The notes under the pieces are model-generated. The model was not told the DNA's origin. It saw only the letters and a program-made list of their open reading frames with translations, and made no database searches. This document shows, piece by piece, positions 1 through 64,000 of a stretch of 64,000 nt of DNA. This stretch comes from Prevotella sp. (GTDB lineage: Bacteria > Bacteroidota > Bacteroidia > Bacteroidales > Dysgonomonadaceae). Location: the NCBI GenBank assembly GCA_031285625.1, contig JAITVV010000043.1, positions 64,001 through 128,000 of the forward strand. The letters are read 5' to 3'. Within the stretch, counting starts at the first letter, position 1. The number at the start of each line of letters is the position of its first letter. The position numbers were made by a program, and so were the translations under genes.

Positions 1-1318
1 CATGCGTCCACAAATCTCTCACCGAACCATATCCTGTTATACCTAAAGATGAGAAATCGATACTTCTATTTTGTGTTTCATTTTCACGATTAAATAATCC
101 GATAACCCAATCTCCGTTACTCATCTGACCTTTCCATATTTGGCTATCTTTAGATTTAGGATCATTAGATAATGGCTTACCTACAAACCCGTCTTCATTA
201 AGAGCCAGCATTTCGCGATTCTGATATAACCAAAGATTTTTTCCTATAGTAGATTTGCGGTCAGTGATAGAAACCGGGCCACCAGCCATTAAGTGCATTG
301 AAATGACACTTCGCTTCTCGTCAATATCATTATCATTGCTATCGTATGTGTTAATACGAATAAAATCACCATCTAGTATTACTTTTCCTCGCCCTGATAT
401 TTTGGAAAAATATGCAAAACCATCCATAGGGTTCCGATATTGTGACCATCCACTATGCTTTATACCCCGGTCCATTTCACTGAATCTATACCAGCCTCCA
501 ACACCACAGTCTTCATTTATACGGATCATGTCACCATATTTAGCTTCCAATTCGCCATCATTTGTCAGATTTGGCATAACCAAACTCAAGAATATGCCGT
601 GTTTATCACATTCCTCACGCATCCAGCGAAGAGCTGTTTCATAATGTGCACGCGGGCGATTTGTAATACCTACAATCTCGCCTTTATCAATTCCTGTCTC
701 ATACCAGCTAAGAAAATCGACCCGAAGATACTTTGTCCCCATCTGCGCAAAATGATCAATATATCCTTTTACATACTCCTCAGCACCGGGACGATCTACC
801 TGTGCCCATGTAAAGTTCCTAGAATTTTCCTCTAAGTTAACAATATTGGACAGAGGAATATTGGTTCCCTTAATTACCACGCCGGAATCAGCAGCGGCCA
901 TATTAACCCATAATGGATTAAAGTACATACCAAGTTCCATATCCTTATCTTTCAGGTAATTGCTCCACCATTCATAATCGTGCTCCCAATCCCTGGAATA
1001 TCCTGTCCTATAACCATACTCATTGTATTGATCCAAATCGCCCCAGCCATCAATAGCGACCATTTTGTATCCATAATCCCGTAGATTCTCAGCAACCCAA
1101 TCAATGTTTTCCTTCCATTCATCCTCAGGGATATGACTATCCCTGACAAAACATGCCTCATATACACTCCAGTATAGAGGTGCTTTGCGATTAGCTCGCG
1201 TTACACTCTTCAAAGTGGCTAATTCTCCTTTTTCAACATTCTCTTGTAATAAGATATCCTCCGAACAGGACATGAATAGACATAATAATACCAATAGTAG
1301 ACTTTTTAATTTTGTCAT
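1..1318 (-). CDS. GH27 isomalto-dextranase-like lipoprotein, runs off the window edge
   Basis: Hand translation from ATG at 1318 stays open to position 1: MTKLKSLLLVLLCLFMSC (lipobox-like) ... APLYWSVYE ... ENIDWVAENLRDYGYKMVAIDGW ... YLRVDFLSWYE ... DMIRINED ... VILDGDF ... GLFNR ... VRDLWTH. Missing from the ORF track because its stop lies outside the window. Confidence 0.8.
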   Translation of the reverse strand, partial: MTKLKSLLLVLLCLFMSCSEDILLQENVEKGELATLKSVTRANRKAPLYWSVYEACFVRDSHIPEDEWKENIDWVAENLRDYGYKMVAIDGWGDLDQYNEYGYRTGYSRDWEHDYEWWSNYLKDKDMELGMYFNPLWVNMAAADSGVVIKGTNIPLSNIVNLEENSRNFTWAQVDRPGAEEYVKGYIDHFAQMGTKYLRVDFLSWYETGIDKGEIVGITNRPRAHYETALRWMREECDKHGIFLSLVMPNLTNDGELEAKYGDMIRINEDCGVGGWYRFSEMDRGIKHSGWSQYRNPMDGFAYFSKISGRGKVILDGDFIRINTYDSNDNDIDEKRSVISMHLMAGGPVSITDRKSTIGKNLWLYQNREMLALNEDGFVGKPLSNDPKSKDSQIWKGQMSNGDWVIGLFNRENETQNRSIDFSSLGITGYGSVRDLWTH

Positions 1319-1508
1319 GTTGTCTTTAATTTTGTTTGTGAAGTAATGACAAAGAAAAGAAAATTAACTTAATTAACCAAAATAATGTGAAAAAGTTATC
1401 AGTTTGTAAGCTCAACCCAACTACTGAAAATAAAAATCAGGGATAAAAATATATCTGTTTCGAATCAAATTCTTATATTTATTGTTATATAAGAAAAACA
1501 GAAAAACT

Positions 1509-2840
1509 ATGGCAAGAACCAAAAAGAAGAACTTTGTATTAGATACAAACGTAATACTACACGATTTCAGATGTTTAGATAATTTTGAAGAGAATGATAT
1601 ATATATTCCCATTGTGGTGCTGGAAGAACTGGATAAGTTCAAAAAAGGGAATGATCAGATAAATTACAATGCACGCGAATTCCTCAGACAACTGGATGCA
1701 ATAACAGATGACAATCTTTTCACCAAAGGTACAGCCCTGGGCAGTGGTATGGGTAATCTATTTATAGAAACCAGTATAAAGTCTCAAGACAGAATCACAG
1801 AAATATTCCCTGAACGCATACCCGACCATCGCATATTATCCGCTGTACTCGATATCTCAGAGCGGAACAGTAAGTCAAAGACTATATTGGTAACAAAAGA
1901 TATCAACCTGCGGATGAAAGCTCGTGCAATAGGGCTTTTAGCTGAAGATTATATCAACGATAAAGTTGCCGATGTCTTTATGTTTGAGAGACAGCATGCA
2001 ACATTCAGAGATATTGACTCAGCATTGATAGATAATCTGTATGCCAATGTAGAGGGCGTTGATCTGGATGAATTTAACCTTGACTCTCCTGTTAGTGCTA
2101 ATGAATGCTTTGTAATGAAGAATGGAAAAAAGAGTGTCTTAGCCAGATATAATCCTTTTACACGAAAAATAAAAAAAATAGATAAGCAGGTTTGTTATGG
2201 TATACAACCCCGGAATGCGGAACAGACATTTGCTATCGAAATATTAATGAACCCGGAGATAAAGCTTGTAGCACTCACAGGTAAGGCCGGTACAGGAAAA
2301 ACGTTATTAGCTTTGGCTTCCGCATTAAAGCAAAGTGAGAATTTCGAACAAATTTTATTGGCTCGTCCCATTGTCTCACTAAGTAATAAAGAGCTGGGCT
2401 TCTTACCTGGCGATGAAAAGCAAAAAATAGCTCCCTATATGCAACCCCTGTTCGACAACCTTTCTGTAATAAAAAATCATATTCCTTATGGGGGAACCGA
2501 ATATAAGAATATCGAAGAAATGCAGACCAGTAAAAAACTGGAAATAGAAGCTCTTGCATATATACGTGGACGAAGTTTATCAGAGATGATCTGTATAATC
2601 GACGAAGCGCAGAACCTGACTCCCCATGAAATAAAAACAATTATTACACGCGCCGGGGAAGGGACCAAGATGATCTTTACAGGTGACTTGCAACAGATAG
2701 ATTCACCCTATCTGGATGCTCAATCGAACGGATTAGCTTATATGATAGACAAGATGACCGGGCAGGACTTATTTGCTCATGTAAATTTAGTGAAAGGGGA
2801 ACGAAGCAAATTATCGGAAATAGCAAGTACATTATTATAA
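1509..2840 (+). CDS. PhoH-family protein with N-terminal PIN domain (PhoH2-like)
   Basis: FVLDTNVILHD PIN motif, Walker A GKAGTGKT, LGFLPG, YIRGRSL and IIDEAQN. ATG at 1509 preferred over the TTG at 1482. Confidence 0.9.
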   Translation: MARTKKKNFVLDTNVILHDFRCLDNFEENDIYIPIVVLEELDKFKKGNDQINYNAREFLRQLDAITDDNLFTKGTALGSGMGNLFIETSIKSQDRITEIFPERIPDHRILSAVLDISERNSKSKTILVTKDINLRMKARAIGLLAEDYINDKVADVFMFERQHATFRDIDSALIDNLYANVEGVDLDEFNLDSPVSANECFVMKNGKKSVLARYNPFTRKIKKIDKQVCYGIQPRNAEQTFAIEILMNPEIKLVALTGKAGTGKTLLALASALKQSENFEQILLARPIVSLSNKELGFLPGDEKQKIAPYMQPLFDNLSVIKNHIPYGGTEYKNIEEMQTSKKLEIEALAYIRGRSLSEMICIIDEAQNLTPHEIKTIITRAGEGTKMIFTGDLQQIDSPYLDAQSNGLAYMIDKMTGQDLFAHVNLVKGERSKLSEIASTLL

Positions 2841-2929
2841 TATAAGAGGTTCGAAGTTCAATTTATTTTATTTATTAATTAAGTTTGAGGAGAATAATTT
2901 ATTAATTTTATTTTTCAAAGAAACTAATA

Positions 2930-4036
2930 ATGAATAAACGATATTTGAAGTACTATACTTTCGTTGCGGTTATATGTATGTTTTTGCAATCTGTTTTTGC
3001 GCAAAATACATCTGAAGATAATACCAAATGGAGAAAAGGAATTATTACCGACGAATTTATATATGAATCCTCCAGCTTCCCCTCTGTTCATGCTGCTACT
3101 ATTGTAGAGACTCCGTCAGGACTTATTTCTGCATTTTTTGGAGGGAAATATGAAGGGCATCCCGAGGTCAGTATTTACGTTTCACGTCACACACCTAGAG
3201 GATGGACGTCTCCCGTGATAGTTGCAGATGGAATTGTAAATGATACCCTACGAAAAGCTTGTTATAATCCGGTATTATTTCAATATCCCGATGGCGAACT
3301 TATTTTATTTTATAAAATTGGAAAGAATGTTCAGGACTGGACAGGTCATCTGATTCGCTCTTTCGATGATGGACAGACATGGACAAAACCGGAAGCCTTG
3401 CCTATGGGATTTCTTGGGCCCATAAAAAATAAGCCGGAGCTGATTGGTAATAAGTTGATATGCGCATCCAGTACCGAAAATGATGGTTGGCAGGTACATA
3501 TGGAATTTACCGAAGACAGGGGTAAGACATGGAGAAAAACATCTCCAATAAACAGTAAACCATGGAACATAATCCAACCGAGCATACTAAAGTGGAATGA
3601 TGCCACATTACAGATTGTCTGCCGCTCACAAAATGAACATATTATATCTGCATTCTCAAAAGATGAAGGGAAAACATGGAGCGACCCCGTAGCACTCTAC
3701 TTACCCAACAACAACTCGGGAACAGATGCTGTAACACTCAGGGATGGCCGTCAATTAATAGTTTATAACCATGTAGCAGCTACCGAAAGCGCCTATAAAG
3801 ATAAAGCCCGCACTCCACTCAATGTATCTCTATCCAATGATGGCATCACTTGGAAAGCAAGCCTTGTGCTTGAAGACTCTCCTATAAAAGAATATTCATA
3901 CCCCTCTGTAATACAGGGTAAAGACGGCATGATACATATAGTATATACATGGCGCAGAGAAAGAGTGAAATACATAAAAATCGACCCGTCTTTACTAATT
4001 ACTGAAGAAATAAAGGATGGGCAGTGGCCGGATTAA
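2930..4036 (+). CDS. Secreted BNR/Asp-box (GH33/sialidase-family) beta-propeller protein
   Basis: Signal peptide; Asp-boxes SFDDGQTW, TEDRGKTW, SKDEGKTW, SNDGITW; C-terminal RTPL and YSYP motifs. Confidence 0.8.
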   Translation: MNKRYLKYYTFVAVICMFLQSVFAQNTSEDNTKWRKGIITDEFIYESSSFPSVHAATIVETPSGLISAFFGGKYEGHPEVSIYVSRHTPRGWTSPVIVADGIVNDTLRKACYNPVLFQYPDGELILFYKIGKNVQDWTGHLIRSFDDGQTWTKPEALPMGFLGPIKNKPELIGNKLICASSTENDGWQVHMEFTEDRGKTWRKTSPINSKPWNIIQPSILKWNDATLQIVCRSQNEHIISAFSKDEGKTWSDPVALYLPNNNSGTDAVTLRDGRQLIVYNHVAATESAYKDKARTPLNVSLSNDGITWKASLVLEDSPIKEYSYPSVIQGKDGMIHIVYTWRRERVKYIKIDPSLLITEEIKDGQWPD

Positions 4037-4072
4037 TAAACCAATTTAATAAACACTCAAAAAAGATCAATT

Positions 4073-4531
4073 ATGAAGCAAATAGAAAAAATATCAGAAA
4101 ATAACAACTACACTGCAGCAAACATAGGAAATCTGAGTAAATTGATGGATTATTCTATGATCCACCCTAAAAATAAAAAGGAAGTCTTTGGTAAAGTCTT
4201 TCTGAAAGATGCAACCGGAGCCACAGGTACAGAAATATCATTTCAGGAACTTCCTCCGCAAACCGATTTATCCTATTTCCATATTCACAATGAAAATGAA
4301 GAAACTTATATCGTGCTAAAAGGGTCTGGAGATTTTCAGGTAGATGAAGACTGCTTTCCTATAACCGAAGGTAGTGTAATACGGGTTGCCCCACAGGGTA
4401 AACGCTCTTTACGAAATTCTTCGGATCAACCGATGGTTTATATGGTGATACAATCTAAGAAGGATTCATTAAATCAATATTCATCCGAAGATGGAGAAAG
4501 AGTCGAATACAAAGCTAAATGGGATAAGTAA
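4073..4531 (+). CDS. Cupin-domain protein
   Basis: YFHIHNENEETYIVLKGSG cupin motif 1 and EGSVIRVAP motif 2. Confidence 0.85.
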   Translation: MKQIEKISENNNYTAANIGNLSKLMDYSMIHPKNKKEVFGKVFLKDATGATGTEISFQELPPQTDLSYFHIHNENEETYIVLKGSGDFQVDEDCFPITEGSVIRVAPQGKRSLRNSSDQPMVYMVIQSKKDSLNQYSSEDGERVEYKAKWDK

Positions 4532-4609
4532 AAAATACATACAGAAACCTATCCAGAATAGAATAAATAATACATTTACATTTTTTCTAAATAAAAAAAT
4601 GATAAAATG

Positions 4610-4639
4610 TTTGCAATATTCAAAAAAGTATTACTTTTG
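4610..4639 (+). promoter_or_regulatory. Bacteroidota sigma-ABfr promoter of the pheA leader
   Basis: TTTG at 4610-4613 and TACTTTTG (TAnnTTTG) at 4632-4639, about 30 nt before the leader ATG. Confidence 0.7.
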
Positions 4640-4668
4640 TATCCATATTCAAAACGAAGAATATTAGA

Positions 4669-4725
4669 ATGAAGAACTTTTCTTATACATACTTTTTCTT
4701 TTTTTACTTTTACTTTAAAAGGTAA
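4669..4725 (+). CDS. Phe/Tyr-rich attenuator leader peptide MKNFSYTYFFFFYFYFKR (pheL-like)
   Basis: ATG 4669 to TAA 4725, 18 codons of which 7 are Phe and 4 are Tyr; lies between a promoter and a terminator upstream of pheA. Confidence 0.9.
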   Translation: MKNFSYTYFFFFYFYFKR

Positions 4726-4778
4726 GACAGGATTTTGTATGAGAAAATTGGAATAAAATAAACAATATAAATATATAG

Positions 4779-4809
4779 AATCCTGTCAGGTATGACAGGA
4801 TTTTTTTTT
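4779..4809 (+). terminator. Attenuator terminator upstream of pheA
   Basis: AATCCTGTCA-ggta-TGACAGGATT hairpin running into a T9 tract; its 5' arm can pair alternatively with 4726-4740. Confidence 0.9.
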
Positions 4810-4834
4810 GATAATAAGTGAAAATAAGTTTAAT

Positions 4835-5677
4835 ATGAAAAGAGTTGCTATACAAGGGGGATTAGGCGCGTATCATGGGATAGCCGCAGAAAATTATTTC
4901 GGAGAAGAAGTAGAGATTGTTCCGTGCATTACTTTTCGCGACATTTTTACTACTATCAAAAAAGAACCGAATACCATCGGTATCATGGCTATAGAGAACA
5001 CAATAGCAGGCAGCCTTTTGGGTAACTATGAGCTGCTCAAAGAGAACAAATTACCGATTGCAGGAGAATACAAACAACGTATCTCACACTGTCTGGCCGC
5101 ACTACCGGGAAAAACTATCCACGATATCAAAGAAGTAGAGTCGCATCCGATTGCACTAATGCAGTGCACTCAGTTTTTAGATACACTTCCCGAAGTGAAA
5201 ATCATTGAGCATGAAGACACGGCTCTTGCTGCAAAAGATGTGGCTGAAAAGAATCTTTCGAACACAGCCGCCATATGTAGTACAAGAGCTGCCGAGATAT
5301 ACGGACTGAATATACTAGCGAGGGGAATTGAGACAAATAAGCACAATTTTACTCGCTTTCTTATTTTTGGTAATCCATGGGTAGTAGATGAGTTGCAAAA
5401 AGATGAAGTTTTAAATAAATCTTCTATCGTATTCACAACACCACATAGCGAGGGTAGTCTCTCTAAGGTGTTATCTGTATTTTCTTTCTATGGCATCAAC
5501 CTCACTAAGATACAATCACTCCCGATAATCGGTCGTGAATGGGAATATCAGTTTTATGTAGACCTTACATTTTCTGATCTGACCCGCTACAAGCAATCGC
5601 TACAGGCCATTCGTCCACTTACCAATGACCTGAAACTACTGGGAGAATATCCTGATGGCAAACAAAGCGAACTCTAA
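4835..5677 (+). CDS. pheA: Prephenate dehydratase with ACT domain
   Basis: VAIQGGLGAYH, ENTIAGS, SHPIALMQC, NFTRF, INLTKIQSLP. ATG at 4835 preferred because the 4808 TTG lies in the terminator T-run. Confidence 0.93.
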   Translation: MKRVAIQGGLGAYHGIAAENYFGEEVEIVPCITFRDIFTTIKKEPNTIGIMAIENTIAGSLLGNYELLKENKLPIAGEYKQRISHCLAALPGKTIHDIKEVESHPIALMQCTQFLDTLPEVKIIEHEDTALAAKDVAEKNLSNTAAICSTRAAEIYGLNILARGIETNKHNFTRFLIFGNPWVVDELQKDEVLNKSSIVFTTPHSEGSLSKVLSVFSFYGINLTKIQSLPIIGREWEYQFYVDLTFSDLTRYKQSLQAIRPLTNDLKLLGEYPDGKQSEL

Positions 5678-5735
5678 AACAGTTATCAGTTAACAATAAA
5701 TAAATAAATGATTAATTTTCAAATCTTGAAATTTT

Positions 5736-6896
5736 ATGAATATAGTACCCGCTGACCGCCTGAATATAGTAAGCGAATATTACTTCTCAAAAAAACTCAG
5801 GGAAGTTGCTGAAATGAATGCAGCAGGAAAGAATGTTATTAGTCTTGGAGTTGGAAGTCCCGACCTCCCACCCTCTGAAGAAACGACCAAAGCTTTTTGT
5901 GAATCTGTTGTAAAAAGTAACGTACACGGATATCAGCCGCATGTAGGTATACCCGAACTACGCAAAGCCTTTGCCGATTGGTATAAAAGGACATATAATG
6001 TTGTATTAGATCCTGCAAAAGAGATACAACCATTGATCGGTTCAAAAGAAGGGATTCTACATATTTCCCTTGCTTTTCTAAATCCGGGCGATAGCGTATT
6101 AGTGCCCAATCCGGGTTATCCGACTTATAGTTCTGTCAGCAAACTTGTAGGAGCCAATATACAGACTTACGACCTAGATGAAAATAATAACTGGCAACCC
6201 GATTTCGATGCATTGGAAAAGATGGATCTGTCTAATGTGAAGCTTATGTGGATTAACTATCCGAATATGCCAACAGGAGCGAATGCTACAATAGAATTAT
6301 TTGAAAAAATAGTTGCATTCGGTAAAAAACATAATATTGTGATAGCTCATGACAACCCGTACAGTCTTATTCTGAATGAGAATCCACTTAGCATTCTCCA
6401 GGTGGAAGGAGCCAAAGATATCTGTATCGAATTAAATTCGATGAGCAAATCACACAATATGCCGGGATGGCGTATCGGGATGGTAGCATCGAATGCACAA
6501 TTTATACAATGGATACTAAAAGTGCTCAGCAATATAGAAAGTGGAATACTAAAACCAATGCAGCTAGCTGCTGTAGCCGCACTAAACAACTCGCAAGAAT
6601 GGCATAAAGAAAACAACATCAGATTATATGCCAACCGCCGCCGGTTTGCAGAAGAAATAATGAGTGAATTAGGCTGTACTTTCGACAAAAATCAATCCGG
6701 AATGTTCCTTTGGGGTAGGATACCCGATAAATATAAAGGTAGCGAAGAGCTGGCTGATAAAATATTATATGATGCAAAAGTATTCCTTACTCCGGGTTTC
6801 ATTTTTGGAGGCAAAGGGGAAAGGTATATACGTATTTCCTTATGTTGCAGTGAAGAGATGTTGAGAGATGCATTGGAAAGAATTAAGAAAATGTAA
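5736..6896 (+). CDS. PLP-dependent class I/II aminotransferase (probably aromatic/prephenate)
   Basis: SLGVGSPD, NYPNMPTG, DNPY and SMSKSHNMPGWRIG (PLP lysine); operon context. Confidence 0.9.
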   Translation: MNIVPADRLNIVSEYYFSKKLREVAEMNAAGKNVISLGVGSPDLPPSEETTKAFCESVVKSNVHGYQPHVGIPELRKAFADWYKRTYNVVLDPAKEIQPLIGSKEGILHISLAFLNPGDSVLVPNPGYPTYSSVSKLVGANIQTYDLDENNNWQPDFDALEKMDLSNVKLMWINYPNMPTGANATIELFEKIVAFGKKHNIVIAHDNPYSLILNENPLSILQVEGAKDICIELNSMSKSHNMPGWRIGMVASNAQFIQWILKVLSNIESGILKPMQLAAVAALNNSQEWHKENNIRLYANRRRFAEEIMSELGCTFDKNQSGMFLWGRIPDKYKGSEELADKILYDAKVFLTPGFIFGGKGERYIRISLCCSEEMLRDALERIKKM

Positions 6897-6927
6897 ATTA
6901 TCTATTATAGGGTAATAAGTTATAAGT

Positions 6928-6988
6928 AAAAAGGTAACAGATAAAAACAGAGGAAAAGTTGTCACTTTTGTCACCTTTGTCACTTTTT
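6928..6988 (+). repeat. Intergenic REP-like element, copy A, with 3x TTGTCAC units
   Basis: AAAAAGGTAACAGATAAA-N8-AAAAGTTGTCACTTTTGTCACCTTTGTCACTTTTT resembles the reverse complement of 34429-34478. Confidence 0.65.
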
Positions 6989-7000
6989 AGTAAAATATAG

Positions 7001-7564
7001 ATGAAGTTTAAGCCAAGACATATTAAACTAAAGAACAACAAAACCGTTGAAATAAGGGAAGCTGTTATTGATGATGCACAAGGGCTTATAGATGCCGCTA
7101 AAAAGTATTTGAGAGACAGTGACTACCTGCTATCTTATGAGGAAGAATTCACCAATAGCCTTGAAGAGGAAGTCTCTTGGATAGGATCAATGGCTAATGA
7201 CAATAGCCTGTTGTTAGTCGCTGTCTATGAAGGTGAGATTTTATCCACATTCAGCCTGCACAGCAGACAACTGAAAAAGATAAAACATACTGCAGAAATA
7301 GCTATCGCTATATTAAAAGAATGGCAAGGTCTAGGTTTAGGATTTGCATTGTTCAATTCAGCTATTACATGGTGCAAGGAAAATACTTCACTCGAAATCT
7401 TATATCTTGACGTTTTTGCCGAAAATACAAATGCATATCATCTTTATAAGAAAATAGGATTTACAGAAGATGGCAGAAGAAAAAATTATTACAAGACCAA
7501 ATCAGATAAATATATAGACAATATAATGATGTCACTAAATATAAATCAAATAAACATTAAATAA
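7001..7564 (+). CDS. GNAT-family N-acetyltransferase (RimJ/RimL-like)
   Basis: EWQGLGLG acetyl-CoA loop and NTNAYHLYKKIGF motif B. Confidence 0.88.
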   Translation: MKFKPRHIKLKNNKTVEIREAVIDDAQGLIDAAKKYLRDSDYLLSYEEEFTNSLEEEVSWIGSMANDNSLLLVAVYEGEILSTFSLHSRQLKKIKHTAEIAIAILKEWQGLGLGFALFNSAITWCKENTSLEILYLDVFAENTNAYHLYKKIGFTEDGRRKNYYKTKSDKYIDNIMMSLNINQINIK

Positions 7565-7566
7565 AT

Positions 7567-8628
7567 ATGAAACTAGAATCTATTTTACTTCCCGGGGTTG
7601 ACCCGAAACGTCCCTTAGTGATAGCCGGCCCTTGTAGCGCCGAAACAGAAGAACAAGTGATGAACACTGCCAGACAACTGGCTGCCGATGGCATTAAAAT
7701 CCTTCGTGCCGGAATATGGAAACCCCGGACAAAGCCAGGTGGTTTCGAAGGTGTTGGTAGCGAGGGACTTGCATGGCTCAAAAAAGTGAAACAAGAAACA
7801 GGTATGTATGTATCTACCGAGGTTGCCACTCAGAAGCATGTTTACGAAGCACTTAAATATGGTATCGATATGCTCTGGATAGGCGCACGCACCACAGCAA
7901 ACCCTTTTGCCGTACAGGAAATCGCAGAAGCTTTGCAAGGTGTTGACATCCCTGTATTGGTTAAGAACCCTGTCAATCCCGATCTTGAACTTTGGATCGG
8001 AGCGCTTGAACGACTTAGCAATGTGGGACTTACTAAAATAGGTGCTATACACCGCGGATTCAGTTCATATGATAAAAAGATATACAGGAACCTGCCCCAG
8101 TGGCATATACCAATCGAATTGCAGCGCCGTTTCCCGGACCTGCCGATTATCTGTGACCCAAGCCATATCGGGGGAAAACGTGACCTCATACAACCTTTGT
8201 CTCAACAAGCAATGGACCTGAACTATGATGGACTGATTATAGAAACACATTGCGACCCTGAGAACGCCTGGAGTGACGCGGCACAGCAGGTAACACCTGT
8301 CAGACTGAAAGAAATACTGGCTTCATTAATTATCAGAGACGGAAAGCAATCCACTGAAGACCTTTCTGACCTTCGCCGACAGATTGACGAACTTGACGAT
8401 CAATTACTCGAACTCTTAGCCAAACGTATGCGTATTTCCTGTGAAATAGGTACTTTCAAGAAAGAACACAATATGACTGTAGTTCAGACTGACCGTTATG
8501 ACGAGATACTCAACAAACGTATAGCACAGGCTGAAGGGATGAAAATGAATCCGGATTTCATGCGTATTATACTTGAAGCAATCCACGAAGAATCTGTAAG
8601 ACAACAGGTAATTATATTGAACAAATAG
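7567..8628 (+). CDS. Bifunctional DAHP synthase (type I-beta) / chorismate mutase
   Basis: IAGPCSAE, RAGIWKPRT, WIGART, DPSHIGG; C-terminal LRRQIDELDDQLLELLAKRM chorismate mutase domain. Confidence 0.93.
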   Translation: MKLESILLPGVDPKRPLVIAGPCSAETEEQVMNTARQLAADGIKILRAGIWKPRTKPGGFEGVGSEGLAWLKKVKQETGMYVSTEVATQKHVYEALKYGIDMLWIGARTTANPFAVQEIAEALQGVDIPVLVKNPVNPDLELWIGALERLSNVGLTKIGAIHRGFSSYDKKIYRNLPQWHIPIELQRRFPDLPIICDPSHIGGKRDLIQPLSQQAMDLNYDGLIIETHCDPENAWSDAAQQVTPVRLKEILASLIIRDGKQSTEDLSDLRRQIDELDDQLLELLAKRMRISCEIGTFKKEHNMTVVQTDRYDEILNKRIAQAEGMKMNPDFMRIILEAIHEESVRQQVIILNK

Positions 8629-8645
8629 TAATATATAATATCATT

Positions 8646-8683
8646 AAGGACTAAAGGATATTCAATTCTTTTAGTCCTTTTTT
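8646..8683 (+). terminator. Intrinsic terminator of the aromatic operon
   Basis: AAGGACTAAAGGA...TCTTTTAGTCCTT followed by a T run. Confidence 0.8.
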
Positions 8684-8717
8684 ATTCACTATATAATACT
8701 CGTTCTATAAAATTAGT

Positions 8718-8725
8718 TAACTTTG
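8718..8725 (+). promoter_or_regulatory. -7 promoter element directly upstream of the RAPP ORF
   Basis: TAACTTTG separated by only 4 nt from ATG 8730. Confidence 0.65.
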
Positions 8726-8729
8726 CAAA

Positions 8730-9179
8730 ATGAGACTGAAACAGATAATCACTTTAACACTATTGATCTTTGCTAATATATTTCTATTAGCACACTCTGT
8801 TTTACCTCATTCGCACCATGACGGGGTTGTCTGTTTTTCACTCGAAGAATTAACACACCAACATCATTGTTCTGACCATCATGATGATGTAGGATGCTGT
8901 TGCGAACATGGTAAAAATGGCCATCATCATTCTAACACCGAAGATTGTGATTTAAAGGATATCGTACTCCGACAACAGGACAATACACATGAAGATATAT
9001 TGCCTTGTCCCAACTGCCTTTTATTAGCGTATACACTGTATTCGCTAAACGAATTCTATATAGAAGCTCCACAATTTGGAGAGCGCCTCCGACAAAAACC
9101 TTATTTAGAAAACTATATCCCTCCCTTCGTAGGCTCTGTAAAAAGTCTGCGTGCTCCTCCTGTATCTTATTTCAGTTAA
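8730..9179 (+). CDS. His/Cys-rich exported protein with CxxC and C-terminal RAPP; candidate metal-sensing arrest peptide (DUF6769/DUF2946-like architecture)
   Basis: Hydrophobic N-terminus, 14 His and 8 Cys in residues 22-96 including CPNC, RAPP at residues 141-144 (9150-9161). Confidence 0.8.
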   Translation: MRLKQIITLTLLIFANIFLLAHSVLPHSHHDGVVCFSLEELTHQHHCSDHHDDVGCCCEHGKNGHHHSNTEDCDLKDIVLRQQDNTHEDILPCPNCLLLAYTLYSLNEFYIEAPQFGERLRQKPYLENYIPPFVGSVKSLRAPPVSYFS

Positions 9180-9289
9180 ATATAAGCCATCACTTTTAGT
9201 TGATAGCCGTTAGTCGTGAAAACGAAAGAAGCTAATAATTAACGGTCAATAGCTAAAAGCTAACTTGTAACTATTTAAGGAATAAGATA
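9163..9289 (+). promoter_or_regulatory. Long mRNA hairpin sequestering the initiation region of the efflux adaptor gene
   Basis: 9163-9182 TATCTTATTTC-AG-TTAAATA pairs with 9272-9289 TATTTAAGGAATAAGATA (18 bp, one G-U, 2-nt bulge); a nested imperfect helix joins 9193-9214 and 9238-9259. Confidence 0.7.
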
Positions 9290-10570
9290 ATGAAACAATA
9301 TATAATTTATATCGCTTGTCTGTTGGCGATACTATGGGGATGCAACTCTAAACAAAAAACAGACGATCATACTGGGCATAATCACACTGAAGAATCTAAT
9401 GCCGGACACGACCACTCAAAAGATGGGCATACTCATGCCGATGGCGAAGAATGTAGTCATAATCATGAACATGAAGCAGAGCATAACCATGCACCCGGTG
9501 AAACATGTGACCATGACCATTCGACTGAGAATGTATCAGCAGAACATGGCGATGAAATAATGTTCAACCCCGAGCAGGCTAAATCAGCAGGTTTGGAAAC
9601 GGTAACAGTTCAACCCTCTACATTTTATCAGGTAATAAAAACCAGCGGTCAGATATTATCTGCTCAGGGTGATGAGGTAACTATTTCGGCTACATCGAGT
9701 GGCATTGTATCTTTCAACAAGCCATCATTAAATGAAGGCTTAGCGGTAAAAGGCGGTGAATCTCTTTTAAGCATTTCTTCCCGGAATATTGTAGATGGTG
9801 ACCCTGCTGTTAGGGCTAAATCAACTTATGATATTGCCCAACGTGAATTTCAGCGTGCCGAATCATTAATAGGCGATAAGCTTATTGCTGAAAAGGAATA
9901 CAACGAGATTAAGCTGAATTATGAAAATGCTAAGGTCGCTTATCAGGCGATAGCACAACGTTCAACAGCCAGAGGTGTGGGTATATCAACGCCGATTACC
10001 GGATTCATTAAAACAAAGCTGGTAAATGAAGGGCAATATGTAGAAGTAGGCCAAGCTCTTATGACGGTTACCCAAAACCGGAAGTTACAGCTTCGGGCAG
10101 ATGTTTCAGAACGTTATTATAAAGATTTGGGGAATATCACTTCTGCAAATTTCAAAACTCCTTATGATAAAACAGTTTATACCCTTGCCAACCTCAATGG
10201 CAGACTTGTTTCTTATGGTAAATCGTCCAGTAACCAGGAATATTACATTCCGGTCAATTTTGAATTTGACAATATAGGGCAGGTTATATCGGGTTCGTAT
10301 GTCGAAATCTATCTGTTGGGGCAGTCACGTAATAATGTAATATCTATTCCGGTATCGTCTCTTGTGGAAGAACAGGGGCTTTATTTTGTCTATCTGCAGG
10401 TTCACGAAGATGCTTATAAAAAGCAGGAGGTAACTCCTGGCACGAGTGACGGCAGTAACATAGAGATTCTTTCCGGTCTGAAAAAGGGAGATAAGGTTGT
10501 AAGTAAAGGCACTTACCACGTTAAGCTTGCTTCGGCTTCGGCATCTATTCCCCATGCTCATGAACATTAA
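9290..10570 (+). CDS. Heavy-metal RND efflux periplasmic adaptor (CzcB/CusB-like) lipoprotein with His-rich N-terminus
   Basis: Lipobox LWGC, His-rich tract, lipoyl/hairpin segment ISTPITGFI...EGQYVEVGQAL, C-terminal GLKKGDKVV and HAHEH tail. Confidence 0.9.
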   Translation: MKQYIIYIACLLAILWGCNSKQKTDDHTGHNHTEESNAGHDHSKDGHTHADGEECSHNHEHEAEHNHAPGETCDHDHSTENVSAEHGDEIMFNPEQAKSAGLETVTVQPSTFYQVIKTSGQILSAQGDEVTISATSSGIVSFNKPSLNEGLAVKGGESLLSISSRNIVDGDPAVRAKSTYDIAQREFQRAESLIGDKLIAEKEYNEIKLNYENAKVAYQAIAQRSTARGVGISTPITGFIKTKLVNEGQYVEVGQALMTVTQNRKLQLRADVSERYYKDLGNITSANFKTPYDKTVYTLANLNGRLVSYGKSSSNQEYYIPVNFEFDNIGQVISGSYVEIYLLGQSRNNVISIPVSSLVEEQGLYFVYLQVHEDAYKKQEVTPGTSDGSNIEILSGLKKGDKVVSKGTYHVKLASASASIPHAHEH

Positions 10571-10574
10571 GTTA

Positions 10575-10709
10575 ATGTGCCAATATGCCAATTCGAAAAT
10601 TTGCCAATTGGAGCGAAGGCACAAAATTATAATTCACACTCGTTTACTTGTTTACCCGTCAACTTATATCAGACTTGTAACTTGTAACTCGTCAACTTGT
10701 AACTAACTT
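10575..10709 (+). repeat. Short-period intergenic repeats (TGCCAAT x3; ACTTGTA / CGTCAAC / GTTTAC units)
   Basis: gtgccaatatgccaat...ttgccaat and cgtttacttgtttacccgtcaac...acttgtaacttgtaactcgtcaacttgtaact read directly. Confidence 0.6.
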
Positions 10710-13700
10710 ATGCTAAATAAAATAATACAATTTTCGCTAAACAATCGTCTGGTTGTTCTTATCGGGGCTGTGCTTCTTCTTATTGGAGGACTGTATACAG
10801 CCAGAAATATGGAGATAGATGTATTCCCCGACCTGAATGCGCCTACCGTTGTTATCATGACAGAGGCAAACGGCATGGCGCCGGAAGAAGTAGAACGCCT
10901 TGTATCTTTCCCTATCGAAACGGCTGTAAATGGTGCGACTGATGTGCGCCGTGTGCGTTCGTCTTCTACTACAGGTTTTTCTGTTGTATGGGTTGAATTC
11001 GATTGGGGAACAGATATTTATAAGGCTCGCCAGATAGTAACTGAGAAACTGGCTACACTAGGTGATGCCCTTCCCGGAAATATAGGGCAACCTACCTTAG
11101 GACCACAATCTTCTATCTTGGGAGAGATAATGATTATCGGTCTGACCTCTGATTCTACTTCACTGTTAGACTTGCGTACAATTGCAGACTGGACTATTCG
11201 CCCACGATTACTTTCTACTGGTGGAGTGGCACAAGTTACAGTTATTGGTGGTGATATCAAGGAGTATCAGATATTACTTGACCCGGGGAGAATGAAACAT
11301 TATGGGGTCTCTCTTGATGAGGTATTACAGGTAACCCGCAATATGAATCAGAATGCTTCAGGCGGTATCTTATATGAATATGGAAATGAATATATTGTAA
11401 GAGGTGTCTTGCAAAGTACGGATGTAAATGAAATAGGCAAGGCTGTTATCAAGAAGGCCGGAGAAAGCCCTATCTTAGTGAGTGATGTCGCTGATATTAA
11501 GATAGGAGCTAAAACGCCGGTATTGGGCGTTGCTTCGGAAAGGACTAAGCCTGCCGTTTTACTTACTGTAACCAAGCAACCGAATACCAATACAATTGAA
11601 CTGACCGATAAGTTGGATACATCTATTGCCGATTTACAGAAAAGCCTTCCCTCTGATGTGAAGGTTACTACTGATATTTTCCGTCAGGAACGCTTTATCA
11701 ACAACTCCATTAATAATGTACAGAAGTCGTTGTACGAGGGGGCTATTTTTGTAGTTATTATCCTGTTCCTCTTCCTGATGAATGGGCGTACTACATTTAT
11801 ATCCTTGATGGCTCTGCCTCTATCTTTGCTGACTTCTATCCTTGCGCTCAAACTGATGGGACTAACCATCAATACAATGAGTCTGGGAGGAATGGCGATT
11901 GCAATAGGTTCACTGGTAGATGATGCCATTATCGATGTAGAGAATGTATTTAAACATTTAAGGGAAAACAGGCAAAAGCCTAAAGAAGAACAAAAAAGTG
12001 TACTTACTGTCGTATTTGAAGCTTCTAAAGAAGTGCGGATGCCAATACTGAACTCAACTCTGATTATCGTTACCAGCTTCATCCCTTTATTTTTCCTGAG
12101 TGGAATGGAGGGGCGTATGCTTGTTCCGCTGGGTATTGCTTTCATTGTGGCATTGTTTGCCTCTACAGTGGTGGCATTGACCGTAACTCCTGTCCTTTGT
12201 AGTTATCTCTTAGGTAAGAATAAGAAAGACAAGGAAGAAAAAGAGCCAGTCTTTGTTGTAAAACTAAAAACCGTATATGAGAAAAGCTTGCATTGGGCAT
12301 TGGAAAAGCAAAAGATTGTTCTGGGAATAACAGGGTTGCTTTTACTTTCAGCTATTATAATCTTCTTCACTTTTGGGCGTAACTTCCTGCCTCCTTTCAA
12401 TGAGGGCTCTTTTACGATTACGATAAATACATTGCCGGGAATATCTCTTGAGGAATCAGATAAAGTGGGGTCTATGGCCGAAAAAGCAATACTTAGCGTA
12501 CCTGAAATACAGACTGTAGGACGGAAAACCGGACGGGCCGAACTCGATGAACACTCTTTTGGAGTAAATACCTCGGAAATAGAGGCTCCGTTTATGTTAA
12601 AAGACCGTTCTCAGGAGGATATGCTAACCGAACTTAGGGAAAAACTGAATGCTATACCCGGTATAAGCGTTGAAATAGGTCAGCCTATATCGCACCGTAT
12701 AGACCATATGCTTTCAGGTACTAAGGCCAATATTGCCATTAAGTTATTCGGGCCGGATTTGAACAAACTGTATTCTTTAGGAAATGATATCAAATCGAAG
12801 ATAGAAAGTGTGGAAGGCGTTGCCGACCTGAATGTGGAACAACAAGTGGAACGCCCACAGTTAAAGATTGTTCCCAAACGGGAATTACTGGCTAAATATG
12901 GAATTACCTTACCTGAGTTTTCAGAATTTGTAACGACCATGCTTTCCGGAGAAGTTGTTTCTCAGGTGTATGATGCCGGGAAAAGCTTCGATCTGACATT
13001 GAAAGTGGACGATAATTATAAAGACCAAGCCGAAAAAATCAGGAATCTGATGATAGATGCTAATGGCCTGAAGATTCCTTTTGCCTATGTGGCGGATATC
13101 ACCTCTTCTACAGGCCCGAATACAGTGAACAGGGAAAATGCCCAACGTAAAATTGTAGTATCGGCAAATGTTGCCGGAAGGGATTTGCGCAGCGTAGTAA
13201 ATGATATTCAGAAAAGTGTAGATGAGAATATTCAATTACCGGAAGGATATCATATTGAATATGGAGGCCAGTTTGAGAGTGAACAAGCTGCATCACGTAC
13301 AATTATGATAGCTTCTGTCTTCGCTATTCTGATTATATTCCTGTTATTATTCAATCAGTTCAGGAATATAACACAGTCAGCCGTTATCCTTCTGAATCTG
13401 CCTCTGGCACTGATTGGTGGGGTATATGCTATACTATTTACCTCCGGTGAAATCAGTATTCCTGCCGTTATCGGGTTTATTGCCCTGTTTGGTATTGCCA
13501 CACGCAACGGTATCCTGTTGATGGCTCACTATAATGACTTGGGACATAGGGGGTATTCTGTGAATAAGAGTATTTTGCAAGGGTCTTTAGACCGGTTGAA
13601 TCCGATATTGATGACTGCCTTGTCTTCAGGCTTGGCGCTGATTCCATTGGCTGTTCAGGGAGGTCTTCCCGGAAATGAGATTCAAAGCCCGATGGCGAAG

Positions 13701-13814
13701 GTTATTCTGGGTGGATTACTCACTTCTACATTACTAAATATGTATATTGTACCCATTATATACAGAATGTTGAAGAAAAGGGAACCTGCTGTAAAAGAAG
13801 AGATTGTTAAATAA
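10710..13814 (+). CDS. CzcA/CusA-family heavy-metal efflux RND permease
   Basis: IDVFPDL, PEEVER, TM4 AIAIGSLVDDAIIDVEN, RLNPILMTAL; 1034 aa. Confidence 0.93.
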   Translation: MLNKIIQFSLNNRLVVLIGAVLLLIGGLYTARNMEIDVFPDLNAPTVVIMTEANGMAPEEVERLVSFPIETAVNGATDVRRVRSSSTTGFSVVWVEFDWGTDIYKARQIVTEKLATLGDALPGNIGQPTLGPQSSILGEIMIIGLTSDSTSLLDLRTIADWTIRPRLLSTGGVAQVTVIGGDIKEYQILLDPGRMKHYGVSLDEVLQVTRNMNQNASGGILYEYGNEYIVRGVLQSTDVNEIGKAVIKKAGESPILVSDVADIKIGAKTPVLGVASERTKPAVLLTVTKQPNTNTIELTDKLDTSIADLQKSLPSDVKVTTDIFRQERFINNSINNVQKSLYEGAIFVVIILFLFLMNGRTTFISLMALPLSLLTSILALKLMGLTINTMSLGGMAIAIGSLVDDAIIDVENVFKHLRENRQKPKEEQKSVLTVVFEASKEVRMPILNSTLIIVTSFIPLFFLSGMEGRMLVPLGIAFIVALFASTVVALTVTPVLCSYLLGKNKKDKEEKEPVFVVKLKTVYEKSLHWALEKQKIVLGITGLLLLSAIIIFFTFGRNFLPPFNEGSFTITINTLPGISLEESDKVGSMAEKAILSVPEIQTVGRKTGRAELDEHSFGVNTSEIEAPFMLKDRSQEDMLTELREKLNAIPGISVEIGQPISHRIDHMLSGTKANIAIKLFGPDLNKLYSLGNDIKSKIESVEGVADLNVEQQVERPQLKIVPKRELLAKYGITLPEFSEFVTTMLSGEVVSQVYDAGKSFDLTLKVDDNYKDQAEKIRNLMIDANGLKIPFAYVADITSSTGPNTVNRENAQRKIVVSANVAGRDLRSVVNDIQKSVDENIQLPEGYHIEYGGQFESEQAASRTIMIASVFAILIIFLLLFNQFRNITQSAVILLNLPLALIGGVYAILFTSGEISIPAVIGFIALFGIATRNGILLMAHYNDLGHRGYSVNKSILQGSLDRLNPILMTALSSGLALIPLAVQGGLPGNEIQSPMAKVILGGLLTSTLLNMYIVPIIYRMLKKREPAVKEEIVK

Positions 13815-13828
13815 ATAAGCTATAGTTT

Positions 13829-15004
13829 ATGAAACGAATAATATATATTCTCTTATTTCTACTTGCGATAAATGTACAGGCGCAAGACTCATTTAATAAT
13901 GTGATTAGAGAAATTGAGGCTAATAATACAACCCTGAAAGCCTACAGGGAAAAAGCCAATGCCGATAAGATAGGCAACAAAACAGGTATTAATATGGCCA
14001 ATCCCGAAGTAGAATTCGGTTACCTATGGGGAAGCCCCTCTGCTATAGGTCATAAGATAGACCTGAATGTAACCCAGTCATTTGATTTCCCTACAGCCTA
14101 TCGTTATAAGAATCAGTTAGCTGATGGAAAGAATGTACAGGTAGATATGATTTATAATCAGCAATGTATGGAAATTCTGCAGGAAGCCAGACTGTTGTAC
14201 GTTCAATTGGTGTATCAGGCAAGCATGCATAAAGAGTTATCTCAGAGGCTGATGCAGGCAAGAGAATTATCAGATGCTTATCAGAAGAGTTTCGACCAGG
14301 GAAATATAGATATCCTGGAGCGGAACAAAACTAAGCTGAACCTGCTGAGTGCAGAGAAAGCTTTACAGATAAACGAAGTAGATATGAACCTGTCAAAATC
14401 TGAACTGCAACGCCTGAACGGAGGTCTGGAATTGACCTCTATAGCAGACAGTTATCCCGCTTTTGTGTTCCCTCTAAACTTTATTGAGTGGTTTGAAAGG
14501 ATAAAAGATAATAATCCCGCGCTTCAGGTAACTGAACAGGAGATTGCACTCAGTAGGAAGCAGGAACAACTGACACGTGCCCTCAACCTTCCCAAAATAA
14601 CTGCCGGATATACCAGTGAAAGGACTTCCGGCGAGACTTTTCAGGGAGTTTCGGTAGGGGTATCTATTCCTCTGTGGGAAGGGAAGAACACCGTGAAGCA
14701 TCAGAAAGCACAAACTGTTGCTTTGCAGATGCAACATGATGACTCGAAGCTGCAGTTTAGGAATTCTCTTAAAAATCAGTATGATAAAGCGAAGAAACTA
14801 TCCTTGTTATTGAGAGAGTATCAGGAAGCCTTAAGTGTTACAAGCAATCAGGAATTATTGAAAAAAGCATTGGATAAGGGTCAATTGTCTCTTATTAATT
14901 ATCTGTTGGAACTATCCGTATATTATGAAACAATGGATAAATATCTGGAAACAGAAAGAGACTACCAGTTGGCTGTAGCAGAATTACAGCGATGGGAAAG
15001 ATAG
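13829..15004 (+). CDS. TolC/CzcC-family outer-membrane efflux protein
   Basis: Signal peptide, helical repeats, GVSVGVSIPLW strand; third gene of the RND operon. Confidence 0.88.
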   Translation: MKRIIYILLFLLAINVQAQDSFNNVIREIEANNTTLKAYREKANADKIGNKTGINMANPEVEFGYLWGSPSAIGHKIDLNVTQSFDFPTAYRYKNQLADGKNVQVDMIYNQQCMEILQEARLLYVQLVYQASMHKELSQRLMQARELSDAYQKSFDQGNIDILERNKTKLNLLSAEKALQINEVDMNLSKSELQRLNGGLELTSIADSYPAFVFPLNFIEWFERIKDNNPALQVTEQEIALSRKQEQLTRALNLPKITAGYTSERTSGETFQGVSVGVSIPLWEGKNTVKHQKAQTVALQMQHDDSKLQFRNSLKNQYDKAKKLSLLLREYQEALSVTSNQELLKKALDKGQLSLINYLLELSVYYETMDKYLETERDYQLAVAELQRWER

Positions 15005-15012
15005 TGAATGTA

Positions 15013-15046
15013 GAAAGGATGTCTGACAAGACATCCTTTCGCTTTT
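15013..15046. terminator. Terminator hairpin between convergent genes
   Basis: GAAAGGATGTCT-gaca-AGACATCCTTTC perfect 12-bp stem. Confidence 0.75.
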
Positions 15047-15047
15047 A

Positions 15048-15851
15048 TTAATTCAGTTCTTTATAAAAATCACTGTTCTTCATTTTTTCAGCTAACTTTT
15101 GAGGAGATGTGGAACCCATAACAAAAGGAAAAAATATGGCTTCATGCCCTCTGAATATTATAACATAAGTACCGTCTTTCCCCTTCTTGATAGTTTTTAG
15201 TGCCTTATCAATATCAGTTTTCAACTTTTTCTTATCAGCTTTGTCTTTTTCTAAATATTCCGAAAGCCTGTCTCCGTGGCTGTAATTCTGACTCTCTACA
15301 ATTAGGGCTATCAAATATGCATATGACTGATCTTTCTTACCTGCCTTATAATATGTATTTGCTATATCAAATATGCAACGTTCTATATCTTTAGTCAATG
15401 TCGTTCCACTGGAAGCTACAATTAGCCTGTAGTCAAAAACCGATTTCTTGTAATATTCAACTGCCTGATCATATTCGCCTGCAGATAAATAATAATCTGC
15501 TAATGCATGAGCTGCTATGTGTTTTATGTTCCACACATCATCATGTCTTCTTAAATTTGAAAATTTTTTCTCCAGAAAATCTTCAGTAATATCCAATGTT
15601 AGAAAAAACTTGAAATCGTCCACATAATTACCAATATTATATCTGGTTATTTTCTCATCCAGATTTTCAATATGCTTTTTTAATTCATTATTTGATATAT
15701 AAGGCTCATACGCGACCAATTTTTTTAAGGCTGGACGTAGTTCGTCTGTACGGGCATCGTGGTACAGTGGGTATTTTTCACGATCAGCCTCTGTTTGTGC
15801 ATACAATAACTGTATTGAAAGTAAAGCAATAATAAAACATAAATTTCTCAT
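15048..15851 (-). CDS. Hypothetical secreted protein with TPR-like helices
   Basis: Signal peptide ending LYA-Q; ALADYYLSAGEYDQAVEYYKKS and IANTYYKAGKKDQSYAYL resemble TPRs. Confidence 0.65.
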   Translation of the reverse strand: MRNLCFIIALLSIQLLYAQTEADREKYPLYHDARTDELRPALKKLVAYEPYISNNELKKHIENLDEKITRYNIGNYVDDFKFFLTLDITEDFLEKKFSNLRRHDDVWNIKHIAAHALADYYLSAGEYDQAVEYYKKSVFDYRLIVASSGTTLTKDIERCIFDIANTYYKAGKKDQSYAYLIALIVESQNYSHGDRLSEYLEKDKADKKKLKTDIDKALKTIKKGKDGTYVIIFRGHEAIFFPFVMGSTSPQKLAEKMKNSDFYKELN

Positions 15852-15877
15852 AATAAAGTTTTGTGTTTGAGTTATTT

Positions 15878-16705
15878 TTAATTTAAGATAGAGGCTCCAA
15901 GAATAGCTACATCTTCTACTTTAGATGTGTAAATTTTTAGTTTCTTTACTGTTTCAGGATAAGGAAAATCATCCAAGCTCTCCATCATTGCAGAACCAAA
16001 GTACTCGTAAGCATTAGCTATACTGCCACCTATGATTATTACTCTTGGATCATAGGCAAATAAAATTACTTTCATCAGATCTCCCACATGATGGCCAAAT
16101 TGGTTCCAAAGAATAACAGCTTCAACATCCTCGTTTTCCTGGGCTTTTTCAAAGGCTTCTTTTCCTGTTAAGCCATGTACCCGGGTAAAATACGAACTGC
16201 TACAATATGATTCATAATCATATTCAAGATATGGGATACAGCCAATCTCCCCTGCTCCGGTATTTCCGCCATTATAGAGTTTTCCATCAATAATAATTCC
16301 AGAACCGACTCCTGTTCCCAATGCTACTGCAACAAGATCTTTTTGTCCTGCTCCTTCTCCAAAATGGTATTCTCCCAGAGCAAAACAGTTGCAATCATTG
16401 TTTACAAAAACAGGAATATTAAATTCTTTCTCCAAAATATCTTTCAGATGAACTTCTTTCCATGATGGTATATTCATTACATTATAAACAATTCCTTTTT
16501 CGGCATCAACAACTGAAGGTACTCCGACACCAATACTTTTTACTTCAGGAGTCATTATCTGATGCAGCATTTCCTTCAACTGATTGGTAACAACTTCTGC
16601 TGATTGATCTGCTTTACAGCGTTCGGCTATTTTTTTTATAATGGTGCCATTATTCACCACACCCATTCTTACATTAGTACCACCCAAGTCGATTCCAATT
16701 CTCAT
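15878..16705 (-). CDS. ROK-family sugar kinase (glucokinase-like)
   Basis: IGIDLGGT, VNNDCNCFALGE, LGTGVGSG, GAGEIG. Confidence 0.9.
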   Translation of the reverse strand: MRIGIDLGGTNVRMGVVNNGTIIKKIAERCKADQSAEVVTNQLKEMLHQIMTPEVKSIGVGVPSVVDAEKGIVYNVMNIPSWKEVHLKDILEKEFNIPVFVNNDCNCFALGEYHFGEGAGQKDLVAVALGTGVGSGIIIDGKLYNGGNTGAGEIGCIPYLEYDYESYCSSSYFTRVHGLTGKEAFEKAQENEDVEAVILWNQFGHHVGDLMKVILFAYDPRVIIIGGSIANAYEYFGSAMMESLDDFPYPETVKKLKIYTSKVEDVAILGASILN

Positions 16706-16870
16706 AATTATCAGATTTAATTTTATTATTGATTACAAATATAATCCGTGTAAATCTAATCGCAAAACGATTTTTAGTATTATCTTACACAATCTCAGAA
16801 AACAAAATTCGCAAAAATATGTTATTTTTGAGAAGTTTAATCGATATGACTATCATAAGTAGCAAGCTAA

Positions 16871-19699
16871 ATGAATAATTTAACCAGGTATACCTTCTTT
16901 CTATTATTTATCTCCTTACCTATTATATCAGTTTTTTCCAATAAGCCTCATGTTATCAATCTCCAAAAAGCAAGATATAAAGCTGATAATAAAAACTGGT
17001 CGATAGACCAGGATGAACGAGGGGTTATGTATTTTGGAAATGACATCGGATTGCTAGAATTTGATGGTATAGAGTGGAAATTAAACCGTATACCAAACTC
17101 TCTAACTGCCAGATCTGTGGCTGTGCAATCACATAATACGATCTTTACAGGTAGCTACGAAGAATTTGGCAGATGGGATCGGGATATTTCCGGAAAATTA
17201 ATTTATACATCATTAAGCGATCAATTAGATAAAGCCCTTTTCAAAAATGATGATTTCTGGAAAATATGGATTGCCGAAGATTGTGTTTATTTTCAGTCTT
17301 TTTCGTCAATATACATATATGATTTCGAAACAGTAAAACCTTTGCGTGCCGAAAAAGAGTTCCTCTTCTTATCTAAGGTCAGAGATGAGTTTTTGGTACA
17401 GCAAATGCTAGGACCTATTTATAGATTAAAAGGCTCAACTTTAACAAAAATCGAAGGAAGTGAAATTTTTCGTAATACTGACGTTCGTGTAATATTACCC
17501 TATTCCACAGATAAATATTTGATAGGCACATCAACAAATGGAATCTATATCTATGATGGAATATCATTCAACGAATGGAATCCTCAATTATCAGCTACAT
17601 TAAATTCGGCTGAGTTAAACTGTGGAATCAGAGCCAGTGACGGAACATATTTTTTGGGGACAATATTAAATGGCATTTATCAAGTTGACCAAAATGGTCA
17701 TATTAAAGATAACATATCTACTGAAAGCACTTTACAAAACAATACAATACTTTCACTTTACGAGGATGATCTTGGAAATATATGGGCAGCTTTGGACAAA
17801 GGAATTTCTTACATTCAATATATAGAAAATATAAGCTGCTATACAGATCAAAGAGGGAATACCGGAGCAGTGTACGGAGCTGCTCTTTGGAAAGATAAAT
17901 TATTCATAGGAACCAATCAAGGTGTTTTTAGCATAACTAAAGAAGACCTCAATAAACCTTATGCCCTATCAAGAATGAAACTGGTAAATGGTACACAAGG
18001 GCAGGTTTGGGCTCTCAAAGTTATTGGAGAAAAGTTATATTGTTGCCATAATAAAGGGTTGAAAGAGATACAGGCTAATGGGGCATCTGTAGATGTGTAC
18101 AACATAGGCACAGGTGTATATAATATATCCGAAGCTATTTACAAAGACAGGAGCCTGCTATTCTTGTCAACTTATCAATCCCTAAAGATCATAGATAGAG
18201 AAACAAAGAAAGTATTTGATCCGCGTCAGATATCCGAACCAATAATAAATGCTGACGTAGATCATCTGGGAAATATATGGTTAGAACATTTCAACAGAGG
18301 GATATATCGTTGTAAACTTGAAGATAACCTGTCAGGCTTTCAGACATTTTCATACTATGGGGGTAGTAATAAAGATAATCTGCCATATAAACTGAAGATG
18401 TTTAAAGTAGGCGGACGCATTGTGCTGTTGGGAAATAATAAATTCTTTACGTATGATGATATAGCCAATAAAATAATACCTAATACGCTATTAGACGAAT
18501 GTTTTAGGAATATTAAAAATCTAAAACAAGTAATCCATATTCAAAACAATATATTTTGGGCGCTTACCGATGCTTCGGTTTATAAATTTTCTTATGACGG
18601 ATACGAAGCAAACATTCTTGAGAGTTATAATTTAGGGATGAATCTATCATTAGTAAACACCTACGAGAACATATCAATATTAAATGATTCGACCAGCCTT
18701 ATTTGCCTTGATAATGGCTTCTTACTTTATCAGAAAGAGAAAAGCACTTCTAATAACTATCAGCACAAACTGCCGCTCCCCTACCTTGCATCATTGGAAA
18801 CGATGAGTACAAGTGGAGACGTCGAATATAAAGGTATATCTCAGGCTGCTCAGATACCATACGATTCCAATACTATATCATTTAGTTTTTCTGCAGAAAA
18901 CGCATTTGCTTCAAATTTCTCTTTTCAATATATGCTACAAAATGTAGATAATAACTGGTCGGCACCCGCAAAGATAAATGAAGTAACATATGCTCGTTTA
19001 CCTGAAGGTAAATATGTATTTATGATCCGCTCCGTTGATAATTTAGGAAATTACTCAGAAATCGTATCATATGAATTTGAGATATTGTCGCCATGGTATC
19101 AAACTATTGGGGCTTATATAGTATATATACTTATTTTTATAGCCATCATGTATGGAGTATGGTTACTAATACTTAGACGTTACCGTAATCTCCACCTACA
19201 AAAGATCAGACATCGTGAAACAAAACGTTTGAGAGCATTGACGGGTGAGCTTCAACAAGAAGTGGAACAGAAAAGTGCAGAACTACTCACTCAAACATCA
19301 TTCATTATACAAAAGAATGAATTGATCTTAAAAGTAAAAGATATTATTGATGAATTTTACTCCCGGAATAAGAGCAGTGCCCTAATACCACTATATCAAA
19401 AGATAAACGCACTTCTCAACAACAACCTTAATACTGAAGATGACTGGAAAACATTTTTATTAAAATTTGAAGAAAAACATACAGGGTTCTTTAAAAAAAT
19501 GAAAGCATTATATCCTCAGTTAACCAACAATGACCTCCGGCTATGTGCTTGCTTAAAATTAAATTTAGAAACGAAAGAGATAGCTTCGCTCATGAATTTA
19601 TCAATAAGAGCTGTTGAAAACAGTCGATATAGATTAAGAAAAAAGTTAAATTTACTACCTTCCCAAAATCTGAATGAGTTTTTTCTTGATATCGATTAA
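16871..19699 (+). CDS. Membrane-spanning PUL regulator: beta-propeller/Y_Y_Y sensor + TM + LuxR-type HTH
   Basis: Propeller repeats, YARLPEGKYVF Y_Y_Y domain, PWYQT-TM, C-terminal ETKEIASLMNLSIRAVENSRYRLRKKL; no kinase or receiver motifs. Confidence 0.88.
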   Translation: MNNLTRYTFFLLFISLPIISVFSNKPHVINLQKARYKADNKNWSIDQDERGVMYFGNDIGLLEFDGIEWKLNRIPNSLTARSVAVQSHNTIFTGSYEEFGRWDRDISGKLIYTSLSDQLDKALFKNDDFWKIWIAEDCVYFQSFSSIYIYDFETVKPLRAEKEFLFLSKVRDEFLVQQMLGPIYRLKGSTLTKIEGSEIFRNTDVRVILPYSTDKYLIGTSTNGIYIYDGISFNEWNPQLSATLNSAELNCGIRASDGTYFLGTILNGIYQVDQNGHIKDNISTESTLQNNTILSLYEDDLGNIWAALDKGISYIQYIENISCYTDQRGNTGAVYGAALWKDKLFIGTNQGVFSITKEDLNKPYALSRMKLVNGTQGQVWALKVIGEKLYCCHNKGLKEIQANGASVDVYNIGTGVYNISEAIYKDRSLLFLSTYQSLKIIDRETKKVFDPRQISEPIINADVDHLGNIWLEHFNRGIYRCKLEDNLSGFQTFSYYGGSNKDNLPYKLKMFKVGGRIVLLGNNKFFTYDDIANKIIPNTLLDECFRNIKNLKQVIHIQNNIFWALTDASVYKFSYDGYEANILESYNLGMNLSLVNTYENISILNDSTSLICLDNGFLLYQKEKSTSNNYQHKLPLPYLASLETMSTSGDVEYKGISQAAQIPYDSNTISFSFSAENAFASNFSFQYMLQNVDNNWSAPAKINEVTYARLPEGKYVFMIRSVDNLGNYSEIVSYEFEILSPWYQTIGAYIVYILIFIAIMYGVWLLILRRYRNLHLQKIRHRETKRLRALTGELQQEVEQKSAELLTQTSFIIQKNELILKVKDIIDEFYSRNKSSALIPLYQKINALLNNNLNTEDDWKTFLLKFEEKHTGFFKKMKALYPQLTNNDLRLCACLKLNLETKEIASLMNLSIRAVENSRYRLRKKLNLLPSQNLNEFFLDID

Positions 19700-19830
19700 C
19701 AAATATAAAACTTTATAAAACTGCATATTACATTAATTTAAGTGGTAAAAGTGAGGTGCGAGTATTGTTAAAAAACGGATGTAAGTGTTTACGATGTATT
19801 AACTTTTAAAAACACTTTATCTGCAATATC

Positions 19831-19838
19831 TACATTTG
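19831..19838 (+). promoter_or_regulatory. -7 promoter element of the beta-1,2-glucan susC
   Basis: TACATTTG about 160 nt upstream of the susC ATG. Confidence 0.55.
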
Positions 19839-19999
19839 ACAAAAATCTAATATCATACGCACAGAAAACGCCACGATTGTCAAAACCATCAGTTTATTGA
19901 AAAATACTTAAAATCCCTTTTTATAACAATCAGCCTTTTTCCTGTCGTTCATAGTAGATTTTTACTCGCAAAATGTGTGTTTAAATAAAAAGTAAGACT

Positions 20000-22900
20000 A
20001 TGAAAATTAAACCTAGAAATTCAAAGAATTCAATTTCTCTTTTCCGAAAGTATCTTGTGTTCTTCGCATGCTTCCTAGTATTGGGGACTGCAAGTGCTTA
20101 TGGACAGAGCAAGACAATTACCGGAACAGTCACAGACCAAGCCAATGAGCCTTTAATAGGCGTTAGTGTACGCATTCAGGGTACAACTACAGGTACCATT
20201 ACGGATATAGATGGTAGCTATTCCATCTCTGCTAATCCAAAAGATGTTTTGGAATTTTCATTTATTGGTATGAAAGCCCAGTTAATTACTGTAGGTTCAC
20301 AAAACTCAATAAATATTGTACTGGAAGATGATGCTACAATGTTGACAGAAACTGTGGTTATCGGTTATGGTACAGCTAAGAAACGTGACTTAACCGGATC
20401 TATAGCCAGTATCAAAGCCGACGATATAGCCAATCGCCCATCTGCCAATCCATTAGCTTCATTACAAGGAAAAGTAGCTGGTGTACAGGTAGTAAATACA
20501 GGTATTGCCGGTCAGGATCCTGAAATCCGTATTCGCGGTACGAACTCTATTAATGGATACAAACCATTATATGTTGTTGATGGACTATTTAATGATAATA
20601 TTAATTTCCTGAACTCTGCTGATATTGAATCAATGGAGATTTTAAAAGACCCGTCTTCTCTCGCAATCTTTGGTGTACGTGGAGCAAATGGTGTTATTAT
20701 CGTAACAACTAAGAAAGCAAAAGAAGGCCAGACTTTAGTTAATATCAACACATCATTCGGATTCAAATCCGTTGTTGATAAAATTAAGATGGCCAACGCA
20801 TCTCAATTTAAAGAACTTTATTCAGAACAATTGGAAAATCAGGGAGCAGCAGCTTTCGATTATACCAACTGGAATGCAGATACCAACTGGCAGGATGAGA
20901 TATTCCAAAGCGGTTTCATCACAAATAATAATATCAGTATTACATCTTCTACCGAAAAGAACAAATTCTACATGGGTGTAGGTTATACATCTGAGGAAGG
21001 TAATATCAAACATGAGGAATATAGTAAGATTACGATCAACTTGAGTAGCGATTATAGTATCACAAAAGACCTGAAAGTAGGTTTCCAGTTTAATGGAGCC
21101 CGTGCTACTCCTATCAATACTGAACAAGGACTGTATACTAATGGGTTGAAAAACGCACTATATGCTGCTCCTATTGCAACTCCATATAATGCACAGGAAG
21201 GATTATATAATACACTCCCTAGCTTCCAAAAAAATGAAGTATCAAATCCAATGAGTTTTGTTGAATTACAAAAAAACACAAATAAAGTGATTGATTACAG
21301 AGCTTCTGGTAATATCTATGGGGATTTAACTTTCTTCAAGAATTTCAACTTCCGTGTAATGTACTCACTGGATTACAGATCATATGACAGCAGATTATAC
21401 ACTCCTAAAAGAACTCTGTATGACGTAGACACACAACAATCTGTAGTAATGGGAGATGGTAAAACAGCAGTAGAACAACAAAAACAAAATGAAACGAAGG
21501 TTCAGGCTGACTACTTATTGACTTATACAAACAGCTTTAACAACCACAATATTACAGCAACTGCAGGTTTTACTACATATTACAACAGCTTATCCAGCGT
21601 TACAGCAAAACGTGGCGAAGGAAATGGTCTTCCTATAGCAAATGATCCGGACAAATGGTTTGTGAGCATCGGAGACCCGGATGCATCTACAACAGGTAGT
21701 ACTCAATGGGAACGTTCTACAGTATCATTCCTATTCAGAGCATTATACAACTATAAAAACAAATACCTTTTTAATGGTTCATTCCGTCGCGATGGATCAT
21801 CAGCATTCTTCTATACAGGAAATGAATGGCAAAATTTCTATTCTGTTGGAGCAGGTTGGGTAATGACAGAAGAAGACTTCATGAAAAATGTCACTTTCCT
21901 TGATTATTTGAAACTGAAAGGATCATGGGGAACTTTAGGTAATCAGAATATGAGTAGAGTATATCCTGCAGAACCAATTCTTACAAATACAACCTCTGCT
22001 GTATTTGGAGACAATATTATCCCGGGATATTCAAAACAATATCTTCCTAATGCAAACCTAAGATGGGAAAAAGTAGAAGCATGGGAGGCCGGTCTCGAAA
22101 CTTATTTCTTAAGAAACAGATTAAACTTTGAAGGAGTTTATTACAAGAAAAATACGAAAGACCTATTGGCAGAAGTACCAGGTATAACCGGAACTACTCC
22201 TGGATTGGGTAATCTTGGTGAAATAGAAAACAAAGGAGTTGAACTTTCCTTATCATGGAATGACAAAATCGGATCTGATTGGAGATACGGAGTAAGTGCA
22301 AACTTAACTACAATCAAAAATAAAGTAATATCACTGGTTCAGGATGGATATACAATTACAGATGGTACATCCGGTCTTCCAATGATGTCTTATACTCAGG
22401 CTGGTTACCCTATCGGATATTTCTACGGATACAAAGTTGATGGTATTTACCAATCAGATAACGATATTGCTAATTCTCCTGTAAACAAACTAACTACAGT
22501 ACAACCTGGAGATCTTAAATTTAAAGATGTAAATGGTGACGGAGAAATCACAACTGCAGATAGAACACAAATTGGTAATCCGACTCCGGATTTCACATAT
22601 GGAGTTTCGGTGAATGTTGGATACAAGAATTTCGATCTGTCTGTTGATATGATGGGTGTTCAAGGAAACGAAATATATCGTACATGGAATATTTATGAAT
22701 GGTCTCAGTTCAACTATCTTGAAAGCAGAATGGACAGATGGCATGGTGAAGGTACTTCGAATACCGAACCGATATTAAACAGAAAAAGAGCAATCAATGG
22801 AAAAGATTATCCATCAGAATATTTTGTAGAAGATGGTAGCTTCTTCCGTATCAGAAACATACAATTAGGATATACTTTTGGTGCAGACATGTTGAAAAAA

Positions 22901-23071
22901 CTAAGAATGAAATCCCTAAGAGTATATGTAAATGCTCAGAATCCTAAAACATGGAAAAACAATACAGGTTATACACCGGAAATCGGAGGATCTGCCACAG
23001 CATTTGGCATCGATTCTAATCCATATCCTATGCCTGCAGTTTATACATTTGGTTTAAATCTTACATTTTAA
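20000..23071 (+). CDS. SusC/RagA TonB-dependent transporter
   Basis: CarboxypepD-like N-terminus, VVIGYG, LKDPSSLAIFGVRGANGVIIVTTK plug, C-terminal GLNLTF. Confidence 0.95.
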   Translation: MKIKPRNSKNSISLFRKYLVFFACFLVLGTASAYGQSKTITGTVTDQANEPLIGVSVRIQGTTTGTITDIDGSYSISANPKDVLEFSFIGMKAQLITVGSQNSINIVLEDDATMLTETVVIGYGTAKKRDLTGSIASIKADDIANRPSANPLASLQGKVAGVQVVNTGIAGQDPEIRIRGTNSINGYKPLYVVDGLFNDNINFLNSADIESMEILKDPSSLAIFGVRGANGVIIVTTKKAKEGQTLVNINTSFGFKSVVDKIKMANASQFKELYSEQLENQGAAAFDYTNWNADTNWQDEIFQSGFITNNNISITSSTEKNKFYMGVGYTSEEGNIKHEEYSKITINLSSDYSITKDLKVGFQFNGARATPINTEQGLYTNGLKNALYAAPIATPYNAQEGLYNTLPSFQKNEVSNPMSFVELQKNTNKVIDYRASGNIYGDLTFFKNFNFRVMYSLDYRSYDSRLYTPKRTLYDVDTQQSVVMGDGKTAVEQQKQNETKVQADYLLTYTNSFNNHNITATAGFTTYYNSLSSVTAKRGEGNGLPIANDPDKWFVSIGDPDASTTGSTQWERSTVSFLFRALYNYKNKYLFNGSFRRDGSSAFFYTGNEWQNFYSVGAGWVMTEEDFMKNVTFLDYLKLKGSWGTLGNQNMSRVYPAEPILTNTTSAVFGDNIIPGYSKQYLPNANLRWEKVEAWEAGLETYFLRNRLNFEGVYYKKNTKDLLAEVPGITGTTPGLGNLGEIENKGVELSLSWNDKIGSDWRYGVSANLTTIKNKVISLVQDGYTITDGTSGLPMMSYTQAGYPIGYFYGYKVDGIYQSDNDIANSPVNKLTTVQPGDLKFKDVNGDGEITTADRTQIGNPTPDFTYGVSVNVGYKNFDLSVDMMGVQGNEIYRTWNIYEWSQFNYLESRMDRWHGEGTSNTEPILNRKRAINGKDYPSEYFVEDGSFFRIRNIQLGYTFGADMLKKLRMKSLRVYVNAQNPKTWKNNTGYTPEIGGSATAFGIDSNPYPMPAVYTFGLNLTF

Positions 23072-23084
23072 AGAATAAATTATT

Positions 23085-24605
23085 ATGAAACGAATTTTTA
23101 ATAAATATATATATGCTGCAATAATTGCTATTTTAGCAATATCAGTTGTCGGATGTAGCGATTTCTTGGACAAGAGTCCTCAGGGAAGTTTTACTGAGGA
23201 TGATGATACCAGCGGAGGTCTGGAAGCAAAAGTATTTGGTGTCTATTCAAAGATGAGAAGTTATAACATAACAGCCGGAATACCTGCTTTTGCAGTACAT
23301 ATGTTCCGTTCCGAAGACTCGGAGAAAGGAAGTACAGAAAATGACGGACCCGATAATGCTGCTTTCTGGGACAACTTCGAATATACTCCTTCAAATGGTA
23401 TATTAGGCACATACTGGAACCACAATTATTCAATTATACATGATTGTAATAATGTTATCGATACACTTCAAAAGATAAATAATAAAGACTTTGCTAGCCT
23501 GGAAGCAGAAGCTAAATTCTTTAGAGCATATTGCTATTTTAACTTAGTAAGAGCATGGGGCGATGTTCCTAAAATTGATTTCCCTATCAAAGATGCTTCT
23601 GAAGCAAATATACCAAAGAATACTGCTGCTGAGATCTATACACTGATTGATACTGACCTTACTTTTGCAGAAGCTAATCTGCCTCAATCTTGGGAAACAA
23701 AGTACGTAGGTCGTTTAACCTGGGGTGCTGCCAGATCTTTACATGCAAGAACATATATGATGCGTAACGACTGGGGGAATATGCTTGCTGCTTCTAAAGA
23801 AGTTATCAATTCAGGCATATATAATCTGAATACAGCAGTAGATCAGGTATTTACAGATGCAGGAGAAAACTGTGGAGAATCAATCTTTGAGCTACAATGT
23901 ACATCTACTGCAGCTAAACCGGGAAGCACAGATATCGGTAGTCAATTCTGTCAGGTACAAGGCGTCAGAGGTGCAGGTCAATGGAACCTCGGCTGGGGAT
24001 GGCACATGGCTACAAAAGAAGTAGCTAAAGCTTTTGAAGATGGTGACCCTCGAAAAGATGCAAGTCTGCTTTATTTTAGAAAACCGGGAGAAGAAATTAC
24101 ACCTGAAAACACAAATAAACCTTACGGAGAATCTCCTGTATCTGAAGCAATGGGTGCATACTTTAATAAGAAAGCATATACTAACCCCGCTATGAGAGCA
24201 AAATATTCAAGAGAAGGTTTCTGGGTAAATATTCGTATTATCCGCTATCCGGATGTTATTCTGATGGGTGCTGAAGCAGCTAACGAATTGGGAAATACTA
24301 CAGATGCATTAAAATATCTGGAAATGGTAAGAGCTCATGCAAGAGGAGCAAGCACCAGCATATTACCGGAAGTAACTACAACAGACCAAGTAGAATTGAG
24401 AAAAGCAATTCAACGTGAAAGAAGAGCGGAATTAGCTCTTGAACCGGATCGTTTCTATGATCTTGTACGTTGGGGTACAGCTAAAGAAGTATTACATGCT
24501 GTCGGTAAAACGAATTACCAGGATAAACATGCTCTTCTACCGGTTCCTCAGTCTGAAATAGATAAATCAAACGGTGTTTTGAAACAAAACCCGAATTATC
24601 AATAA
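23085..24605 (+). CDS. SusD/RagB lipoprotein
   Basis: GCSDFLD lipobox, EAKFFRAYCYFNLVRAWGDVP, ERRAELALEPDRFYDLVRWG, QNPNY. Confidence 0.95.
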   Translation: MKRIFNKYIYAAIIAILAISVVGCSDFLDKSPQGSFTEDDDTSGGLEAKVFGVYSKMRSYNITAGIPAFAVHMFRSEDSEKGSTENDGPDNAAFWDNFEYTPSNGILGTYWNHNYSIIHDCNNVIDTLQKINNKDFASLEAEAKFFRAYCYFNLVRAWGDVPKIDFPIKDASEANIPKNTAAEIYTLIDTDLTFAEANLPQSWETKYVGRLTWGAARSLHARTYMMRNDWGNMLAASKEVINSGIYNLNTAVDQVFTDAGENCGESIFELQCTSTAAKPGSTDIGSQFCQVQGVRGAGQWNLGWGWHMATKEVAKAFEDGDPRKDASLLYFRKPGEEITPENTNKPYGESPVSEAMGAYFNKKAYTNPAMRAKYSREGFWVNIRIIRYPDVILMGAEAANELGNTTDALKYLEMVRAHARGASTSILPEVTTTDQVELRKAIQRERRAELALEPDRFYDLVRWGTAKEVLHAVGKTNYQDKHALLPVPQSEIDKSNGVLKQNPNYQ

Positions 24606-24632
24606 GATTGTTTTTTGTTATCACATTATTAG

Positions 24633-24662
24633 TAGTAAGGGCTAGTTGTATAGCCCTTACTA
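24633..24662 (+). other. Stem-loop after susD (mRNA stabiliser or weak terminator)
   Basis: TAGTAAGGGCTA-gttgta-TAGCCCTTACTA with no clear U tail. Confidence 0.65.
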
Positions 24663-24710
24663 ATTTAAGGTAAAAGATTAGTTTAGGTATCACAGAAATA
24701 AAAGGTAAAA

Positions 24711-27008
24711 ATGAAAGTAAGGCAATTATTAATGGTCTTTCTGGCTTCTTTTGCGATTATTGGCAATGTATATGGTCAGAGTAAAGACCCGAAAATGGAC
24801 AAATTCATCAATGATTTGATGAATAAGATGACACTGGAAGAGAAAATCGGACAGCTTAATCTGCCTAGTTCAGGAGACATAACAACAGGACAGGCTAAAA
24901 GCAGCAATATTGCTGAGAAAATAAAGAAAGGACAAGTCGGAGGACTATTCAATATAAAAGGAGTAGAAAAGATTAAAGAAGTTCAACGTGTTGCTGTAGA
25001 AGAAAGTCGTCTAAAGATTCCATTGATCTTCGGTATGGATGTTATCCATGGATATGAAACAGTATTTCCTATTCCATTAGGATTGGCTGCAACATGGGAT
25101 ATGGCTGCAGTTGAGCAATCTGCACGTATTGCAGCAGTAGAAGCCAGTGCTGATGGTATCTGCTGGACATTTAGTCCGATGGTAGATATCTCCAGAGATC
25201 CTCGCTGGGGACGTTTCTCTGAAGGGAACGGAGAAGACCCTTTTCTTGGAGGAAAGATAGCTAAGGCAATGGTTCGTGGATATCAGGGTGTAGGTGATAA
25301 AATGTATGCTTCAAACTCTAACATTATGGCTTGTGTAAAACATTATGCCCTATATGGAGCAGGAGAAGCCGGACGCGACTATAATACTGTGGATATGAGC
25401 CGCATCCGTATGTTTAACGAATATATGTATCCATATCAGGCTGCAGTGGAAGCAGGAATTGGTAGCGTAATGGCTTCTTTTAATGAAGTAGACGGAGTAC
25501 CTGCAACTGCTAACAAATGGCTGATGACTGATGTTCTACGTAAACAATGGGGCTTCAATGGATTTGTTGTTACCGATTACACTGGTATCAGCGAAATGAT
25601 TGATCATGGTATAGGTGATCTACAAACAGTATCTGCCCGTGCATTAAAAGCAGGAATAGATATGGATATGGTAAGTGAAGGCCTTTCAACAGTCGGAAAA
25701 TCTTTACAAGAAGGAAAAGTAACACAGGCTGAAATAGATCAGGCATGTCGCCGTATTCTGGAAGCAAAATATAAACTGGGATTATTTACCGATCCATATA
25801 AATATTGCGATATCAATCGTGCAAAAACAGAAATCTTTACAAAAGAGCATCGCGATGTAGCTCGTAAGATAGCTTCTGAAAGTTTTGTATTATTAAAAAA
25901 TGCCAATAATACCCTGCCTCTTAAAAAAGGAGGAACTATTGCTGTAGTTGGCCCGTTGGCTAATACGCGTTCCAATATGCCGGGTACATGGAGTGTTGCT
26001 GTAGATCTAACAAAACCTGCAACTGTAGTGGAAGGAATCCAGGCTGTAGCAGGAAATAATGCAAAGATTGTATACGCAAAAGGTAGTCACCTGATAAGCA
26101 ATGCCAAATATGAAGAAAATGCAACCATGTTTGGACGCACTTTACATAGAGATCAGGAAAAACGTAGCGATGAAGAAATGCTGAGAGAAGCATTAGAAGT
26201 TTCTAAAAATGCAGATGTAATAGTTGCTGCACTTGGCGAATCATCAGAGATGAGCGGTGAAGCCAGTAGCCGTACAGAAATCGGTATACCTGATGTACAA
26301 CAAGAATTACTAAGAGAACTCCTAAAAACAGGAAAGCCTGTTGTGTTAGTATTATTCACTGGTCGTCCATTAACCTTAACATGGGAAAATCAGAATGTTC
26401 CTGCTATATTGAATGTTTGGTTTGGAGGTACAGAAGCCGCTCATGCTATAGGAGATGTATTATTTGGAGATGTGAATCCTAGTGGAAAACTAGTTGCTAC
26501 ATTTCCGCAGAATGTCGGACAAATTCCTTTATTCTATAACCATAAAAATACAGGTCGTCCATTAGGAGAAGGTAAGTGGTTTGAGAAATTTCGCAGTAAC
26601 TATCTGGATGTAAGTAATGATCCTCTCTATCCTTTTGGATATGGGCTAAGTTATACTACATTCAATTATAGTGATGTAAAATTAAGTTCAACTACAATAA
26701 ACAGTACAGGAGAATTAACTGCTACAGTAACCGTAACCAATACTGGCAAATACGATGGATATGAAGTTGTTCAGCTCTATATACGCGATCTTGTAGGTAG
26801 TGTAACGCGCCCTGTAAAAGAGCTAAAAGGTTTTGAAAAAATATTTATTAAAGCAGGTGAATCAAAGAATATTAGTTTTAAGATTACACCGGAATTGTTG
26901 AGATTCTACAATTACGACCTTGATTATGTTTATGAGAAAGGTGATTTTGATGTAATGATTGGAGGGAATAGTCATGATGTTAAATCAGCTCGATTCACAT
27001 TAAACTAA
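24711..27008 (+). CDS. bglX: GH3 beta-glucosidase, BglX-type
   Basis: MDVIHGY, RDPRWGR, ACVKHYALYG, VTDY nucleophile, YPFGYGLSYTTF, FnIII C-terminus. Confidence 0.9.
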   Translation: MKVRQLLMVFLASFAIIGNVYGQSKDPKMDKFINDLMNKMTLEEKIGQLNLPSSGDITTGQAKSSNIAEKIKKGQVGGLFNIKGVEKIKEVQRVAVEESRLKIPLIFGMDVIHGYETVFPIPLGLAATWDMAAVEQSARIAAVEASADGICWTFSPMVDISRDPRWGRFSEGNGEDPFLGGKIAKAMVRGYQGVGDKMYASNSNIMACVKHYALYGAGEAGRDYNTVDMSRIRMFNEYMYPYQAAVEAGIGSVMASFNEVDGVPATANKWLMTDVLRKQWGFNGFVVTDYTGISEMIDHGIGDLQTVSARALKAGIDMDMVSEGLSTVGKSLQEGKVTQAEIDQACRRILEAKYKLGLFTDPYKYCDINRAKTEIFTKEHRDVARKIASESFVLLKNANNTLPLKKGGTIAVVGPLANTRSNMPGTWSVAVDLTKPATVVEGIQAVAGNNAKIVYAKGSHLISNAKYEENATMFGRTLHRDQEKRSDEEMLREALEVSKNADVIVAALGESSEMSGEASSRTEIGIPDVQQELLRELLKTGKPVVLVLFTGRPLTLTWENQNVPAILNVWFGGTEAAHAIGDVLFGDVNPSGKLVATFPQNVGQIPLFYNHKNTGRPLGEGKWFEKFRSNYLDVSNDPLYPFGYGLSYTTFNYSDVKLSSTTINSTGELTATVTVTNTGKYDGYEVVQLYIRDLVGSVTRPVKELKGFEKIFIKAGESKNISFKITPELLRFYNYDLDYVYEKGDFDVMIGGNSHDVKSARFTLN

Positions 27009-27025
27009 ATGCTTTAAAAAACTGG

Positions 27026-27058
27026 AAAAGAGACTATCGATAGTCATAGTCTCTTTTT
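27026..27058 (+). terminator. Hairpin between GH3 and GH144
   Basis: AAAAGAGACTAT-cgatagtc-ATAGTCTCTTTT. Confidence 0.6.
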
Positions 27059-27074
27059 ACTAAAAAGAAAGGAT

Positions 27075-28436
27075 ATGGGAAAAATACAGGTCTCTCTTAT
27101 TTTTATAATATTGTTATTTTGCACAATTAGCTGTAACAATAAAGTCAGCAATTCTACTAAAGAACCAGCTAATGAAGAGTTGGTTATTACAGATGAAGCC
27201 CTACTTGATAGTGTACAACGCAGGACATTCAACTATTTTTGGGAAGGTGCTGAACCTGTGAGCGGAATGGCACGTGAACGGTATCATGTAGATGGAGACT
27301 ACGGACAACATGATAAGAACACAGTTACATCCGGAGGAAGCGGATTTGGCATTATGGCTATTATTGCCGGAATAGACAGGGGCTATGTGACGCGTGAACA
27401 AGGTCTGGAGAGACTGACTAAAATAGTTAGTTTCCTCGAAAAAGCAGATTCTTTTCACGGCGTTTTCCCGCACTGGTGGAATGGAGAAACCGGAAAAGTA
27501 GTAGGCTTTAGTGATAGAGACAACGGAGGTGACCTTGTGGAAACTTCATTCCTATTGCAAGGATTACTAGCAGTGCATCAATACTACATAAGTGGCTCAG
27601 CTGCAGAAAAAGCACTTGCATCCCGTATAGATAAAATATGGCGTAATGTAGACTGGAACTGGCACCGTAACGGACAAAACGTTCTATACTGGCACTGGAG
27701 CCCGAATCACTCATGGGAAATGAATTTCCCTATTCGCGGATACAATGAGTGTCTTATCACATATATTCTGGCTGCATGTTCCCCAACACATGGGGTTCCG
27801 GCGGAGGTCTATCACGAAGGTTGGGGCGAAAATGGAAAAATCATCGCACCACATGAGTTAGAAGGCTATAACTTAAATATGCGCTATCAAAGCAACACTG
27901 GTATCGGTCCCCTATTCTGGGCGCATTATTCATTTCTGGGGCTAAATCCAACCGGATTGAAAGATAAATATGCCAATTATTATCAGGAAATGAAAAACTA
28001 TACCCTGATAAATAGAGACTATTGCATACGCAATCCAAAAGGATTTAAAGGATACGGTGAAAATTGCTGGGGACTGACAGCAAGCTATTCAGTCAATGGA
28101 TATGCAGCTCACGAACCATCTGAACATGGTGACATGGGAGTAATTTCACCTACAGCCGCACTGTCATCTATTGTATATACACCTGAAGAATCAATCAAAG
28201 TAATGCGGAACTTATATCGTATGGGAGATAAAGTATGGGGGCAATATGGTTTCTACGATGCATTTAGTGAAACGGACAATTGGTACCCACAACGTTACCT
28301 AGCCATTGATCAAGGGCCAATAGCTGTCATGATAGAGAATTACCGTTCTCAATTACTTTGGAAACTCTTCATGAGCCATCCGGATGTTCAGAAAGGATTG
28401 AAAAAACTCGGTTTTACATCTCCCTCATTAAATTAA
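27075..28436 (+). CDS. GH144 endo-beta-1,2-glucanase ('glucoamylase family') lipoprotein
   Basis: SGMARER, TSGGSGFG, GGDLVETS, GYNECLI, GPLFWAHYS, YGFYDAF, YLAIDQGP. Confidence 0.88.
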   Translation: MGKIQVSLIFIILLFCTISCNNKVSNSTKEPANEELVITDEALLDSVQRRTFNYFWEGAEPVSGMARERYHVDGDYGQHDKNTVTSGGSGFGIMAIIAGIDRGYVTREQGLERLTKIVSFLEKADSFHGVFPHWWNGETGKVVGFSDRDNGGDLVETSFLLQGLLAVHQYYISGSAAEKALASRIDKIWRNVDWNWHRNGQNVLYWHWSPNHSWEMNFPIRGYNECLITYILAACSPTHGVPAEVYHEGWGENGKIIAPHELEGYNLNMRYQSNTGIGPLFWAHYSFLGLNPTGLKDKYANYYQEMKNYTLINRDYCIRNPKGFKGYGENCWGLTASYSVNGYAAHEPSEHGDMGVISPTAALSSIVYTPEESIKVMRNLYRMGDKVWGQYGFYDAFSETDNWYPQRYLAIDQGPIAVMIENYRSQLLWKLFMSHPDVQKGLKKLGFTSPSLN

Positions 28437-28445
28437 ATACTTTCG

Positions 28446-28484
28446 TAGTCTAAAGGTTATGTCTATAACCTTTAGACTATTTTT
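28446..28484 (+). terminator. Intrinsic terminator after GH144
   Basis: TAGTCTAAAGGTTAT-gtct-ATAACCTTTAGACTA followed by TTTTT. Confidence 0.85.
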
Positions 28485-28609
28485 CAATTATGCCATGATA
28501 TCCTCCAAGCAAGACACCTCATCATTCTACCACATATATAAAGCATCGAATCACCATAAACCGGAGTATTATAATTATCTTTAGAACTGCAATCTCAAAA
28601 GTAATAATT

Positions 28610-29374
28610 ATGAAAAAAAGTATTTTCACACTTATCTTCCTCATCTTCTCCTTATTTAGCTATGCTCAGTTCAAGAATGCGTCATTTATGATAAATGGGT
28701 ATACTTTACCATATCAAATCATGTATCCGGAGAACTATGATGAAACAAAAGCATATCCTTTAGTTGTATTCCTTCACGGGGCAGGAGAACGGGGCAATGA
28801 CAATCAAAAACAGCTAACACATGGAAAGCAATTCCTTATTGATAATTTCCACCTTGCACATCCATCTATAGTAATAGCACCACAATGCCCTACTGATAGC
28901 TATTGGGCAAACGTAATGCGTCATCAGATAGATAATAAAATGACTTTAACTTTTGGTGTTTCAGATAGCCCCACTCAACCGATGAATACCCTCATGGCAC
29001 TCATTCAATATTGGCTTTCTTCAGAAAAGATAGATACAGGAAAAGTATATGTAGGAGGACTATCAATGGGAGGTATGGGCACTTTAGAACTACTGTGGCG
29101 AATGCCCCGGACATTTACAGCAGCTTTTCCGATATGTGGAGGAGCTGACTTAAGCAAGCTTTCATTATATGCAAAGAATACTGCTGTATGGATTTTCCAT
29201 GGTAGTGATGATTCTGTTGTTCCTGCACAAAATTCGAGAGACATATATAAAAACCTGAAAGAATTGGGATGTGATACAGAATATACAGAATACGAAGGAG
29301 TTAATCACAACAGTTGGGACAATGCATTTCAAGAAAAAGATTTAGCTACGTGGCTATTCACACATACTAAATAG
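28610..29374 (+). CDS. Secreted alpha/beta-hydrolase (esterase/peptidase S9-like)
   Basis: LVVFLHGAGERG, GLSMGG nucleophile elbow, FHGSDDSVV, HNSW. Confidence 0.85.
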   Translation: MKKSIFTLIFLIFSLFSYAQFKNASFMINGYTLPYQIMYPENYDETKAYPLVVFLHGAGERGNDNQKQLTHGKQFLIDNFHLAHPSIVIAPQCPTDSYWANVMRHQIDNKMTLTFGVSDSPTQPMNTLMALIQYWLSSEKIDTGKVYVGGLSMGGMGTLELLWRMPRTFTAAFPICGGADLSKLSLYAKNTAVWIFHGSDDSVVPAQNSRDIYKNLKELGCDTEYTEYEGVNHNSWDNAFQEKDLATWLFTHTK

Positions 29375-29425
29375 AGATTGGATTGGTTATCACAGTTAAT
29401 AGGTAGATTAAGGTTAAATTAGCTC

Positions 29426-29469
29426 AAAGAAAAGACCGCACAATGACAATGTCAGAGTGTGGTCTCTTT
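29426..29469. terminator. Probable bidirectional terminator between esterase and tyrA
   Basis: AGACCGCAC...GTGTGGTCT stem flanked by A-rich and T-rich tracts. Confidence 0.55.
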
Positions 29470-29486
29470 ATTTAAATCTTTATCGG

Positions 29487-30269
29487 TTATCCTTTTTCAG
29501 CAATATTACCTCTTACTTTAGTCAAAAATTTAAGCATCCCGGCACTATCTTTTTTCTCAATGATCTCTAAAAGATGTTTCAATTCAGCACGAATCCCTTC
29601 TACCTGAGCCGGAGTATATGGGTTGAAAAGAATTTCAGTCAAAAGAAAATCATCTTCAGACAGAAGCCCTTTTGCAATATTCATATGACGCTTAAATGTT
29701 GTACCGGGCGCATCCTGGTGTTTCATTACAGAAGCAAAGACAAGTGTAGATGCAAATGGTATGGACAGGGAATAAGCAATGGTTTCGTCATGCTCCTCAA
29801 ATGTGTATTCAAATACATTCAATTTGAGACTGCTGTATAAATCTTTAAAGAATATCTTCCCCCAATGATTTGACTCTGATATCACAATCGCACTCTGAGT
29901 ACTTAAGTCAGTCAAGTTAGCAAATGTAGGGCCAAACATCGGATGTGTAGAAGCAAAGGGCCGTCCGGTCTTCTGATAAAATTCTCTCAATCCGGTTTTT
30001 ACAGAGGCAATATCGGATAATATACATGCCTCATCCAGATAAGGGAGGACCATTTCAAAAGCCTGAATTGTATATTTCACAGTTGCAGCATTAATAACGA
30101 TTTCCGGATTAAATTCCTTTATCTCTTCCGGATTACTCATCCTCACCACATTATAGACAAACCGAAGACGTTTTGGATCTATATCGAAAACAGCAACTTC
30201 ATGATCGAAGCTCAATACATCTGTAAAAAAGGAACCCATCTTTCCGGCTCCAAGTATCAATATTTTCAT
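29487..30269 (-). CDS. tyrA: Prephenate/arogenate dehydrogenase
   Basis: MKILILGAGKMG Rossmann fold, SDIASVK, STHPMFGP, EEHDETIA. ATG at 30269. Confidence 0.9.
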   Translation of the reverse strand: MKILILGAGKMGSFFTDVLSFDHEVAVFDIDPKRLRFVYNVVRMSNPEEIKEFNPEIVINAATVKYTIQAFEMVLPYLDEACILSDIASVKTGLREFYQKTGRPFASTHPMFGPTFANLTDLSTQSAIVISESNHWGKIFFKDLYSSLKLNVFEYTFEEHDETIAYSLSIPFASTLVFASVMKHQDAPGTTFKRHMNIAKGLLSEDDFLLTEILFNPYTPAQVEGIRAELKHLLEIIEKKDSAGMLKFLTKVRGNIAEKG

Positions 30270-30289
30270 CTCTGTATTTTTAATTCGTG

Positions 30290-30297
30290 CAAAGATA
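30290..30297 (-). promoter_or_regulatory. -7 promoter element of tyrA
   Basis: TATCTTTG on the minus strand, about 20 nt upstream of the ATG and downstream of the fusA2 terminator. Confidence 0.65.
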
Positions 30298-30340
30298 CAA
30301 GATTGAAGGGAATCTTGGTCTATTTTTTCCTTATATAAAG

Positions 30341-30368
30341 AAAAAGCCGGCAAATAAATTTGCCGGCT
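30341..30368 (-). terminator. Intrinsic terminator of fusA2
   Basis: AGCCGGCAAAT/ATTTGCCGGCT inverted repeat with a T run on the minus strand. Confidence 0.85.
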
Positions 30369-30389
30369 CTATAAATATTCCAGATAATA

Positions 30390-32549
30390 TTAATCTTCGT
30401 CTTTCTGACTAGCTTCGTATTCTTTCAATAGCTTGTCCTGAACGTCGGAAGGGACAAGTTCATAACTTGCAAACTTCATCGTAAACGACGCACGACCTCC
30501 GGTTAACGAACTAAGTGAAATAGAATAGTTTGACATTTCTTTCAATGGTACTTTAGCATTTAATATCTCTATACCTTTATCACTTTCCATACCCATAATC
30601 ATGGCGCGACGATTTTGAAGATCACCCATTACATCACCCATCCTATCTGACGGAACGGATACAACTACATCATACACAGGCTCAAGAATCTTAGGACCTG
30701 CATTCTTAAATGCCTCGCTGAACGCATTACGTCCTGCCAGCATAAATGAGATTTCATTAGAATCTACCGGGTGCATCTTACCATCATAAACTACTACGCG
30801 TACATCACGGGCATATGAGCCGGTTAAAGGCCCTTGCTCGAGACGCGACATAATACCTTTGAGGATTGCAGGCAGGAAGCGGGCATCGATCGATCCACCG
30901 ACGATACTACTTACAAAAACCAGTTTACCTCCCCAATCTAAATCATAGACCTGAGTATCACGTGCCTGCACTTTAAACTCCTGTCCATTAAACTTATATG
31001 TTTCAGGCATTGGCATACCTTCAGTATAAGGCTCTACAACCAGATGTACTTCACCGAACTGTCCGGCACCACCCGATTGTTTCTTATGGCGATAATCGGC
31101 ACGTGCAGCTTTAGTGATCGTTTCACGATAAGGAATTTTCGGTTCTGAGAAGACAATCGAAATTTTATCGTTGTTTTCTATCCTCCATTTCAACGTTTTA
31201 AGATGGAACTCACCTTGTCCCGATACTATAAGTTGTTTCAATTCCTTCGAATTCTCAATAACCCATGTCGGATCTTCCTCACGCATACGCTGCAATACTT
31301 CATTCATTTTTTCAGTATCTTTCTCATTTTCAGCCTTAATTGCGCGACGGTATTTAGGATCAGGATATTTTATAAAATTGAACTTATTATCAACTCCCTT
31401 TGCATTCAATGTATTACCAGTACGAACATCTTTTAGTTTCACAGCTGCCCCGATATCTCCGGCAACAAGTTCTTCCACCTTTGTCCGTTGCTGCCCTGCC
31501 GGACAGAATATTTGTCCCATTCGTTCTTTAGAGCCCCTGTCTGCATTCAGTAAATCATCACCTTCATGTACTTTACCACTCATCACCTTGAAGTAAGAAA
31601 CTTCACCGACGTGCGGTTCCACTGTGGTTTTAAAGAAAAAGAGACTGGTTGGAGCATCCGATTCCGGTTTTATTTCCACCCCATTAGTATTTATTGGAGC
31701 TGGTAAATCGCGAACATAAGGAACTACATTACCAAGGAACTCCATTGTACGGCGTACACACATATCTTTTTCAGCAGACACACAGAATATTGGATACAGG
31801 TCTCTGTGAACCAATCCCCAACGGATACCCATACGCATCTCGTCTTCTGTAAGAGTTCCCTGATCAAAGAATTTCTCCATCAAAGATTCTTCATTTTCTG
31901 CAGCTGCCTCTACTAATTTCTGTTTTAGTTCTTTTGCTTTTTCCCTTTCTTCATCAGGGATATCAAGCACCTCAGGAGCTCCGCCTTCCGGCTTCCACCT
32001 GAGCATTTTATATTTTAAAATATCAATAACAGCATTAAAGCCTTCCCCACAGTTGATGGGATATTGTATCAAAACTGCTTTTTCACCATATTCGGCTTTC
32101 AGTTGTGATACTACATTGTCAAAATCAGCTTTTGGATGATCCAGCTGATTAACAATAAATATAACAGGTTTCTGTAATTTATGAGTATATCTTAATTGAT
32201 TAATAGTACCCACTTCCATACCATACTGGGCATTGAGTACCATGAGTGCAGTATCTGTCACATTAAGTGATGTAACTACGTTTCCTACAAAGTCATCTGA
32301 TCCCGGACAATCGATAAAATTCAGTTTGCGATTCATCCATTCCACAGAGAAAATGCTGGAAAAAACAGAATAACCGTATTCTTTTTCCACAGGGAAATAG
32401 TCCGAGACTGTATTTCCGTCTTTCACACTTCCTCTGCGTTTTATGACGCCAGCTTCATAGAGCATGGCCTCGGCGAGAGTGGTTTTGCCCGCTCCCGAAC
32501 TACCAAGAATAGCTATATTCTTGATTTCTTGAGTTTGGTAAGTTTTCAT
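30390..32549 (-). CDS. fusA2: Elongation factor G paralog EF-G2
   Basis: EF-G architecture (GAGKTT, GQGEFHL, YRETI, KKQSGGAGQFG, HPVDS) with divergent G motifs (YGYSV, DCPGS, NQLD) and a domain IV insertion. Confidence 0.88.
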   Translation of the reverse strand: MKTYQTQEIKNIAILGSSGAGKTTLAEAMLYEAGVIKRRGSVKDGNTVSDYFPVEKEYGYSVFSSIFSVEWMNRKLNFIDCPGSDDFVGNVVTSLNVTDTALMVLNAQYGMEVGTINQLRYTHKLQKPVIFIVNQLDHPKADFDNVVSQLKAEYGEKAVLIQYPINCGEGFNAVIDILKYKMLRWKPEGGAPEVLDIPDEEREKAKELKQKLVEAAAENEESLMEKFFDQGTLTEDEMRMGIRWGLVHRDLYPIFCVSAEKDMCVRRTMEFLGNVVPYVRDLPAPINTNGVEIKPESDAPTSLFFFKTTVEPHVGEVSYFKVMSGKVHEGDDLLNADRGSKERMGQIFCPAGQQRTKVEELVAGDIGAAVKLKDVRTGNTLNAKGVDNKFNFIKYPDPKYRRAIKAENEKDTEKMNEVLQRMREEDPTWVIENSKELKQLIVSGQGEFHLKTLKWRIENNDKISIVFSEPKIPYRETITKAARADYRHKKQSGGAGQFGEVHLVVEPYTEGMPMPETYKFNGQEFKVQARDTQVYDLDWGGKLVFVSSIVGGSIDARFLPAILKGIMSRLEQGPLTGSYARDVRVVVYDGKMHPVDSNEISFMLAGRNAFSEAFKNAGPKILEPVYDVVVSVPSDRMGDVMGDLQNRRAMIMGMESDKGIEILNAKVPLKEMSNYSISLSSLTGGRASFTMKFASYELVPSDVQDKLLKEYEASQKDED

Positions 32550-32623
32550 GGCCTAAATGTTTTTACAGGTTAATAATAATTTAGCTTTTTACCAAAATAC
32601 TCCAAATTTTGGAGCACTGTTTT

Positions 32624-32631
32624 CAAAATTA
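32624..32631 (-). promoter_or_regulatory. -7 promoter element of fusA2
   Basis: TAATTTTG on the minus strand about 75 nt upstream of the ATG. Confidence 0.55.
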
Positions 32632-32732
32632 GTGAAATGTTCTGATGATATAGCAAAAAAATACATGTTATTTAGTTATAAAAAATTAACATGAAAGAAA
32701 AATATTCAGAATATCTAAATCCGCCCGTTCAC

Positions 32733-32778
32733 AATAATAAGAAACTACAGATATCAATATCTGTAGTTTCTTATTATT
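32733..32778 (-). terminator. 22-bp perfect inverted repeat ending the GH3-GH95-GH3-GH43 unit
   Basis: AATAATAAGAAACTACAGATAT-ca-ATATCTGTAGTTTCTTATTATT. Confidence 0.75.
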
Positions 32779-32797
32779 TGAGGTAGAATATGTTCTA

Positions 32798-34384
32798 TTA
32801 TTTCGCACTATAGTCGAACCAGTCATAATATGCCTTGGCATTACTTGACTTACCATTCGATGAAGCATATAGTCCAATCATTACCCCGGTGAATCCTCCG
32901 GCAACCTCAGTGCTAAGATAGCGGGTATCCAGCTTACCCAACTCACTATATTGATTGCTATCAGCCTCTGAGCAATAAAAAGAGTAATTAGTAGGATTAC
33001 CTTCAATTTTCAGCTTCACCTTATTTCCTTTTATTTGTTTCTCCCCGGCAATATATGAGAGTGAGCCTACATGCACTCTCAGCTGAGCAATATATTGTCC
33101 ATTAACTTTTTTTATTATAAAATCGTAATGATGAGTATTATTCTGAATCAATGTCATTCCGGCTTCCTCATTTTCGGCAGAAGAGTCGAATTGCAAAAGG
33201 GTCTCCGCAATGAAATCATGCTCAGTCTGTCTACGGCAAACAAAAGACACAGATTCTGTTTCATTTAACGTATATGGTGACGTGCTTATTCTCAACCAAC
33301 CTTTCTTATCTGTCAGTGAATAGTTCTCCCTTATCGGATTACGTAAATATTGCCATTCAAAACCAAGCTTATCCCCATCGAAATTTGTACGGATATCTGC
33401 TTTCGGGAAAGGATGTAAAGGAAGAGTAGGTACATTCATATTCAGAGCTACAGTACCGTCTCCGTTTACCTGTGGCCAACCGCCTTTGGGCCAGTCTACA
33501 GGAGCAAGGAAAGTCTCACGACCAAGCACATGATAATAAGCCCACTGATGTGTAACCCTGAATCCAAGAAATACCATCCACCATGAACCATCCTTAGCCT
33601 GTACCAGATCAGCATGTCCAACACCTTGTATCTGGTTTGCCTGCCCTCTGCGGTTAGCATGTGTCAATATCGGATTTAGCGGGCACGATTCATAAGGGCC
33701 ATTTATATTTTTACTGCGCCCGATTGTGGCACTATGCATATATTCAGTACCGCCTTCGCCCAACAGTAAATAATAATACCCGTCTTTCTTATAAATATGA
33801 GGAGCCTCAGGGAAGCGTCCACCGATACCGCCCCATACCAGCTGCTCAGGCCCAATAACCTTCCCTGTTTTTAAGTCCACTTCTGTTACACGGATACCTT
33901 CATTACCCTGTGTCACAAAGTATGTTTTACCATCTTCATCCCAGAAGATATCAGGATCTATGCTATCTATAGCGACCCAGATAGGTTCGCTCCACGGCCC
34001 GGCAGGATCAGTTGCCGTACAAAAGAAATTACCACCTCCGGACACATTTGTACATATAACATAAAATAACCCATCATGAAAACGTAAAGATGGGGCAAAC
34101 AAACCTCCCGAAGCAGGAGATTTATGCAAAGGGAGCTGTGAATCGCGTGTAAGGCAATGCCCTATTTGTTCCCAGTTAACAAGGTCTTTACTATGGTAGA
34201 TGGGCAAACCCGGAAAATATTCGAAAGACGATGTTACCAAATAAAAGTCATCTCCTACCCGGCAAATACTAGGATCGGGATTGAAGCCCGGAATTATAGG
34301 ATTCTTATACCCCGTTTGTGCAAATAACTGGATGGAGAATACTGTAAGGCAAACAATTGTTACTATTTTAAGGATGTTTCTCAT
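32798..34384 (-). CDS. GH43 alpha-L-arabinofuranosidase/beta-xylosidase with C-terminal beta-sandwich
   Basis: NPIIPGFNPDPSICR, SIDPD, PEAPH, GHADLV, GRETFL, GGFTG. Confidence 0.92.
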   Translation of the reverse strand: MRNILKIVTIVCLTVFSIQLFAQTGYKNPIIPGFNPDPSICRVGDDFYLVTSSFEYFPGLPIYHSKDLVNWEQIGHCLTRDSQLPLHKSPASGGLFAPSLRFHDGLFYVICTNVSGGGNFFCTATDPAGPWSEPIWVAIDSIDPDIFWDEDGKTYFVTQGNEGIRVTEVDLKTGKVIGPEQLVWGGIGGRFPEAPHIYKKDGYYYLLLGEGGTEYMHSATIGRSKNINGPYESCPLNPILTHANRRGQANQIQGVGHADLVQAKDGSWWMVFLGFRVTHQWAYYHVLGRETFLAPVDWPKGGWPQVNGDGTVALNMNVPTLPLHPFPKADIRTNFDGDKLGFEWQYLRNPIRENYSLTDKKGWLRISTSPYTLNETESVSFVCRRQTEHDFIAETLLQFDSSAENEEAGMTLIQNNTHHYDFIIKKVNGQYIAQLRVHVGSLSYIAGEKQIKGNKVKLKIEGNPTNYSFYCSEADSNQYSELGKLDTRYLSTEVAGGFTGVMIGLYASSNGKSSNAKAYYDWFDYSAK

Positions 34385-34428
34385 GATTGTTACTTTTTGG
34401 ATATACTTATTATCAGCTATTTATACAG

Positions 34429-34478
34429 AAAAAGTAACAAAAGTGACACTTTTTACAACAGTTTATCTGTTACTTTTT
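34429..34478 (-). repeat. Intergenic REP-like element, copy B
   Basis: Minus strand reads AAAAAGTAACAGATAAACTGTTGTAAAAAGTGTCACTTTTGTTACTTTTT; self-complementary ends; similar to 6928-6988. Confidence 0.65.
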
Positions 34479-34515
34479 CCGTATGGTAAAGTTTATAGCT
34501 TATATATAGATAATT

Positions 34516-36717
34516 CTATTTTACATTTACTGTTACCGAACTTTTTATATCGGCAGAAGATGCAGCACAATGTAGAGTGAATTTGTCCGATTCCACTTTC
34601 CAGTCGTGTGCCTTGTCATCAAAGAAGGCAAGGTCTTTTACAGGTACAGATAATTCCACATTCCGGGTTTCCCCTGCTTTCAGGAAAACCTTCTTAAATG
34701 CTTTCAATTCCTTAGCAGGACGTTCCAATGACGGCTTCGCTTGTGATGCGTATATCTGTACAGATTCAGCACCATCCTTGCCTCCTTTATTCGTTAGTGT
34801 AAAGGATATTTTTATCACATCGTCCTTTCCATATTCCTTTTTGTCTGCTGATGCTTTTCCATATTCGAAAGTAGTATATGATAACCCATAGCCAAATGGA
34901 AACAGGGCAGGTATTTTCTTTGTATCGTGCCAACGGTAACCAACTAATATATCCTCCTTATATATTTGTTTTATACTATCACCAGGATAAGAAATTGTAC
35001 CGAACGACATAGCTCCGTTATCTTCCAGTTTTTTAGGAATACTGTATGGTAATTTTCCGGATGGGTTTACATCTCCGGCTATTACATTGGCAGTAGCATT
35101 GCCAGCTTCGGAACCAAGATACCAGGATTGCATAAGAGCTGGTACTTTATCAAGCCAGGGCATTGATACTGCATTACCACTCACAATGACAATTCCCATA
35201 TTTTTATTTACTTTCAATAGCTCATCTATCAGTTCATTCTGACCAAACGGCAGATCATAAGAAGTACGGTCACCACCTTCGCAATCCTGCTGATAGTTCT
35301 TGTTAAGGCCTCCAAAGAATAAAACGACATCTGCATCCTTAACTAAAGCCAGAGCTTCACGTTTCAGTGAATCGGCATTATAAGGCGATGGTACAAAATT
35401 ATCATATACAGTAGGGCCTGAGCCATACCCCATTGTATAGAATACTTTTTCAGCACCGTATTTAGATTTTAATCCTTCCAGAGGTGATACTTCTTTTTTT
35501 ACTTTAAGTTCGGAAGAACCTCCTCCCACAGTGAGAGAACGTGTTGCATTTTCTCCTATTACAACAATTTTATTATAACGACCTTTAGCTATCGGGAAAA
35601 AGTTGTCTGTATTCTTCATCAATACAATGCCCTGTTCTGCCACTTCACGGCTTACAGCGGCATGCTCTGGTGTAGCAAAGCTGCCAAACGGGCGATTCCT
35701 ATCCATATTTGTTCTGAAATTCAGACGCAATACTCTGCGAACCTTATCATCAAGAGTTGACATTGGCAGTTCCCCACTTTTCAGCATTCTCAGATAGGGT
35801 TGTGCCAGATAGTAGTTATCATAAGCAAAGCTTTCACCCCATGTGAGACCATTTGTCCATGTTCCCATTTCCACATCGAGACCATATAGAGCAGCTTCGC
35901 GGGTATCATGCGCACTACCCCAGTCCGTAACCACAATACCATCATACTTCCATTCTCCCTTCAGTATATGATTGATAAGTCTTTCGTGATGACTACAATA
36001 CTGTCCTCTGTATTTATTATATGATCCCATTATGGCCCATACACCACCTTCTTCCACACCCGCTTTGAATGCAGGTAAATAAATTTCATATAAGGCTCTG
36101 TCACTAACTTCAACATCGATATGTCCTCTCCATAACTCCTGATTATTCAAAGCAAAATGTTTCATTGTAGCGGCTACTCCATTTTGCTGTACTCCTTTTA
36201 TAAAAGGTACAACCATTTTCGAAGCCAGGTAAGGATCTTCACCCATATATTCGAAGTTACGTCCGTTCATAGGGGTACGATATATATTAACACCGGGACC
36301 AAGAATCACATCTTTCTTTCTGAAACGTGATTCTTCCCCAAGCGCATTCCCATATTTAAGAGACAATTCGGGATTAAATGTTGCAGCCAGGCATGTTAAT
36401 GCAGGAAAAGCAGTACACGAATCGTTCGTCCATCCGGCATGATTCCATGTATCCCAGTCTATTTCCATACGTACACCATGCGGCCCGTCACTCATCCATA
36501 TTTCGGGAATACCTAAGCGTGGGACTCCGGGTGTACTGAATTTAGACTGAGCATGTATCATTGCTATCTTCTCTTCCAGTGTCATTCGTGACAGAGCATC
36601 TTCTATCCTAGTTTCCACAGGCTTACTATCATCCAGATAAACCGGAACTTGTTTGGATTGTCCATTAGCCTGTAATAAAAACAGACTGAATAATCCATAG
36701 AAAAATAATTTCTTCAT
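34516..36717 (-). CDS. GH3 beta-glucosidase
   Basis: SDGPHGVR, GRNFEYMGEDP, KHFALNNQE, VTDW, FPFGYGLSYTTF. Confidence 0.92.
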   Translation of the reverse strand: MKKLFFYGLFSLFLLQANGQSKQVPVYLDDSKPVETRIEDALSRMTLEEKIAMIHAQSKFSTPGVPRLGIPEIWMSDGPHGVRMEIDWDTWNHAGWTNDSCTAFPALTCLAATFNPELSLKYGNALGEESRFRKKDVILGPGVNIYRTPMNGRNFEYMGEDPYLASKMVVPFIKGVQQNGVAATMKHFALNNQELWRGHIDVEVSDRALYEIYLPAFKAGVEEGGVWAIMGSYNKYRGQYCSHHERLINHILKGEWKYDGIVVTDWGSAHDTREAALYGLDVEMGTWTNGLTWGESFAYDNYYLAQPYLRMLKSGELPMSTLDDKVRRVLRLNFRTNMDRNRPFGSFATPEHAAVSREVAEQGIVLMKNTDNFFPIAKGRYNKIVVIGENATRSLTVGGGSSELKVKKEVSPLEGLKSKYGAEKVFYTMGYGSGPTVYDNFVPSPYNADSLKREALALVKDADVVLFFGGLNKNYQQDCEGGDRTSYDLPFGQNELIDELLKVNKNMGIVIVSGNAVSMPWLDKVPALMQSWYLGSEAGNATANVIAGDVNPSGKLPYSIPKKLEDNGAMSFGTISYPGDSIKQIYKEDILVGYRWHDTKKIPALFPFGYGLSYTTFEYGKASADKKEYGKDDVIKISFTLTNKGGKDGAESVQIYASQAKPSLERPAKELKAFKKVFLKAGETRNVELSVPVKDLAFFDDKAHDWKVESDKFTLHCAASSADIKSSVTVNVK

Positions 36718-36740
36718 TTTTTCGCGTAATTGTTTAGTTT

Positions 36741-39098
36741 CTATTTTATATTGATTTTTACTTTGTCTTTTTTATTAAGGGATAAATGTAGCTTATCGCC
36801 ATGTATGCTATAATTTTTAGTTCCTGATATTTCCGGTGTGCCAACAGGAAGTTTAAGAATAAATTCATTTCCGGTGTGCGCCGTAATATCTATATGCTGC
36901 ACTTTCCCATTTTTCCAGTCGAAAGAAACTTCTGCACCTCCTCTGACTTTAAATCCTTTTACATTGCCATCTTTCCATCCATCAGGAATTGACGGGAGTA
37001 GTTCAATATATCCTTCATGGCTTTGCAGAAGCATTTCGCCAATTCCCGCTGATCCTCCGAAATTACCATCTATCTGCATTGGCGGATGTGCACTGAACAA
37101 GTTCGGATAAGTTCCCCAACTATTTTCGGCAGGTTTTAGCAAGTCTCCAATCAGTTTATAAGCTTTGTTTCCATCTTTCAGTCTTGCCCAAAAGTTGATT
37201 TTCCATGCCATAGACCAACCTGTAGACTGATCACCACGTCTGTTTAGACTAACTTTTGCAGCTTCCATCAATTCGGGTGTTTTCTCATATGTTAGTTCGT
37301 AGCCGGGATGCAGGCCATATAGTTGCGATACATGGCGATGATGGATTTCATTTTCTTCATAATCTTCGAGCCATTCCATTACCTGTCCGTATTTACCTAT
37401 ACTTGTCGGAGCCAGACGCTCTTTTTTCACTAAAAGGGTTTTAACCCATTCTTTATCAAGATCCAATATATCCGATGCCTGCGAGATATTTGTAAACAAT
37501 TCACGAATTATCTGATTATCCATAGTCGATCCTGCACATATACTTACCACATCACCGGATGGGGTTATATAAGCATTCTCGGGAGAAGTGGTAGGAGCTG
37601 TAACCAGATAACCATTGTTGGGATCTTCGATCAGCATATCTTCAAAGAATAGAGCCGCACCCTTCATCGTAGGATATACCGACCGGAGATATTCTTTATC
37701 CTGAGTATACAGGTAATGCTCCCACAGATGCTGGCACATCCATGCTCCAGCCGTATTAGTTGCACCCCATGAAGGATGCTCCCCCGGAGATGTAAATCCC
37801 CAGACATTCCCTAAAATATGGGTTACCCATCCTCGGCTGTCATAATAGATCCGGGCTGTTTTTCCTCCGGGCTCTGCCAGTGATTTTACATATTCGATTG
37901 TTGGCAAATGTAATTCCGATAAATTGAACATTTCGGCGCCCCACAGATTCATCTGTAAGTTAATATTCAAATGATAATCTCCATTCCACGGTGTATGTAT
38001 TTGTGGAGCCCATAGTCCTTGTAAATTAGGAGGTAATCCACCCGGGCGGGTTGAAGATATGAGCAGATAGCGTCCATATTGCATATATAGCGCTGCAAGG
38101 TCATAGTCTGTTTTATCATTTACAAAGGCTTCTAACCGTTTACTTATAGGTAATCCGGAATTTTTATTTTTACCTAAAGTAAGATCCACACGATTAAATA
38201 GCTTCTGATACTCAGCAATATGCGCTTTCCTTAGATTATCATAATTATCTCCGGCTTTATTTAATAGATCTGATACTAGTCTTTCATGATCTATCCCATT
38301 ATAATTTGTTGCCATCGATACAAATAATGTAACCTCATTTGCATTTTTTATACCAATCTCTTTATCTGTTGCTGATAATGCTCCTCCTTTGTTTACAACC
38401 TTCACCATTCCCAGATATTTCATTCCGGTATGATCTTTTCCGGCTTCTAGCTGACCGAAAATATATAAGCTATTACCACTGGCATAAGTTTTAAAGTTCT
38501 CATCACGTTGAAGTGAGATACGCAGGTTTAAAGCTTTCGACTGATTTGCTGTATATTTAATTACTCCTATATCGTCAGAAAAGGATGTAAAATATTCCCG
38601 TTTATAATCTATATTATTTTTAGTATACGAAACAGTAGACAATGCATTATTCATGTCTAATGTCCTTTTATATTTCATTGGTTGGGAGTTATCCGGATAT
38701 ATGAAATCGACATAAAGATTTGCGAAATTCTGAAATTTTCCATAATCGGGGCCACTACTGCCCTCCCCTTTACAAGTAAAGGTTTTATACATCAATTCCT
38801 GTGCTTCTTTATTCTTTTTCTCAAACAACAGCTGTCTTATTTCACCCAGGTATTTATGTGCATCGGGATTATCTGCATCCTGCTCGTTACCTGACCACAG
38901 CGATAACTCATTAAGGACAATCCTTTCACGGTCAACACCACCCCAGGGCATCATTCCTATACGCCCATTTCCTAAAGGAACGGATTCTTCCCATATAGAA
39001 GCAGGTTGATCAAAATAATATTGCCATTGATTTTGAGCAGATAAACTACTGAATATTGCAAGAAACAGTACACAAAAAATTAATTTACAGAATTTCAT
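36741..39098 (-). CDS. GH95 alpha-1,2-L-fucosidase
   Basis: PLGNGRIG, YGRYLLISS, WNGDYHLNINLQMN, HRHVSQL, QIDGNFG. Confidence 0.93.
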   Translation of the reverse strand: MKFCKLIFCVLFLAIFSSLSAQNQWQYYFDQPASIWEESVPLGNGRIGMMPWGGVDRERIVLNELSLWSGNEQDADNPDAHKYLGEIRQLLFEKKNKEAQELMYKTFTCKGEGSSGPDYGKFQNFANLYVDFIYPDNSQPMKYKRTLDMNNALSTVSYTKNNIDYKREYFTSFSDDIGVIKYTANQSKALNLRISLQRDENFKTYASGNSLYIFGQLEAGKDHTGMKYLGMVKVVNKGGALSATDKEIGIKNANEVTLFVSMATNYNGIDHERLVSDLLNKAGDNYDNLRKAHIAEYQKLFNRVDLTLGKNKNSGLPISKRLEAFVNDKTDYDLAALYMQYGRYLLISSTRPGGLPPNLQGLWAPQIHTPWNGDYHLNINLQMNLWGAEMFNLSELHLPTIEYVKSLAEPGGKTARIYYDSRGWVTHILGNVWGFTSPGEHPSWGATNTAGAWMCQHLWEHYLYTQDKEYLRSVYPTMKGAALFFEDMLIEDPNNGYLVTAPTTSPENAYITPSGDVVSICAGSTMDNQIIRELFTNISQASDILDLDKEWVKTLLVKKERLAPTSIGKYGQVMEWLEDYEENEIHHRHVSQLYGLHPGYELTYEKTPELMEAAKVSLNRRGDQSTGWSMAWKINFWARLKDGNKAYKLIGDLLKPAENSWGTYPNLFSAHPPMQIDGNFGGSAGIGEMLLQSHEGYIELLPSIPDGWKDGNVKGFKVRGGAEVSFDWKNGKVQHIDITAHTGNEFILKLPVGTPEISGTKNYSIHGDKLHLSLNKKDKVKINIK

Positions 39099-39165
39099 GA
39101 GTTATTAGTTTATTTAAGTGATTAACTTGATTACTCGAAGATAAGCAATTAATCATTTTTGTATT

Positions 39166-41343
39166 TTATTTCACCTCTATCATTTTTGTTTGCCTGATAT
39201 CCTCTGAAGATGAACCGATCATTAAGTTTACAATACCCGGTTCCAAAACATATTCATCGCGGCTATTACTCCAATAAGTCAATTCATCTGCATTCAAAAC
39301 AAAATCGAAGGTCTCACTGTCTTCACTTCTTATCATCTTTCGTTGAAATCCTTTAAGCTGTTTCACTGGTCTTATCACTCCTGATTTAGGATATGAAACA
39401 TAGAGCTGCGCTACTTCTTCTCCATTGATACCTCCGGTATTTGTTATATCTACAGATATCCTGATGTCTTTTCCTTTGGACAGTGTTGAAGAGGATAACG
39501 ATATATCCGAATAGGAAAAATCAGTATAACTTAATCCATACCCAAAAGGATAAAGCGGTTCTTCTTTTGCATACATATATGTTCTACCGTTACGGATATC
39601 ATAGTCCATCATTGGGGGTAAGTCTGCGATAGACTTTACCCATGTCTGATTTGTTCTTCCGGCAGGATTGTAATCTCCAAAGATCACATCTGCAAGTCCA
39701 TTACCTAATTCCTGGCTATTATTTGTTATATGTAAAATAGCAGGCACATTCTCTTGCGACCAATTGATCGCAAACGGAAAGCTACTCACCAATACCATCA
39801 CTGTATTAGCATTCGCTTTATGTACAATTTTTACCAAGTCCTCCTGTTCGAGAGATAATGCTTTACGGTCAACAGCTTCCCTTCCATCACTCGGAACCGG
39901 AGAGTATTTCCATTTGGGATCGGTGCCATATACATGATTGCCAACACAGACGATGGCTACATCTGCTTTTTGTGCTGCCAGATATGCCTTATCCACTTCA
40001 TTTGATGGTTCATAGATCACTTCTACATCTTTGCCAACGGCATTCTTTATACCTTCAAGTATAGAAACTGTATATGGGGGAGTTCCGCTATACCAGTCAA
40101 GCAATACTTCATCTGCACGTGGGCCAATAACCGCAATTGATCCTATATTCTTACTCAATGGCAAAAGATTCCGGTCATTTTTTAATAAAACAGTAGACTT
40201 CGCTGTTACTAATCGGACAAAGTCCTGTATGTCTTTATTTCTCCATGGTGCTATTGTATCTCTCACTCCAATATTAGCGTATGGTAGTTTTGTTTGATCA
40301 GCATCCAGAAGCCCCAGTTTCAGTGCTATATAAAAATTTCCTCTGATGGCATTATCAATATCGGCTTCAGTAAGTAATCCTTTTTCGAGTGCTTCATATA
40401 CATATGGACGATAATTATCCAAAAATTGTCCTACGCCGGCTTTTATGATAGCTGCACTACCTTCGGTATGTGTCGGAAATGTCTTGTGAGCTTTTATCAA
40501 AAGATCTAATGCTCCCCCATCAGTGCATATGATACCTTTCATATTCCATTCTTTACGTATTTTCTCCAAAACTGGGTGGATAGTCATAGCTGTTCCATTC
40601 CAACCATTGTATGCTGCCATAAATGCCTGAGAACCTCCTTTCTCTATCCCTTTATGAAATGGATACGCATAATATTCATGAAATAATTGATTATCAAAAT
40701 TGGAGGAAGTTGAATCTCTCCCATCCTCATTGCTATTAGCCAGAAAGTGCTTCATTAAAGATGCCGATTTCCAGTACCGGGGATTATCCCCCTGGAGCCC
40801 TTTTACAAAAGCCACAGTCATCTCCGATACCAGAAACGGATCTTCCCCGAAGCTTTCTTCGGTACGTCCCCAACGAGGGTCACGTGCCAAGTCAGCATTC
40901 GGGGCTCTCATAACCAAACCGCCCTTTGTGTATTTATCGTTCTGAGTGTAGAACCTTATTTCGGTAGCTTCTATGTCTGCTACCTTTTTTATTAATTCGG
41001 TATCCCATGTTTCTCCTAAGCCATAGGCCTGAGGGAAAGTTGTTGTCGGATATGTATCGGGGACACGTTGATAGTTTACCATTTTGAAACCACCCCAGTT
41101 ACCCGGCCCGCCAAGAGCCATTCCATGTAATCCTTCCGAATGTCCGGTGCTGCGTATACCTAAACGGGGCACGCCCAGATTCGTAGACAGAGCATTCACT
41201 TTTTCATCAATTGTCATTAGAGACAATAAATTATCAAGACGTTTTTCTTCGCTCAATGATGTATTATGAAAAGGGTAAATGTATTGAGCCGATAAAGTAT
41301 TTGCAAACAAAATACAGATAATGACAGCTAACGTTTTTTTCAT
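39166..41343 (-). CDS. GH3 beta-glucosidase/beta-xylosidase
   Basis: EGLHG, ARDPRWGRTEESFGEDP, KHF, CTDGGA, YPFGYGLSY. Confidence 0.9.
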   Translation of the reverse strand: MKKTLAVIICILFANTLSAQYIYPFHNTSLSEEKRLDNLLSLMTIDEKVNALSTNLGVPRLGIRSTGHSEGLHGMALGGPGNWGGFKMVNYQRVPDTYPTTTFPQAYGLGETWDTELIKKVADIEATEIRFYTQNDKYTKGGLVMRAPNADLARDPRWGRTEESFGEDPFLVSEMTVAFVKGLQGDNPRYWKSASLMKHFLANSNEDGRDSTSSNFDNQLFHEYYAYPFHKGIEKGGSQAFMAAYNGWNGTAMTIHPVLEKIRKEWNMKGIICTDGGALDLLIKAHKTFPTHTEGSAAIIKAGVGQFLDNYRPYVYEALEKGLLTEADIDNAIRGNFYIALKLGLLDADQTKLPYANIGVRDTIAPWRNKDIQDFVRLVTAKSTVLLKNDRNLLPLSKNIGSIAVIGPRADEVLLDWYSGTPPYTVSILEGIKNAVGKDVEVIYEPSNEVDKAYLAAQKADVAIVCVGNHVYGTDPKWKYSPVPSDGREAVDRKALSLEQEDLVKIVHKANANTVMVLVSSFPFAINWSQENVPAILHITNNSQELGNGLADVIFGDYNPAGRTNQTWVKSIADLPPMMDYDIRNGRTYMYAKEEPLYPFGYGLSYTDFSYSDISLSSSTLSKGKDIRISVDITNTGGINGEEVAQLYVSYPKSGVIRPVKQLKGFQRKMIRSEDSETFDFVLNADELTYWSNSRDEYVLEPGIVNLMIGSSSEDIRQTKMIEVK

Positions 41344-41368
41344 GGAATAGATTTTTAACCTTGTGATA

Positions 41369-41432
41369 CAAAAATATTATATCTTTGGTTCAAACCCTAT
41401 TCCTGATGTTTCCTAAAGGGGGGCAATATGTT
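41369..41432 (-). promoter_or_regulatory. Promoter and putative HTCS operator for the leftward GH operon
   Basis: TATTTTTG (41376-41369) preceded by AACAT-attg-CCCCC-N8-AACAT ending 29 nt upstream. Confidence 0.6.
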
Positions 41433-41438
41433 ATCAGA

Positions 41439-44400
41439 TCATTTTGATACGTTCTTTTTATACTCATTAGGTGTTACACCAAACTCTTCCTTAAAATATT
41501 TACGAAAATATTTAGGATCATTGAATCCTACCTGAAATGCAACCTCATTTACAAACATCTGACTTTTCTCCAACAGATCTGCTGCACGTTTCAAACGAAT
41601 GAAACGAATAAATTCGGAAGGTGTCTTATCCGTCAATGCCAATATTTTCTTATAGAAATAAACCCGGCTCATCCCCATCTCTTTACAAAGATCTTCAACA
41701 AGGAACTCAGGATTGCCCATATTCTCCTCAACTATTAATATTGCTTTTTGAACAAATTTTTCATCCATTGAGGTTATTTCTATCTCACTTGGCGAAATAT
41801 CAATCTTTTTCTTAAAATTATGATGTATTCTCTTTTGCTTTTCTATTATTTTAGCAATTTTCAACTTCAACATATCAATATTAAAAGGCTTAGATATGTA
41901 ATCATCTGCACCGGCTTCTATTCCCGAGTATTTATTTTCTTCAGAAGATTTAGCTGTAAGCAATATAATAGGAATGTGCGATGTCCGAATATCTCCTTTT
42001 ATCTGGCGACAGAACTCATAGCCATCCATTTTAGGCATCATAACGTCACAGAGTATAATATCAGGCAGTTGATCGAGGACTATGCTATATCCTTCTTCCC
42101 CATCATTAGCTGTTACAACACGGTAATCTTCAATAAACAGGCTTGTTATAAACTCACAAAAATCTTCGTTATCATCAACTATCAGCAACAACGGGAGGTT
42201 TGCACGCTGAGCCGATTTCATATCGGGTTTCTGTATCAGATGTATTTCATCTGTAATGGAATCTCCTGAATGTATAATATCCTGACTACTTAATTCCTTA
42301 TATGTTGAATTTTGTATTGGCAAAAGAACAGTAAAAACGGAACCCTTACCAACAACACTCTCTACCAATATTTCACCACCATGCAGTTTGACATATTCAC
42401 TGGCTAAATGTAAACCGACGCCCGTTCCCGACTGGGTATTCTTTCCAGTCTTTTCTATTCTGAAAAAACGCTCAAATATTTTTTCCAGATATTCCTTATC
42501 CATACCAATGCCGGTATCTGTTACCTTCAGGCATAATTGCCTGTTTGGTGACTCTCCATTCTGCAGCAATTCCGAGATACCAAGACTCACATCTATTTGC
42601 CCATCCTCAGTATACTTAAATGCATTTGATATTAGATTGGAAATCACTTTATTCATCTTTTCCTTGTCAAACTCCATCTGCAACTCCTGCAAGTATGTTG
42701 TAAACGTAAGCCTGATAGACTTTTCGGCTGCTAGAGGAGAGAATGACAGACAAATATCTTTTGTAAACTCAATAATATTGCCACGCGAAATATTAAGAGC
42801 CATTTTATTCAGGTCAAATTTTCTGAAATCAAGAATTTCATTCACCATATTCAGTAAGTTCTTGGCATTCTTATGCATGATATTCATTGTAGCCTTTTGT
42901 TCTTCTGAAGCAGGTGATTTCATCAGTTTTTCTAATGGCGTAAGTATAAGAGTCAACGGAGTTTTGAATTCATGGCTTATATTCGTAAAGAACTTGAATT
43001 TAAGTTCATCCACTTCATGAATTTTGTTCGCTTCCAATATTCTCTGAGCTTGCTCATATTCTTCTCTTTGTTTATTAAGCTTATACTTGATAAATAACCT
43101 TATCAAAGCAGCTGCTATAATTACATAAATAATATATGCCCACCATGAAAACCAAAATGGAGGCTGCACTACTATTTTCAGCATAATAGGATCACTTGTC
43201 CATACATTATCATCATTACTGGCATAGACAATTAACTTATATGTCCCGGCATTAAGATTGGAATATGAAGCTGCACCGATTCCATTATTGATCTCTGTCC
43301 ACTTATTATCCAATCCTTCCAGCATATATTTATATCTGCTTTTTTCTGGATGAATAAAATTAAGCGCAGAAAACTTTATTGTAAAATTCGTTTCTCCATA
43401 GTGCAATGTTATTTCGTCAATATCAGTAATCGACTTTTCTATTATAACTCTTCCATTGTATTCAATATTTGGTTCTATAACCTGATTTGTTATTAACAGA
43501 TCGGTAAAACGTGGAACAGGAGGATTTTGATTAAAGACTATCTCTTTGGGATTGAATGAAATATATCCACCTATACCTCCGATGTAGATTATACCATCCT
43601 TATCTTTATAAATTGCATTTTGATTAAAAACTGAGCCGGGGAGACCATCATTAACATCAAAAACAGCTATAGAATATTCCAAATTATGATTGATATACTT
43701 ACAATCGATAAAAGCAAGACCATTACGTGTTCCTGCCCAAATATTCCTATCGTTATCTTCTATAAGAGAGACTACTTCATCGCTCGGCAAGCCATTAGCT
43801 GTGGTTATGTAGATAAATCTCTCTGTAGAAGGATTGTAAACGTTGATCCCTTTTTCTGTCGCTACCCAAAGAAGCCCCCTCGAATCTGTCATCAAGTAAT
43901 TGGAAGATTCTGTAGTCAGTGAGTCCGCCAGCACTTGTTCGGTGAAATAAGGTCGTATTTCTTTCTTATTGTTATCCAGATAATATATGCCTATATCAGT
44001 ACCGAAATATATGTTTTTCAAAGAATCGGTAAAGGTTGATACAACATAATTTGTCCTCAAGTTACTGTTGTTTGTATTATTATGTGTAAATGTATTCCTT
44101 TCACGGTTCAGTTGGTCTATTCCCCCTCCCAAAGTTGCTATCCATAAATTATTATCTTTATCCTCTGCAAGCCCGTAAACACTCTTGCTGGAAAGCGAGT
44201 TGGGATTATTCTCATCTATCTGATACCTTTTAAAGCTTTTGCCGTCATATGAATTTAATCCACCAAAGAATGTTCCTATCCACAGAGTCTGGCTACTATC
44301 TTCTTCTATGGCCGTTATGATATCAGCTGATATACTGGATTGATCTTTGGGATCGTTGTGAAACCGCTGCACATCTCCTGTTTCAGGATTATATTTTATC

Positions 44401-45554
44401 AAGCCTTGCCCATTTGTGCCTATCCATAGGTTATCCTTATTATCCTTATATAGTCTGTTACAGTCAAATATCTCTGCATTCCGCTTGAAAATATAAAATA
44501 GTGGAGACTTTTTAAATTTAAATAAGTTAGGGTGATAATAAGACACGCCGTTTTTATATGTGCCCAGCCATATGGTTCCGTTCTCTTCGCAATAAATACT
44601 GATGGCAGAATTCTGAGCTATGGAAGCATTATTATATATATCATTTTTTAAGATCGTGATATTCTTATTTTTTTTATTAAATATATTTATTCCTCCATGG
44701 TCTGTTCCTATCCATATAAGTCCGGTATTATCTTGTCCCACACACCTTACAAAACTGCTGGACAAAGTTATCTCCTTATCTGCATCGAATAATGTCCATT
44801 GTCCTTTCAGAATATTAAAATAGGCTATTCCCCTGTCTGCAATACCAGGGTAGACCCATACATCATTATCTGAATCTATGAAAAGCGACTTTATTATAGT
44901 CGAATTATGGTTGTTCTCTTTAAAGAAGGTATTACGAATGTCTATTTTGTCATTTTGCGTATTGAGCCGCTCCAACATACCATCTCTGTACAGAATCCAT
45001 ATATAATCATCTTTAACCTTAATATCAGATATTTCCGATAAATGCAGGTCACTTATATCCTCTGATTGTTTGTATAAGGCAGATTTATGTGTAGTAACAT
45101 CATATTTATATATTCCTTTTCCTGAATAAGTAATGTAAATATTCTTCTTTTTGTCTATTTCTATTATACCTGGGGTAGATGGTAGACCTATGACATTCAG
45201 CACAGAATCTATATTATTTATAAAAGTTTCGGATTTCCAGTCATAAATCATATAGGCACTAGAACGTAGCCAAAGGTTCCCGTTGATATCTTCCTGTATT
45301 TTTGTAAACTTATCAAAAGAAGGACTTTTTCCATCCTTTTTGACATGTTTATATGTTTTGAAATTGATTCCATCATATCTATTCAACCCCATATTGGTAC
45401 CAAGCCATAAAAATCCCCGGCTATCCTTGAATATACATTCTACCTGATTATTTGACAGCCCATCGGTATTGTCCAAATGAGAAAATTCAAATTGTTGAGC
45501 ATTCAAATTATGTATAAATGATAATAATAAAATTATGGGAAACAGTTTTTTCAT
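41439..45554 (-). CDS. Hybrid two-component system (propeller sensor, HisKA, HATPase, REC, AraC)
   Basis: FFTNISHEFKTPLTLI, NLISNAFKYT, GTGVGL, DVMMPKMDG, VGFNDPKYFRKYFK. Confidence 0.96.
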   Translation of the reverse strand: MKKLFPIILLLSFIHNLNAQQFEFSHLDNTDGLSNNQVECIFKDSRGFLWLGTNMGLNRYDGINFKTYKHVKKDGKSPSFDKFTKIQEDINGNLWLRSSAYMIYDWKSETFINNIDSVLNVIGLPSTPGIIEIDKKKNIYITYSGKGIYKYDVTTHKSALYKQSEDISDLHLSEISDIKVKDDYIWILYRDGMLERLNTQNDKIDIRNTFFKENNHNSTIIKSLFIDSDNDVWVYPGIADRGIAYFNILKGQWTLFDADKEITLSSSFVRCVGQDNTGLIWIGTDHGGINIFNKKNKNITILKNDIYNNASIAQNSAISIYCEENGTIWLGTYKNGVSYYHPNLFKFKKSPLFYIFKRNAEIFDCNRLYKDNKDNLWIGTNGQGLIKYNPETGDVQRFHNDPKDQSSISADIITAIEEDSSQTLWIGTFFGGLNSYDGKSFKRYQIDENNPNSLSSKSVYGLAEDKDNNLWIATLGGGIDQLNRERNTFTHNNTNNSNLRTNYVVSTFTDSLKNIYFGTDIGIYYLDNNKKEIRPYFTEQVLADSLTTESSNYLMTDSRGLLWVATEKGINVYNPSTERFIYITTANGLPSDEVVSLIEDNDRNIWAGTRNGLAFIDCKYINHNLEYSIAVFDVNDGLPGSVFNQNAIYKDKDGIIYIGGIGGYISFNPKEIVFNQNPPVPRFTDLLITNQVIEPNIEYNGRVIIEKSITDIDEITLHYGETNFTIKFSALNFIHPEKSRYKYMLEGLDNKWTEINNGIGAASYSNLNAGTYKLIVYASNDDNVWTSDPIMLKIVVQPPFWFSWWAYIIYVIIAAALIRLFIKYKLNKQREEYEQAQRILEANKIHEVDELKFKFFTNISHEFKTPLTLILTPLEKLMKSPASEEQKATMNIMHKNAKNLLNMVNEILDFRKFDLNKMALNISRGNIIEFTKDICLSFSPLAAEKSIRLTFTTYLQELQMEFDKEKMNKVISNLISNAFKYTEDGQIDVSLGISELLQNGESPNRQLCLKVTDTGIGMDKEYLEKIFERFFRIEKTGKNTQSGTGVGLHLASEYVKLHGGEILVESVVGKGSVFTVLLPIQNSTYKELSSQDIIHSGDSITDEIHLIQKPDMKSAQRANLPLLLIVDDNEDFCEFITSLFIEDYRVVTANDGEEGYSIVLDQLPDIILCDVMMPKMDGYEFCRQIKGDIRTSHIPIILLTAKSSEENKYSGIEAGADDYISKPFNIDMLKLKIAKIIEKQKRIHHNFKKKIDISPSEIEITSMDEKFVQKAILIVEENMGNPEFLVEDLCKEMGMSRVYFYKKILALTDKTPSEFIRFIRLKRAADLLEKSQMFVNEVAFQVGFNDPKYFRKYFKEEFGVTPNEYKKNVSK

Positions 45555-45620
45555 AGATAGCAGATTCTGTATTCAGTCTATACAAATTTAAATAAATAAA
45601 GTGATTAACAGACCTCTGTT

Positions 45621-45727
45621 AGCATTTTAATACCTAAATGGAAACATTTAACCCCCTGTTTAAAATCTTTAACACTCGTATTAAAAACATATAAGAAAGC
45701 CTTTCGATACAACCTTCGGTAATTTTG
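45621..45727 (+). promoter_or_regulatory. Promoter and putative HTCS operator array for the GH31-susC operon
   Basis: AACAT-like units at 45621, 45643, 45664, 45686 (21-22 nt period); TAATTTTG at 45720-45727, 29 nt after the last unit. Confidence 0.6.
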
Positions 45728-45755
45728 TCTCAATGAAACTTAAACCATAATTACC

Positions 45756-48590
45756 ATGAAAAAAAATCAACTGTTTTTGGTCGGTTTACTATCAATGTCT
45801 ATGTTCATTGGTTGTAAAAGCGGGCCCTTTCAGAAGACAAATGATGGGATAATAGTGACTCTGAAGTCAGATGATACCCATTCTACAAAAAATGTAAGAT
45901 TACAAGTCGTAAATGATGATATCATCCGTGTATCGGCCACTCCTAACGGAAAGTTCTCTGATAAAAAAAGCCTTGTCACAGTATATGGGAAAGGACAAAC
46001 CTCTGGCTGGGATGCCACAGAAGAAAATGGAAATGTAGTATTAAAAACAGCAACAACGATTGCTACCATATCACTTACTACAGGAGAGATCTCTTTTTCC
46101 GATATCAATGGAAATGTTGTTCTTGCTGAAAATAAAGGTGGTGGTAAAATCTTTTCTGACATCGAGGTAGAAGGAATGAAAGCATATACTTTGCAGCAAG
46201 TATTTGAATCTCCTGCTGATGAAGCATTTTACGGATTAGGCCAGCACCAAGCTGATGAATTCAACTATAAGGGTAAAAACGAAGTACTTTTCCAATATAA
46301 TACAAAAGTGTCTGTACCGTTTGTACTTTCCAGCAAAAATTACGGGATACTTTGGGATAATTACTCGCTAACCAAATTTGGAGATTCACGTGATTATCTG
46401 GATCTGGATCAGTTCAAGTTATACGACAAGACAGGGAAAGAAGGCGGATTAACAGCTACCTATATGGTGAATGCAGATCCAAACAATGTTTTTGTAGAAA
46501 GGACTGAATCGCAGATTGATTATGAAAACCTGGAAACCGTAAAGAAATTTCCTGCCGATTTTCCATTCTATAATTCCCGTATTACATGGGAAGGAGATGT
46601 TGAGGCTAAAGAAACCGGAAAATATCACTTTATCCTCTACTATGCAGGATATACAACTATATATATGGATGGTCAGGTAATTGTACCTGAAAGATGGCGT
46701 ACCGCTTGGAATCCAAACAGCTACAAATTCACTGTGGATATGAAAGCCGGAGAAAAACGTAAAATTAAACTGGACTGGAAACCGGATGGAGGTATCTCAT
46801 ATATAGGATTAAAGGCTCTAAGCCCTAAAGCACCGGAAGAGCAAAATAAACTAGCCCTATGGTCTGAAATGGGTGATGAGATCGACTACTACTTCATCAG
46901 GGGAAATAATGCCGATGATGTAATCAAAGGCTACAGAACCATAACAGGTAAATCACAGATCATGCCTAAATGGGCAATGGGATACTGGCAAAGCCGCGAA
47001 CGTTATAAAACTTCTGACGAATTACTTACTGCCATAGCTGAATACCGTAAAAGAAACATTCCACTAGATAACATAGTATTAGACTGGTCTTACTGGCCTC
47101 AAGATGCATGGGGTAGCCATGATTTCGATCCGGCACGTTTTGCTGATCCGAAAGGCATGATAGACAGTGTACATGCTATGGATGCACGTATTATGATTTC
47201 TGTATGGCCTAAGTTCTATTACACAACGGATAACTATAAAGCTTTTGATGAAAAAGGATGGATGTTTAACCGTGCTGTGAAAGACAGTATCCGTGACTGG
47301 ATTGGTTCGGGTTACATCGCCGGCTTCTATGATGCATACAGCGAAGGTGCGCGCAAGATGTTCTGGAACCAGATGAATGATAAGTTATATTCTAAAGGGA
47401 TCGACGCTTGGTGGATGGACGCTTCAGAACCGGATATTCTATCAAATGCAAGTATCCAGTACCGCAAAGAGCTGATGACACCAACAGCACTAGGACCATC
47501 TGTGGAATATTTTAATGCATATGCCCTGGTTAATGCAATGGCTATCTATGACGGACAGCGCTCCGTTAATCCTAACGAACGTGTTTTCTTACTTACTCGT
47601 TCCGGATTTGCAGGTACACAACGTTATTCTACTGCTACATGGAGTGGTGATATAGGTACACGCTGGGAAGATATGAAAGCGCAAATATCTGCAGGATTAA
47701 ACTTCGCTATGTCGGGTATTCCTTACTGGACAATGGATATAGGTGGCTTCTGTGTCGAAAAACGTTATGAACAGGCTAAAGAAGGTTCTGAAGACCTCAA
47801 AGAATGGAGAGAGCTGAATGCCCGTTGGTTCCAGTTTGGAGCATTTTGTCCACTATTCCGCAGCCACGGACAATTTCCATATCGCGAAATATATAATATA
47901 GCACCGGAGGGGCATCCTGCTTATAATAGTATGGTATATTATAATAAGCTACGCTATCAGATGATGCCATATATCTATTCACTGGCAGGTATGACATGGT
48001 TCAATGATTATACTATTATGCGTGCTCTGGTAATGGACTTCGGTAATGATGCCGTTACTCATAATATAAGTGATCAGTATATGTTTGGCCCCAATCTGAT
48101 GGCCTGTCCCGTATACACATACAAAGCGACATCCAGAGATGTATACTTCCCTGCTAATACAAATTGGTATGATTTTGAAACACAGGAATACATAACCGGA
48201 GGTAAAACAGAGAAGGTAGCTGCACCTTATGAGCGTATGCCTCTATATGTACAGGAAGGTTCCATTCTGCCAATGGGTAAAGATATCCAGACAACGAAGG
48301 AAATTCAGTCTGATCTTAATGTAAAAATCTATACTGGTAAAAATGGAGAATTTAATCTGTATGAAGACGAAGGCGTCAATTACAACTATGAGAAGGGTGC
48401 ATATTCTACAATCAAATTTAACTATGATGAGTCTTCAAAAACATTGACAATTGATGACATAAAAGGAGAATATACAGGAATGCCTAAAGACAGGACATTC
48501 AATATTGAATGGATTGCAAAAGGTAAGAAAAACACAGTTTCAGAAGTGAAATATGAAGGAAAGAAAGTTACTGTAAAGATGGCTGAATAA
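45756..48590 (+). CDS. GH31 alpha-xylosidase with PA14-like insert
   Basis: FYGLGQHQ, MPKWAMGYWQS, WWMDASEP nucleophile, WSGDI acid/base, WTMDIGGF. Confidence 0.9.
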   Translation: MKKNQLFLVGLLSMSMFIGCKSGPFQKTNDGIIVTLKSDDTHSTKNVRLQVVNDDIIRVSATPNGKFSDKKSLVTVYGKGQTSGWDATEENGNVVLKTATTIATISLTTGEISFSDINGNVVLAENKGGGKIFSDIEVEGMKAYTLQQVFESPADEAFYGLGQHQADEFNYKGKNEVLFQYNTKVSVPFVLSSKNYGILWDNYSLTKFGDSRDYLDLDQFKLYDKTGKEGGLTATYMVNADPNNVFVERTESQIDYENLETVKKFPADFPFYNSRITWEGDVEAKETGKYHFILYYAGYTTIYMDGQVIVPERWRTAWNPNSYKFTVDMKAGEKRKIKLDWKPDGGISYIGLKALSPKAPEEQNKLALWSEMGDEIDYYFIRGNNADDVIKGYRTITGKSQIMPKWAMGYWQSRERYKTSDELLTAIAEYRKRNIPLDNIVLDWSYWPQDAWGSHDFDPARFADPKGMIDSVHAMDARIMISVWPKFYYTTDNYKAFDEKGWMFNRAVKDSIRDWIGSGYIAGFYDAYSEGARKMFWNQMNDKLYSKGIDAWWMDASEPDILSNASIQYRKELMTPTALGPSVEYFNAYALVNAMAIYDGQRSVNPNERVFLLTRSGFAGTQRYSTATWSGDIGTRWEDMKAQISAGLNFAMSGIPYWTMDIGGFCVEKRYEQAKEGSEDLKEWRELNARWFQFGAFCPLFRSHGQFPYREIYNIAPEGHPAYNSMVYYNKLRYQMMPYIYSLAGMTWFNDYTIMRALVMDFGNDAVTHNISDQYMFGPNLMACPVYTYKATSRDVYFPANTNWYDFETQEYITGGKTEKVAAPYERMPLYVQEGSILPMGKDIQTTKEIQSDLNVKIYTGKNGEFNLYEDEGVNYNYEKGAYSTIKFNYDESSKTLTIDDIKGEYTGMPKDRTFNIEWIAKGKKNTVSEVKYEGKKVTVKMAE

Positions 48591-48602
48591 TATTCAGCCA
48601 TC
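48578..48602 (+). other. Inverted repeat over the GH31 stop codon, upstream of susC
   Basis: GATGGCTGAATA-A-TATTCAGCCATC; no U tail. Confidence 0.6.
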
Positions 48603-48649
48603 AGACCAAATAAATCACTTTTATTCACACTAATACTACAAAAAAAACC

Positions 48650-51600
48650 ATGAACGAAAAAATGAAAACATTATTTCAGCAGACAAATCGTGTCTGTTTG
48701 CGGAGGGTCTTTCTGATGCTAATAGTCAGTTTACTCTCGATAGCCGGGCTGTATGCCCAGTCTATGCGGGAAATATCCGGAACGGTTTCTTCAGTTGGTG
48801 AACCCCTTATTGGCGCATCTGTCGTTGAGAAAGGAACGACGAACGGAACTCTGACCGATATTGATGGTAAGTTTACTTTAAACGTAAAAGAAAATGCAAC
48901 AATAGAAATTTCTTATATCGGATTTACATCTAAAACCATGCCTGTTGGACAACAAACTGTATTCAATATCGAACTGGAGGAAGAAGCCAATATCCTGAAT
49001 GAGGTTGTTGCCATTGGATATGGGGTGCAAAAGAAAAAACTGAATACAGGAGCGACTGTACAGGTAAAAGGAGACGACTTGGCCAAGTTGAACACAACCA
49101 ACCCGCTCCAGGCTCTTCAGGGACAAAGTCCGGGTGTACAGATATCATCCACATCGGGTCAACCGGGTGCAGATATGAAAGTAACGGTACGCGGCCTTGG
49201 AACTGTTGGTAAATCAGGTCCACTTTATATTATTGATGGTATCGAAGGTGATATCAGCGTATTAAATGCTGCCGATATTCAGTCTATCGATGTATTGAAA
49301 GATGCTGCTTCAGCTGCTATATATGGAGCACAGGCCGCCAATGGCGTAATCCTGGTTACTACCAAACAAGGTTCGAAAGGCAAGGGACAGGTTTCTTTTG
49401 ATGCTTATTATGGCATACAAAATGTCGCCCGTAAGACTAAAATGCTGAATGCAACGGAATATATGGCAATGATGAACGAACAGGCATTAAACTCGGGTTC
49501 GGCCATGATTGATTTCGGATCGATGGAAGGCCTTGCCGATACAAACTGGATCAACCAGATGTTCAAGGATGATGCCAAGACTGAGAATTATTCATTAAAT
49601 GTAAATGGCGGTTCAGAAACATCTGTATATGCTTTATCATTGAATTATACCTCTCAGGAAGGTATAGTAGGAGGTAAAGATGTTTCTAACTATGAACGTT
49701 ATGGCTTCCGCATCAATACAGAACATAAGTTATATAATAATGTATTGAAAGTCGGCCAGCATCTGAATTTCAACTATATTAAGAATAGAGGCATAAATGT
49801 AGGTAACCAGTACAACAATACTTTACGCGGAGCCTTTGCTACATCTCCCCTGTCTCCGGTATATAGTGACAATAACATATATGATAGTCCTTACAACGAC
49901 ACCAGCAACTTCGCATACTACAATGGAGATGGCAACCCTTATGGCTCTATGATGACTAATTCCAATAATGAAAATGATTCTCAGAAGTTAATGGCAGATA
50001 TATATGCAGAACTGGAGCCAATAAAGAATCTGAAAGTGAGATCTGTTTTCGGTATCAACTATTATGCTTCTGAATATCGCGATTATACCCCATTCTACCA
50101 GTTCTCTGTATATTCTTACAACAAAGACCATACTACTACCTCTCAAAATATGAGTAAAGGTCATACACTGACATGGATCAATACTGCCAGCTACGACTTT
50201 AATATCAATGAAGATCACGCATTTAATGCAATTCTGGGTATGGAAGTAGCGCGCTATCAGGGAACATACCTGAATGCATCAAACTGGAATTTATTATCCC
50301 AGTTCAATGATTTTTCTCACGCATACCTTGATAATACAACCGGACAGGCTCATCTTGATGATGATGGGAATGTAGTAGAAACCAGAAATGTTGGGGGAGG
50401 CCCCGAACATAAAACCCGTCGTCTGTCCTATTTCGGACGTATTGGTTACAATTACAAAGAAAAATATATGTTTAATGCAACTCTCCGCGCAGATGGATCT
50501 TCTAAATTTGCCACAGGTCACAGATGGGGATATTTTCCTTCATTTTCAGCCGGTTGGGTAATAACCAATGAAGATTTTATGCAAAGTATTGTAGAAAACA
50601 GAGTACTTGATTTCCTAAAATTACGTGTAAGTTGGGGACAGGTAGGTAATCAGGATATTTCAAATGATCAGTACTTGGCACCTATCAATACCTCTACAGG
50701 TTATACAAGTGACGATCCGGCTGCATATTATAATTTTGGAACGAACAAGACTAATATTGCAGGTGCATACCCTAGCCGTTTGTCTAACGAAAATGTAAAA
50801 TGGGAAACATCTGAGCAATTTAATGCCGGGATTGATGCATACTTTTTAAAGAACAGACTGGGACTTAACACTGATTTCTATATAAAAACGACTAAAGACT
50901 GGCTAGTTGAAGCACCTATCTTAGCTACAGCAGGAGCAGGAGCTCCATTTATCAATGGAGGAGACGTTAAAAATACCGGATTTGAATTAGCTCTAACCTG
51001 GAGAGACAATATCGGGCAATTCAACTATAATGTTGGCGTAAATGGAGCTTATAATAAAAATAAAGTAGGTAATATTCCAACAGAAGATGGTATTATCCAT
51101 GGTCTCACAGGCATGCTTTATGATAATTCGGAAGAATTTTACCGGGCAGAGAATGGACATACTATCGGTTACTTCTGGGGGTACAAAACTGCAGGTCTCT
51201 TCCAGAACGAACAGGACATAGCAGATTGGAAAGCCGCCGGTAATGGTATCTTACAAGCTAATGTACAACCGGGTGATGTAAAATATGTTGATACCAATGG
51301 AGATGGAGTTATCGATTCAAAAGATAAAGTCGACTTAGGTAGTGGTATGCCGGATTTATCTTTCGGCTTCAATATCGGATTTGACTATAAAGGTTTTGAC
51401 TTTTCACTGAATGCAAACGGAGTATTAGGTAATAAGATTGTACAATCTTATCGTAATCATACAAATAAACAAGCCAATTATACAACTGCAATTCTTGATC
51501 GCTGGACAGGTGAAGGTACATCTAACCGTATTCCTCGTGTAACAGAAACAAATGTAAACTGGCAATTTTCAGACCTTTATTTGCAGGATGGCGATTTCTT

Positions 51601-51829
51601 ACGTATCAGTAATATTACTGTAGGATATGATTTTGCGAAGCTTATCAACTGGAAATATATTAGCCAATGCCGTTTTTATGCATCTGTACAGAATGCTTTC
51701 ACATTTACGAAATACGACGGAATGGATCCCGAAATAGGTTATGGTGTGGAAGACTGGGTGTCTGGTATTGATTTAGGTTACTATCCTCGTCCTAGAACAT
51801 TCCTGTTTGGTGTAAACCTTAAATTTTAA
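48650..51829 (+). CDS. SusC/RagA TonB-dependent transporter (xyloglucan PUL)
   Basis: VVAIGYG, LKDAASAAIYGAQAANGVILVTTK, YPRPRTFLFGVNLKF. Confidence 0.95.
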   Translation: MNEKMKTLFQQTNRVCLRRVFLMLIVSLLSIAGLYAQSMREISGTVSSVGEPLIGASVVEKGTTNGTLTDIDGKFTLNVKENATIEISYIGFTSKTMPVGQQTVFNIELEEEANILNEVVAIGYGVQKKKLNTGATVQVKGDDLAKLNTTNPLQALQGQSPGVQISSTSGQPGADMKVTVRGLGTVGKSGPLYIIDGIEGDISVLNAADIQSIDVLKDAASAAIYGAQAANGVILVTTKQGSKGKGQVSFDAYYGIQNVARKTKMLNATEYMAMMNEQALNSGSAMIDFGSMEGLADTNWINQMFKDDAKTENYSLNVNGGSETSVYALSLNYTSQEGIVGGKDVSNYERYGFRINTEHKLYNNVLKVGQHLNFNYIKNRGINVGNQYNNTLRGAFATSPLSPVYSDNNIYDSPYNDTSNFAYYNGDGNPYGSMMTNSNNENDSQKLMADIYAELEPIKNLKVRSVFGINYYASEYRDYTPFYQFSVYSYNKDHTTTSQNMSKGHTLTWINTASYDFNINEDHAFNAILGMEVARYQGTYLNASNWNLLSQFNDFSHAYLDNTTGQAHLDDDGNVVETRNVGGGPEHKTRRLSYFGRIGYNYKEKYMFNATLRADGSSKFATGHRWGYFPSFSAGWVITNEDFMQSIVENRVLDFLKLRVSWGQVGNQDISNDQYLAPINTSTGYTSDDPAAYYNFGTNKTNIAGAYPSRLSNENVKWETSEQFNAGIDAYFLKNRLGLNTDFYIKTTKDWLVEAPILATAGAGAPFINGGDVKNTGFELALTWRDNIGQFNYNVGVNGAYNKNKVGNIPTEDGIIHGLTGMLYDNSEEFYRAENGHTIGYFWGYKTAGLFQNEQDIADWKAAGNGILQANVQPGDVKYVDTNGDGVIDSKDKVDLGSGMPDLSFGFNIGFDYKGFDFSLNANGVLGNKIVQSYRNHTNKQANYTTAILDRWTGEGTSNRIPRVTETNVNWQFSDLYLQDGDFLRISNITVGYDFAKLINWKYISQCRFYASVQNAFTFTKYDGMDPEIGYGVEDWVSGIDLGYYPRPRTFLFGVNLKF

Positions 51830-51848
51830 TCATTAATAAGAATAAACT

Positions 51849-53471
51849 ATGAATAAGTTTAAATTCAATATATTAGTAGCAATTACTGTGTGTATGGGAT
51901 TATTATCCTGCTCCGACAGTTTCCTGGATACTGAATCCCAGACAAACTTGAATGATGGTAGTTTTTACCAGACTATAGCTGATATGGAAATGGCCCTTGT
52001 AGGGTGTTACGATGGTTATCAACGTACAGTATCCGATGGAGGGCTTGCATTCTATATTACATCCGAAATACTTTCTGACAATTGTTTTGGAGGCACAGGT
52101 AATACCGATAACCGCGATTATCAGGCACTCGACCGTTTTGATATTTCACAGTCATCGTCCTCTAATGACCTATATAACGTAACGTGGACCAGCTATTATG
52201 CAGGTATCTTCCGTTGCAATAAATTATTGCAAAAAATGGGAGAACCTGAAAACTGGGGTGATGATGCGGCCACCGTTAACAGGGTTGCCGGCGAAGCCCG
52301 TTATTTGCGTGCCTTAATGTATTTCGATCTTGTACGTTTATTCGAACGTGTGCCTTTATTAACAGAGCCTACAACTGACAATATTCCTCAAGCAGAATCT
52401 GCAGAAACATATAAACTGATAGTGGAAGACCTGAAATTTGCAGCATCTAATATTCCTGCAAATGCTTATCCTAAAGCAGATGCAGAAAATAACGACGGAC
52501 GTGTAACCAGCTATGCAGCAAAGGCTCTACTAGCCCGCGTTTATCTGTTCTATACAGGTTATTATGGTAACGATGATCTTGGAGTGACTAAAGCTGAAGT
52601 ATTACAAGGCCTGGAAGATGTTATCAGCAGTGGCGAATTCGGTTTATTGACAACATATAAAGAAATGTGGCCGGCAGCAAGTTATATACCGGATGCAGAA
52701 AAAAATACACTAGATAAATCCGGATATGCGGGTGCAGGAAATATTGAAACAATATTTGCCCAGAAGTTTAATAATACGTCTGACTATAATGGGATGGTAG
52801 ATGGAAACCGCTGGCTGGTAATGATGGGTATGCGTAATACCAACTGGTCTCCTTACGGAAAAGGATGGGGTGCGTGTACGGTAAATCCGAGACTGGTATC
52901 AGCTTTTGCAAATGGAGATCAGCGTAAAACGGCATCAATCATTGATATAGAAGGCGAAGGTATAAAAGATGCTTTTGACATAAAAGACCAACGAGAATAT
53001 ACAGGTTATACTGTGAAGAAATATACTCCTACTGTTTTTCCCGATGGCACTTCCGATACAGGTGGTTCTAATGACTTCCAGATATCACAGGATCAGGACT
53101 ATATCATAATACGTTATGCAGATGTATTACTTATGGCTGCTGAGTTAGGCTCGGGCAATGCCCAGAGTTATTACAACCAGGTGCGTACCCGTGCAGGCCT
53201 TACAGCAAGAACAGTATCTCAGGCTAATATAATGGAAGAGCGTCGCTTTGAATTTGCTTTCGAGGGTATCCGTTACTGGGATTTGCTGCGTCAGGGGCTT
53301 GATGTTGCAGCTTCTACAATTGCTCAGACTCAAAGTGTATTGAGTGGAAATGCAAGCGATCAGGTGGTGATTTCTTCTGATAATATTAAGAAAACAAGAG
53401 GATTTATGCAGATACCTAATACTCAGATTACACGGTCTAAAGATGTTCTTACCCAGAATGCAGGTTGGTAA
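51849..53471 (+). CDS. SusD/RagB lipoprotein (SGBP-A)
   Basis: LSCSDSFLD lipobox, EARYLRALMYFDLVR, ERRFEFAFEGIRYWDLLR. Confidence 0.95.
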   Translation: MNKFKFNILVAITVCMGLLSCSDSFLDTESQTNLNDGSFYQTIADMEMALVGCYDGYQRTVSDGGLAFYITSEILSDNCFGGTGNTDNRDYQALDRFDISQSSSSNDLYNVTWTSYYAGIFRCNKLLQKMGEPENWGDDAATVNRVAGEARYLRALMYFDLVRLFERVPLLTEPTTDNIPQAESAETYKLIVEDLKFAASNIPANAYPKADAENNDGRVTSYAAKALLARVYLFYTGYYGNDDLGVTKAEVLQGLEDVISSGEFGLLTTYKEMWPAASYIPDAEKNTLDKSGYAGAGNIETIFAQKFNNTSDYNGMVDGNRWLVMMGMRNTNWSPYGKGWGACTVNPRLVSAFANGDQRKTASIIDIEGEGIKDAFDIKDQREYTGYTVKKYTPTVFPDGTSDTGGSNDFQISQDQDYIIIRYADVLLMAAELGSGNAQSYYNQVRTRAGLTARTVSQANIMEERRFEFAFEGIRYWDLLRQGLDVAASTIAQTQSVLSGNASDQVVISSDNIKKTRGFMQIPNTQITRSKDVLTQNAGW

Positions 53472-53491
53472 TAAACTTAAAACTAATAATT

Positions 53492-55360
53492 ATGAACAAA
53501 CTATTTAATATATGCACATTATTTGCCCTCTTTGCAATAATGTTTGTTTCCTGTTCTCCTGATGATTTTGGATTAGGAAAAAAGGATGTAAAACCTGAAG
53601 ATTTGGTTGAAGGTATAGCCTTCAAAATCGAACATGATGCTACAAATCCCAATATAGTGTATCTTACTAGTCTGATGGGCGCAGAATATACCCCTCTTTG
53701 GGATCATCCGCAAGGCCGTAGCCAAAAACAGCAGGTGACACTAAAAATGCCTTTCGAAGGGACTTACTCCGTTACATTCGGAGTTGAAACGCGTGGAGGT
53801 ATCGTATATGGTGAACCTGTAACTTTTACAATAGATGGTTTCTATGCCGAATTTGTAAACGATGAGGTATGGACTATGGTATCGGGAGGTGTAGGTAAAT
53901 CTAAGACCTGGTATCTGGATTTGGATAAAGAGGGTGTAAGCCGCAAATTCCTTAGTCCGGCATATTTCTTCACTAGTACATATAACTGGGATGCACTTCA
54001 CACAACTTCAGGCGAAAATTATATCGATGCCGATGTATGGGATTTCACAAAGGCTATAAGTCCCTTAGCAGGAGAAGATGGTACAGCCTTATGGTACTGG
54101 TTAGCTGATTGGCCGGGAAACAGCTGGATAACTGATGCTGCAGATTTTGGAACAATGACATTCGACCTTATTGGTGGCGCTAATATTACCGTTGATCAGG
54201 CAGCTTATGGCCTGGGTTCATATACAGGCACTTATATGTTAAGTACGGAAGAACATACAATTGCTTTCACAGATGCCTATCCACTGAATTTCTCAAGCAG
54301 AAATAGCGAAGTACTTGCAGCTACCGAATTCCGTATCCTGTATCTTACCGAAGATGCTATGCAGATAATGATTGTTCCTTCAGGCACATGTCTCAACTAT
54401 ATATCTGAAAATTATAAAAACAATTGGGTTCCTGGTGAAGTAGAGGAAGAACCTCCATATAATGGAAATGGAAACGATGATCTGACTACAACATCATCGA
54501 AAAAATGGAAGTTATCATTGGAAACTCCATACAATTGGACAAATCTAAGCGGAGAGTTTCTTAATAACTGGTCTTCCCCTGCAGATTATGCTGCATATGA
54601 TGAAAACCTGATAAAGAATATAGGTATGACGATGGCCAAAACCGGAACATCTGCGGGCGATTATGTCTTTACTGATGGTGGTGGTAATGAAATTAGCGGA
54701 ACATATACAGTAGATAGCAAGAACAATATTATATTCGATAAGGATATTAGTTTTACTGTTTCCGGTGGAATATCACTAGCAACCACTTCTGAAAAATCAT
54801 TGCGTATTATTCGTTCTACAAGCGATGCTTTTGGTAATATCTCTGACATTTGGTTAGGGAAACGTGATGCATCAAAAGAGGAATATTTGGTATATCATTT
54901 CAAATTGTCTTCTTCATCCAGCGGAGGCGAAGAACCTGGAGGTACAGAATTATCTTTTGATGGTTCGAAAGTAGTATTCGGTGATATAGAAGGTAATGGG
55001 AAACTACGAATAGAAGTATATAATGCTTATGGTGCTACAGCAGGAAATCCGCCATTAGGCCCAGGAGATATTGTATTCAATAATCAATTGGAAATAACCT
55101 TTACACTTGGTGGCATTACATTCAATGCCGGTGCACCTGCAAGCTATGACGCTTCTATCTACTTTGCCAATGTAGATTGGAATCCTAGTGGCAACGGGCC
55201 AGCGGTTCCGGTTACCGGTAATGGTACATATACCGTAACTTTCTCGGGGACTTCGACTACAGATGCAAATGTAGTAGTTGTAGATATAACAGACTTAGCT
55301 AAAAATATAGCAGATATGAGTGCTTTGACCGCTACAATAGATAAGGTTGTAGTTAAATAA
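53492..55360 (+). CDS. Surface glycan-binding lipoprotein (SGBP-B-like)
   Basis: Lipobox FVSC, Trp-rich multi-domain beta protein directly after susD; no catalytic motif recognised. ATG at 53492. Confidence 0.7.
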   Translation: MNKLFNICTLFALFAIMFVSCSPDDFGLGKKDVKPEDLVEGIAFKIEHDATNPNIVYLTSLMGAEYTPLWDHPQGRSQKQQVTLKMPFEGTYSVTFGVETRGGIVYGEPVTFTIDGFYAEFVNDEVWTMVSGGVGKSKTWYLDLDKEGVSRKFLSPAYFFTSTYNWDALHTTSGENYIDADVWDFTKAISPLAGEDGTALWYWLADWPGNSWITDAADFGTMTFDLIGGANITVDQAAYGLGSYTGTYMLSTEEHTIAFTDAYPLNFSSRNSEVLAATEFRILYLTEDAMQIMIVPSGTCLNYISENYKNNWVPGEVEEEPPYNGNGNDDLTTTSSKKWKLSLETPYNWTNLSGEFLNNWSSPADYAAYDENLIKNIGMTMAKTGTSAGDYVFTDGGGNEISGTYTVDSKNNIIFDKDISFTVSGGISLATTSEKSLRIIRSTSDAFGNISDIWLGKRDASKEEYLVYHFKLSSSSSGGEEPGGTELSFDGSKVVFGDIEGNGKLRIEVYNAYGATAGNPPLGPGDIVFNNQLEITFTLGGITFNAGAPASYDASIYFANVDWNPSGNGPAVPVTGNGTYTVTFSGTSTTDANVVVVDITDLAKNIADMSALTATIDKVVVK

Positions 55361-55422
55361 CAAATACTATTGGGGCAATATTATTGTATTGTCTCAATAC
55401 TGTTTTTATAAGAAGAATCTAT

Positions 55423-57126
55423 ATGAAAAAACATATTTATTTACTATTACTTGGTTTGTGTTTAATGATAACGGGGTATTCTTGCTCCAGTGACGATGAT
55501 AAGCCTGAGCCGGAACTGATTGTTTCGACAGAGAGCATATCATTCACCAAGGAAGGGGGCGACAAGGATATACACATAAAGACAAACCAAAAATGGAGTA
55601 TATCCAGTTCGGAGTCTTGGTGTACGGTAAACCCTGCATCGGGTGAAGGTACGGGAACAATAAAGATAACTCTATCTGCAACAGCAAATACAACAAATGA
55701 TCCGCGAACATCTGTTTTAACGGTTTTCGCAGGAGGAATTACAAAAGAGGTGAATATTACACAGCAATTAACAGACCTGCTGGTTGTAAAAAAGGCAGAA
55801 TATGAAGTAAAGGCAGCAGGCGAAAATATAACTGTTGAGTTACAGACAACCGGAACCCACGAAATAACAATAGACGGGGATTGGATAACTAAATCAGGAA
55901 CAAAAGCTGTTACCGATCTGTCCGAGGTGTTTGTTATAGCTCCTAACAAAAATATTTTTAGCCGCAAAGGAACGATTACATATAAGATTGGTGATTTGTC
56001 CGAAACTGTTACTATCAGCCAGGCCGCTACAAGTTTGAATATTGTTGCCGACAAAACCGGTATGGCCAATGATGCTTCTGCTTTAGCTATAAAGATGGGA
56101 TTAGGCTGGAATCTGGGAAATACACTGGAAGCAACAGATGGTATTACAGCAGGAGAAACCTCATGGGGAAATCCAAAAGCATCACAGACTTTGATAGATG
56201 CCGTAAAAGCTGCCGGTTTTAATACGATACGTATACCTTGTGCCTGGAATGCTTATATCGAGGATGAATCTACTTATAAGATTAAGGACTCATGGCTCGT
56301 GCGGGTAGCCGAAGTTGTTGATTACTGTGTAAATAACGATATGTATGCAATAATTAATATACATTGGGACGGCGGTTGGCTCGAAGAAAATCCGACATAT
56401 GACAAACAAGTCGAAGTAAATAAAAAACAGAAAGCCCTTTGGGAACAGATAGCAGTTTACTTCCGTGATTATGATGAGCATCTTCTTTTTGCCGGTACAA
56501 ATGAAGTACACGCAGATTATAACACACCTTCGACTGAAAACATTGAAGTACAACAATCCTATAATCAAACCTTTGTAAATGCAGTTCGCTCTACCGGAGG
56601 GAAAAACACATGGAGGAACCTTATCGTACAATCATATAATACAAATATTGATTATGCTGTAGATTATATGAAAATGCCATCAGACCCTACTGCTAACCGG
56701 ATAATGGCGGAAGTACATTTTTATGATCCGTACGAATTTTGTTTACAAGAGGCTAATACTGTCTTCTTATGGGGAAAAGATTTCACCGGAGCAGGAACAG
56801 CCTCATGGGGACAGGAAGACTGGGTTGACAAACAGTTCGGACGCATGAAGGCTAACTTTGCAGACAGAGGTATACCTGTAGTTTTAGGAGAGTATTCACC
56901 TACATTGAGAATGTCGCTGAATGCTACTGATTATGCGAATCATGTAAAATCCCGTAACTATTATTTAAATTATGTAACAAAAGCTGCTGTACAAAACGGA
57001 ATGATCCCTGTTTACTGGGATAATGGCCCAACAGGAGACATGGCGTCGGGTCTGTTTAACCGTTTAACAGGAGAACAAGTACACACAGATGCAATTAAAT
57101 CTATTATAGACGGTGGTAAAAAGTAA
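55423..57126 (+). CDS. BACON-BACON-GH5 (GH5_4-like) endo-xyloglucanase lipoprotein
   Basis: YSCSSDDD lipobox, two BACON-like repeats, GWNLGNTLE, IINIHWD, GTNE acid/base, HFY, VLGEY nucleophile, YWDNG. ATG at 55423. Confidence 0.9.
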   Translation: MKKHIYLLLLGLCLMITGYSCSSDDDKPEPELIVSTESISFTKEGGDKDIHIKTNQKWSISSSESWCTVNPASGEGTGTIKITLSATANTTNDPRTSVLTVFAGGITKEVNITQQLTDLLVVKKAEYEVKAAGENITVELQTTGTHEITIDGDWITKSGTKAVTDLSEVFVIAPNKNIFSRKGTITYKIGDLSETVTISQAATSLNIVADKTGMANDASALAIKMGLGWNLGNTLEATDGITAGETSWGNPKASQTLIDAVKAAGFNTIRIPCAWNAYIEDESTYKIKDSWLVRVAEVVDYCVNNDMYAIINIHWDGGWLEENPTYDKQVEVNKKQKALWEQIAVYFRDYDEHLLFAGTNEVHADYNTPSTENIEVQQSYNQTFVNAVRSTGGKNTWRNLIVQSYNTNIDYAVDYMKMPSDPTANRIMAEVHFYDPYEFCLQEANTVFLWGKDFTGAGTASWGQEDWVDKQFGRMKANFADRGIPVVLGEYSPTLRMSLNATDYANHVKSRNYYLNYVTKAAVQNGMIPVYWDNGPTGDMASGLFNRLTGEQVHTDAIKSIIDGGKK

Positions 57127-57231
57127 AGGTTGGCTTTACTTGGTTTTTATTGGTATTAAGGTTGAAAAAGATGAAGGCCGGTCGTGATTTTCCGGCCTTT
57201 ATTACCTAAATTAGCTTATAACTATTTCGAT

Positions 57232-59730
57232 ATGAAAAGATATTATCTATTTCTTCTTATATGTACAGTTTTATTCTCTTGCTCTACTCAGAATAAGGTA
57301 AGAGACACTACAGATTTCACTGAAAACTGGAAATTCTATTTAGGAGACGATTCTGTTGCATATACTCCTGCTTATGACGATGCCGGATGGCGAACCCTTG
57401 ATCTTCCACATGATTGGAGTATCGAAGCGGATTTTTCTGTAGATAACCCCGCTACGCCCGGTGGCGGAGCATTACCAGGAGGTATAGGATGGTACAGAAA
57501 AGAATTTACAGTAGATAAGTCAAACGAAAACAAGAGTATCTATATCGATTTTGATGGTATATATTGGAATAGCAAGGTCTGGATAAATGGTCATCTTCTG
57601 GGAGAACGCCCGAATGGTTATATTTCATTCCGGTATGAACTTACTCCATATATAAAAGTTGGGGAAAAGAATGTCATTGCAGTACGTGTAGACAATTCCC
57701 AGCAACCCAATTCCCGTTGGTATACCGGATCCGGAATCTATCGTAATGTATGGTTAACGACAGTAAATCCGCTGCATGTTGATCATTGGGGAACTTATGT
57801 AACGACACCGGAGGTAACTAAAGAAAATGCGACAATCAATATAAAAACAAGTGTAAGAAATTCATCAGAGTCAGCTCAGAGATTCGAACTATATTCTATA
57901 TTGTTAGATAAAGACGGTAAGGAAATAGCCAAGACAAATAATTCTAATGATGCTGGTGCAAACGAAGTTATGGATATGGAACAGAATCTGACTTTGTCAG
58001 ATCCTACTCTATGGTCTGTCGAAAATCCATATCTATATAAGATTATAACCCGTATAGAACAGAATGGAAAAGTTGTAGATGAATACGAAACACCACTTGG
58101 TATTCGTTATTTTTCATTCGATCCGGATAAAGGTTTTTTCCTTAATGGAGAATCTGTAAAGATAAAAGGTGTATGTCATCACCATGATTTAGGATGCCTG
58201 GGTTCTGCTGTGAATGTACATGCAATAGAACGCCAATTAGAAATATTGAAGGAGATGGGCTGCAACGGCATACGTACTGCTCATAATCCACCTGCACCAG
58301 AACTATTAGACCTATGCGACAAAATGGGATTCATAGTAATGGACGAGGCCTTCGACATGTGGCGTAAGAAAAAGTCACCATACGATTATTCACAATATTT
58401 CCCTGAATGGCATGAACGTGACCTTACTGACCTGATTATGCGTGATCGCAACCACCCTTCCATATTTATGTGGAGTGTAGGAAATGAGGTCTTAGAGCAA
58501 TGGTCTCATATTGATGCCGATACAATGAACCTGCAACAAGCCAATATGATACTTAACTTTGCTAATACACTCAATAAAAAAGATATTGATTCAAAAGATT
58601 TGCATGTAAGTTCATTATTGACTATAAAACTGGTCGATATCGTAAAAAAACTTGACCCCACACGTCCTGTAACAATTGGAAATAATGAAACTGAACCATC
58701 AAATCATATTTTCCGTTCGGAAGCAGTAGATATCATTGGGTTTAATTACCATGAAAATAATTGGGTTAACTTCCACGAAAAATTTCCAAATCAGAAACTG
58801 ATTATAACAGAGTCTACCTCTGCACTGATGTCAAGAGGGTATTATGAGATGCCATCGGATAGTATGAATATCTGGCCTGAAAGATGGGATAAACCGTTCG
58901 ACAGACCAATACATCATTGTTCTTCATATGATAATTGTCACGTACCTTGGGGCAGTACTCACGAAGACACATGGAAGCTTGTAAAAAATTATGATCATAT
59001 CTCAGGTATGTACCTCTGGACAGGTTTTGACTACTTGGGCGAACCAACGCCTTTTTGGTGGCCATCCCGTAGTTCATATTTCGGTGCAATCGATCTGGCA
59101 GGTTTTCCTAAGGATATATATTACATGTATCAGAGTGAGTGGACAGATAAAGATGTATTGCATATCTTCCCTCACTGGAACTGGCAAGAAGGACAAATCA
59201 TTGATATATGGGCATACTATAACAATGCTGATGAAGTAGAACTATTCCTTAATGATAAATCTCTTGGTAAAAAAACGAAGGAAAAAAATATTTACCATGT
59301 TTTCTGGAGGGTTCCTTATCAAAAAGGTACATTAAAAGCCATCTCATATAAAAATGGCAAAGAGATACTTACCAAAGAAATAAAAACAACTGGAGATCCG
59401 GTTTCGATCAGACTCATAGCCGACAGACAAACAATAGCAGCCGATGGAAAAGACTTGTCTTTTGTTACAGTAGAAGTTATGGATGCAGATGGGAACCCGG
59501 TTCCGGTAGCAGATAATCTGATAAGCTTCTCTATTGATGGAAACGGGGTAATTGCAGGTACAGACAATGGAGACCCAACAGATTCCAACTCTTTGAAAAA
59601 GCCATCAAGAAAACTATTTAGCGGGAAAGCGCTCGCAATTGTACAATCAAATAAGAAATCCGGTAAGATTATCCTGAAAGCAAAATCGGAGGGATTAAAA
59701 GAAGCTACAATAGAAATTACCACAAAATAA
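57232..59730 (+). CDS. GH2 beta-galactosidase
   Basis: LPHDWSIE, SRWYTGSGIYRNV, RTAHNPP, RDRNHPSIFMWSVGNE, WTGFDYLGEP. ATG at 57232. Confidence 0.92.
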   Translation: MKRYYLFLLICTVLFSCSTQNKVRDTTDFTENWKFYLGDDSVAYTPAYDDAGWRTLDLPHDWSIEADFSVDNPATPGGGALPGGIGWYRKEFTVDKSNENKSIYIDFDGIYWNSKVWINGHLLGERPNGYISFRYELTPYIKVGEKNVIAVRVDNSQQPNSRWYTGSGIYRNVWLTTVNPLHVDHWGTYVTTPEVTKENATINIKTSVRNSSESAQRFELYSILLDKDGKEIAKTNNSNDAGANEVMDMEQNLTLSDPTLWSVENPYLYKIITRIEQNGKVVDEYETPLGIRYFSFDPDKGFFLNGESVKIKGVCHHHDLGCLGSAVNVHAIERQLEILKEMGCNGIRTAHNPPAPELLDLCDKMGFIVMDEAFDMWRKKKSPYDYSQYFPEWHERDLTDLIMRDRNHPSIFMWSVGNEVLEQWSHIDADTMNLQQANMILNFANTLNKKDIDSKDLHVSSLLTIKLVDIVKKLDPTRPVTIGNNETEPSNHIFRSEAVDIIGFNYHENNWVNFHEKFPNQKLIITESTSALMSRGYYEMPSDSMNIWPERWDKPFDRPIHHCSSYDNCHVPWGSTHEDTWKLVKNYDHISGMYLWTGFDYLGEPTPFWWPSRSSYFGAIDLAGFPKDIYYMYQSEWTDKDVLHIFPHWNWQEGQIIDIWAYYNNADEVELFLNDKSLGKKTKEKNIYHVFWRVPYQKGTLKAISYKNGKEILTKEIKTTGDPVSIRLIADRQTIAADGKDLSFVTVEVMDADGNPVPVADNLISFSIDGNGVIAGTDNGDPTDSNSLKKPSRKLFSGKALAIVQSNKKSGKIILKAKSEGLKEATIEITTK

Positions 59731-59756
59731 TTTTCTTTTCATTAAAATATCTTATT

Positions 59757-59807
59757 GTAAAAATTAACATGTAAATCGAATGGTTTATGTGTTAATTTTT
59801 ACTTTTT
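59757..59807 (+). terminator. Terminator after GH2
   Basis: GTAAAAATTAACATGTAAATC-gaat-GGTTTATGTGTTAATTTTTAC plus TTTTT; a second small hairpin follows at about 59809-59831. Confidence 0.7.
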
Positions 59808-59832
59808 CAAACCCTTTTCCAGAAAGGGTTTC

Positions 59833-59980
59833 TTAATGTATAATATACAATATCAGCATACATCTTATTGTATTTAACACTATATGTAATATATTGTAAT
59901 ACAATTATTTAACTAAAAATAATCATCTATATATTATTATTTATCAAATCGAAATAATATATTTGTACTTAATACAATAA
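59833..59980 (+). promoter_or_regulatory. xylR promoter with three NrtR-type GT-N7-AC operators
   Basis: TTAATGTATAATATACAATAT (59833), TTATTGTATTTAACACTATAT (59865), TATTTGTACTTAATACAATAA (59960); the last overlaps the -7 element TATATTTG at 59958-59965. Confidence 0.65.
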
Positions 59981-59998
59981 GTACCATAACTAATTACC

Positions 59999-60715
59999 AT
60001 GAGAACAAACTTCATACATACTTATGTCTCTGTCGACTGCGTTGTCTTTGGTTTCGATGATGATCAACTCAACATCCTGTTAGTACAACGAGATGTTGAT
60101 AAAAAAGGTGCTAAAGACTTAAAACTTCCGGGTAGTCTTATATATAACGAGGAGGACGTGGATGATGCTGCAAACAGGGTGTTATTTGAGCTCACTGGAA
60201 TAAAAAGAATGACCCTGAAGCAATTCCGTTGTTTTGCCTCGCCCAACAGGGCCAATAATCCTGATGATATGAAATGGTTGGATATGGCCTATCAGCCAAA
60301 TATTAACAGACTGATAACAGTAGCCTATCTATCACTTTGTAAGGTGGACAGAAAGCTAAATAACGTTTCAAAATATAAACAAACAGAATGGTGCCCTATC
60401 GACCGGTTGCCACAAATGCCTTTCGACCACAATCAGATTGTAAAAGAATCGTTAACAGAAATTCGTACATGGATAGAACATAATCCTGCCATTGTATTCG
60501 AACTTCTCCCTCAGAAATTTACAATCAGCCAGTTACATAAGTTATATGAGGCTATTTATAATAAAAAAATAGATATACGTAATTTCCATAAGAAGGTGGC
60601 TGCAATGTCTTATGTACTGCCCCTCAATGAAAAACAAAAAGATGTTTCACACAGGGCAGCACGTTATTTCAAGTTTGACAAAAAATCGTATAATAAATTG
60701 AAAACAAGTATATAA
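59999..60715 (+). CDS. xylR: NrtR-family (NUDIX + wHTH) xylose regulator
   Basis: VSVDCVVFGF, degenerate NUDIX box, FDHNQI, FTISQLHKLYEAI...DIRNFHKK wHTH; directly upstream of xylB. Confidence 0.85.
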   Translation: MRTNFIHTYVSVDCVVFGFDDDQLNILLVQRDVDKKGAKDLKLPGSLIYNEEDVDDAANRVLFELTGIKRMTLKQFRCFASPNRANNPDDMKWLDMAYQPNINRLITVAYLSLCKVDRKLNNVSKYKQTEWCPIDRLPQMPFDHNQIVKESLTEIRTWIEHNPAIVFELLPQKFTISQLHKLYEAIYNKKIDIRNFHKKVAAMSYVLPLNEKQKDVSHRAARYFKFDKKSYNKLKTSI

Positions 60716-60771
60716 AAAGGGTATGAGTTAAAACTCTAGACTTTTCTACTTAAAATTTAAAACTATATATT

Positions 60772-62253
60772 ATGTATTTATTAGGGTATGACATAGGTAG
60801 TTCTTCGGTAAAAGCATGTCTCGTAAATGCCGATACAGGTAAAATAGTAGCTTCTGATTTCTTTCCGAAGGAAGAAATGAAAATTACTGCTGTAAAATCG
60901 GGCTGGGCTGAACAAGATCCTGCCGACTGGTGGACTAACCTCAAACTGGCTCATCAATCTGTTATGCAAAAAGCCGGAGCTAAAGGAGAAGACATACAAG
61001 CTATCGGCATTACCTGGCAAATGCATGGACTAGTACTCGTAGACAAAAATAAAAATGTATTGCGTCCCTCTATCATCTGGTGTGACAGTCGTGCCGTTCC
61101 ATATGGAGAAAAAGCTTTCAAGGCGATAGGCGAAGAAAAATGCCTTAGCCATCTGCTAAACTCTCCCGGAAATTTTACAGCATCTAAGTTAGCCTGGGTA
61201 AAAGAGAATGAGCCGCATATCTATGAAAAAATAGATAAACTGATGCTTCCTGGTGATTATATCGGAATGAAACTGACAAACGATATTGTTGTCACCATCG
61301 AAGGTATGTCGGAAGGTATATTCTGGGACTTTAAGACAAATTCATTATCTGAAGATGTTTTGAATTACTATGGCATACCCAAAAGCTTTTTTCCTGAAAT
61401 CAAACCTATCTTTGGTGTACAAGGATATGTTTCTTCTGAAGCAGCAAAAGAATTGGGATTAAAAGACGGAACTCCTGTATCATACCGTGCGGGCGACCAG
61501 CCTAACAATGCATTATCCCTGAATGTATTCGAACCGGGAGAAATAGCCTCAACAGCAGGCACTTCGGGTGTCGTATATGGCGTACTCGATCAGCTGAATT
61601 ATGATAAACTCTCACGAGTAAATACATTTGCGCATGTGAACTATACAACGGAACTTACAAGGCTAGGCGTATTGCTTTGCATCAATGGCACCGGGATTCT
61701 CAACTCATGGTTGAAGCGTAATCTGGCTGTGGAAGGACTATCGTATAGTGATATGAACAATCTGGCAGCACAATCCCCTATCGGATCAAAAGGTATCAGT
61801 ATCATTCCATTCGGAAACGGAGCAGAAAGGGTACTGGAGAATAAAGATGTAAATTGTTCGATACATGGCATTAACTTCAATATACACGACAAGAGTGATA
61901 TTCTGCGCGCAGCTCAGGAAGGTATCGTATTTTCTTACGAATACGGCATGGAAATAATGCGGGAGATGGGTATGAATATTTCGACAGTAAAAGCAGGATA
62001 TGCAAACATGTTCCTTAGTCCGGTATTCTCCCAAACATTAGCCAGTGTAAGTGACGTTACTATCGAACTATATAATACAGATGGAGCAGCCGGTGCTGCA
62101 AAAGGAGCGGGCATCGGCATCGGCCTCTATTCAACACCTCAGGAGGCGTTTGCTTCATTGGAAAAACTAGCCGTAATAGAACCGGAAAAAGACAAAAAAG
62201 ATCAATATAGAGAAGCATATCAGCAATGGAGAAATCTTGTTACCAATAAATAA
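60772..62253 (+). CDS. xylB: Xylulokinase (FGGY family)
   Basis: LGYDIGSSSVK, WAEQDP, QMHGLV, IWCDSR, RAGDQ, AGTSGV; upstream of xylA. Confidence 0.92.
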   Translation: MYLLGYDIGSSSVKACLVNADTGKIVASDFFPKEEMKITAVKSGWAEQDPADWWTNLKLAHQSVMQKAGAKGEDIQAIGITWQMHGLVLVDKNKNVLRPSIIWCDSRAVPYGEKAFKAIGEEKCLSHLLNSPGNFTASKLAWVKENEPHIYEKIDKLMLPGDYIGMKLTNDIVVTIEGMSEGIFWDFKTNSLSEDVLNYYGIPKSFFPEIKPIFGVQGYVSSEAAKELGLKDGTPVSYRAGDQPNNALSLNVFEPGEIASTAGTSGVVYGVLDQLNYDKLSRVNTFAHVNYTTELTRLGVLLCINGTGILNSWLKRNLAVEGLSYSDMNNLAAQSPIGSKGISIIPFGNGAERVLENKDVNCSIHGINFNIHDKSDILRAAQEGIVFSYEYGMEIMREMGMNISTVKAGYANMFLSPVFSQTLASVSDVTIELYNTDGAAGAAKGAGIGIGLYSTPQEAFASLEKLAVIEPEKDKKDQYREAYQQWRNLVTNK

Positions 62254-62263
62254 AATCCGATTT

Positions 62264-63682
62264 ATGAAAAAGCTACTGTATTTAATTCCTGTTATCGCAT
62301 TACTGTTTTCATGCTCACAGACACCAAAAACAGTAAAGTGGGTAAGTACCACACCCGACTCATGTTTTGTCGAAAACCCTGCTATTGCCTTGGCCGGAAT
62401 AGAAGGTTCGGCAGATATAACTGTACTAACGGATAAAACATTACAAACAGTAGATGGCTTCGGAGGTTGCTTTAATGAATTAGGGTGGACTACCCTGTCT
62501 GCACTTAGTGAAACTGATCGTGATGCGGTAATCAAGGATCTGTTCAGTAGCGAAGGTATGAATTTTACATTGGGCCGTATGCCTATAGGCGCAAATGATT
62601 TCTCACGCGACTGGTACTCATACAATGAAACAGATAAGGACTTTGAGATGAAAAACTTCTCAATAGCCAATGATAAAGAAACATTAATACCATTCATCAA
62701 AGCCGCTCAGAAAATCAATAAAGACATTAAGGTTTGGGCTTCACCATGGTGTCCGCCTTCATGGATGAAGTATAACAAGCATTACGCTTGTAAACCAAAT
62801 CCGAATGTAAATGACCTGAAAGGCAGTCCTACCCAAGATTTGGAAGGAACCAATATGTTTATTCAGGAACCTGAATATTTCAAAGCTTATGCTCTGTATC
62901 TCAAAAAATTCATAGAAGCATATAAAGCTGAAAATATAAATATAGAAATGGTTGCTCCTCAAAATGAATTCAATTCTTGCCAGATATTTCCATCATGTAC
63001 GTGGACAGCTGCAGGTTTGAGCACTTTCATTGGTGATTATCTGGGCCCTCAAATGAAAGAAATGGGAGTTCGCCTTATGTTTGGTACAATGGAACGCGGA
63101 AACCATTTACTGGTAGATACGATTATGCAAAATAAGAGTGGAGAATATATTACTGAAATTGGTTTCCAATGGGCAGGTAAAGAATCTATAGCCAAAATCC
63201 ACGAAACATATCCGGATATGAAACTTATGCAAACCGAAAGCGAATGTGGCGATGGACAAAACTCATGGCAACAATGCTTTTATATCTGGAATCTGATGAA
63301 ACATTACTTCAATCATGGAATATCTGCTTACATGTACTGGAATATTTCTTTGGATAAGGATCCGGCAAATAACCGCTGGAAATGGCCACAAAACTCATTG
63401 ATCTCGGTTGACCAAGAAAACAAAACTTACAAATACAATCCTGAATACTATCTGATGAAACAGTTTAGCCACTTTGTAAAACCGGGTGCAAAGCGCCTGG
63501 CTACGGAAGGGAATTATAATAATATACTGGCTTTCAACAACCCTGATAATTCAATTGTGATAATCGCTGCTAATGAAGGCGATTCTCCGAAAAACCTGAA
63601 GATCAATGTAAAAGATCAGATGGTATCAGTGGATATGAAAGCACAATCGATCAATACATTTGTAATAGAAGCAAATAAATAA
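62264..63682 (+). CDS. GH30 glycoside hydrolase lipoprotein
   Basis: LFSC lipobox, QTVDGFGGCFNE, RMPIGANDFS, ASPWCPPSWMK, QNE acid/base, QTESECG nucleophile, YMYWN. ATG at 62264. Confidence 0.88.
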   Translation: MKKLLYLIPVIALLFSCSQTPKTVKWVSTTPDSCFVENPAIALAGIEGSADITVLTDKTLQTVDGFGGCFNELGWTTLSALSETDRDAVIKDLFSSEGMNFTLGRMPIGANDFSRDWYSYNETDKDFEMKNFSIANDKETLIPFIKAAQKINKDIKVWASPWCPPSWMKYNKHYACKPNPNVNDLKGSPTQDLEGTNMFIQEPEYFKAYALYLKKFIEAYKAENINIEMVAPQNEFNSCQIFPSCTWTAAGLSTFIGDYLGPQMKEMGVRLMFGTMERGNHLLVDTIMQNKSGEYITEIGFQWAGKESIAKIHETYPDMKLMQTESECGDGQNSWQQCFYIWNLMKHYFNHGISAYMYWNISLDKDPANNRWKWPQNSLISVDQENKTYKYNPEYYLMKQFSHFVKPGAKRLATEGNYNNILAFNNPDNSIVIIAANEGDSPKNLKINVKDQMVSVDMKAQSINTFVIEANK

Positions 63683-63712
63683 TTATTAATCATTAAATAA
63701 TAAATTACAATC

Positions 63713-64000
63713 ATGGAAATTTTAAAAGGAACAAAAGAGTTTTTCCCCGGAATCGGAAAAATCAAATTTGAAGGTAAAGAAAGTAAAAACCCTCTGGCTT
63801 ACCGTTTTTATGACGAAAACAAAGTGGTGATGGGCAAAACAATGAAGGACTGGATGCGCTTTGCTATGGCATATTGGCATACACTTTGCGCAGATGGTGG
63901 TGACCCGTTTGGAGGTGCAACTATCCATCATCCTTGGAATATTGGTAATGATGCTATCAGTCAGGCTAAATATAAAATGGACGCTGCATTTGAGTTCATG
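63713..64000 (+). CDS. xylA: Xylose isomerase (class II), 5' part
   Basis: [34 protein letters not shown]...[20 protein letters not shown]...KMDAAFEFM; open to the window end and not in the ORF track. Confidence 0.95.

Follow-up and report, generated by a model that had tools for sequence, protein, structure and literature searches.

Our question was whether a short open reading frame crowded with phenylalanine and tyrosine codons, found ahead of pheA in a Prevotella sp. genome, belongs to a regulatory switch, and which amino acids that switch would sense. The window, the whole stretch of DNA that was analysed, is 64,000 nucleotides long. Judging from sequence, we consider it highly probable that the element is a classical ribosome-mediated transcription attenuator with a Phe/Tyr leader placed before pheA, and we are confident that ribosome-mediated attenuation by Phe would be part of its action. 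A response to Phe is very likely and a response to Tyr is likely.

The leader frame runs on the forward strand from an ATG at 4669 to a TAA at 4723-4725 (4669-4725), and its 18 codons, read from the window sequence, give MKNFSYTYFFFFYFYFKR. Phe and Tyr together take up 11 of the 18 codons of this predicted peptide, and the seven Phe and four Tyr reported in the preliminary description of the locus are borne out base for base. Relatives keep the core of Phe and Tyr codons with synonymous exchanges of TTT for TTC and TAC for TAT. Upstream, the cupin gene stops at 4531, and a promoter-like box lies between that stop and the leader. The Bacteroides -7 consensus is TAnnTTTG, and a putative promoter of this type can be read ahead of the leader (Table 1), with a -7 box that is kept in the upstream regions of same-genus relatives. 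Transcription would then start near 4645 and give a 5' UTR of about 190 nt. For comparison, the prephenate dehydratase gene BT_3936 of B. thetaiotaomicron has a mapped transcription start and a 213-nt 5' UTR (Ryan et al. 2020, PMC7366714, supplementary file 3), and the TTACTTTTG box of the window leader occurs there as well, according to that file just upstream of the mapped start (PMC7366714). The same report mentions leader-like sORFs in general terms, and extracts of its supplements carry no sORF under BT_3936.

Table 1. Features of the leader, the operon behind it and the separate tyrA-like gene, in window coordinates
Feature	Position	Strand	Basis or remark
Putative Bacteroides-type promoter	-33 TTTG 4610-4613; -7 TACTTTTG 4632-4639	+	motif reading
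Regulatory Phe/Tyr codons	leader codons 4, 6, 8-16 = 4678-4716	+	sequence reading
Region 1, 5' arm of anti-antiterminator, inside leader ORF	4678-4689	+	pairs with 4736-4747 in minimum-energy folds
Inner hairpin	4697-4711 with 4718-4732	+	ViennaRNA fold of 4669-4750
Region 2	4726-4747: 4726-4741 to region 3 (antiterminator), 4736-4747 to region 1	+	sequence and fold
Region 3	4772-4788: antiterminator 3' arm 4772-4787, terminator 5' arm 4777-4788	+	ViennaRNA
Region 4 and T run	terminator 3' arm 4793-4804; nine T 4801-4809	+	pattern scan, ViennaRNA
pheA, prephenate dehydratase, first structural gene	4835-5677	+	Pfam PF00800, E 1.1e-54; NCBIfam prephenate dehydratase
Class I/II aminotransferase	5736-6896	+	Pfam PF00155, E 2.1e-67; best NCBIfam matches all below cut-offs
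GNAT acetyltransferase, inserted in operon	7001-7564	+	Pfam PF00583
Bifunctional DAHP synthase/chorismate mutase	7567-8628	+	PF00793 and PF01817
Strong operon-end terminator	8646-8684 (also read as 8646-8679)	+	13 pairs, then T run
tyrA-like prephenate dehydrogenase, 260 aa from ATG 30269	29487-30269	-	PF02153 over cut-off; NCBIfam PDH models below cut-offs

Three overlapping helices had been proposed for this stretch, and a check of the sequence and of its predicted folds finds all of them, two being longer than first described. Helix 1:2 pairs 4678-4689 with 4736-4747 over 12 bp with one G-U. Helix 2:3, proposed as 15 bp with two G-U (4726-4740 with 4773-4787), is there as such and becomes 16 bp in ViennaRNA (4726-4741 with 4772-4787), and helix 3:4, a perfect 10 bp between 4779-4788 and 4793-4802, extends to 12 bp (4777-4788 with 4793-4804). 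Region 2 starts at 4726, the first base past the TAA. Inside helix 1:2 there is also an inner hairpin, absent from the preliminary description, in which the U-rich Phe and Tyr codons of the untranslated leader pair with 4718-4732 and sequester the G+C core of region 2.

The energies of these structures are well beyond those of shuffled sequences. The 161-nt leader folds at -38.7 kcal/mol, whereas 200 shuffles of it give -21.9 +/- 3.2 (z -5.27) and none equals the native value; its minimum-energy fold consists of helix 1:2 and the terminator. The latter has 12 pairs, 4 of them G-C, and a loop of 4 by pattern scan, is worth -16.1 kcal/mol with a z of -5.63 in ViennaRNA, and has a T run ending 25 nt before the pheA ATG. 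For 4669-4750 the fold comprises helix 1:2 and, inside it, the inner hairpin (-20.5 kcal/mol, z -4.85), and the sub-helices each reach z values of -4.8 to -6.7 against shuffles in ViennaRNA. When the RNA is restricted to 4717-4809, which removes region 1 and keeps region 4 and mimics a ribosome covering region 1, the antiterminator forms instead at -21.7 kcal/mol, versus -16.1 for the terminator alone. Given these folds with and without region 1, the three structures are mutually exclusive in the order required by classical attenuation, and the earlier claim that adjacent helices overlap and exclude each other describes what behaves as an exclusive switch in folding.

The switch could work as follows. 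Transcription would begin near 4645 and a ribosome would start on the 18-codon leader. With charged tRNA-Phe and tRNA-Tyr plentiful, the ribosome would reach the TAA at 4723-4725 and cover the G+C core of region 2 at 4726-4735, a masking for which we used the commonly quoted size of the ribosome footprint. Region 3 would then be free for region 4, and ahead of pheA the polymerase would be released by the 12-bp terminator and its nine T. With Phe or Tyr scarce, the ribosome would stall on the Phe and Tyr codons of 4678-4716, masking region 1 and the inner hairpin and freeing region 2; if the stall fell within codons 8-13, the G+C core of region 2 would stay exposed. The 16-bp antiterminator (4726-4741 with 4772-4787) would in that case form first and pre-empt the terminator, with read-through into pheA, the aminotransferase gene, the GNAT gene and the DAHP synthase/chorismate mutase gene. 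If the leader were not translated at all, helices 1:2 and 3:4 would both form and transcription would terminate. We infer that the uORF is translated, how the ribosome footprint lies on the RNA, where transcription starts, and how the switch would answer to each amino acid. Public runs that contain this stretch are available as Logan contigs, and these contigs break within the low-complexity leader.

The element recurs in related genomes. Among the relatives a pheA match was present in 31 of 41 genomes, giving 30 loci, 29 of them with upstream sequence (the remaining one, L029, ends at a contig end), and a Phe/Tyr-rich uORF is present in all 29 readable regions. A further 58 upstream regions came from an even sampling of the order, 151 genomes of which 67 have pheA (G052, whose gene lies 70 nt from a contig end, was omitted), and 53 of these 58 carry such a uORF. 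The total for Bacteroidales is 82 of 87 regions, which are not independent relatives, 25 of the 87 being from one genus; no leader was found in the other 5. A strict scan for a perfect stem followed by at least 6 T in 8 recovers a terminator in 75 of the 82 leader-bearing regions, and the 7 in which it finds none may be misses of a scan that accepts only perfect stems.

The antiterminator is supported by comparison across families. In 69 of the 75 regions the best duplex that the segment after the leader can form with the 5' arm of the terminator outscores 95% of 200 shuffles (63 of 75 at the 1% level), and the same test passes in 44 of 50 regions outside the genus. This duplex overlaps the terminator 5' arm by at least 4 nt in every one of the 75. 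These terminators have 44 distinct 8-nt arm cores, and because the antiterminator persists over all this variety we conclude that regions 2, 3 and 4 change together across families. In the relatives the median start of region 2 is 6 nt ahead of the stop codon (range -35 to +10), and a terminating ribosome would therefore cover it there as well.

Within the genus the helices are also kept, with 92.9% and 93.6% of cells paired versus 35-64% when the arms are slid, and with 86.6% for helix 1:2. The preliminary description had proposed to align pheA upstream regions across the order in search of Phe/Tyr-rich uORFs and covarying stems. Across families that proposal turned out well, both for the uORFs (82 of 87) and for diverged 2:3 stems (69 of 75), and covariation within the genus did not, since a single pair of the antiterminator is changed on both sides and the score does not exceed that of shuffles. 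There are too few changes within the genus for covariation, and for this reason we relied on the shuffle test across families; the distant families fell out of register in the MAFFT alignment and were excluded from the pair counts. Comparative support for helix 1:2 appears weak. Measured against composition-matched shuffles, this helix gives p = 0.13 in the present genome and p <= 0.05 in 21 of 75 regions across taxa, with a median z of -1.2.

The element extends past the order. Taking 20 of the 22 matches from other orders of Bacteroidia, we find it in 18 of the 20 regions, whereas 1 region has it among 20 of the 78 matches in the phylum's other classes, which were chosen as one or two from each family. 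Its absence upstream of pheA in other classes is weak evidence, because pheA may not be the first gene of the operon there. The attenuation layout with helices 1:2, 2:3 and 3:4 that was first seen in this one locus is present and folds as a switch. Its uORF, terminator and overlapping antiterminator recur ahead of pheA, with diverged stem sequences, throughout the order and in other orders of the class. As a separate observation, the distance from T run to pheA start in one same-genus locus (L012, genome G004) is 109 nt, about 90 bases more than the rest, compared with 11-25 nt in other species of that genus.

What the attenuator would control is visible from the genes behind it. An operon carrying the shared steps of aromatic synthesis had been suggested, and Pfam places both a DAHP synthase/chorismate mutase and an aminotransferase downstream of the leader. 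The latter is likely an aromatic or prephenate aminotransferase, a substrate suggested by its context. The GNAT gene inserted in the operon is present also in genome G008 (locus L033, 2721-3269) and absent in G003 (locus L032). Apart from the operon's DAHP synthase/chorismate mutase, PF00793 matches only a KDO8P synthase (G000:C35:61865-62659, minus strand), and searches of the 94%-complete assembly for a type II DAHP synthase or a second CM_2 domain found none. Since no other DAHP synthase was found, the attenuator would gate the only recognisable entry to the shikimate pathway. Trp, folate and quinone precursors would then depend for their supply on basal read-through, the operon having the sole DAHP synthase/chorismate mutase found. 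Past the operon terminator lie two genes apparently unrelated to aromatic synthesis, one for a DUF6769 protein (8730-9179, plus strand) and one of the HlyD membrane-fusion type (9290-10570).

The more difficult question is whether Tyr is sensed along with Phe. Leaders with Tyr codons had been called uncommon; in this clade that is not so, and they prevail. Of the 82 leaders, 78 carry two or more Tyr codons, usually alternating with Phe. We compared Tyr content with the position of tyrA, calling an operon linked when a PF02153 gene lies within 9 kb downstream of pheA on the same strand, a proxy for being in the operon (44 leaders), and unlinked when at least 6 kb of contig follow and the prephenate dehydrogenase (PDH) gene lies somewhere else or was not found (8 genomes); 5 regions without a leader and 8 leaders whose contig ends too soon were left out. 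One Tyr codon or none in the leader core is seen in 1 of 44 linked operons compared to 4 of 8 unlinked ones (Fisher p = 0.0012), and the Tyr fraction also differs between the two groups (Mann-Whitney p = 0.0009), both values being without phylogenetic correction. This link indirectly supports real sensing of Tyr, and we regard a physiologically meaningful Tyr response of the leader as somewhat probable.

The alternative that survives best is that only tRNA-Phe charging matters and that the Tyr codons are filler or are kept for RNA pairing. The UAU and UAC of codons 6 and 8 do lie in or beside helix 1:2, yet the F-Y-F-Y-F alternation is held across families with different flanking RNA and through synonymous TAC/TAT changes. 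Phe codons outnumber Tyr codons by 7 to 4 in the leader, and a tyrA that sits elsewhere in this genome with its own promoter is also in line with a switch that answers to Phe alone; against this, the operon encodes steps common to Tyr synthesis (DAHP synthase, chorismate mutase, aminotransferase), at least 2 Tyr codons are present in nearly all leaders, and the Tyr-poor leaders cluster with unlinked PDH genes. A further point in its favor comes from another phylum. The aroR leader upstream of aroF in C. glutamicum is, like ours, a mixed Phe/Tyr leader (F-Y-F) by a DAHP synthase operon with attenuation by ribosome stalling, and in the review's summary of Neshat et al. 2014 it responds to limitation of Phe and reportedly not of Tyr (PMC11802643). 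As described there, it differs in having a single Tyr codon and in preceding aroF rather than pheA. Taking both sides together we think it unlikely that Phe alone is sensed.

In the present genome the tyrA-like gene lies outside the attenuated operon, by itself on the opposite strand and about 21 kb away. The terminator of an EF-G2 gene (30390-32549) precedes it, and the stretch ahead of it (30270-30392) supplies a -7 box of its own and a short 5' UTR. The genome is one of the 8 unlinked cases, yet it retains 4 Tyr codons. In two genomes of the same genus (G015 and G173) PDH is still linked to pheA, as in most of the order, where the gene likewise lies within 9 kb, and in G025 and G031 prephenate dehydrogenase is the last gene of the operon. 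Because the same-genus genomes keep the link, the separation of tyrA looks recent, and it seems that in this lineage a rearrangement took tyrA out of the attenuator's reach. Downstream of pheA, PDH is missing from G003 and G008 too. Leaders with Phe codons only or nearly so are found at four loci in different Bacteroidales families, L054 (G137), L066 (G107), L053 (G051) and L071 (G168), and in all four PDH is on another contig or was not found.

A second alternative does without the ribosome altogether. In this case a protein, a small molecule or uncharged tRNA would throw the switch and the uORF would be incidental, or else the terminated transcript would act mainly in trans as an sRNA, for which rnTrpL of Sinorhizobium, as far as it is described, offers a precedent of an sRNA derived from an attenuator. 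The start of the uORF is not one that sequence can confirm, and Bacteroidia are not known to have strong Shine-Dalgarno sites. Against such a mechanism, an ATG-to-stop frame rich in the codons of the operon's end products is kept in 82 of 87 and in 18 of 20 regions while other leader sequence diverges, and the stop codon lies always beside or inside region 2. No T-box, riboswitch or PyrR-type family matches above threshold either, and we hold a switch worked without the ribosome to be very improbable.

That a T-rich intergenic stretch and the ordinary terminator of the upstream cupin gene came together by chance can be dismissed almost completely and is effectively refuted by conservation, for although the genome is A+T-rich (37% G+C), TTT-rich frames are frequent and 18 aromatic-rich short ORFs exist, only the pheA leader among these has a terminator behind it, a promoter-like box separates it from the cupin stop, and the element is kept across order and class with the fold z-scores given above. 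The element is not due to chance. The 18 were counted among 61,073 short ORFs of the assembly as those with at least 7 of 8 aromatic residues (8 of 8 in two), and the terminator was sought within 130 nt downstream. The genome holds a second leader-peptide attenuator at G000:C30:106915-107051 on the plus strand, in which a 19-codon ORF containing a WWW run and its terminator lie upstream of an ORF like tryptophan synthase beta; it matches Rfam Bacteroid-trp at 51.3 bits (cut-off 49). This Trp leader was the only one to surface in the genome-wide scan, which at the thresholds used gave no terminator-bearing leader for His, Leu, Thr or Ile/Val.

With a ribosome-mediated Phe/Tyr attenuator as the preferred reading, it remains to place it among known systems. 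Rfam 15 has no family that reaches its gathering score on the leader, and the weak matches (miRNA, STnc370, Phe_leader, BTnc201/005, PyrR) align to hairpins only. Phe_leader (RF01859) scores 21.6 bits against a gathering score of 55, with an E-value of 0.47 and only the terminator aligned, and the window leader is not a member. E. coli pheL, which is not known to have a Tyr run, controls a single fused CM-PDT gene, whereas here the attenuator stands before an operon with the cell's only DAHP synthase/chorismate mutase. The two are alike in having a leader with Phe codons, three overlapping helices and a terminator just upstream of the prephenate dehydratase gene, as far as pheL-pheA is described in PMC3082878.

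The closest counterpart is in the same class. For pheA-aspC3 of F. psychrophilum, Table S7 of Guerin et al. 2021 (PMC9723704) annotates a 5' element as leader peptide attenuation, a separate transcribed segment with no Rfam hit, and the paper notes that Flavobacteriaceae have a conserved 5' element ahead of pheA, with clues to leader-peptide attenuation. Compared by description, that element and ours each consist of a short Phe- and Tyr-rich leader with a G+C hairpin and T run behind it, and each stands before pheA and an aminotransferase gene. The F. psychrophilum leader is 27 aa long, contains one Trp and is less dense in Phe and Tyr than the 18 codons of the window leader, and its authors label it, as a prediction, for phenylalanine biosynthesis only. 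The predicted elements in 18 of the 20 regions from other orders of Bacteroidia are a bridge between the two. The window has what marks the Bacteroidia type, an F/Y(W)-rich uORF and a terminator directly upstream of pheA. Bacteroid-trp (Rfam RF01692; Weinberg et al. 2010, PMC2864571) is, by its published description, another leader-peptide attenuator of this phylum and is also in this genome, differing in that it senses Trp, serves another operon and forms a separate sequence family.

In E. coli, thrL (Thr and Ile) and ilvL (Ile, Leu and Val) are multivalent leaders. Like the window leader, each serves a branched pathway and mixes codons for several of its end products, although they belong to other pathways and share no homology with the window leader. 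Attenuators in Bacteroidetes/Chlorobi are reportedly mentioned in the abstract of Vitreschak et al. 2004 (FEMS Microbiol Lett). Our literature search found no description of a Bacteroides pheA leader, and Vitreschak et al. 2004 or Lopatovskaya et al. 2010 (Mol Biol) may already list it.

We take the element to be a real attenuator of known mechanism that belongs to an uncatalogued family spanning the class Bacteroidia, and nothing in it is categorically new. The mechanism is textbook and a homologue is already in print; the gap is one of cataloguing and validation rather than of new biology. Bacteroides are dominant gut bacteria in which amino acid regulation is poorly charted. The element would be the main transcriptional control of the genome's only recognisable DAHP synthase/chorismate mutase, an enzyme whose product goes into Phe, Tyr, Trp, folate and quinone precursors. 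Conservation across the class is sufficient for the family to enter RNA family catalogues and annotation pipelines; at present such pipelines catch neither the uORF nor the switch. The association of Tyr codons with tyrA amounts to a natural experiment on the tuning of leader peptides.

One could go further and see the leader as a tunable, multivalent sensor of aromatic amino acids, in a class-wide family absent from Rfam, whose Tyr codon content (and in 19 of 82 leaders Trp codon content) evolves with the output of the operon, Tyr being lost when tyrA leaves, and which in this genome would let the charging of tRNA-Phe and tRNA-Tyr set the flux into the whole shikimate pathway. We give this extended proposal an even chance of being right. 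The Trp codons, which lie mostly in or beside the Phe/Tyr run, as for example in L026, L056, L060, L077 and L088, hint that some lineages may sense all three aromatic amino acids.

What the first reader, a model, noticed from the sequence alone, without database searches (positions are those of the whole stretch)
8730..9292. Candidate metal-sensing RAPP ribosome-arrest switch controlling a CzcBAC-type efflux pump
Seen: a 149-aa ORF with a hydrophobic N-terminus, 14 His and 8 Cys (including CPNC at 93-96) and RAPP at 141-144 (9150-9161), five codons before the stop. The bases right after RAPP (9163-9182) are complementary to the 18 nt immediately before the next ATG (9272-9289): 18 bp with one G-U and a 2-nt bulge, enclosing a nested helix (9193-9259). 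Established: RAPP/RAGP/RGPP motifs stall ribosomes in ApdA, ApdP, SecM and ApcA; in SecM and MifM the stalled ribosome melts a hairpin hiding the downstream start; Bordetella CruR (DUF2946; CxxC plus RAPP) is a copper-responsive upstream ORF. Inference: a ribosome paused on the Pro-Pro would cover roughly 9163-9175, free the adaptor initiation region and switch on the pump, with the His/Cys domain about 45 residues upstream (outside the exit tunnel) sensing metal during export. I know of no such switch described for Bacteroidota RND pumps. Polarity is open: in CruR metal shuts off an importer, whereas an exporter would need the opposite logic.
Basis: partly seen in the sequence, partly recalled or inferred. 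Interest (0 to 1): 0.92.

Follow-up and report, generated by a model that had tools for sequence, protein, structure and literature searches.

The report
RAPP ribosome-arrest leader before metal pump
A small His/Cys-rich membrane ORF ending in the ribosome-stalling motif RAPP sits in front of a heavy-metal efflux pump, and its last codons pair with the pump adaptor's start region, so it most likely acts as a translational on-switch of a kind already known from copper systems in other bacteria.

Summary
The ORF 8730-9179 has 149 aa, 14 His, 8 Cys, and RAPP at residues 141-144. Bases 9163-9186 pair with 9264-9289, directly 5' of the adaptor ATG at 9290.

The ORF belongs to Pfam DUF6769, a large Bacteroidales family. 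L-RAPP lies 1-6 residues before the stop in 140 of 147 cluster representatives; five have RGPP. It is also present in 76 of 78 genomic loci. The next gene is a CusB/HlyD-type RND adaptor in 64 of 73 loci.

Pairing between the post-RAPP segment and the pre-AUG segment is far stronger within a locus than between loci: 0 of 20,000 permutations matched it, and 23 of 44 non-redundant loci are clear cases. The helix covaries within the Dysgonomonas clade.

Best reading: a CutF/CruR-like arrest leader peptide whose stalled ribosome unmasks adaptor initiation. Metal sensing and its polarity are inferred only.

The class is already published (CruR 2022, CutF 2023/2025). The CutF paper's catalogue includes Bacteroidota proteins and RND neighbours. 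I therefore rate this a new variant of a known kind, not a new principle. No experiment supports it yet.

The parts
8646..8689 (+). Terminator-like hairpin plus T-run that ends the upstream gene (7567-8628). It sets the ORF apart as the start of a new transcription unit.
   Evidence: 13-pair stem at 8646-8679 followed by TTTTATT. Three terminator-like sites were found in the region, against 0.5 expected.
8718..8725 (+). TAACTTTG, a match to the Bacteroidetes -7 promoter box TAnnTTTG (consensus recalled from memory). It ends 4 nt before the ATG, which implies a leaderless or nearly leaderless mRNA.
   Evidence: The same motif starts 10-16 nt upstream of the ATG in 24 of 56 distinct ATG-start loci, including all 16 Dysgonomonas-clade loci printed before the script stopped.
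8730..9179 (+). DUF6769 ORF of 149 aa, the proposed arrest leader peptide.
   Evidence: (PF20558, 28.8 bits against a cut-off of 27).
8736..8801 (+). N-terminal hydrophobic helix (residues 3-24) after a basic start: a signal-anchor or signal peptide.
   Evidence: AlphaFold2 helix 3-24, with block pLDDT of 90-94; family hydropathy peak 117-129 residues upstream of the P-site Pro.
8805..8834 (+). PHSHHDGVVC (residues 26-35), the family's conserved His cluster and first conserved Cys. Candidate metal ligands.
   Evidence: P26 and H27 invariant; H28-H30 at 90% or more; C35 at 90% or more.
8946..8948 (+). Cys73, the only invariant residue in the middle of the protein.
   Evidence: invariant in alignments of 45, 28 and 150 sequences.
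9006..9017 (+). CPNC (residues 93-96), with 44 residues between it and RAPP. Kept only in the Dysgonomonas subfamily.
   Evidence: C93 and C96 at 90% or more in close homologs; not conserved across the family.
9009..9053 (+). Second hydrophobic helix H2 (residues 94-108). It lies about 42 residues from the arrest point, so it would be at the tunnel exit or translocon when the ribosome reaches RAPP.
   Evidence: helix 94-108; in 146 representatives the most hydrophobic 11-residue window is centred a median of 42 residues (IQR 38-44) upstream of the P-site Pro.
9147..9161 (+). L-R-A-P-P arrest motif. Predicted P-site codon 9156-9158 and A-site codon 9159-9161.
   Evidence: P/A-site assignment follows ApdA/ApdP (PMC10951233, passages read).
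9163..9186 (+). 5' arm of the closing helix. It covers the last five codons, the TAA stop and 7 nt beyond.
9193..9259 (+). Nested hairpins inside the closing helix. The sequence is not conserved between species.
9264..9289 (+). 3' arm of the closing helix. It ends at the base before the adaptor ATG and covers the A-rich initiation region.
9290..10570 (+). RND periplasmic adaptor, a lipoprotein with a His/Asp/Glu-rich N-terminal region. The proposed regulated gene.
   Evidence: TIGR01730, 134.8 bits against a cut-off of 94.9; HlyD_D23.
10710..13814 (+). CusA/CzcA-family heavy-metal efflux RND pump.
   Evidence: TIGR00914, 821.5 bits against a cut-off of 701.45. ACR_tran.
13829..15004 (+). Outer-membrane efflux protein.
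   Evidence: PF02321 OEP, E = 4.8e-32.

Best explanation
The 149-aa DUF6769 ORF is the cis-acting leader of a four-gene operon: leader, His-rich adaptor, CusA/CzcA-type pump and outer-membrane factor.

Proposed sequence of events:
1. Its N-terminal helix takes the nascent chain to the membrane. The His/Cys-rich stretch (PHxHH, C35, C73) then lies outside the ribosome.
2. [quoted passage not shown]
3. The paused ribosome covers and unwinds the first 8-10 bases of the 5' arm (from 9163). This frees the A-rich bases just before the adaptor ATG, which are otherwise held in a long-range helix, so a second ribosome can initiate.
4. The length of the pause sets pump output. By analogy with CutF, metal bound to the exported His/Cys stretch would lower the pulling force on the chain (folding, disulfide formation, or membrane insertion of H2). 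That would prolong the pause and switch the exporter on.

Shown here by computation: the motif, its conservation, the gene neighbourhood, and the helix with its covariation.

Inferred: the pause itself in Bacteroidota ribosomes, metal binding, the direction of the response, and action in cis only.
For: 1. Family membership: Pfam DUF6769 at 28.8 bits against a cut-off of 27.

2. Conservation of the motif:
- LRAPP is invariant in 45 of 45 aligned close homologs.
- It is also invariant in 28 of 28 diverse members that share only 19-71% identity with the window ORF.
- An HMM built without the C-terminus finds the ORF in 78 of 81 loci. Their C-terminal motifs are RAPP 76, RGPP 1 and RSPP 1.
- A profile search of 1.84 billion proteins gives 2,413 clusters at E <= 0.001. 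Of 147 fetched representatives, 140 have RAPP, 5 RGPP, 1 RVPP and 1 none. The motif always lies 1-6 residues before the end, and L precedes R in 144 of 146.
- RGPP, the only recurrent substitute, is itself a published arrest motif (PMC12992588, abstract and section 13 read).

3. RAPP occurs once in this genome's long open frames, in this ORF.

4. Neighbourhood: 64 of 73 downstream proteins match HlyD_D23/HlyD_3. The others match PAP2 (5), ACR_tran (1) and FUR (1). The window pump passes TIGR00914.

5. RNA:
- Fold z = -2.36.
- RNAalifold on 24 clade sequences returns only the closing helix, 11 pairs, 7 of them with compensatory changes.
- 93.8% of cells are paired, against 47-60% when the partner is slid by 1-3 columns. 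0 of 500 shuffles reach any of the five measures.
- In 44 loci below 60% protein identity, native post-RAPP:pre-AUG duplexes average -9.5 kcal/mol against -5.2 for cross-locus pairs, and 0 of 20,000 permutations reach the native sum. 23 of 44 lie at or below the 5th percentile of cross pairs, and 17 of 44 have no better cross partner. In those 23, the 5' arm starts within about 4 nt of the end of RAPP and the 3' arm ends between 11 nt before the AUG and its last base.

6. Model of the stall: the unpaired probability of -20..-1 rises from 0.21 to 0.53.

7. No + strand terminator lies between the ORF and the adaptor.

8. An unrelated RAPP-ending ORF elsewhere in the genome, upstream of a TonB-dependent receptor, has the same closing-helix layout (z = -4.13).

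9. Precedent: CutF and CruR.
Against: - No experiment or ribosome-profiling data bear on this ORF, and nothing shows that Bacteroidota ribosomes pause at RAPP.
- 21 of 44 non-redundant loci show no post-RAPP:pre-AUG pairing above background. The helix is therefore not universal in the family. Either other read-outs exist or some start codons were mis-assigned.
- A terminating ribosome opens the helix as much as a stalled one, so plain translational coupling explains part of the RNA evidence.
- The 5' arm is coding, so part of its conservation could come from the protein.
- The predicted gain in accessibility is moderate (0.21 to 0.53).
- The AlphaFold2 model is of low confidence (mean pLDDT 65.3). 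Topology and metal sites are therefore predictions.
- The protein might also have a job of its own, as CzcI does (PMC10127602, passages read).
Confidence: 0.65

Rival explanations
1. The ORF encodes an ordinary small membrane or periplasmic metal-binding accessory protein of the pump, such as a CzcI-like modulator or a metallochaperone. RAPP is conserved for a role in the finished protein. The helix only couples adaptor translation to translation of the ORF.
For: - The ORF is 149 aa, with conserved His/Cys residues and two predicted helices.
- The nearest named cluster in the protein atlas is 'CzcI-like', at 0.93 with 111 shared features. That is a weak lead by the tool's own calibration.
- CzcI is a periplasmic protein that quenches CzcCBA activity (PMC10127602, passages read).
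- A terminating ribosome opens the helix as well as a stalled one.
Against: - The only invariant block outside P26/H27/C73 is LRAPP. It sits at a fixed 1-6 residues from the stop, while the tail behind it varies freely in length and sequence.
- The only recurrent substitute is RGPP, another arrest motif.
- RAPP is otherwise absent from this genome's long open frames.
- CzcI lacks a C-terminal proline motif (PMC9973294, discussion).
- The two readings do not exclude each other.
Confidence: 0.15
2. A CruR-type read-out. The ribosome stalled at RAPP blocks Rho from loading on the RNA, so the pause controls transcription into the pump genes and not translation initiation.
For: - CruR works this way (PMC9426467, abstract and passages read).
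- 21 of 44 loci lack the anti-initiation helix, and several of them have strong hairpins soon after the stop. Some family members may therefore use attenuation.
Against: - The window shows no clear C-over-G bias. 9100-9290 has C 35 and G 30; the intergenic 9180-9289 has C 15 and G 19 and is 69% A+T.
- The intergenic RNA is highly structured, which is unlike a Rho-loading site.
- The covarying helix ends exactly at the start codon.
Confidence: 0.1
3. Coincidence: an unremarkable hypothetical protein that happens to end in RAPP, next to an A/U-rich spacer that folds by chance.
For: Both arms are A/U-rich, and such sequences pair easily. The fold z-score is only -2.36.
Against: Family-wide invariance of the motif, the cross-locus permutation control (0 of 20,000), the slide and shuffle controls, and 4 of 2000 arm shuffles.
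Confidence: 0.02

Closest known systems
CutF of Rhodobacter capsulatus (cutFOG operon; DUF2946 family). Sources: PMC9973294 (abstract, sections 10-13 and passages read) and bioRxiv 10.1101/2025.02.05.636593 (abstract and discussion read).
   Same: - A small exported protein with a metal-binding motif and a C-terminal proline stalling motif.
- It is the first cistron of a metal-detoxification operon.
- A stem-loop hides the next gene's initiation region and is melted by the stalled ribosome.
- Metal prolongs stalling and turns the detoxifying gene on. This is the logic an exporter needs.
   Different: - Different Pfam family. The window ORF gives no DUF2946 match, and only 2 of 28 family members reach E = 0.39.
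- The motif is RAPP, not PPP.
- A His cluster plus two Cys replaces CxxxC.
- There is a second hydrophobic helix 42 residues from the arrest point.
- The helix is a long-range closure around about 70 nt of nested hairpins. It masks an A-rich, Shine-Dalgarno-less start region.
- The regulated gene is an RND adaptor, not a multicopper oxidase.
- The host is Bacteroidales.
CruR of Bordetella pertussis (bp2923; DUF2946). Source: PMC9426467 (abstract and passages read).
   Same: - C-terminal RAPP a few residues before the stop.
- An exported uORF heading a metal-homeostasis operon.
- In the window ORF, CPNC lies 44 residues before RAPP. In CruR, CXXC lies 45 residues before RAPP.
   Different: - CruR controls an importer.
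- Copper relieves its stall.
- Its read-out is Rho-dependent termination over an unstructured, C-rich region.
- The CxxC of the window ORF is not conserved in DUF6769.
ApdA, ApdP and ApcA, and the RAPP/RGPP survey. Sources: PMC10951233 (passages read), PMC12992588 (section 13 and passages read), PMC7897499 and PMC10987492 (search listing only).
   Same: - RAPP/RGPP close to the C-terminus of a small protein with a localisation signal, encoded upstream of the gene it is thought to regulate.
[quoted passage not shown]
   Different: - Those peptides monitor Sec/YidC.
- The survey names TonB receptors, YcnI, PCu(A)C, PepSY and DsbA/thioredoxin as other neighbours.
- The word 'efflux' does not occur in its main text.
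- It states that Cu-related uORFs were not found in Bacteroidota.
SecM and MifM (recalled; cited through the papers above).
   Same: The stalled ribosome disrupts an mRNA structure that hides the downstream initiation region. Release depends on a pulling force on the nascent chain.
   Different: The signal sensed there is translocase or insertase activity, not a metal.
CzcI of Cupriavidus metallidurans. Sources: PMC10127602 and PMC9973294 (passages read).
   Same: - A small ORF immediately upstream of a czcCBA-type heavy-metal RND operon.
- czcI2 is read from a leaderless mRNA, which parallels the -7 box 4 nt before this ORF's ATG.
- It is the nearest named atlas cluster (0.93).
   Different: - CzcI lacks the C-terminal proline motif.
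- It is reported to act as a periplasmic protein that quenches pump activity.
- Its Pfam model (PF28244) is not in the library here, so homology was not tested.

Membership tests
Pfam DUF6769 (PF20558) | Score above the curated gathering cut-off over most of the profile. | tested here: met
   28.8 bits against a cut-off of 27, residues 6-144 on profile positions 3-129 of 130; 28 of 28 aligned relatives match.
RAPP-class ribosome arrest peptides (ApdA/ApdP/SecM-like) | RAPP, RGPP or RAGP motif near the C-terminus, conserved among homologs. | tested here: met
RAPP-class ribosome arrest peptides (ApdA/ApdP/SecM-like) | N-terminal signal peptide or transmembrane segment. | tested here: met
   Prediction only. 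AlphaFold2 helix 3-24, family hydropathy profile and a basic N-terminus.
RAPP-class ribosome arrest peptides (ApdA/ApdP/SecM-like) | Encoded directly upstream of the regulated gene, with an mRNA structure that the stalled ribosome would disrupt. | tested here: met
   Met for the window and 23 of 44 non-redundant loci, and not for the other 21.
RAPP-class ribosome arrest peptides (ApdA/ApdP/SecM-like) | Demonstrated elongation arrest (peptidyl-tRNA accumulation, toeprint). | not testable with these tools
   Needs in vitro translation or ribosome profiling.
Sec/YidC monitoring substrates | The downstream gene encodes a component of the protein-localisation machinery. | tested here: not met
   the downstream gene is an RND adaptor.
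CutF/CruR family (Pfam DUF2946) | Sequence match to PF11162. | tested here: not met
   none for the window ORF, and 2 of 28 relatives at E = 0.39. PF11162 found in 2 of 201 genomes of the class, both weak. A profile-profile comparison with DUF2946 was not possible because no DUF2946 sequences were in hand.
CutF/CruR family (Pfam DUF2946) | CxxC/CxxxC metal motif at a conserved distance from the proline motif. | tested here: inconclusive
   The window has CPNC 44 residues before RAPP. That motif is confined to the Dysgonomonas subfamily. The family keeps PHxHH, C35 and C73 instead.
CutF/CruR family (Pfam DUF2946) | Heads an operon for metal homeostasis and acts only in cis. | tested here: inconclusive
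   The operon context is met. Action in cis is not testable here.
CzcI (PF28244) | Sequence match to the CzcI model. | not testable with these tools
   the model is not in the library. The only link is the atlas lead at 0.93.

The most novel reading that the evidence does not exclude
DUF6769 proteins are force-gated, transmembrane metal sensors that work only as nascent chains.

- The first helix anchors the chain, and the His/Cys loop is exported.
- At the moment the ribosome reaches RAPP, the second hydrophobic helix sits about 42 residues from the peptidyl-transferase centre, at the translocon.
- Whether this helix inserts and pulls the chain out of arrest would depend on the metal load of the exported loop.
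- The outcome is written into a long-range anti-initiation helix, in bacteria that do not use Shine-Dalgarno pairing, on a leaderless mRNA.

This would make the family a Bacteroidales-wide, protein-regulator-free control of heavy-metal RND pumps. It would be distinct in sensor architecture from CutF and CruR. The same RNA layout is reused by at least one unrelated RAPP ORF, before a TonB-dependent receptor, in the same genome.
Probability: 0.3. Interest if true: 0.75.

Novelty: new variant of a known kind. Interest (0 to 1): 0.55.

Why it matters
Heavy-metal RND pumps are usually described as controlled by two-component systems or MerR/ArsR-type regulators.

- Here, a family of at least 2,413 protein clusters at 50% identity appears to place many Bacteroidales pumps under a ribosome-arrest leader instead. 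The family was found in 78 of 401 sampled genomes of the order.
- This gives a function to a Pfam family of unknown function. It also extends the CutF/CruR principle to gut and environmental Bacteroidales and to Czc-type exporters.
- The family HMM also matches Bacteroides thetaiotaomicron among the control genomes. That organism is genetically tractable (recalled), so the prediction can be tested there.
- The finding bears on how translation initiation is gated in bacteria that lack Shine-Dalgarno pairing.
- It also bears on the old question of what the small ORFs in front of czc-type operons do.

Tried and rejected
- **Related loci with the diverse alignment A2** failed because it has no conserved stretch. 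The close-homolog alignment A1 was used instead and gave 17 Dysgonomonas-clade loci.
- **PF28244 (CzcI)** is not in the Pfam copy, so homology to CzcI was left open.
- **DUF2946 in the class Bacteroidia** gave 2 of 201 genomes, both weak and in open frames of 341 and 327 aa. That provided no usable DUF2946 sequences, so no profile-profile test of DUF6769 against DUF2946 was run.
- **Sequencing runs** gave one RNA-seq run (X1, share 0.18), one guessed RNA run (X2) and one run of unknown kind that holds the stretch (X3).
  - All are kept as contigs.
  - X1 holds a 786-nt contig of a roughly 90%-alike relative that covers 8500-9008 and 9096-9172.
  - This shows neither a transcript boundary nor expression.
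  - Parts without cover mean nothing here.
- **The first blocked fold** let RNA 5' of the ribosome pair with the 3' arm. It was replaced by folds of only the RNA 3' of the ribosome.
- **The first clustering for the duplex control** was too strict and left 16 representatives (0 of 20,000). It was redone with 44.
- **The sigma-70 promoter scan** is uninformative for Bacteroidota: 6 sites found against 4.0 expected.
- **The hhalign of DUF6769 against the second RAPP ORF** gave 10.9% probability and aligned only the C-terminal 29 columns. The two are not homologous.
- **No structure search** was run on the AlphaFold2 model, because its confidence is low.
- **Literature.** 'DUF6769' occurs in one unrelated paper. 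Searches for CutF-like/DUF2946 with Bacteroid and for translation arrest, Bacteroides, RND efflux and uORF found no study of this family. The 5PSeq paper holds nothing on RAPP.
Full report
**The observation**

The window holds an ORF at 8730-9179 (+) of 149 aa. It has 14 His and 8 Cys, CPNC at residues 93-96, and RAPP at 141-144 (9150-9161). Five more codons follow, then TAA at 9177-9179.

The next gene starts at 9290. The minimum-free-energy fold of 9140-9300 is -32.7 kcal/mol (z = -2.36; 2 of 200 shuffles fold as well). Its pairs are:
- 9163-9173 with 9279-9289;
- 9176-9180 with 9274-9278;
- 9181-9186 with 9264-9269.

These enclose the nested hairpins 9193-9259. Shuffling the 5' arm reaches the native arm-to-arm energy (-14.0 kcal/mol) in 4 of 2000 trials.

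**The genes around it**

- A terminator-like hairpin with a T-run (8646-8689) follows the upstream gene. No + strand terminator lies between the ORF and the next gene.
- The next gene (9290-10570) is a lipoprotein RND adaptor with a His/Asp/Glu-rich N-terminal region. It matches TIGR01730 above cut-off, plus HlyD_D23 and HlyD_3.
- A pump at 10710-13814 passes the CusA/CzcA heavy-metal model TIGR00914 (821.5 bits against a cut-off of 701.45).
- An outer-membrane factor lies at 13829-15004.
- TAACTTTG at 8718-8725 matches the Bacteroidetes -7 promoter box TAnnTTTG (consensus recalled, not from a call). It ends 4 nt before the ATG, so the ORF is probably read from a leaderless or nearly leaderless mRNA.
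- The same box starts 10-16 nt before the ATG in 24 of 56 distinct ATG-start loci. About twenty more have it within 40 nt.

**The protein family**

The ORF is a member of Pfam DUF6769 (28.8 bits against a cut-off of 27). The name occurs in one unrelated paper in the held library.

Distribution of the family HMM:
- 55 of 101 sampled genomes of the same taxonomic family;
- 78 of 401 genomes of the order;
- 8 of 401 genomes of the phylum sample, which is dominated by other orders.

A profile of 28 diverse members finds 2,413 clusters at E <= 0.001, and 1,117 at E <= 1e-10, among 1.84 billion representatives.

Close homologs carry source names from Dysgonomonas, with some labelled Prevotella.

**Conservation of the motif**

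- I aligned the window ORF with 44 of the 46 close hits. P0014 and P0018 were left out for no reason of content. L140, R141, A142, P143 and P144 are invariant.
- In 28 diverse members with 19-71% identity to the window ORF, the invariant columns are P26, H27, C73 and LRAPP.
- In 150 sequences they are P26, H27, C73, R141, P143 and P144, with H28-H30, L140 and A142 at 90% or more.
- To avoid circularity I built an HMM from the alignment with the C-terminus cut off. I then searched the six-frame open frames of all 81 loci held at that point.
  - 78 had a hit. The three without (L053-L055) were sub-threshold or stop-containing Pfam matches.
  - Their C-terminal motifs are RAPP 76, RGPP 1 and RSPP 1. 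The motif lies 2-6 residues before the stop, or 10 for RSPP.
- Of 147 fetched cluster representatives, 140 have RAPP, 5 RGPP, 1 RVPP and 1 none. The motif lies 1-6 residues before the end, and Leu precedes Arg in 144 of 146.
- The tail behind the motif varies freely in length and sequence.
- RGPP is the other strong arrest motif in the published survey (PMC12992588).
- In this genome's open frames of 150 aa or more (1.51 million residues), RAPP occurs once, in this ORF. RAPA occurs 8 times, RPPA 6 and AAPP 5.

**Anatomy of the protein**

- All members start with a basic stretch and a hydrophobic helix.
- This is followed at once by P-H-x-H-H and a Cys, a His/Asp/Glu/Cys-rich low-complexity stretch, and the invariant Cys73.
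- A second hydrophobic segment comes next. In 146 representatives, the most hydrophobic 11-residue window between 20 and 75 residues from the arrest point is centred a median of 42 residues (IQR 38-44) upstream of the P-site Pro.
- AlphaFold2 with 150 sequences gives a low-confidence model (mean pLDDT 65.3). It has helices 3-24, 38-46 and 94-108 and a small hairpin at 28-35.
- When the ribosome reaches RAPP, the second helix would be just outside the exit tunnel. That is where hydrophobic segments exert a pulling force in force-profile experiments (recalled knowledge).
Its 44-residue distance from RAPP resembles CruR's 45, but it is not a family trait.
- Twenty loci have no in-frame ATG before the first helix and probably start at TTG or GTG.

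**Neighbourhood across the family**

77 loci have a downstream ORF of 100 aa or more on the same strand. L079 ends too early to show one. I scanned 73 of them, dropping L003, L011, L046 and L070 as identical or near-identical. Matches:
- HlyD_D23 and HlyD_3: 64;
- PAP2: 5;
- ACR_tran: 1;
- FUR: 1.

Nearly all the adaptors are lipoproteins with His-rich N-terminal regions. The spacer is mostly 75-190 nt.

**The RNA**

- In the Dysgonomonas clade, the interior of the spacer is unalignable between species, but the two arms are kept.
- RNAalifold on 24 sequences returns the closing helix as the only consensus structure. It has 11 pairs, and 7 of them have at least one compensatory change, for example A-U to C-G at columns 20/221.
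- Counting on that structure gives 93.8% paired cells, against 47-60% when the 3' partner is slid by 1-3 columns. 0 of 500 shuffles reach any of the five measures.
  - The tool warns that related sequences can beat every shuffle.
  - The slide control and the two pair-counting measures are the sounder ones, and they agree.
- For the whole family I compared two segments in 44 loci below 60% protein identity: the 33 nt starting at the last Pro codon, and the 33 nt ending at the G of the downstream AUG.
  - Native duplexes average -9.5 kcal/mol, against -5.2 for cross-locus pairs.
  - 0 of 20,000 permutations of the partners reach the native sum.
  - 23 of 44 natives lie at or below the 5th percentile of cross pairs (about 2 expected).
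  - 17 of 44 have no better cross partner.
  - In the 23, the 5' arm begins within about 4 nt of the end of RAPP. The 3' arm ends between 11 nt before the AUG and its last base.
  - The arm sequences differ widely between subfamilies.
  - The other 21 loci show nothing above background.

**Modelling the stall**

[quoted passage not shown] Here that means 9156-9158 and 9159-9161. I folded only the RNA 3' of a ribosome whose edge lies 12-15 nt beyond the P site.
- The mean unpaired probability of 9270-9289 rises from 0.21 to 0.53-0.54.
- For 9278-9292 it rises from 0.18-0.22 to 0.45-0.47.
- A ribosome at the stop codon has the same effect.

The pause would therefore prolong an opening, not create one.

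**An independent parallel in the same genome**

On contig C52, a 126-aa ORF with a hydrophobic N-terminus and HSH/HHH clusters ends in ...HRAPPFSVL.
- It has no Pfam family and no homology to DUF6769 beyond the C-terminus.
- It lies 176 nt upstream of a TonB-dependent receptor.
- In its fold (-52.4 kcal/mol, z = -4.13, 0 of 200 shuffles), the bases right after RAPP pair with the receptor's AUG region and enclose four hairpins.

**What is known**

[quoted passage not shown] Copper relieves its stall, and Rho then terminates before a TonB-dependent transporter (PMC9426467).
- CutF (DUF2946, Rhodobacter) is exported co-translationally. Copper prolongs stalling at a C-terminal proline motif, and the ribosome melts a stem-loop that hides the cutO ribosome-binding site (PMC9973294; 10.1101/2025.02.05.636593).
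- The CutF paper's catalogue holds 5,334 CutF-like proteins, 76% from Pseudomonadota and 19% from Bacteroidota. Their neighbours include OEP, ACR_tran, HlyD_D23, TonB-like proteins and PCuAC. It measured spacer lengths but no structures.
- I could not see its supplements, so I cannot say whether DUF6769 proteins are among its clusters.
- The 2025 survey of RAPP/RGPP small proteins names TonB receptors, YcnI, PCu(A)C, PepSY and DsbA/thioredoxin neighbours. It does not contain the word 'efflux' in its main text, and it says Cu-related uORFs were not found in Bacteroidota.
- CzcI, the small ORF before czcCBA, lacks the proline motif and is described as a periplasmic quencher of the pump.
- DUF2946 itself was found in only 2 of 201 genomes of the class, both weakly.

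**Verdict**

The element is real and non-random. It fits, feature for feature, the published logic of metal-responsive arrest leader peptides.

What is new here:
- the assignment of DUF6769 to this class;
- the family-wide, covarying long-range anti-initiation helix;
- the second hydrophobic helix at a fixed distance from the arrest point;
- the near-leaderless start;
- the Czc-type exporter as the target in Bacteroidales.

The principle, and the exporter polarity, are already known from CutF. The pause, metal binding, the direction of the response and cis-action are all inferred. Roughly half of the family's loci lack the helix and remain unexplained.

Noticed in passing
G000 contig C52, locus L084:2714-3094 (-) and L084:252-2537 (-); outside the window: A second, unrelated RAPP-ending small ORF: 126 aa, hydrophobic N-terminus, HSH/HHH clusters, ...HRAPPFSVL*, no Pfam family. 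It lies 176 nt upstream of a TonB-dependent receptor. The bases right after RAPP pair with the receptor's AUG region around four nested hairpins (fold z = -4.13).
   Followed up: partly
window 8718-8725 and the matching place in related loci: A TAnnTTTG promoter-like box ends 4 nt before the ORF's ATG, which implies a leaderless or nearly leaderless leader-peptide mRNA. It is found at this position in 24 of 56 distinct ATG-start loci. czcI2 of Cupriavidus is also reported as leaderless (PMC10127602, passage read).
   Followed up: partly
L002, L005, L008-L010, L013, L017, L020, L021, L027, L028 and others: 20 loci have no in-frame ATG before the first hydrophobic helix. A TTG or GTG followed by Lys/Arg codons is the likely start. 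A weak start codon on a regulatory leader may itself matter.
   Followed up: no
L005, L008, L009, L010, L013, L018 and 15 more of the 44 non-redundant loci: These loci show no post-RAPP:pre-AUG pairing above cross-locus background. Several have a strong hairpin shortly after the stop, some followed by U-rich tracts. That suggests a different read-out, perhaps attenuation, or mis-assigned start codons.
   Followed up: no
L002 (genome G021, genus g21) and L003 (genome G043, genus g1): Identical DUF6769 ORFs, spacers and PAP2-family downstream genes occur in genomes of two different genera, which suggests recent horizontal transfer. In five or six loci the family precedes a PAP2 phosphatase, and in one locus (L031) a Fur-family regulator.
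   Followed up: no
L030 and L063: Variant motifs in otherwise typical members: RSPP 10 residues before the stop (L030) and RGPP (L063). One cluster representative has RVPP, and one (P0156) ends before the motif.
   Followed up: no
window 7567-8628 and 8646-8689: The upstream gene is a 353-aa ORF. By eye its translation looks like a DAHP synthase fused to chorismate mutase; no search was run on it. It ends in a clean terminator-like hairpin (13-pair stem plus T-run).
   Followed up: no
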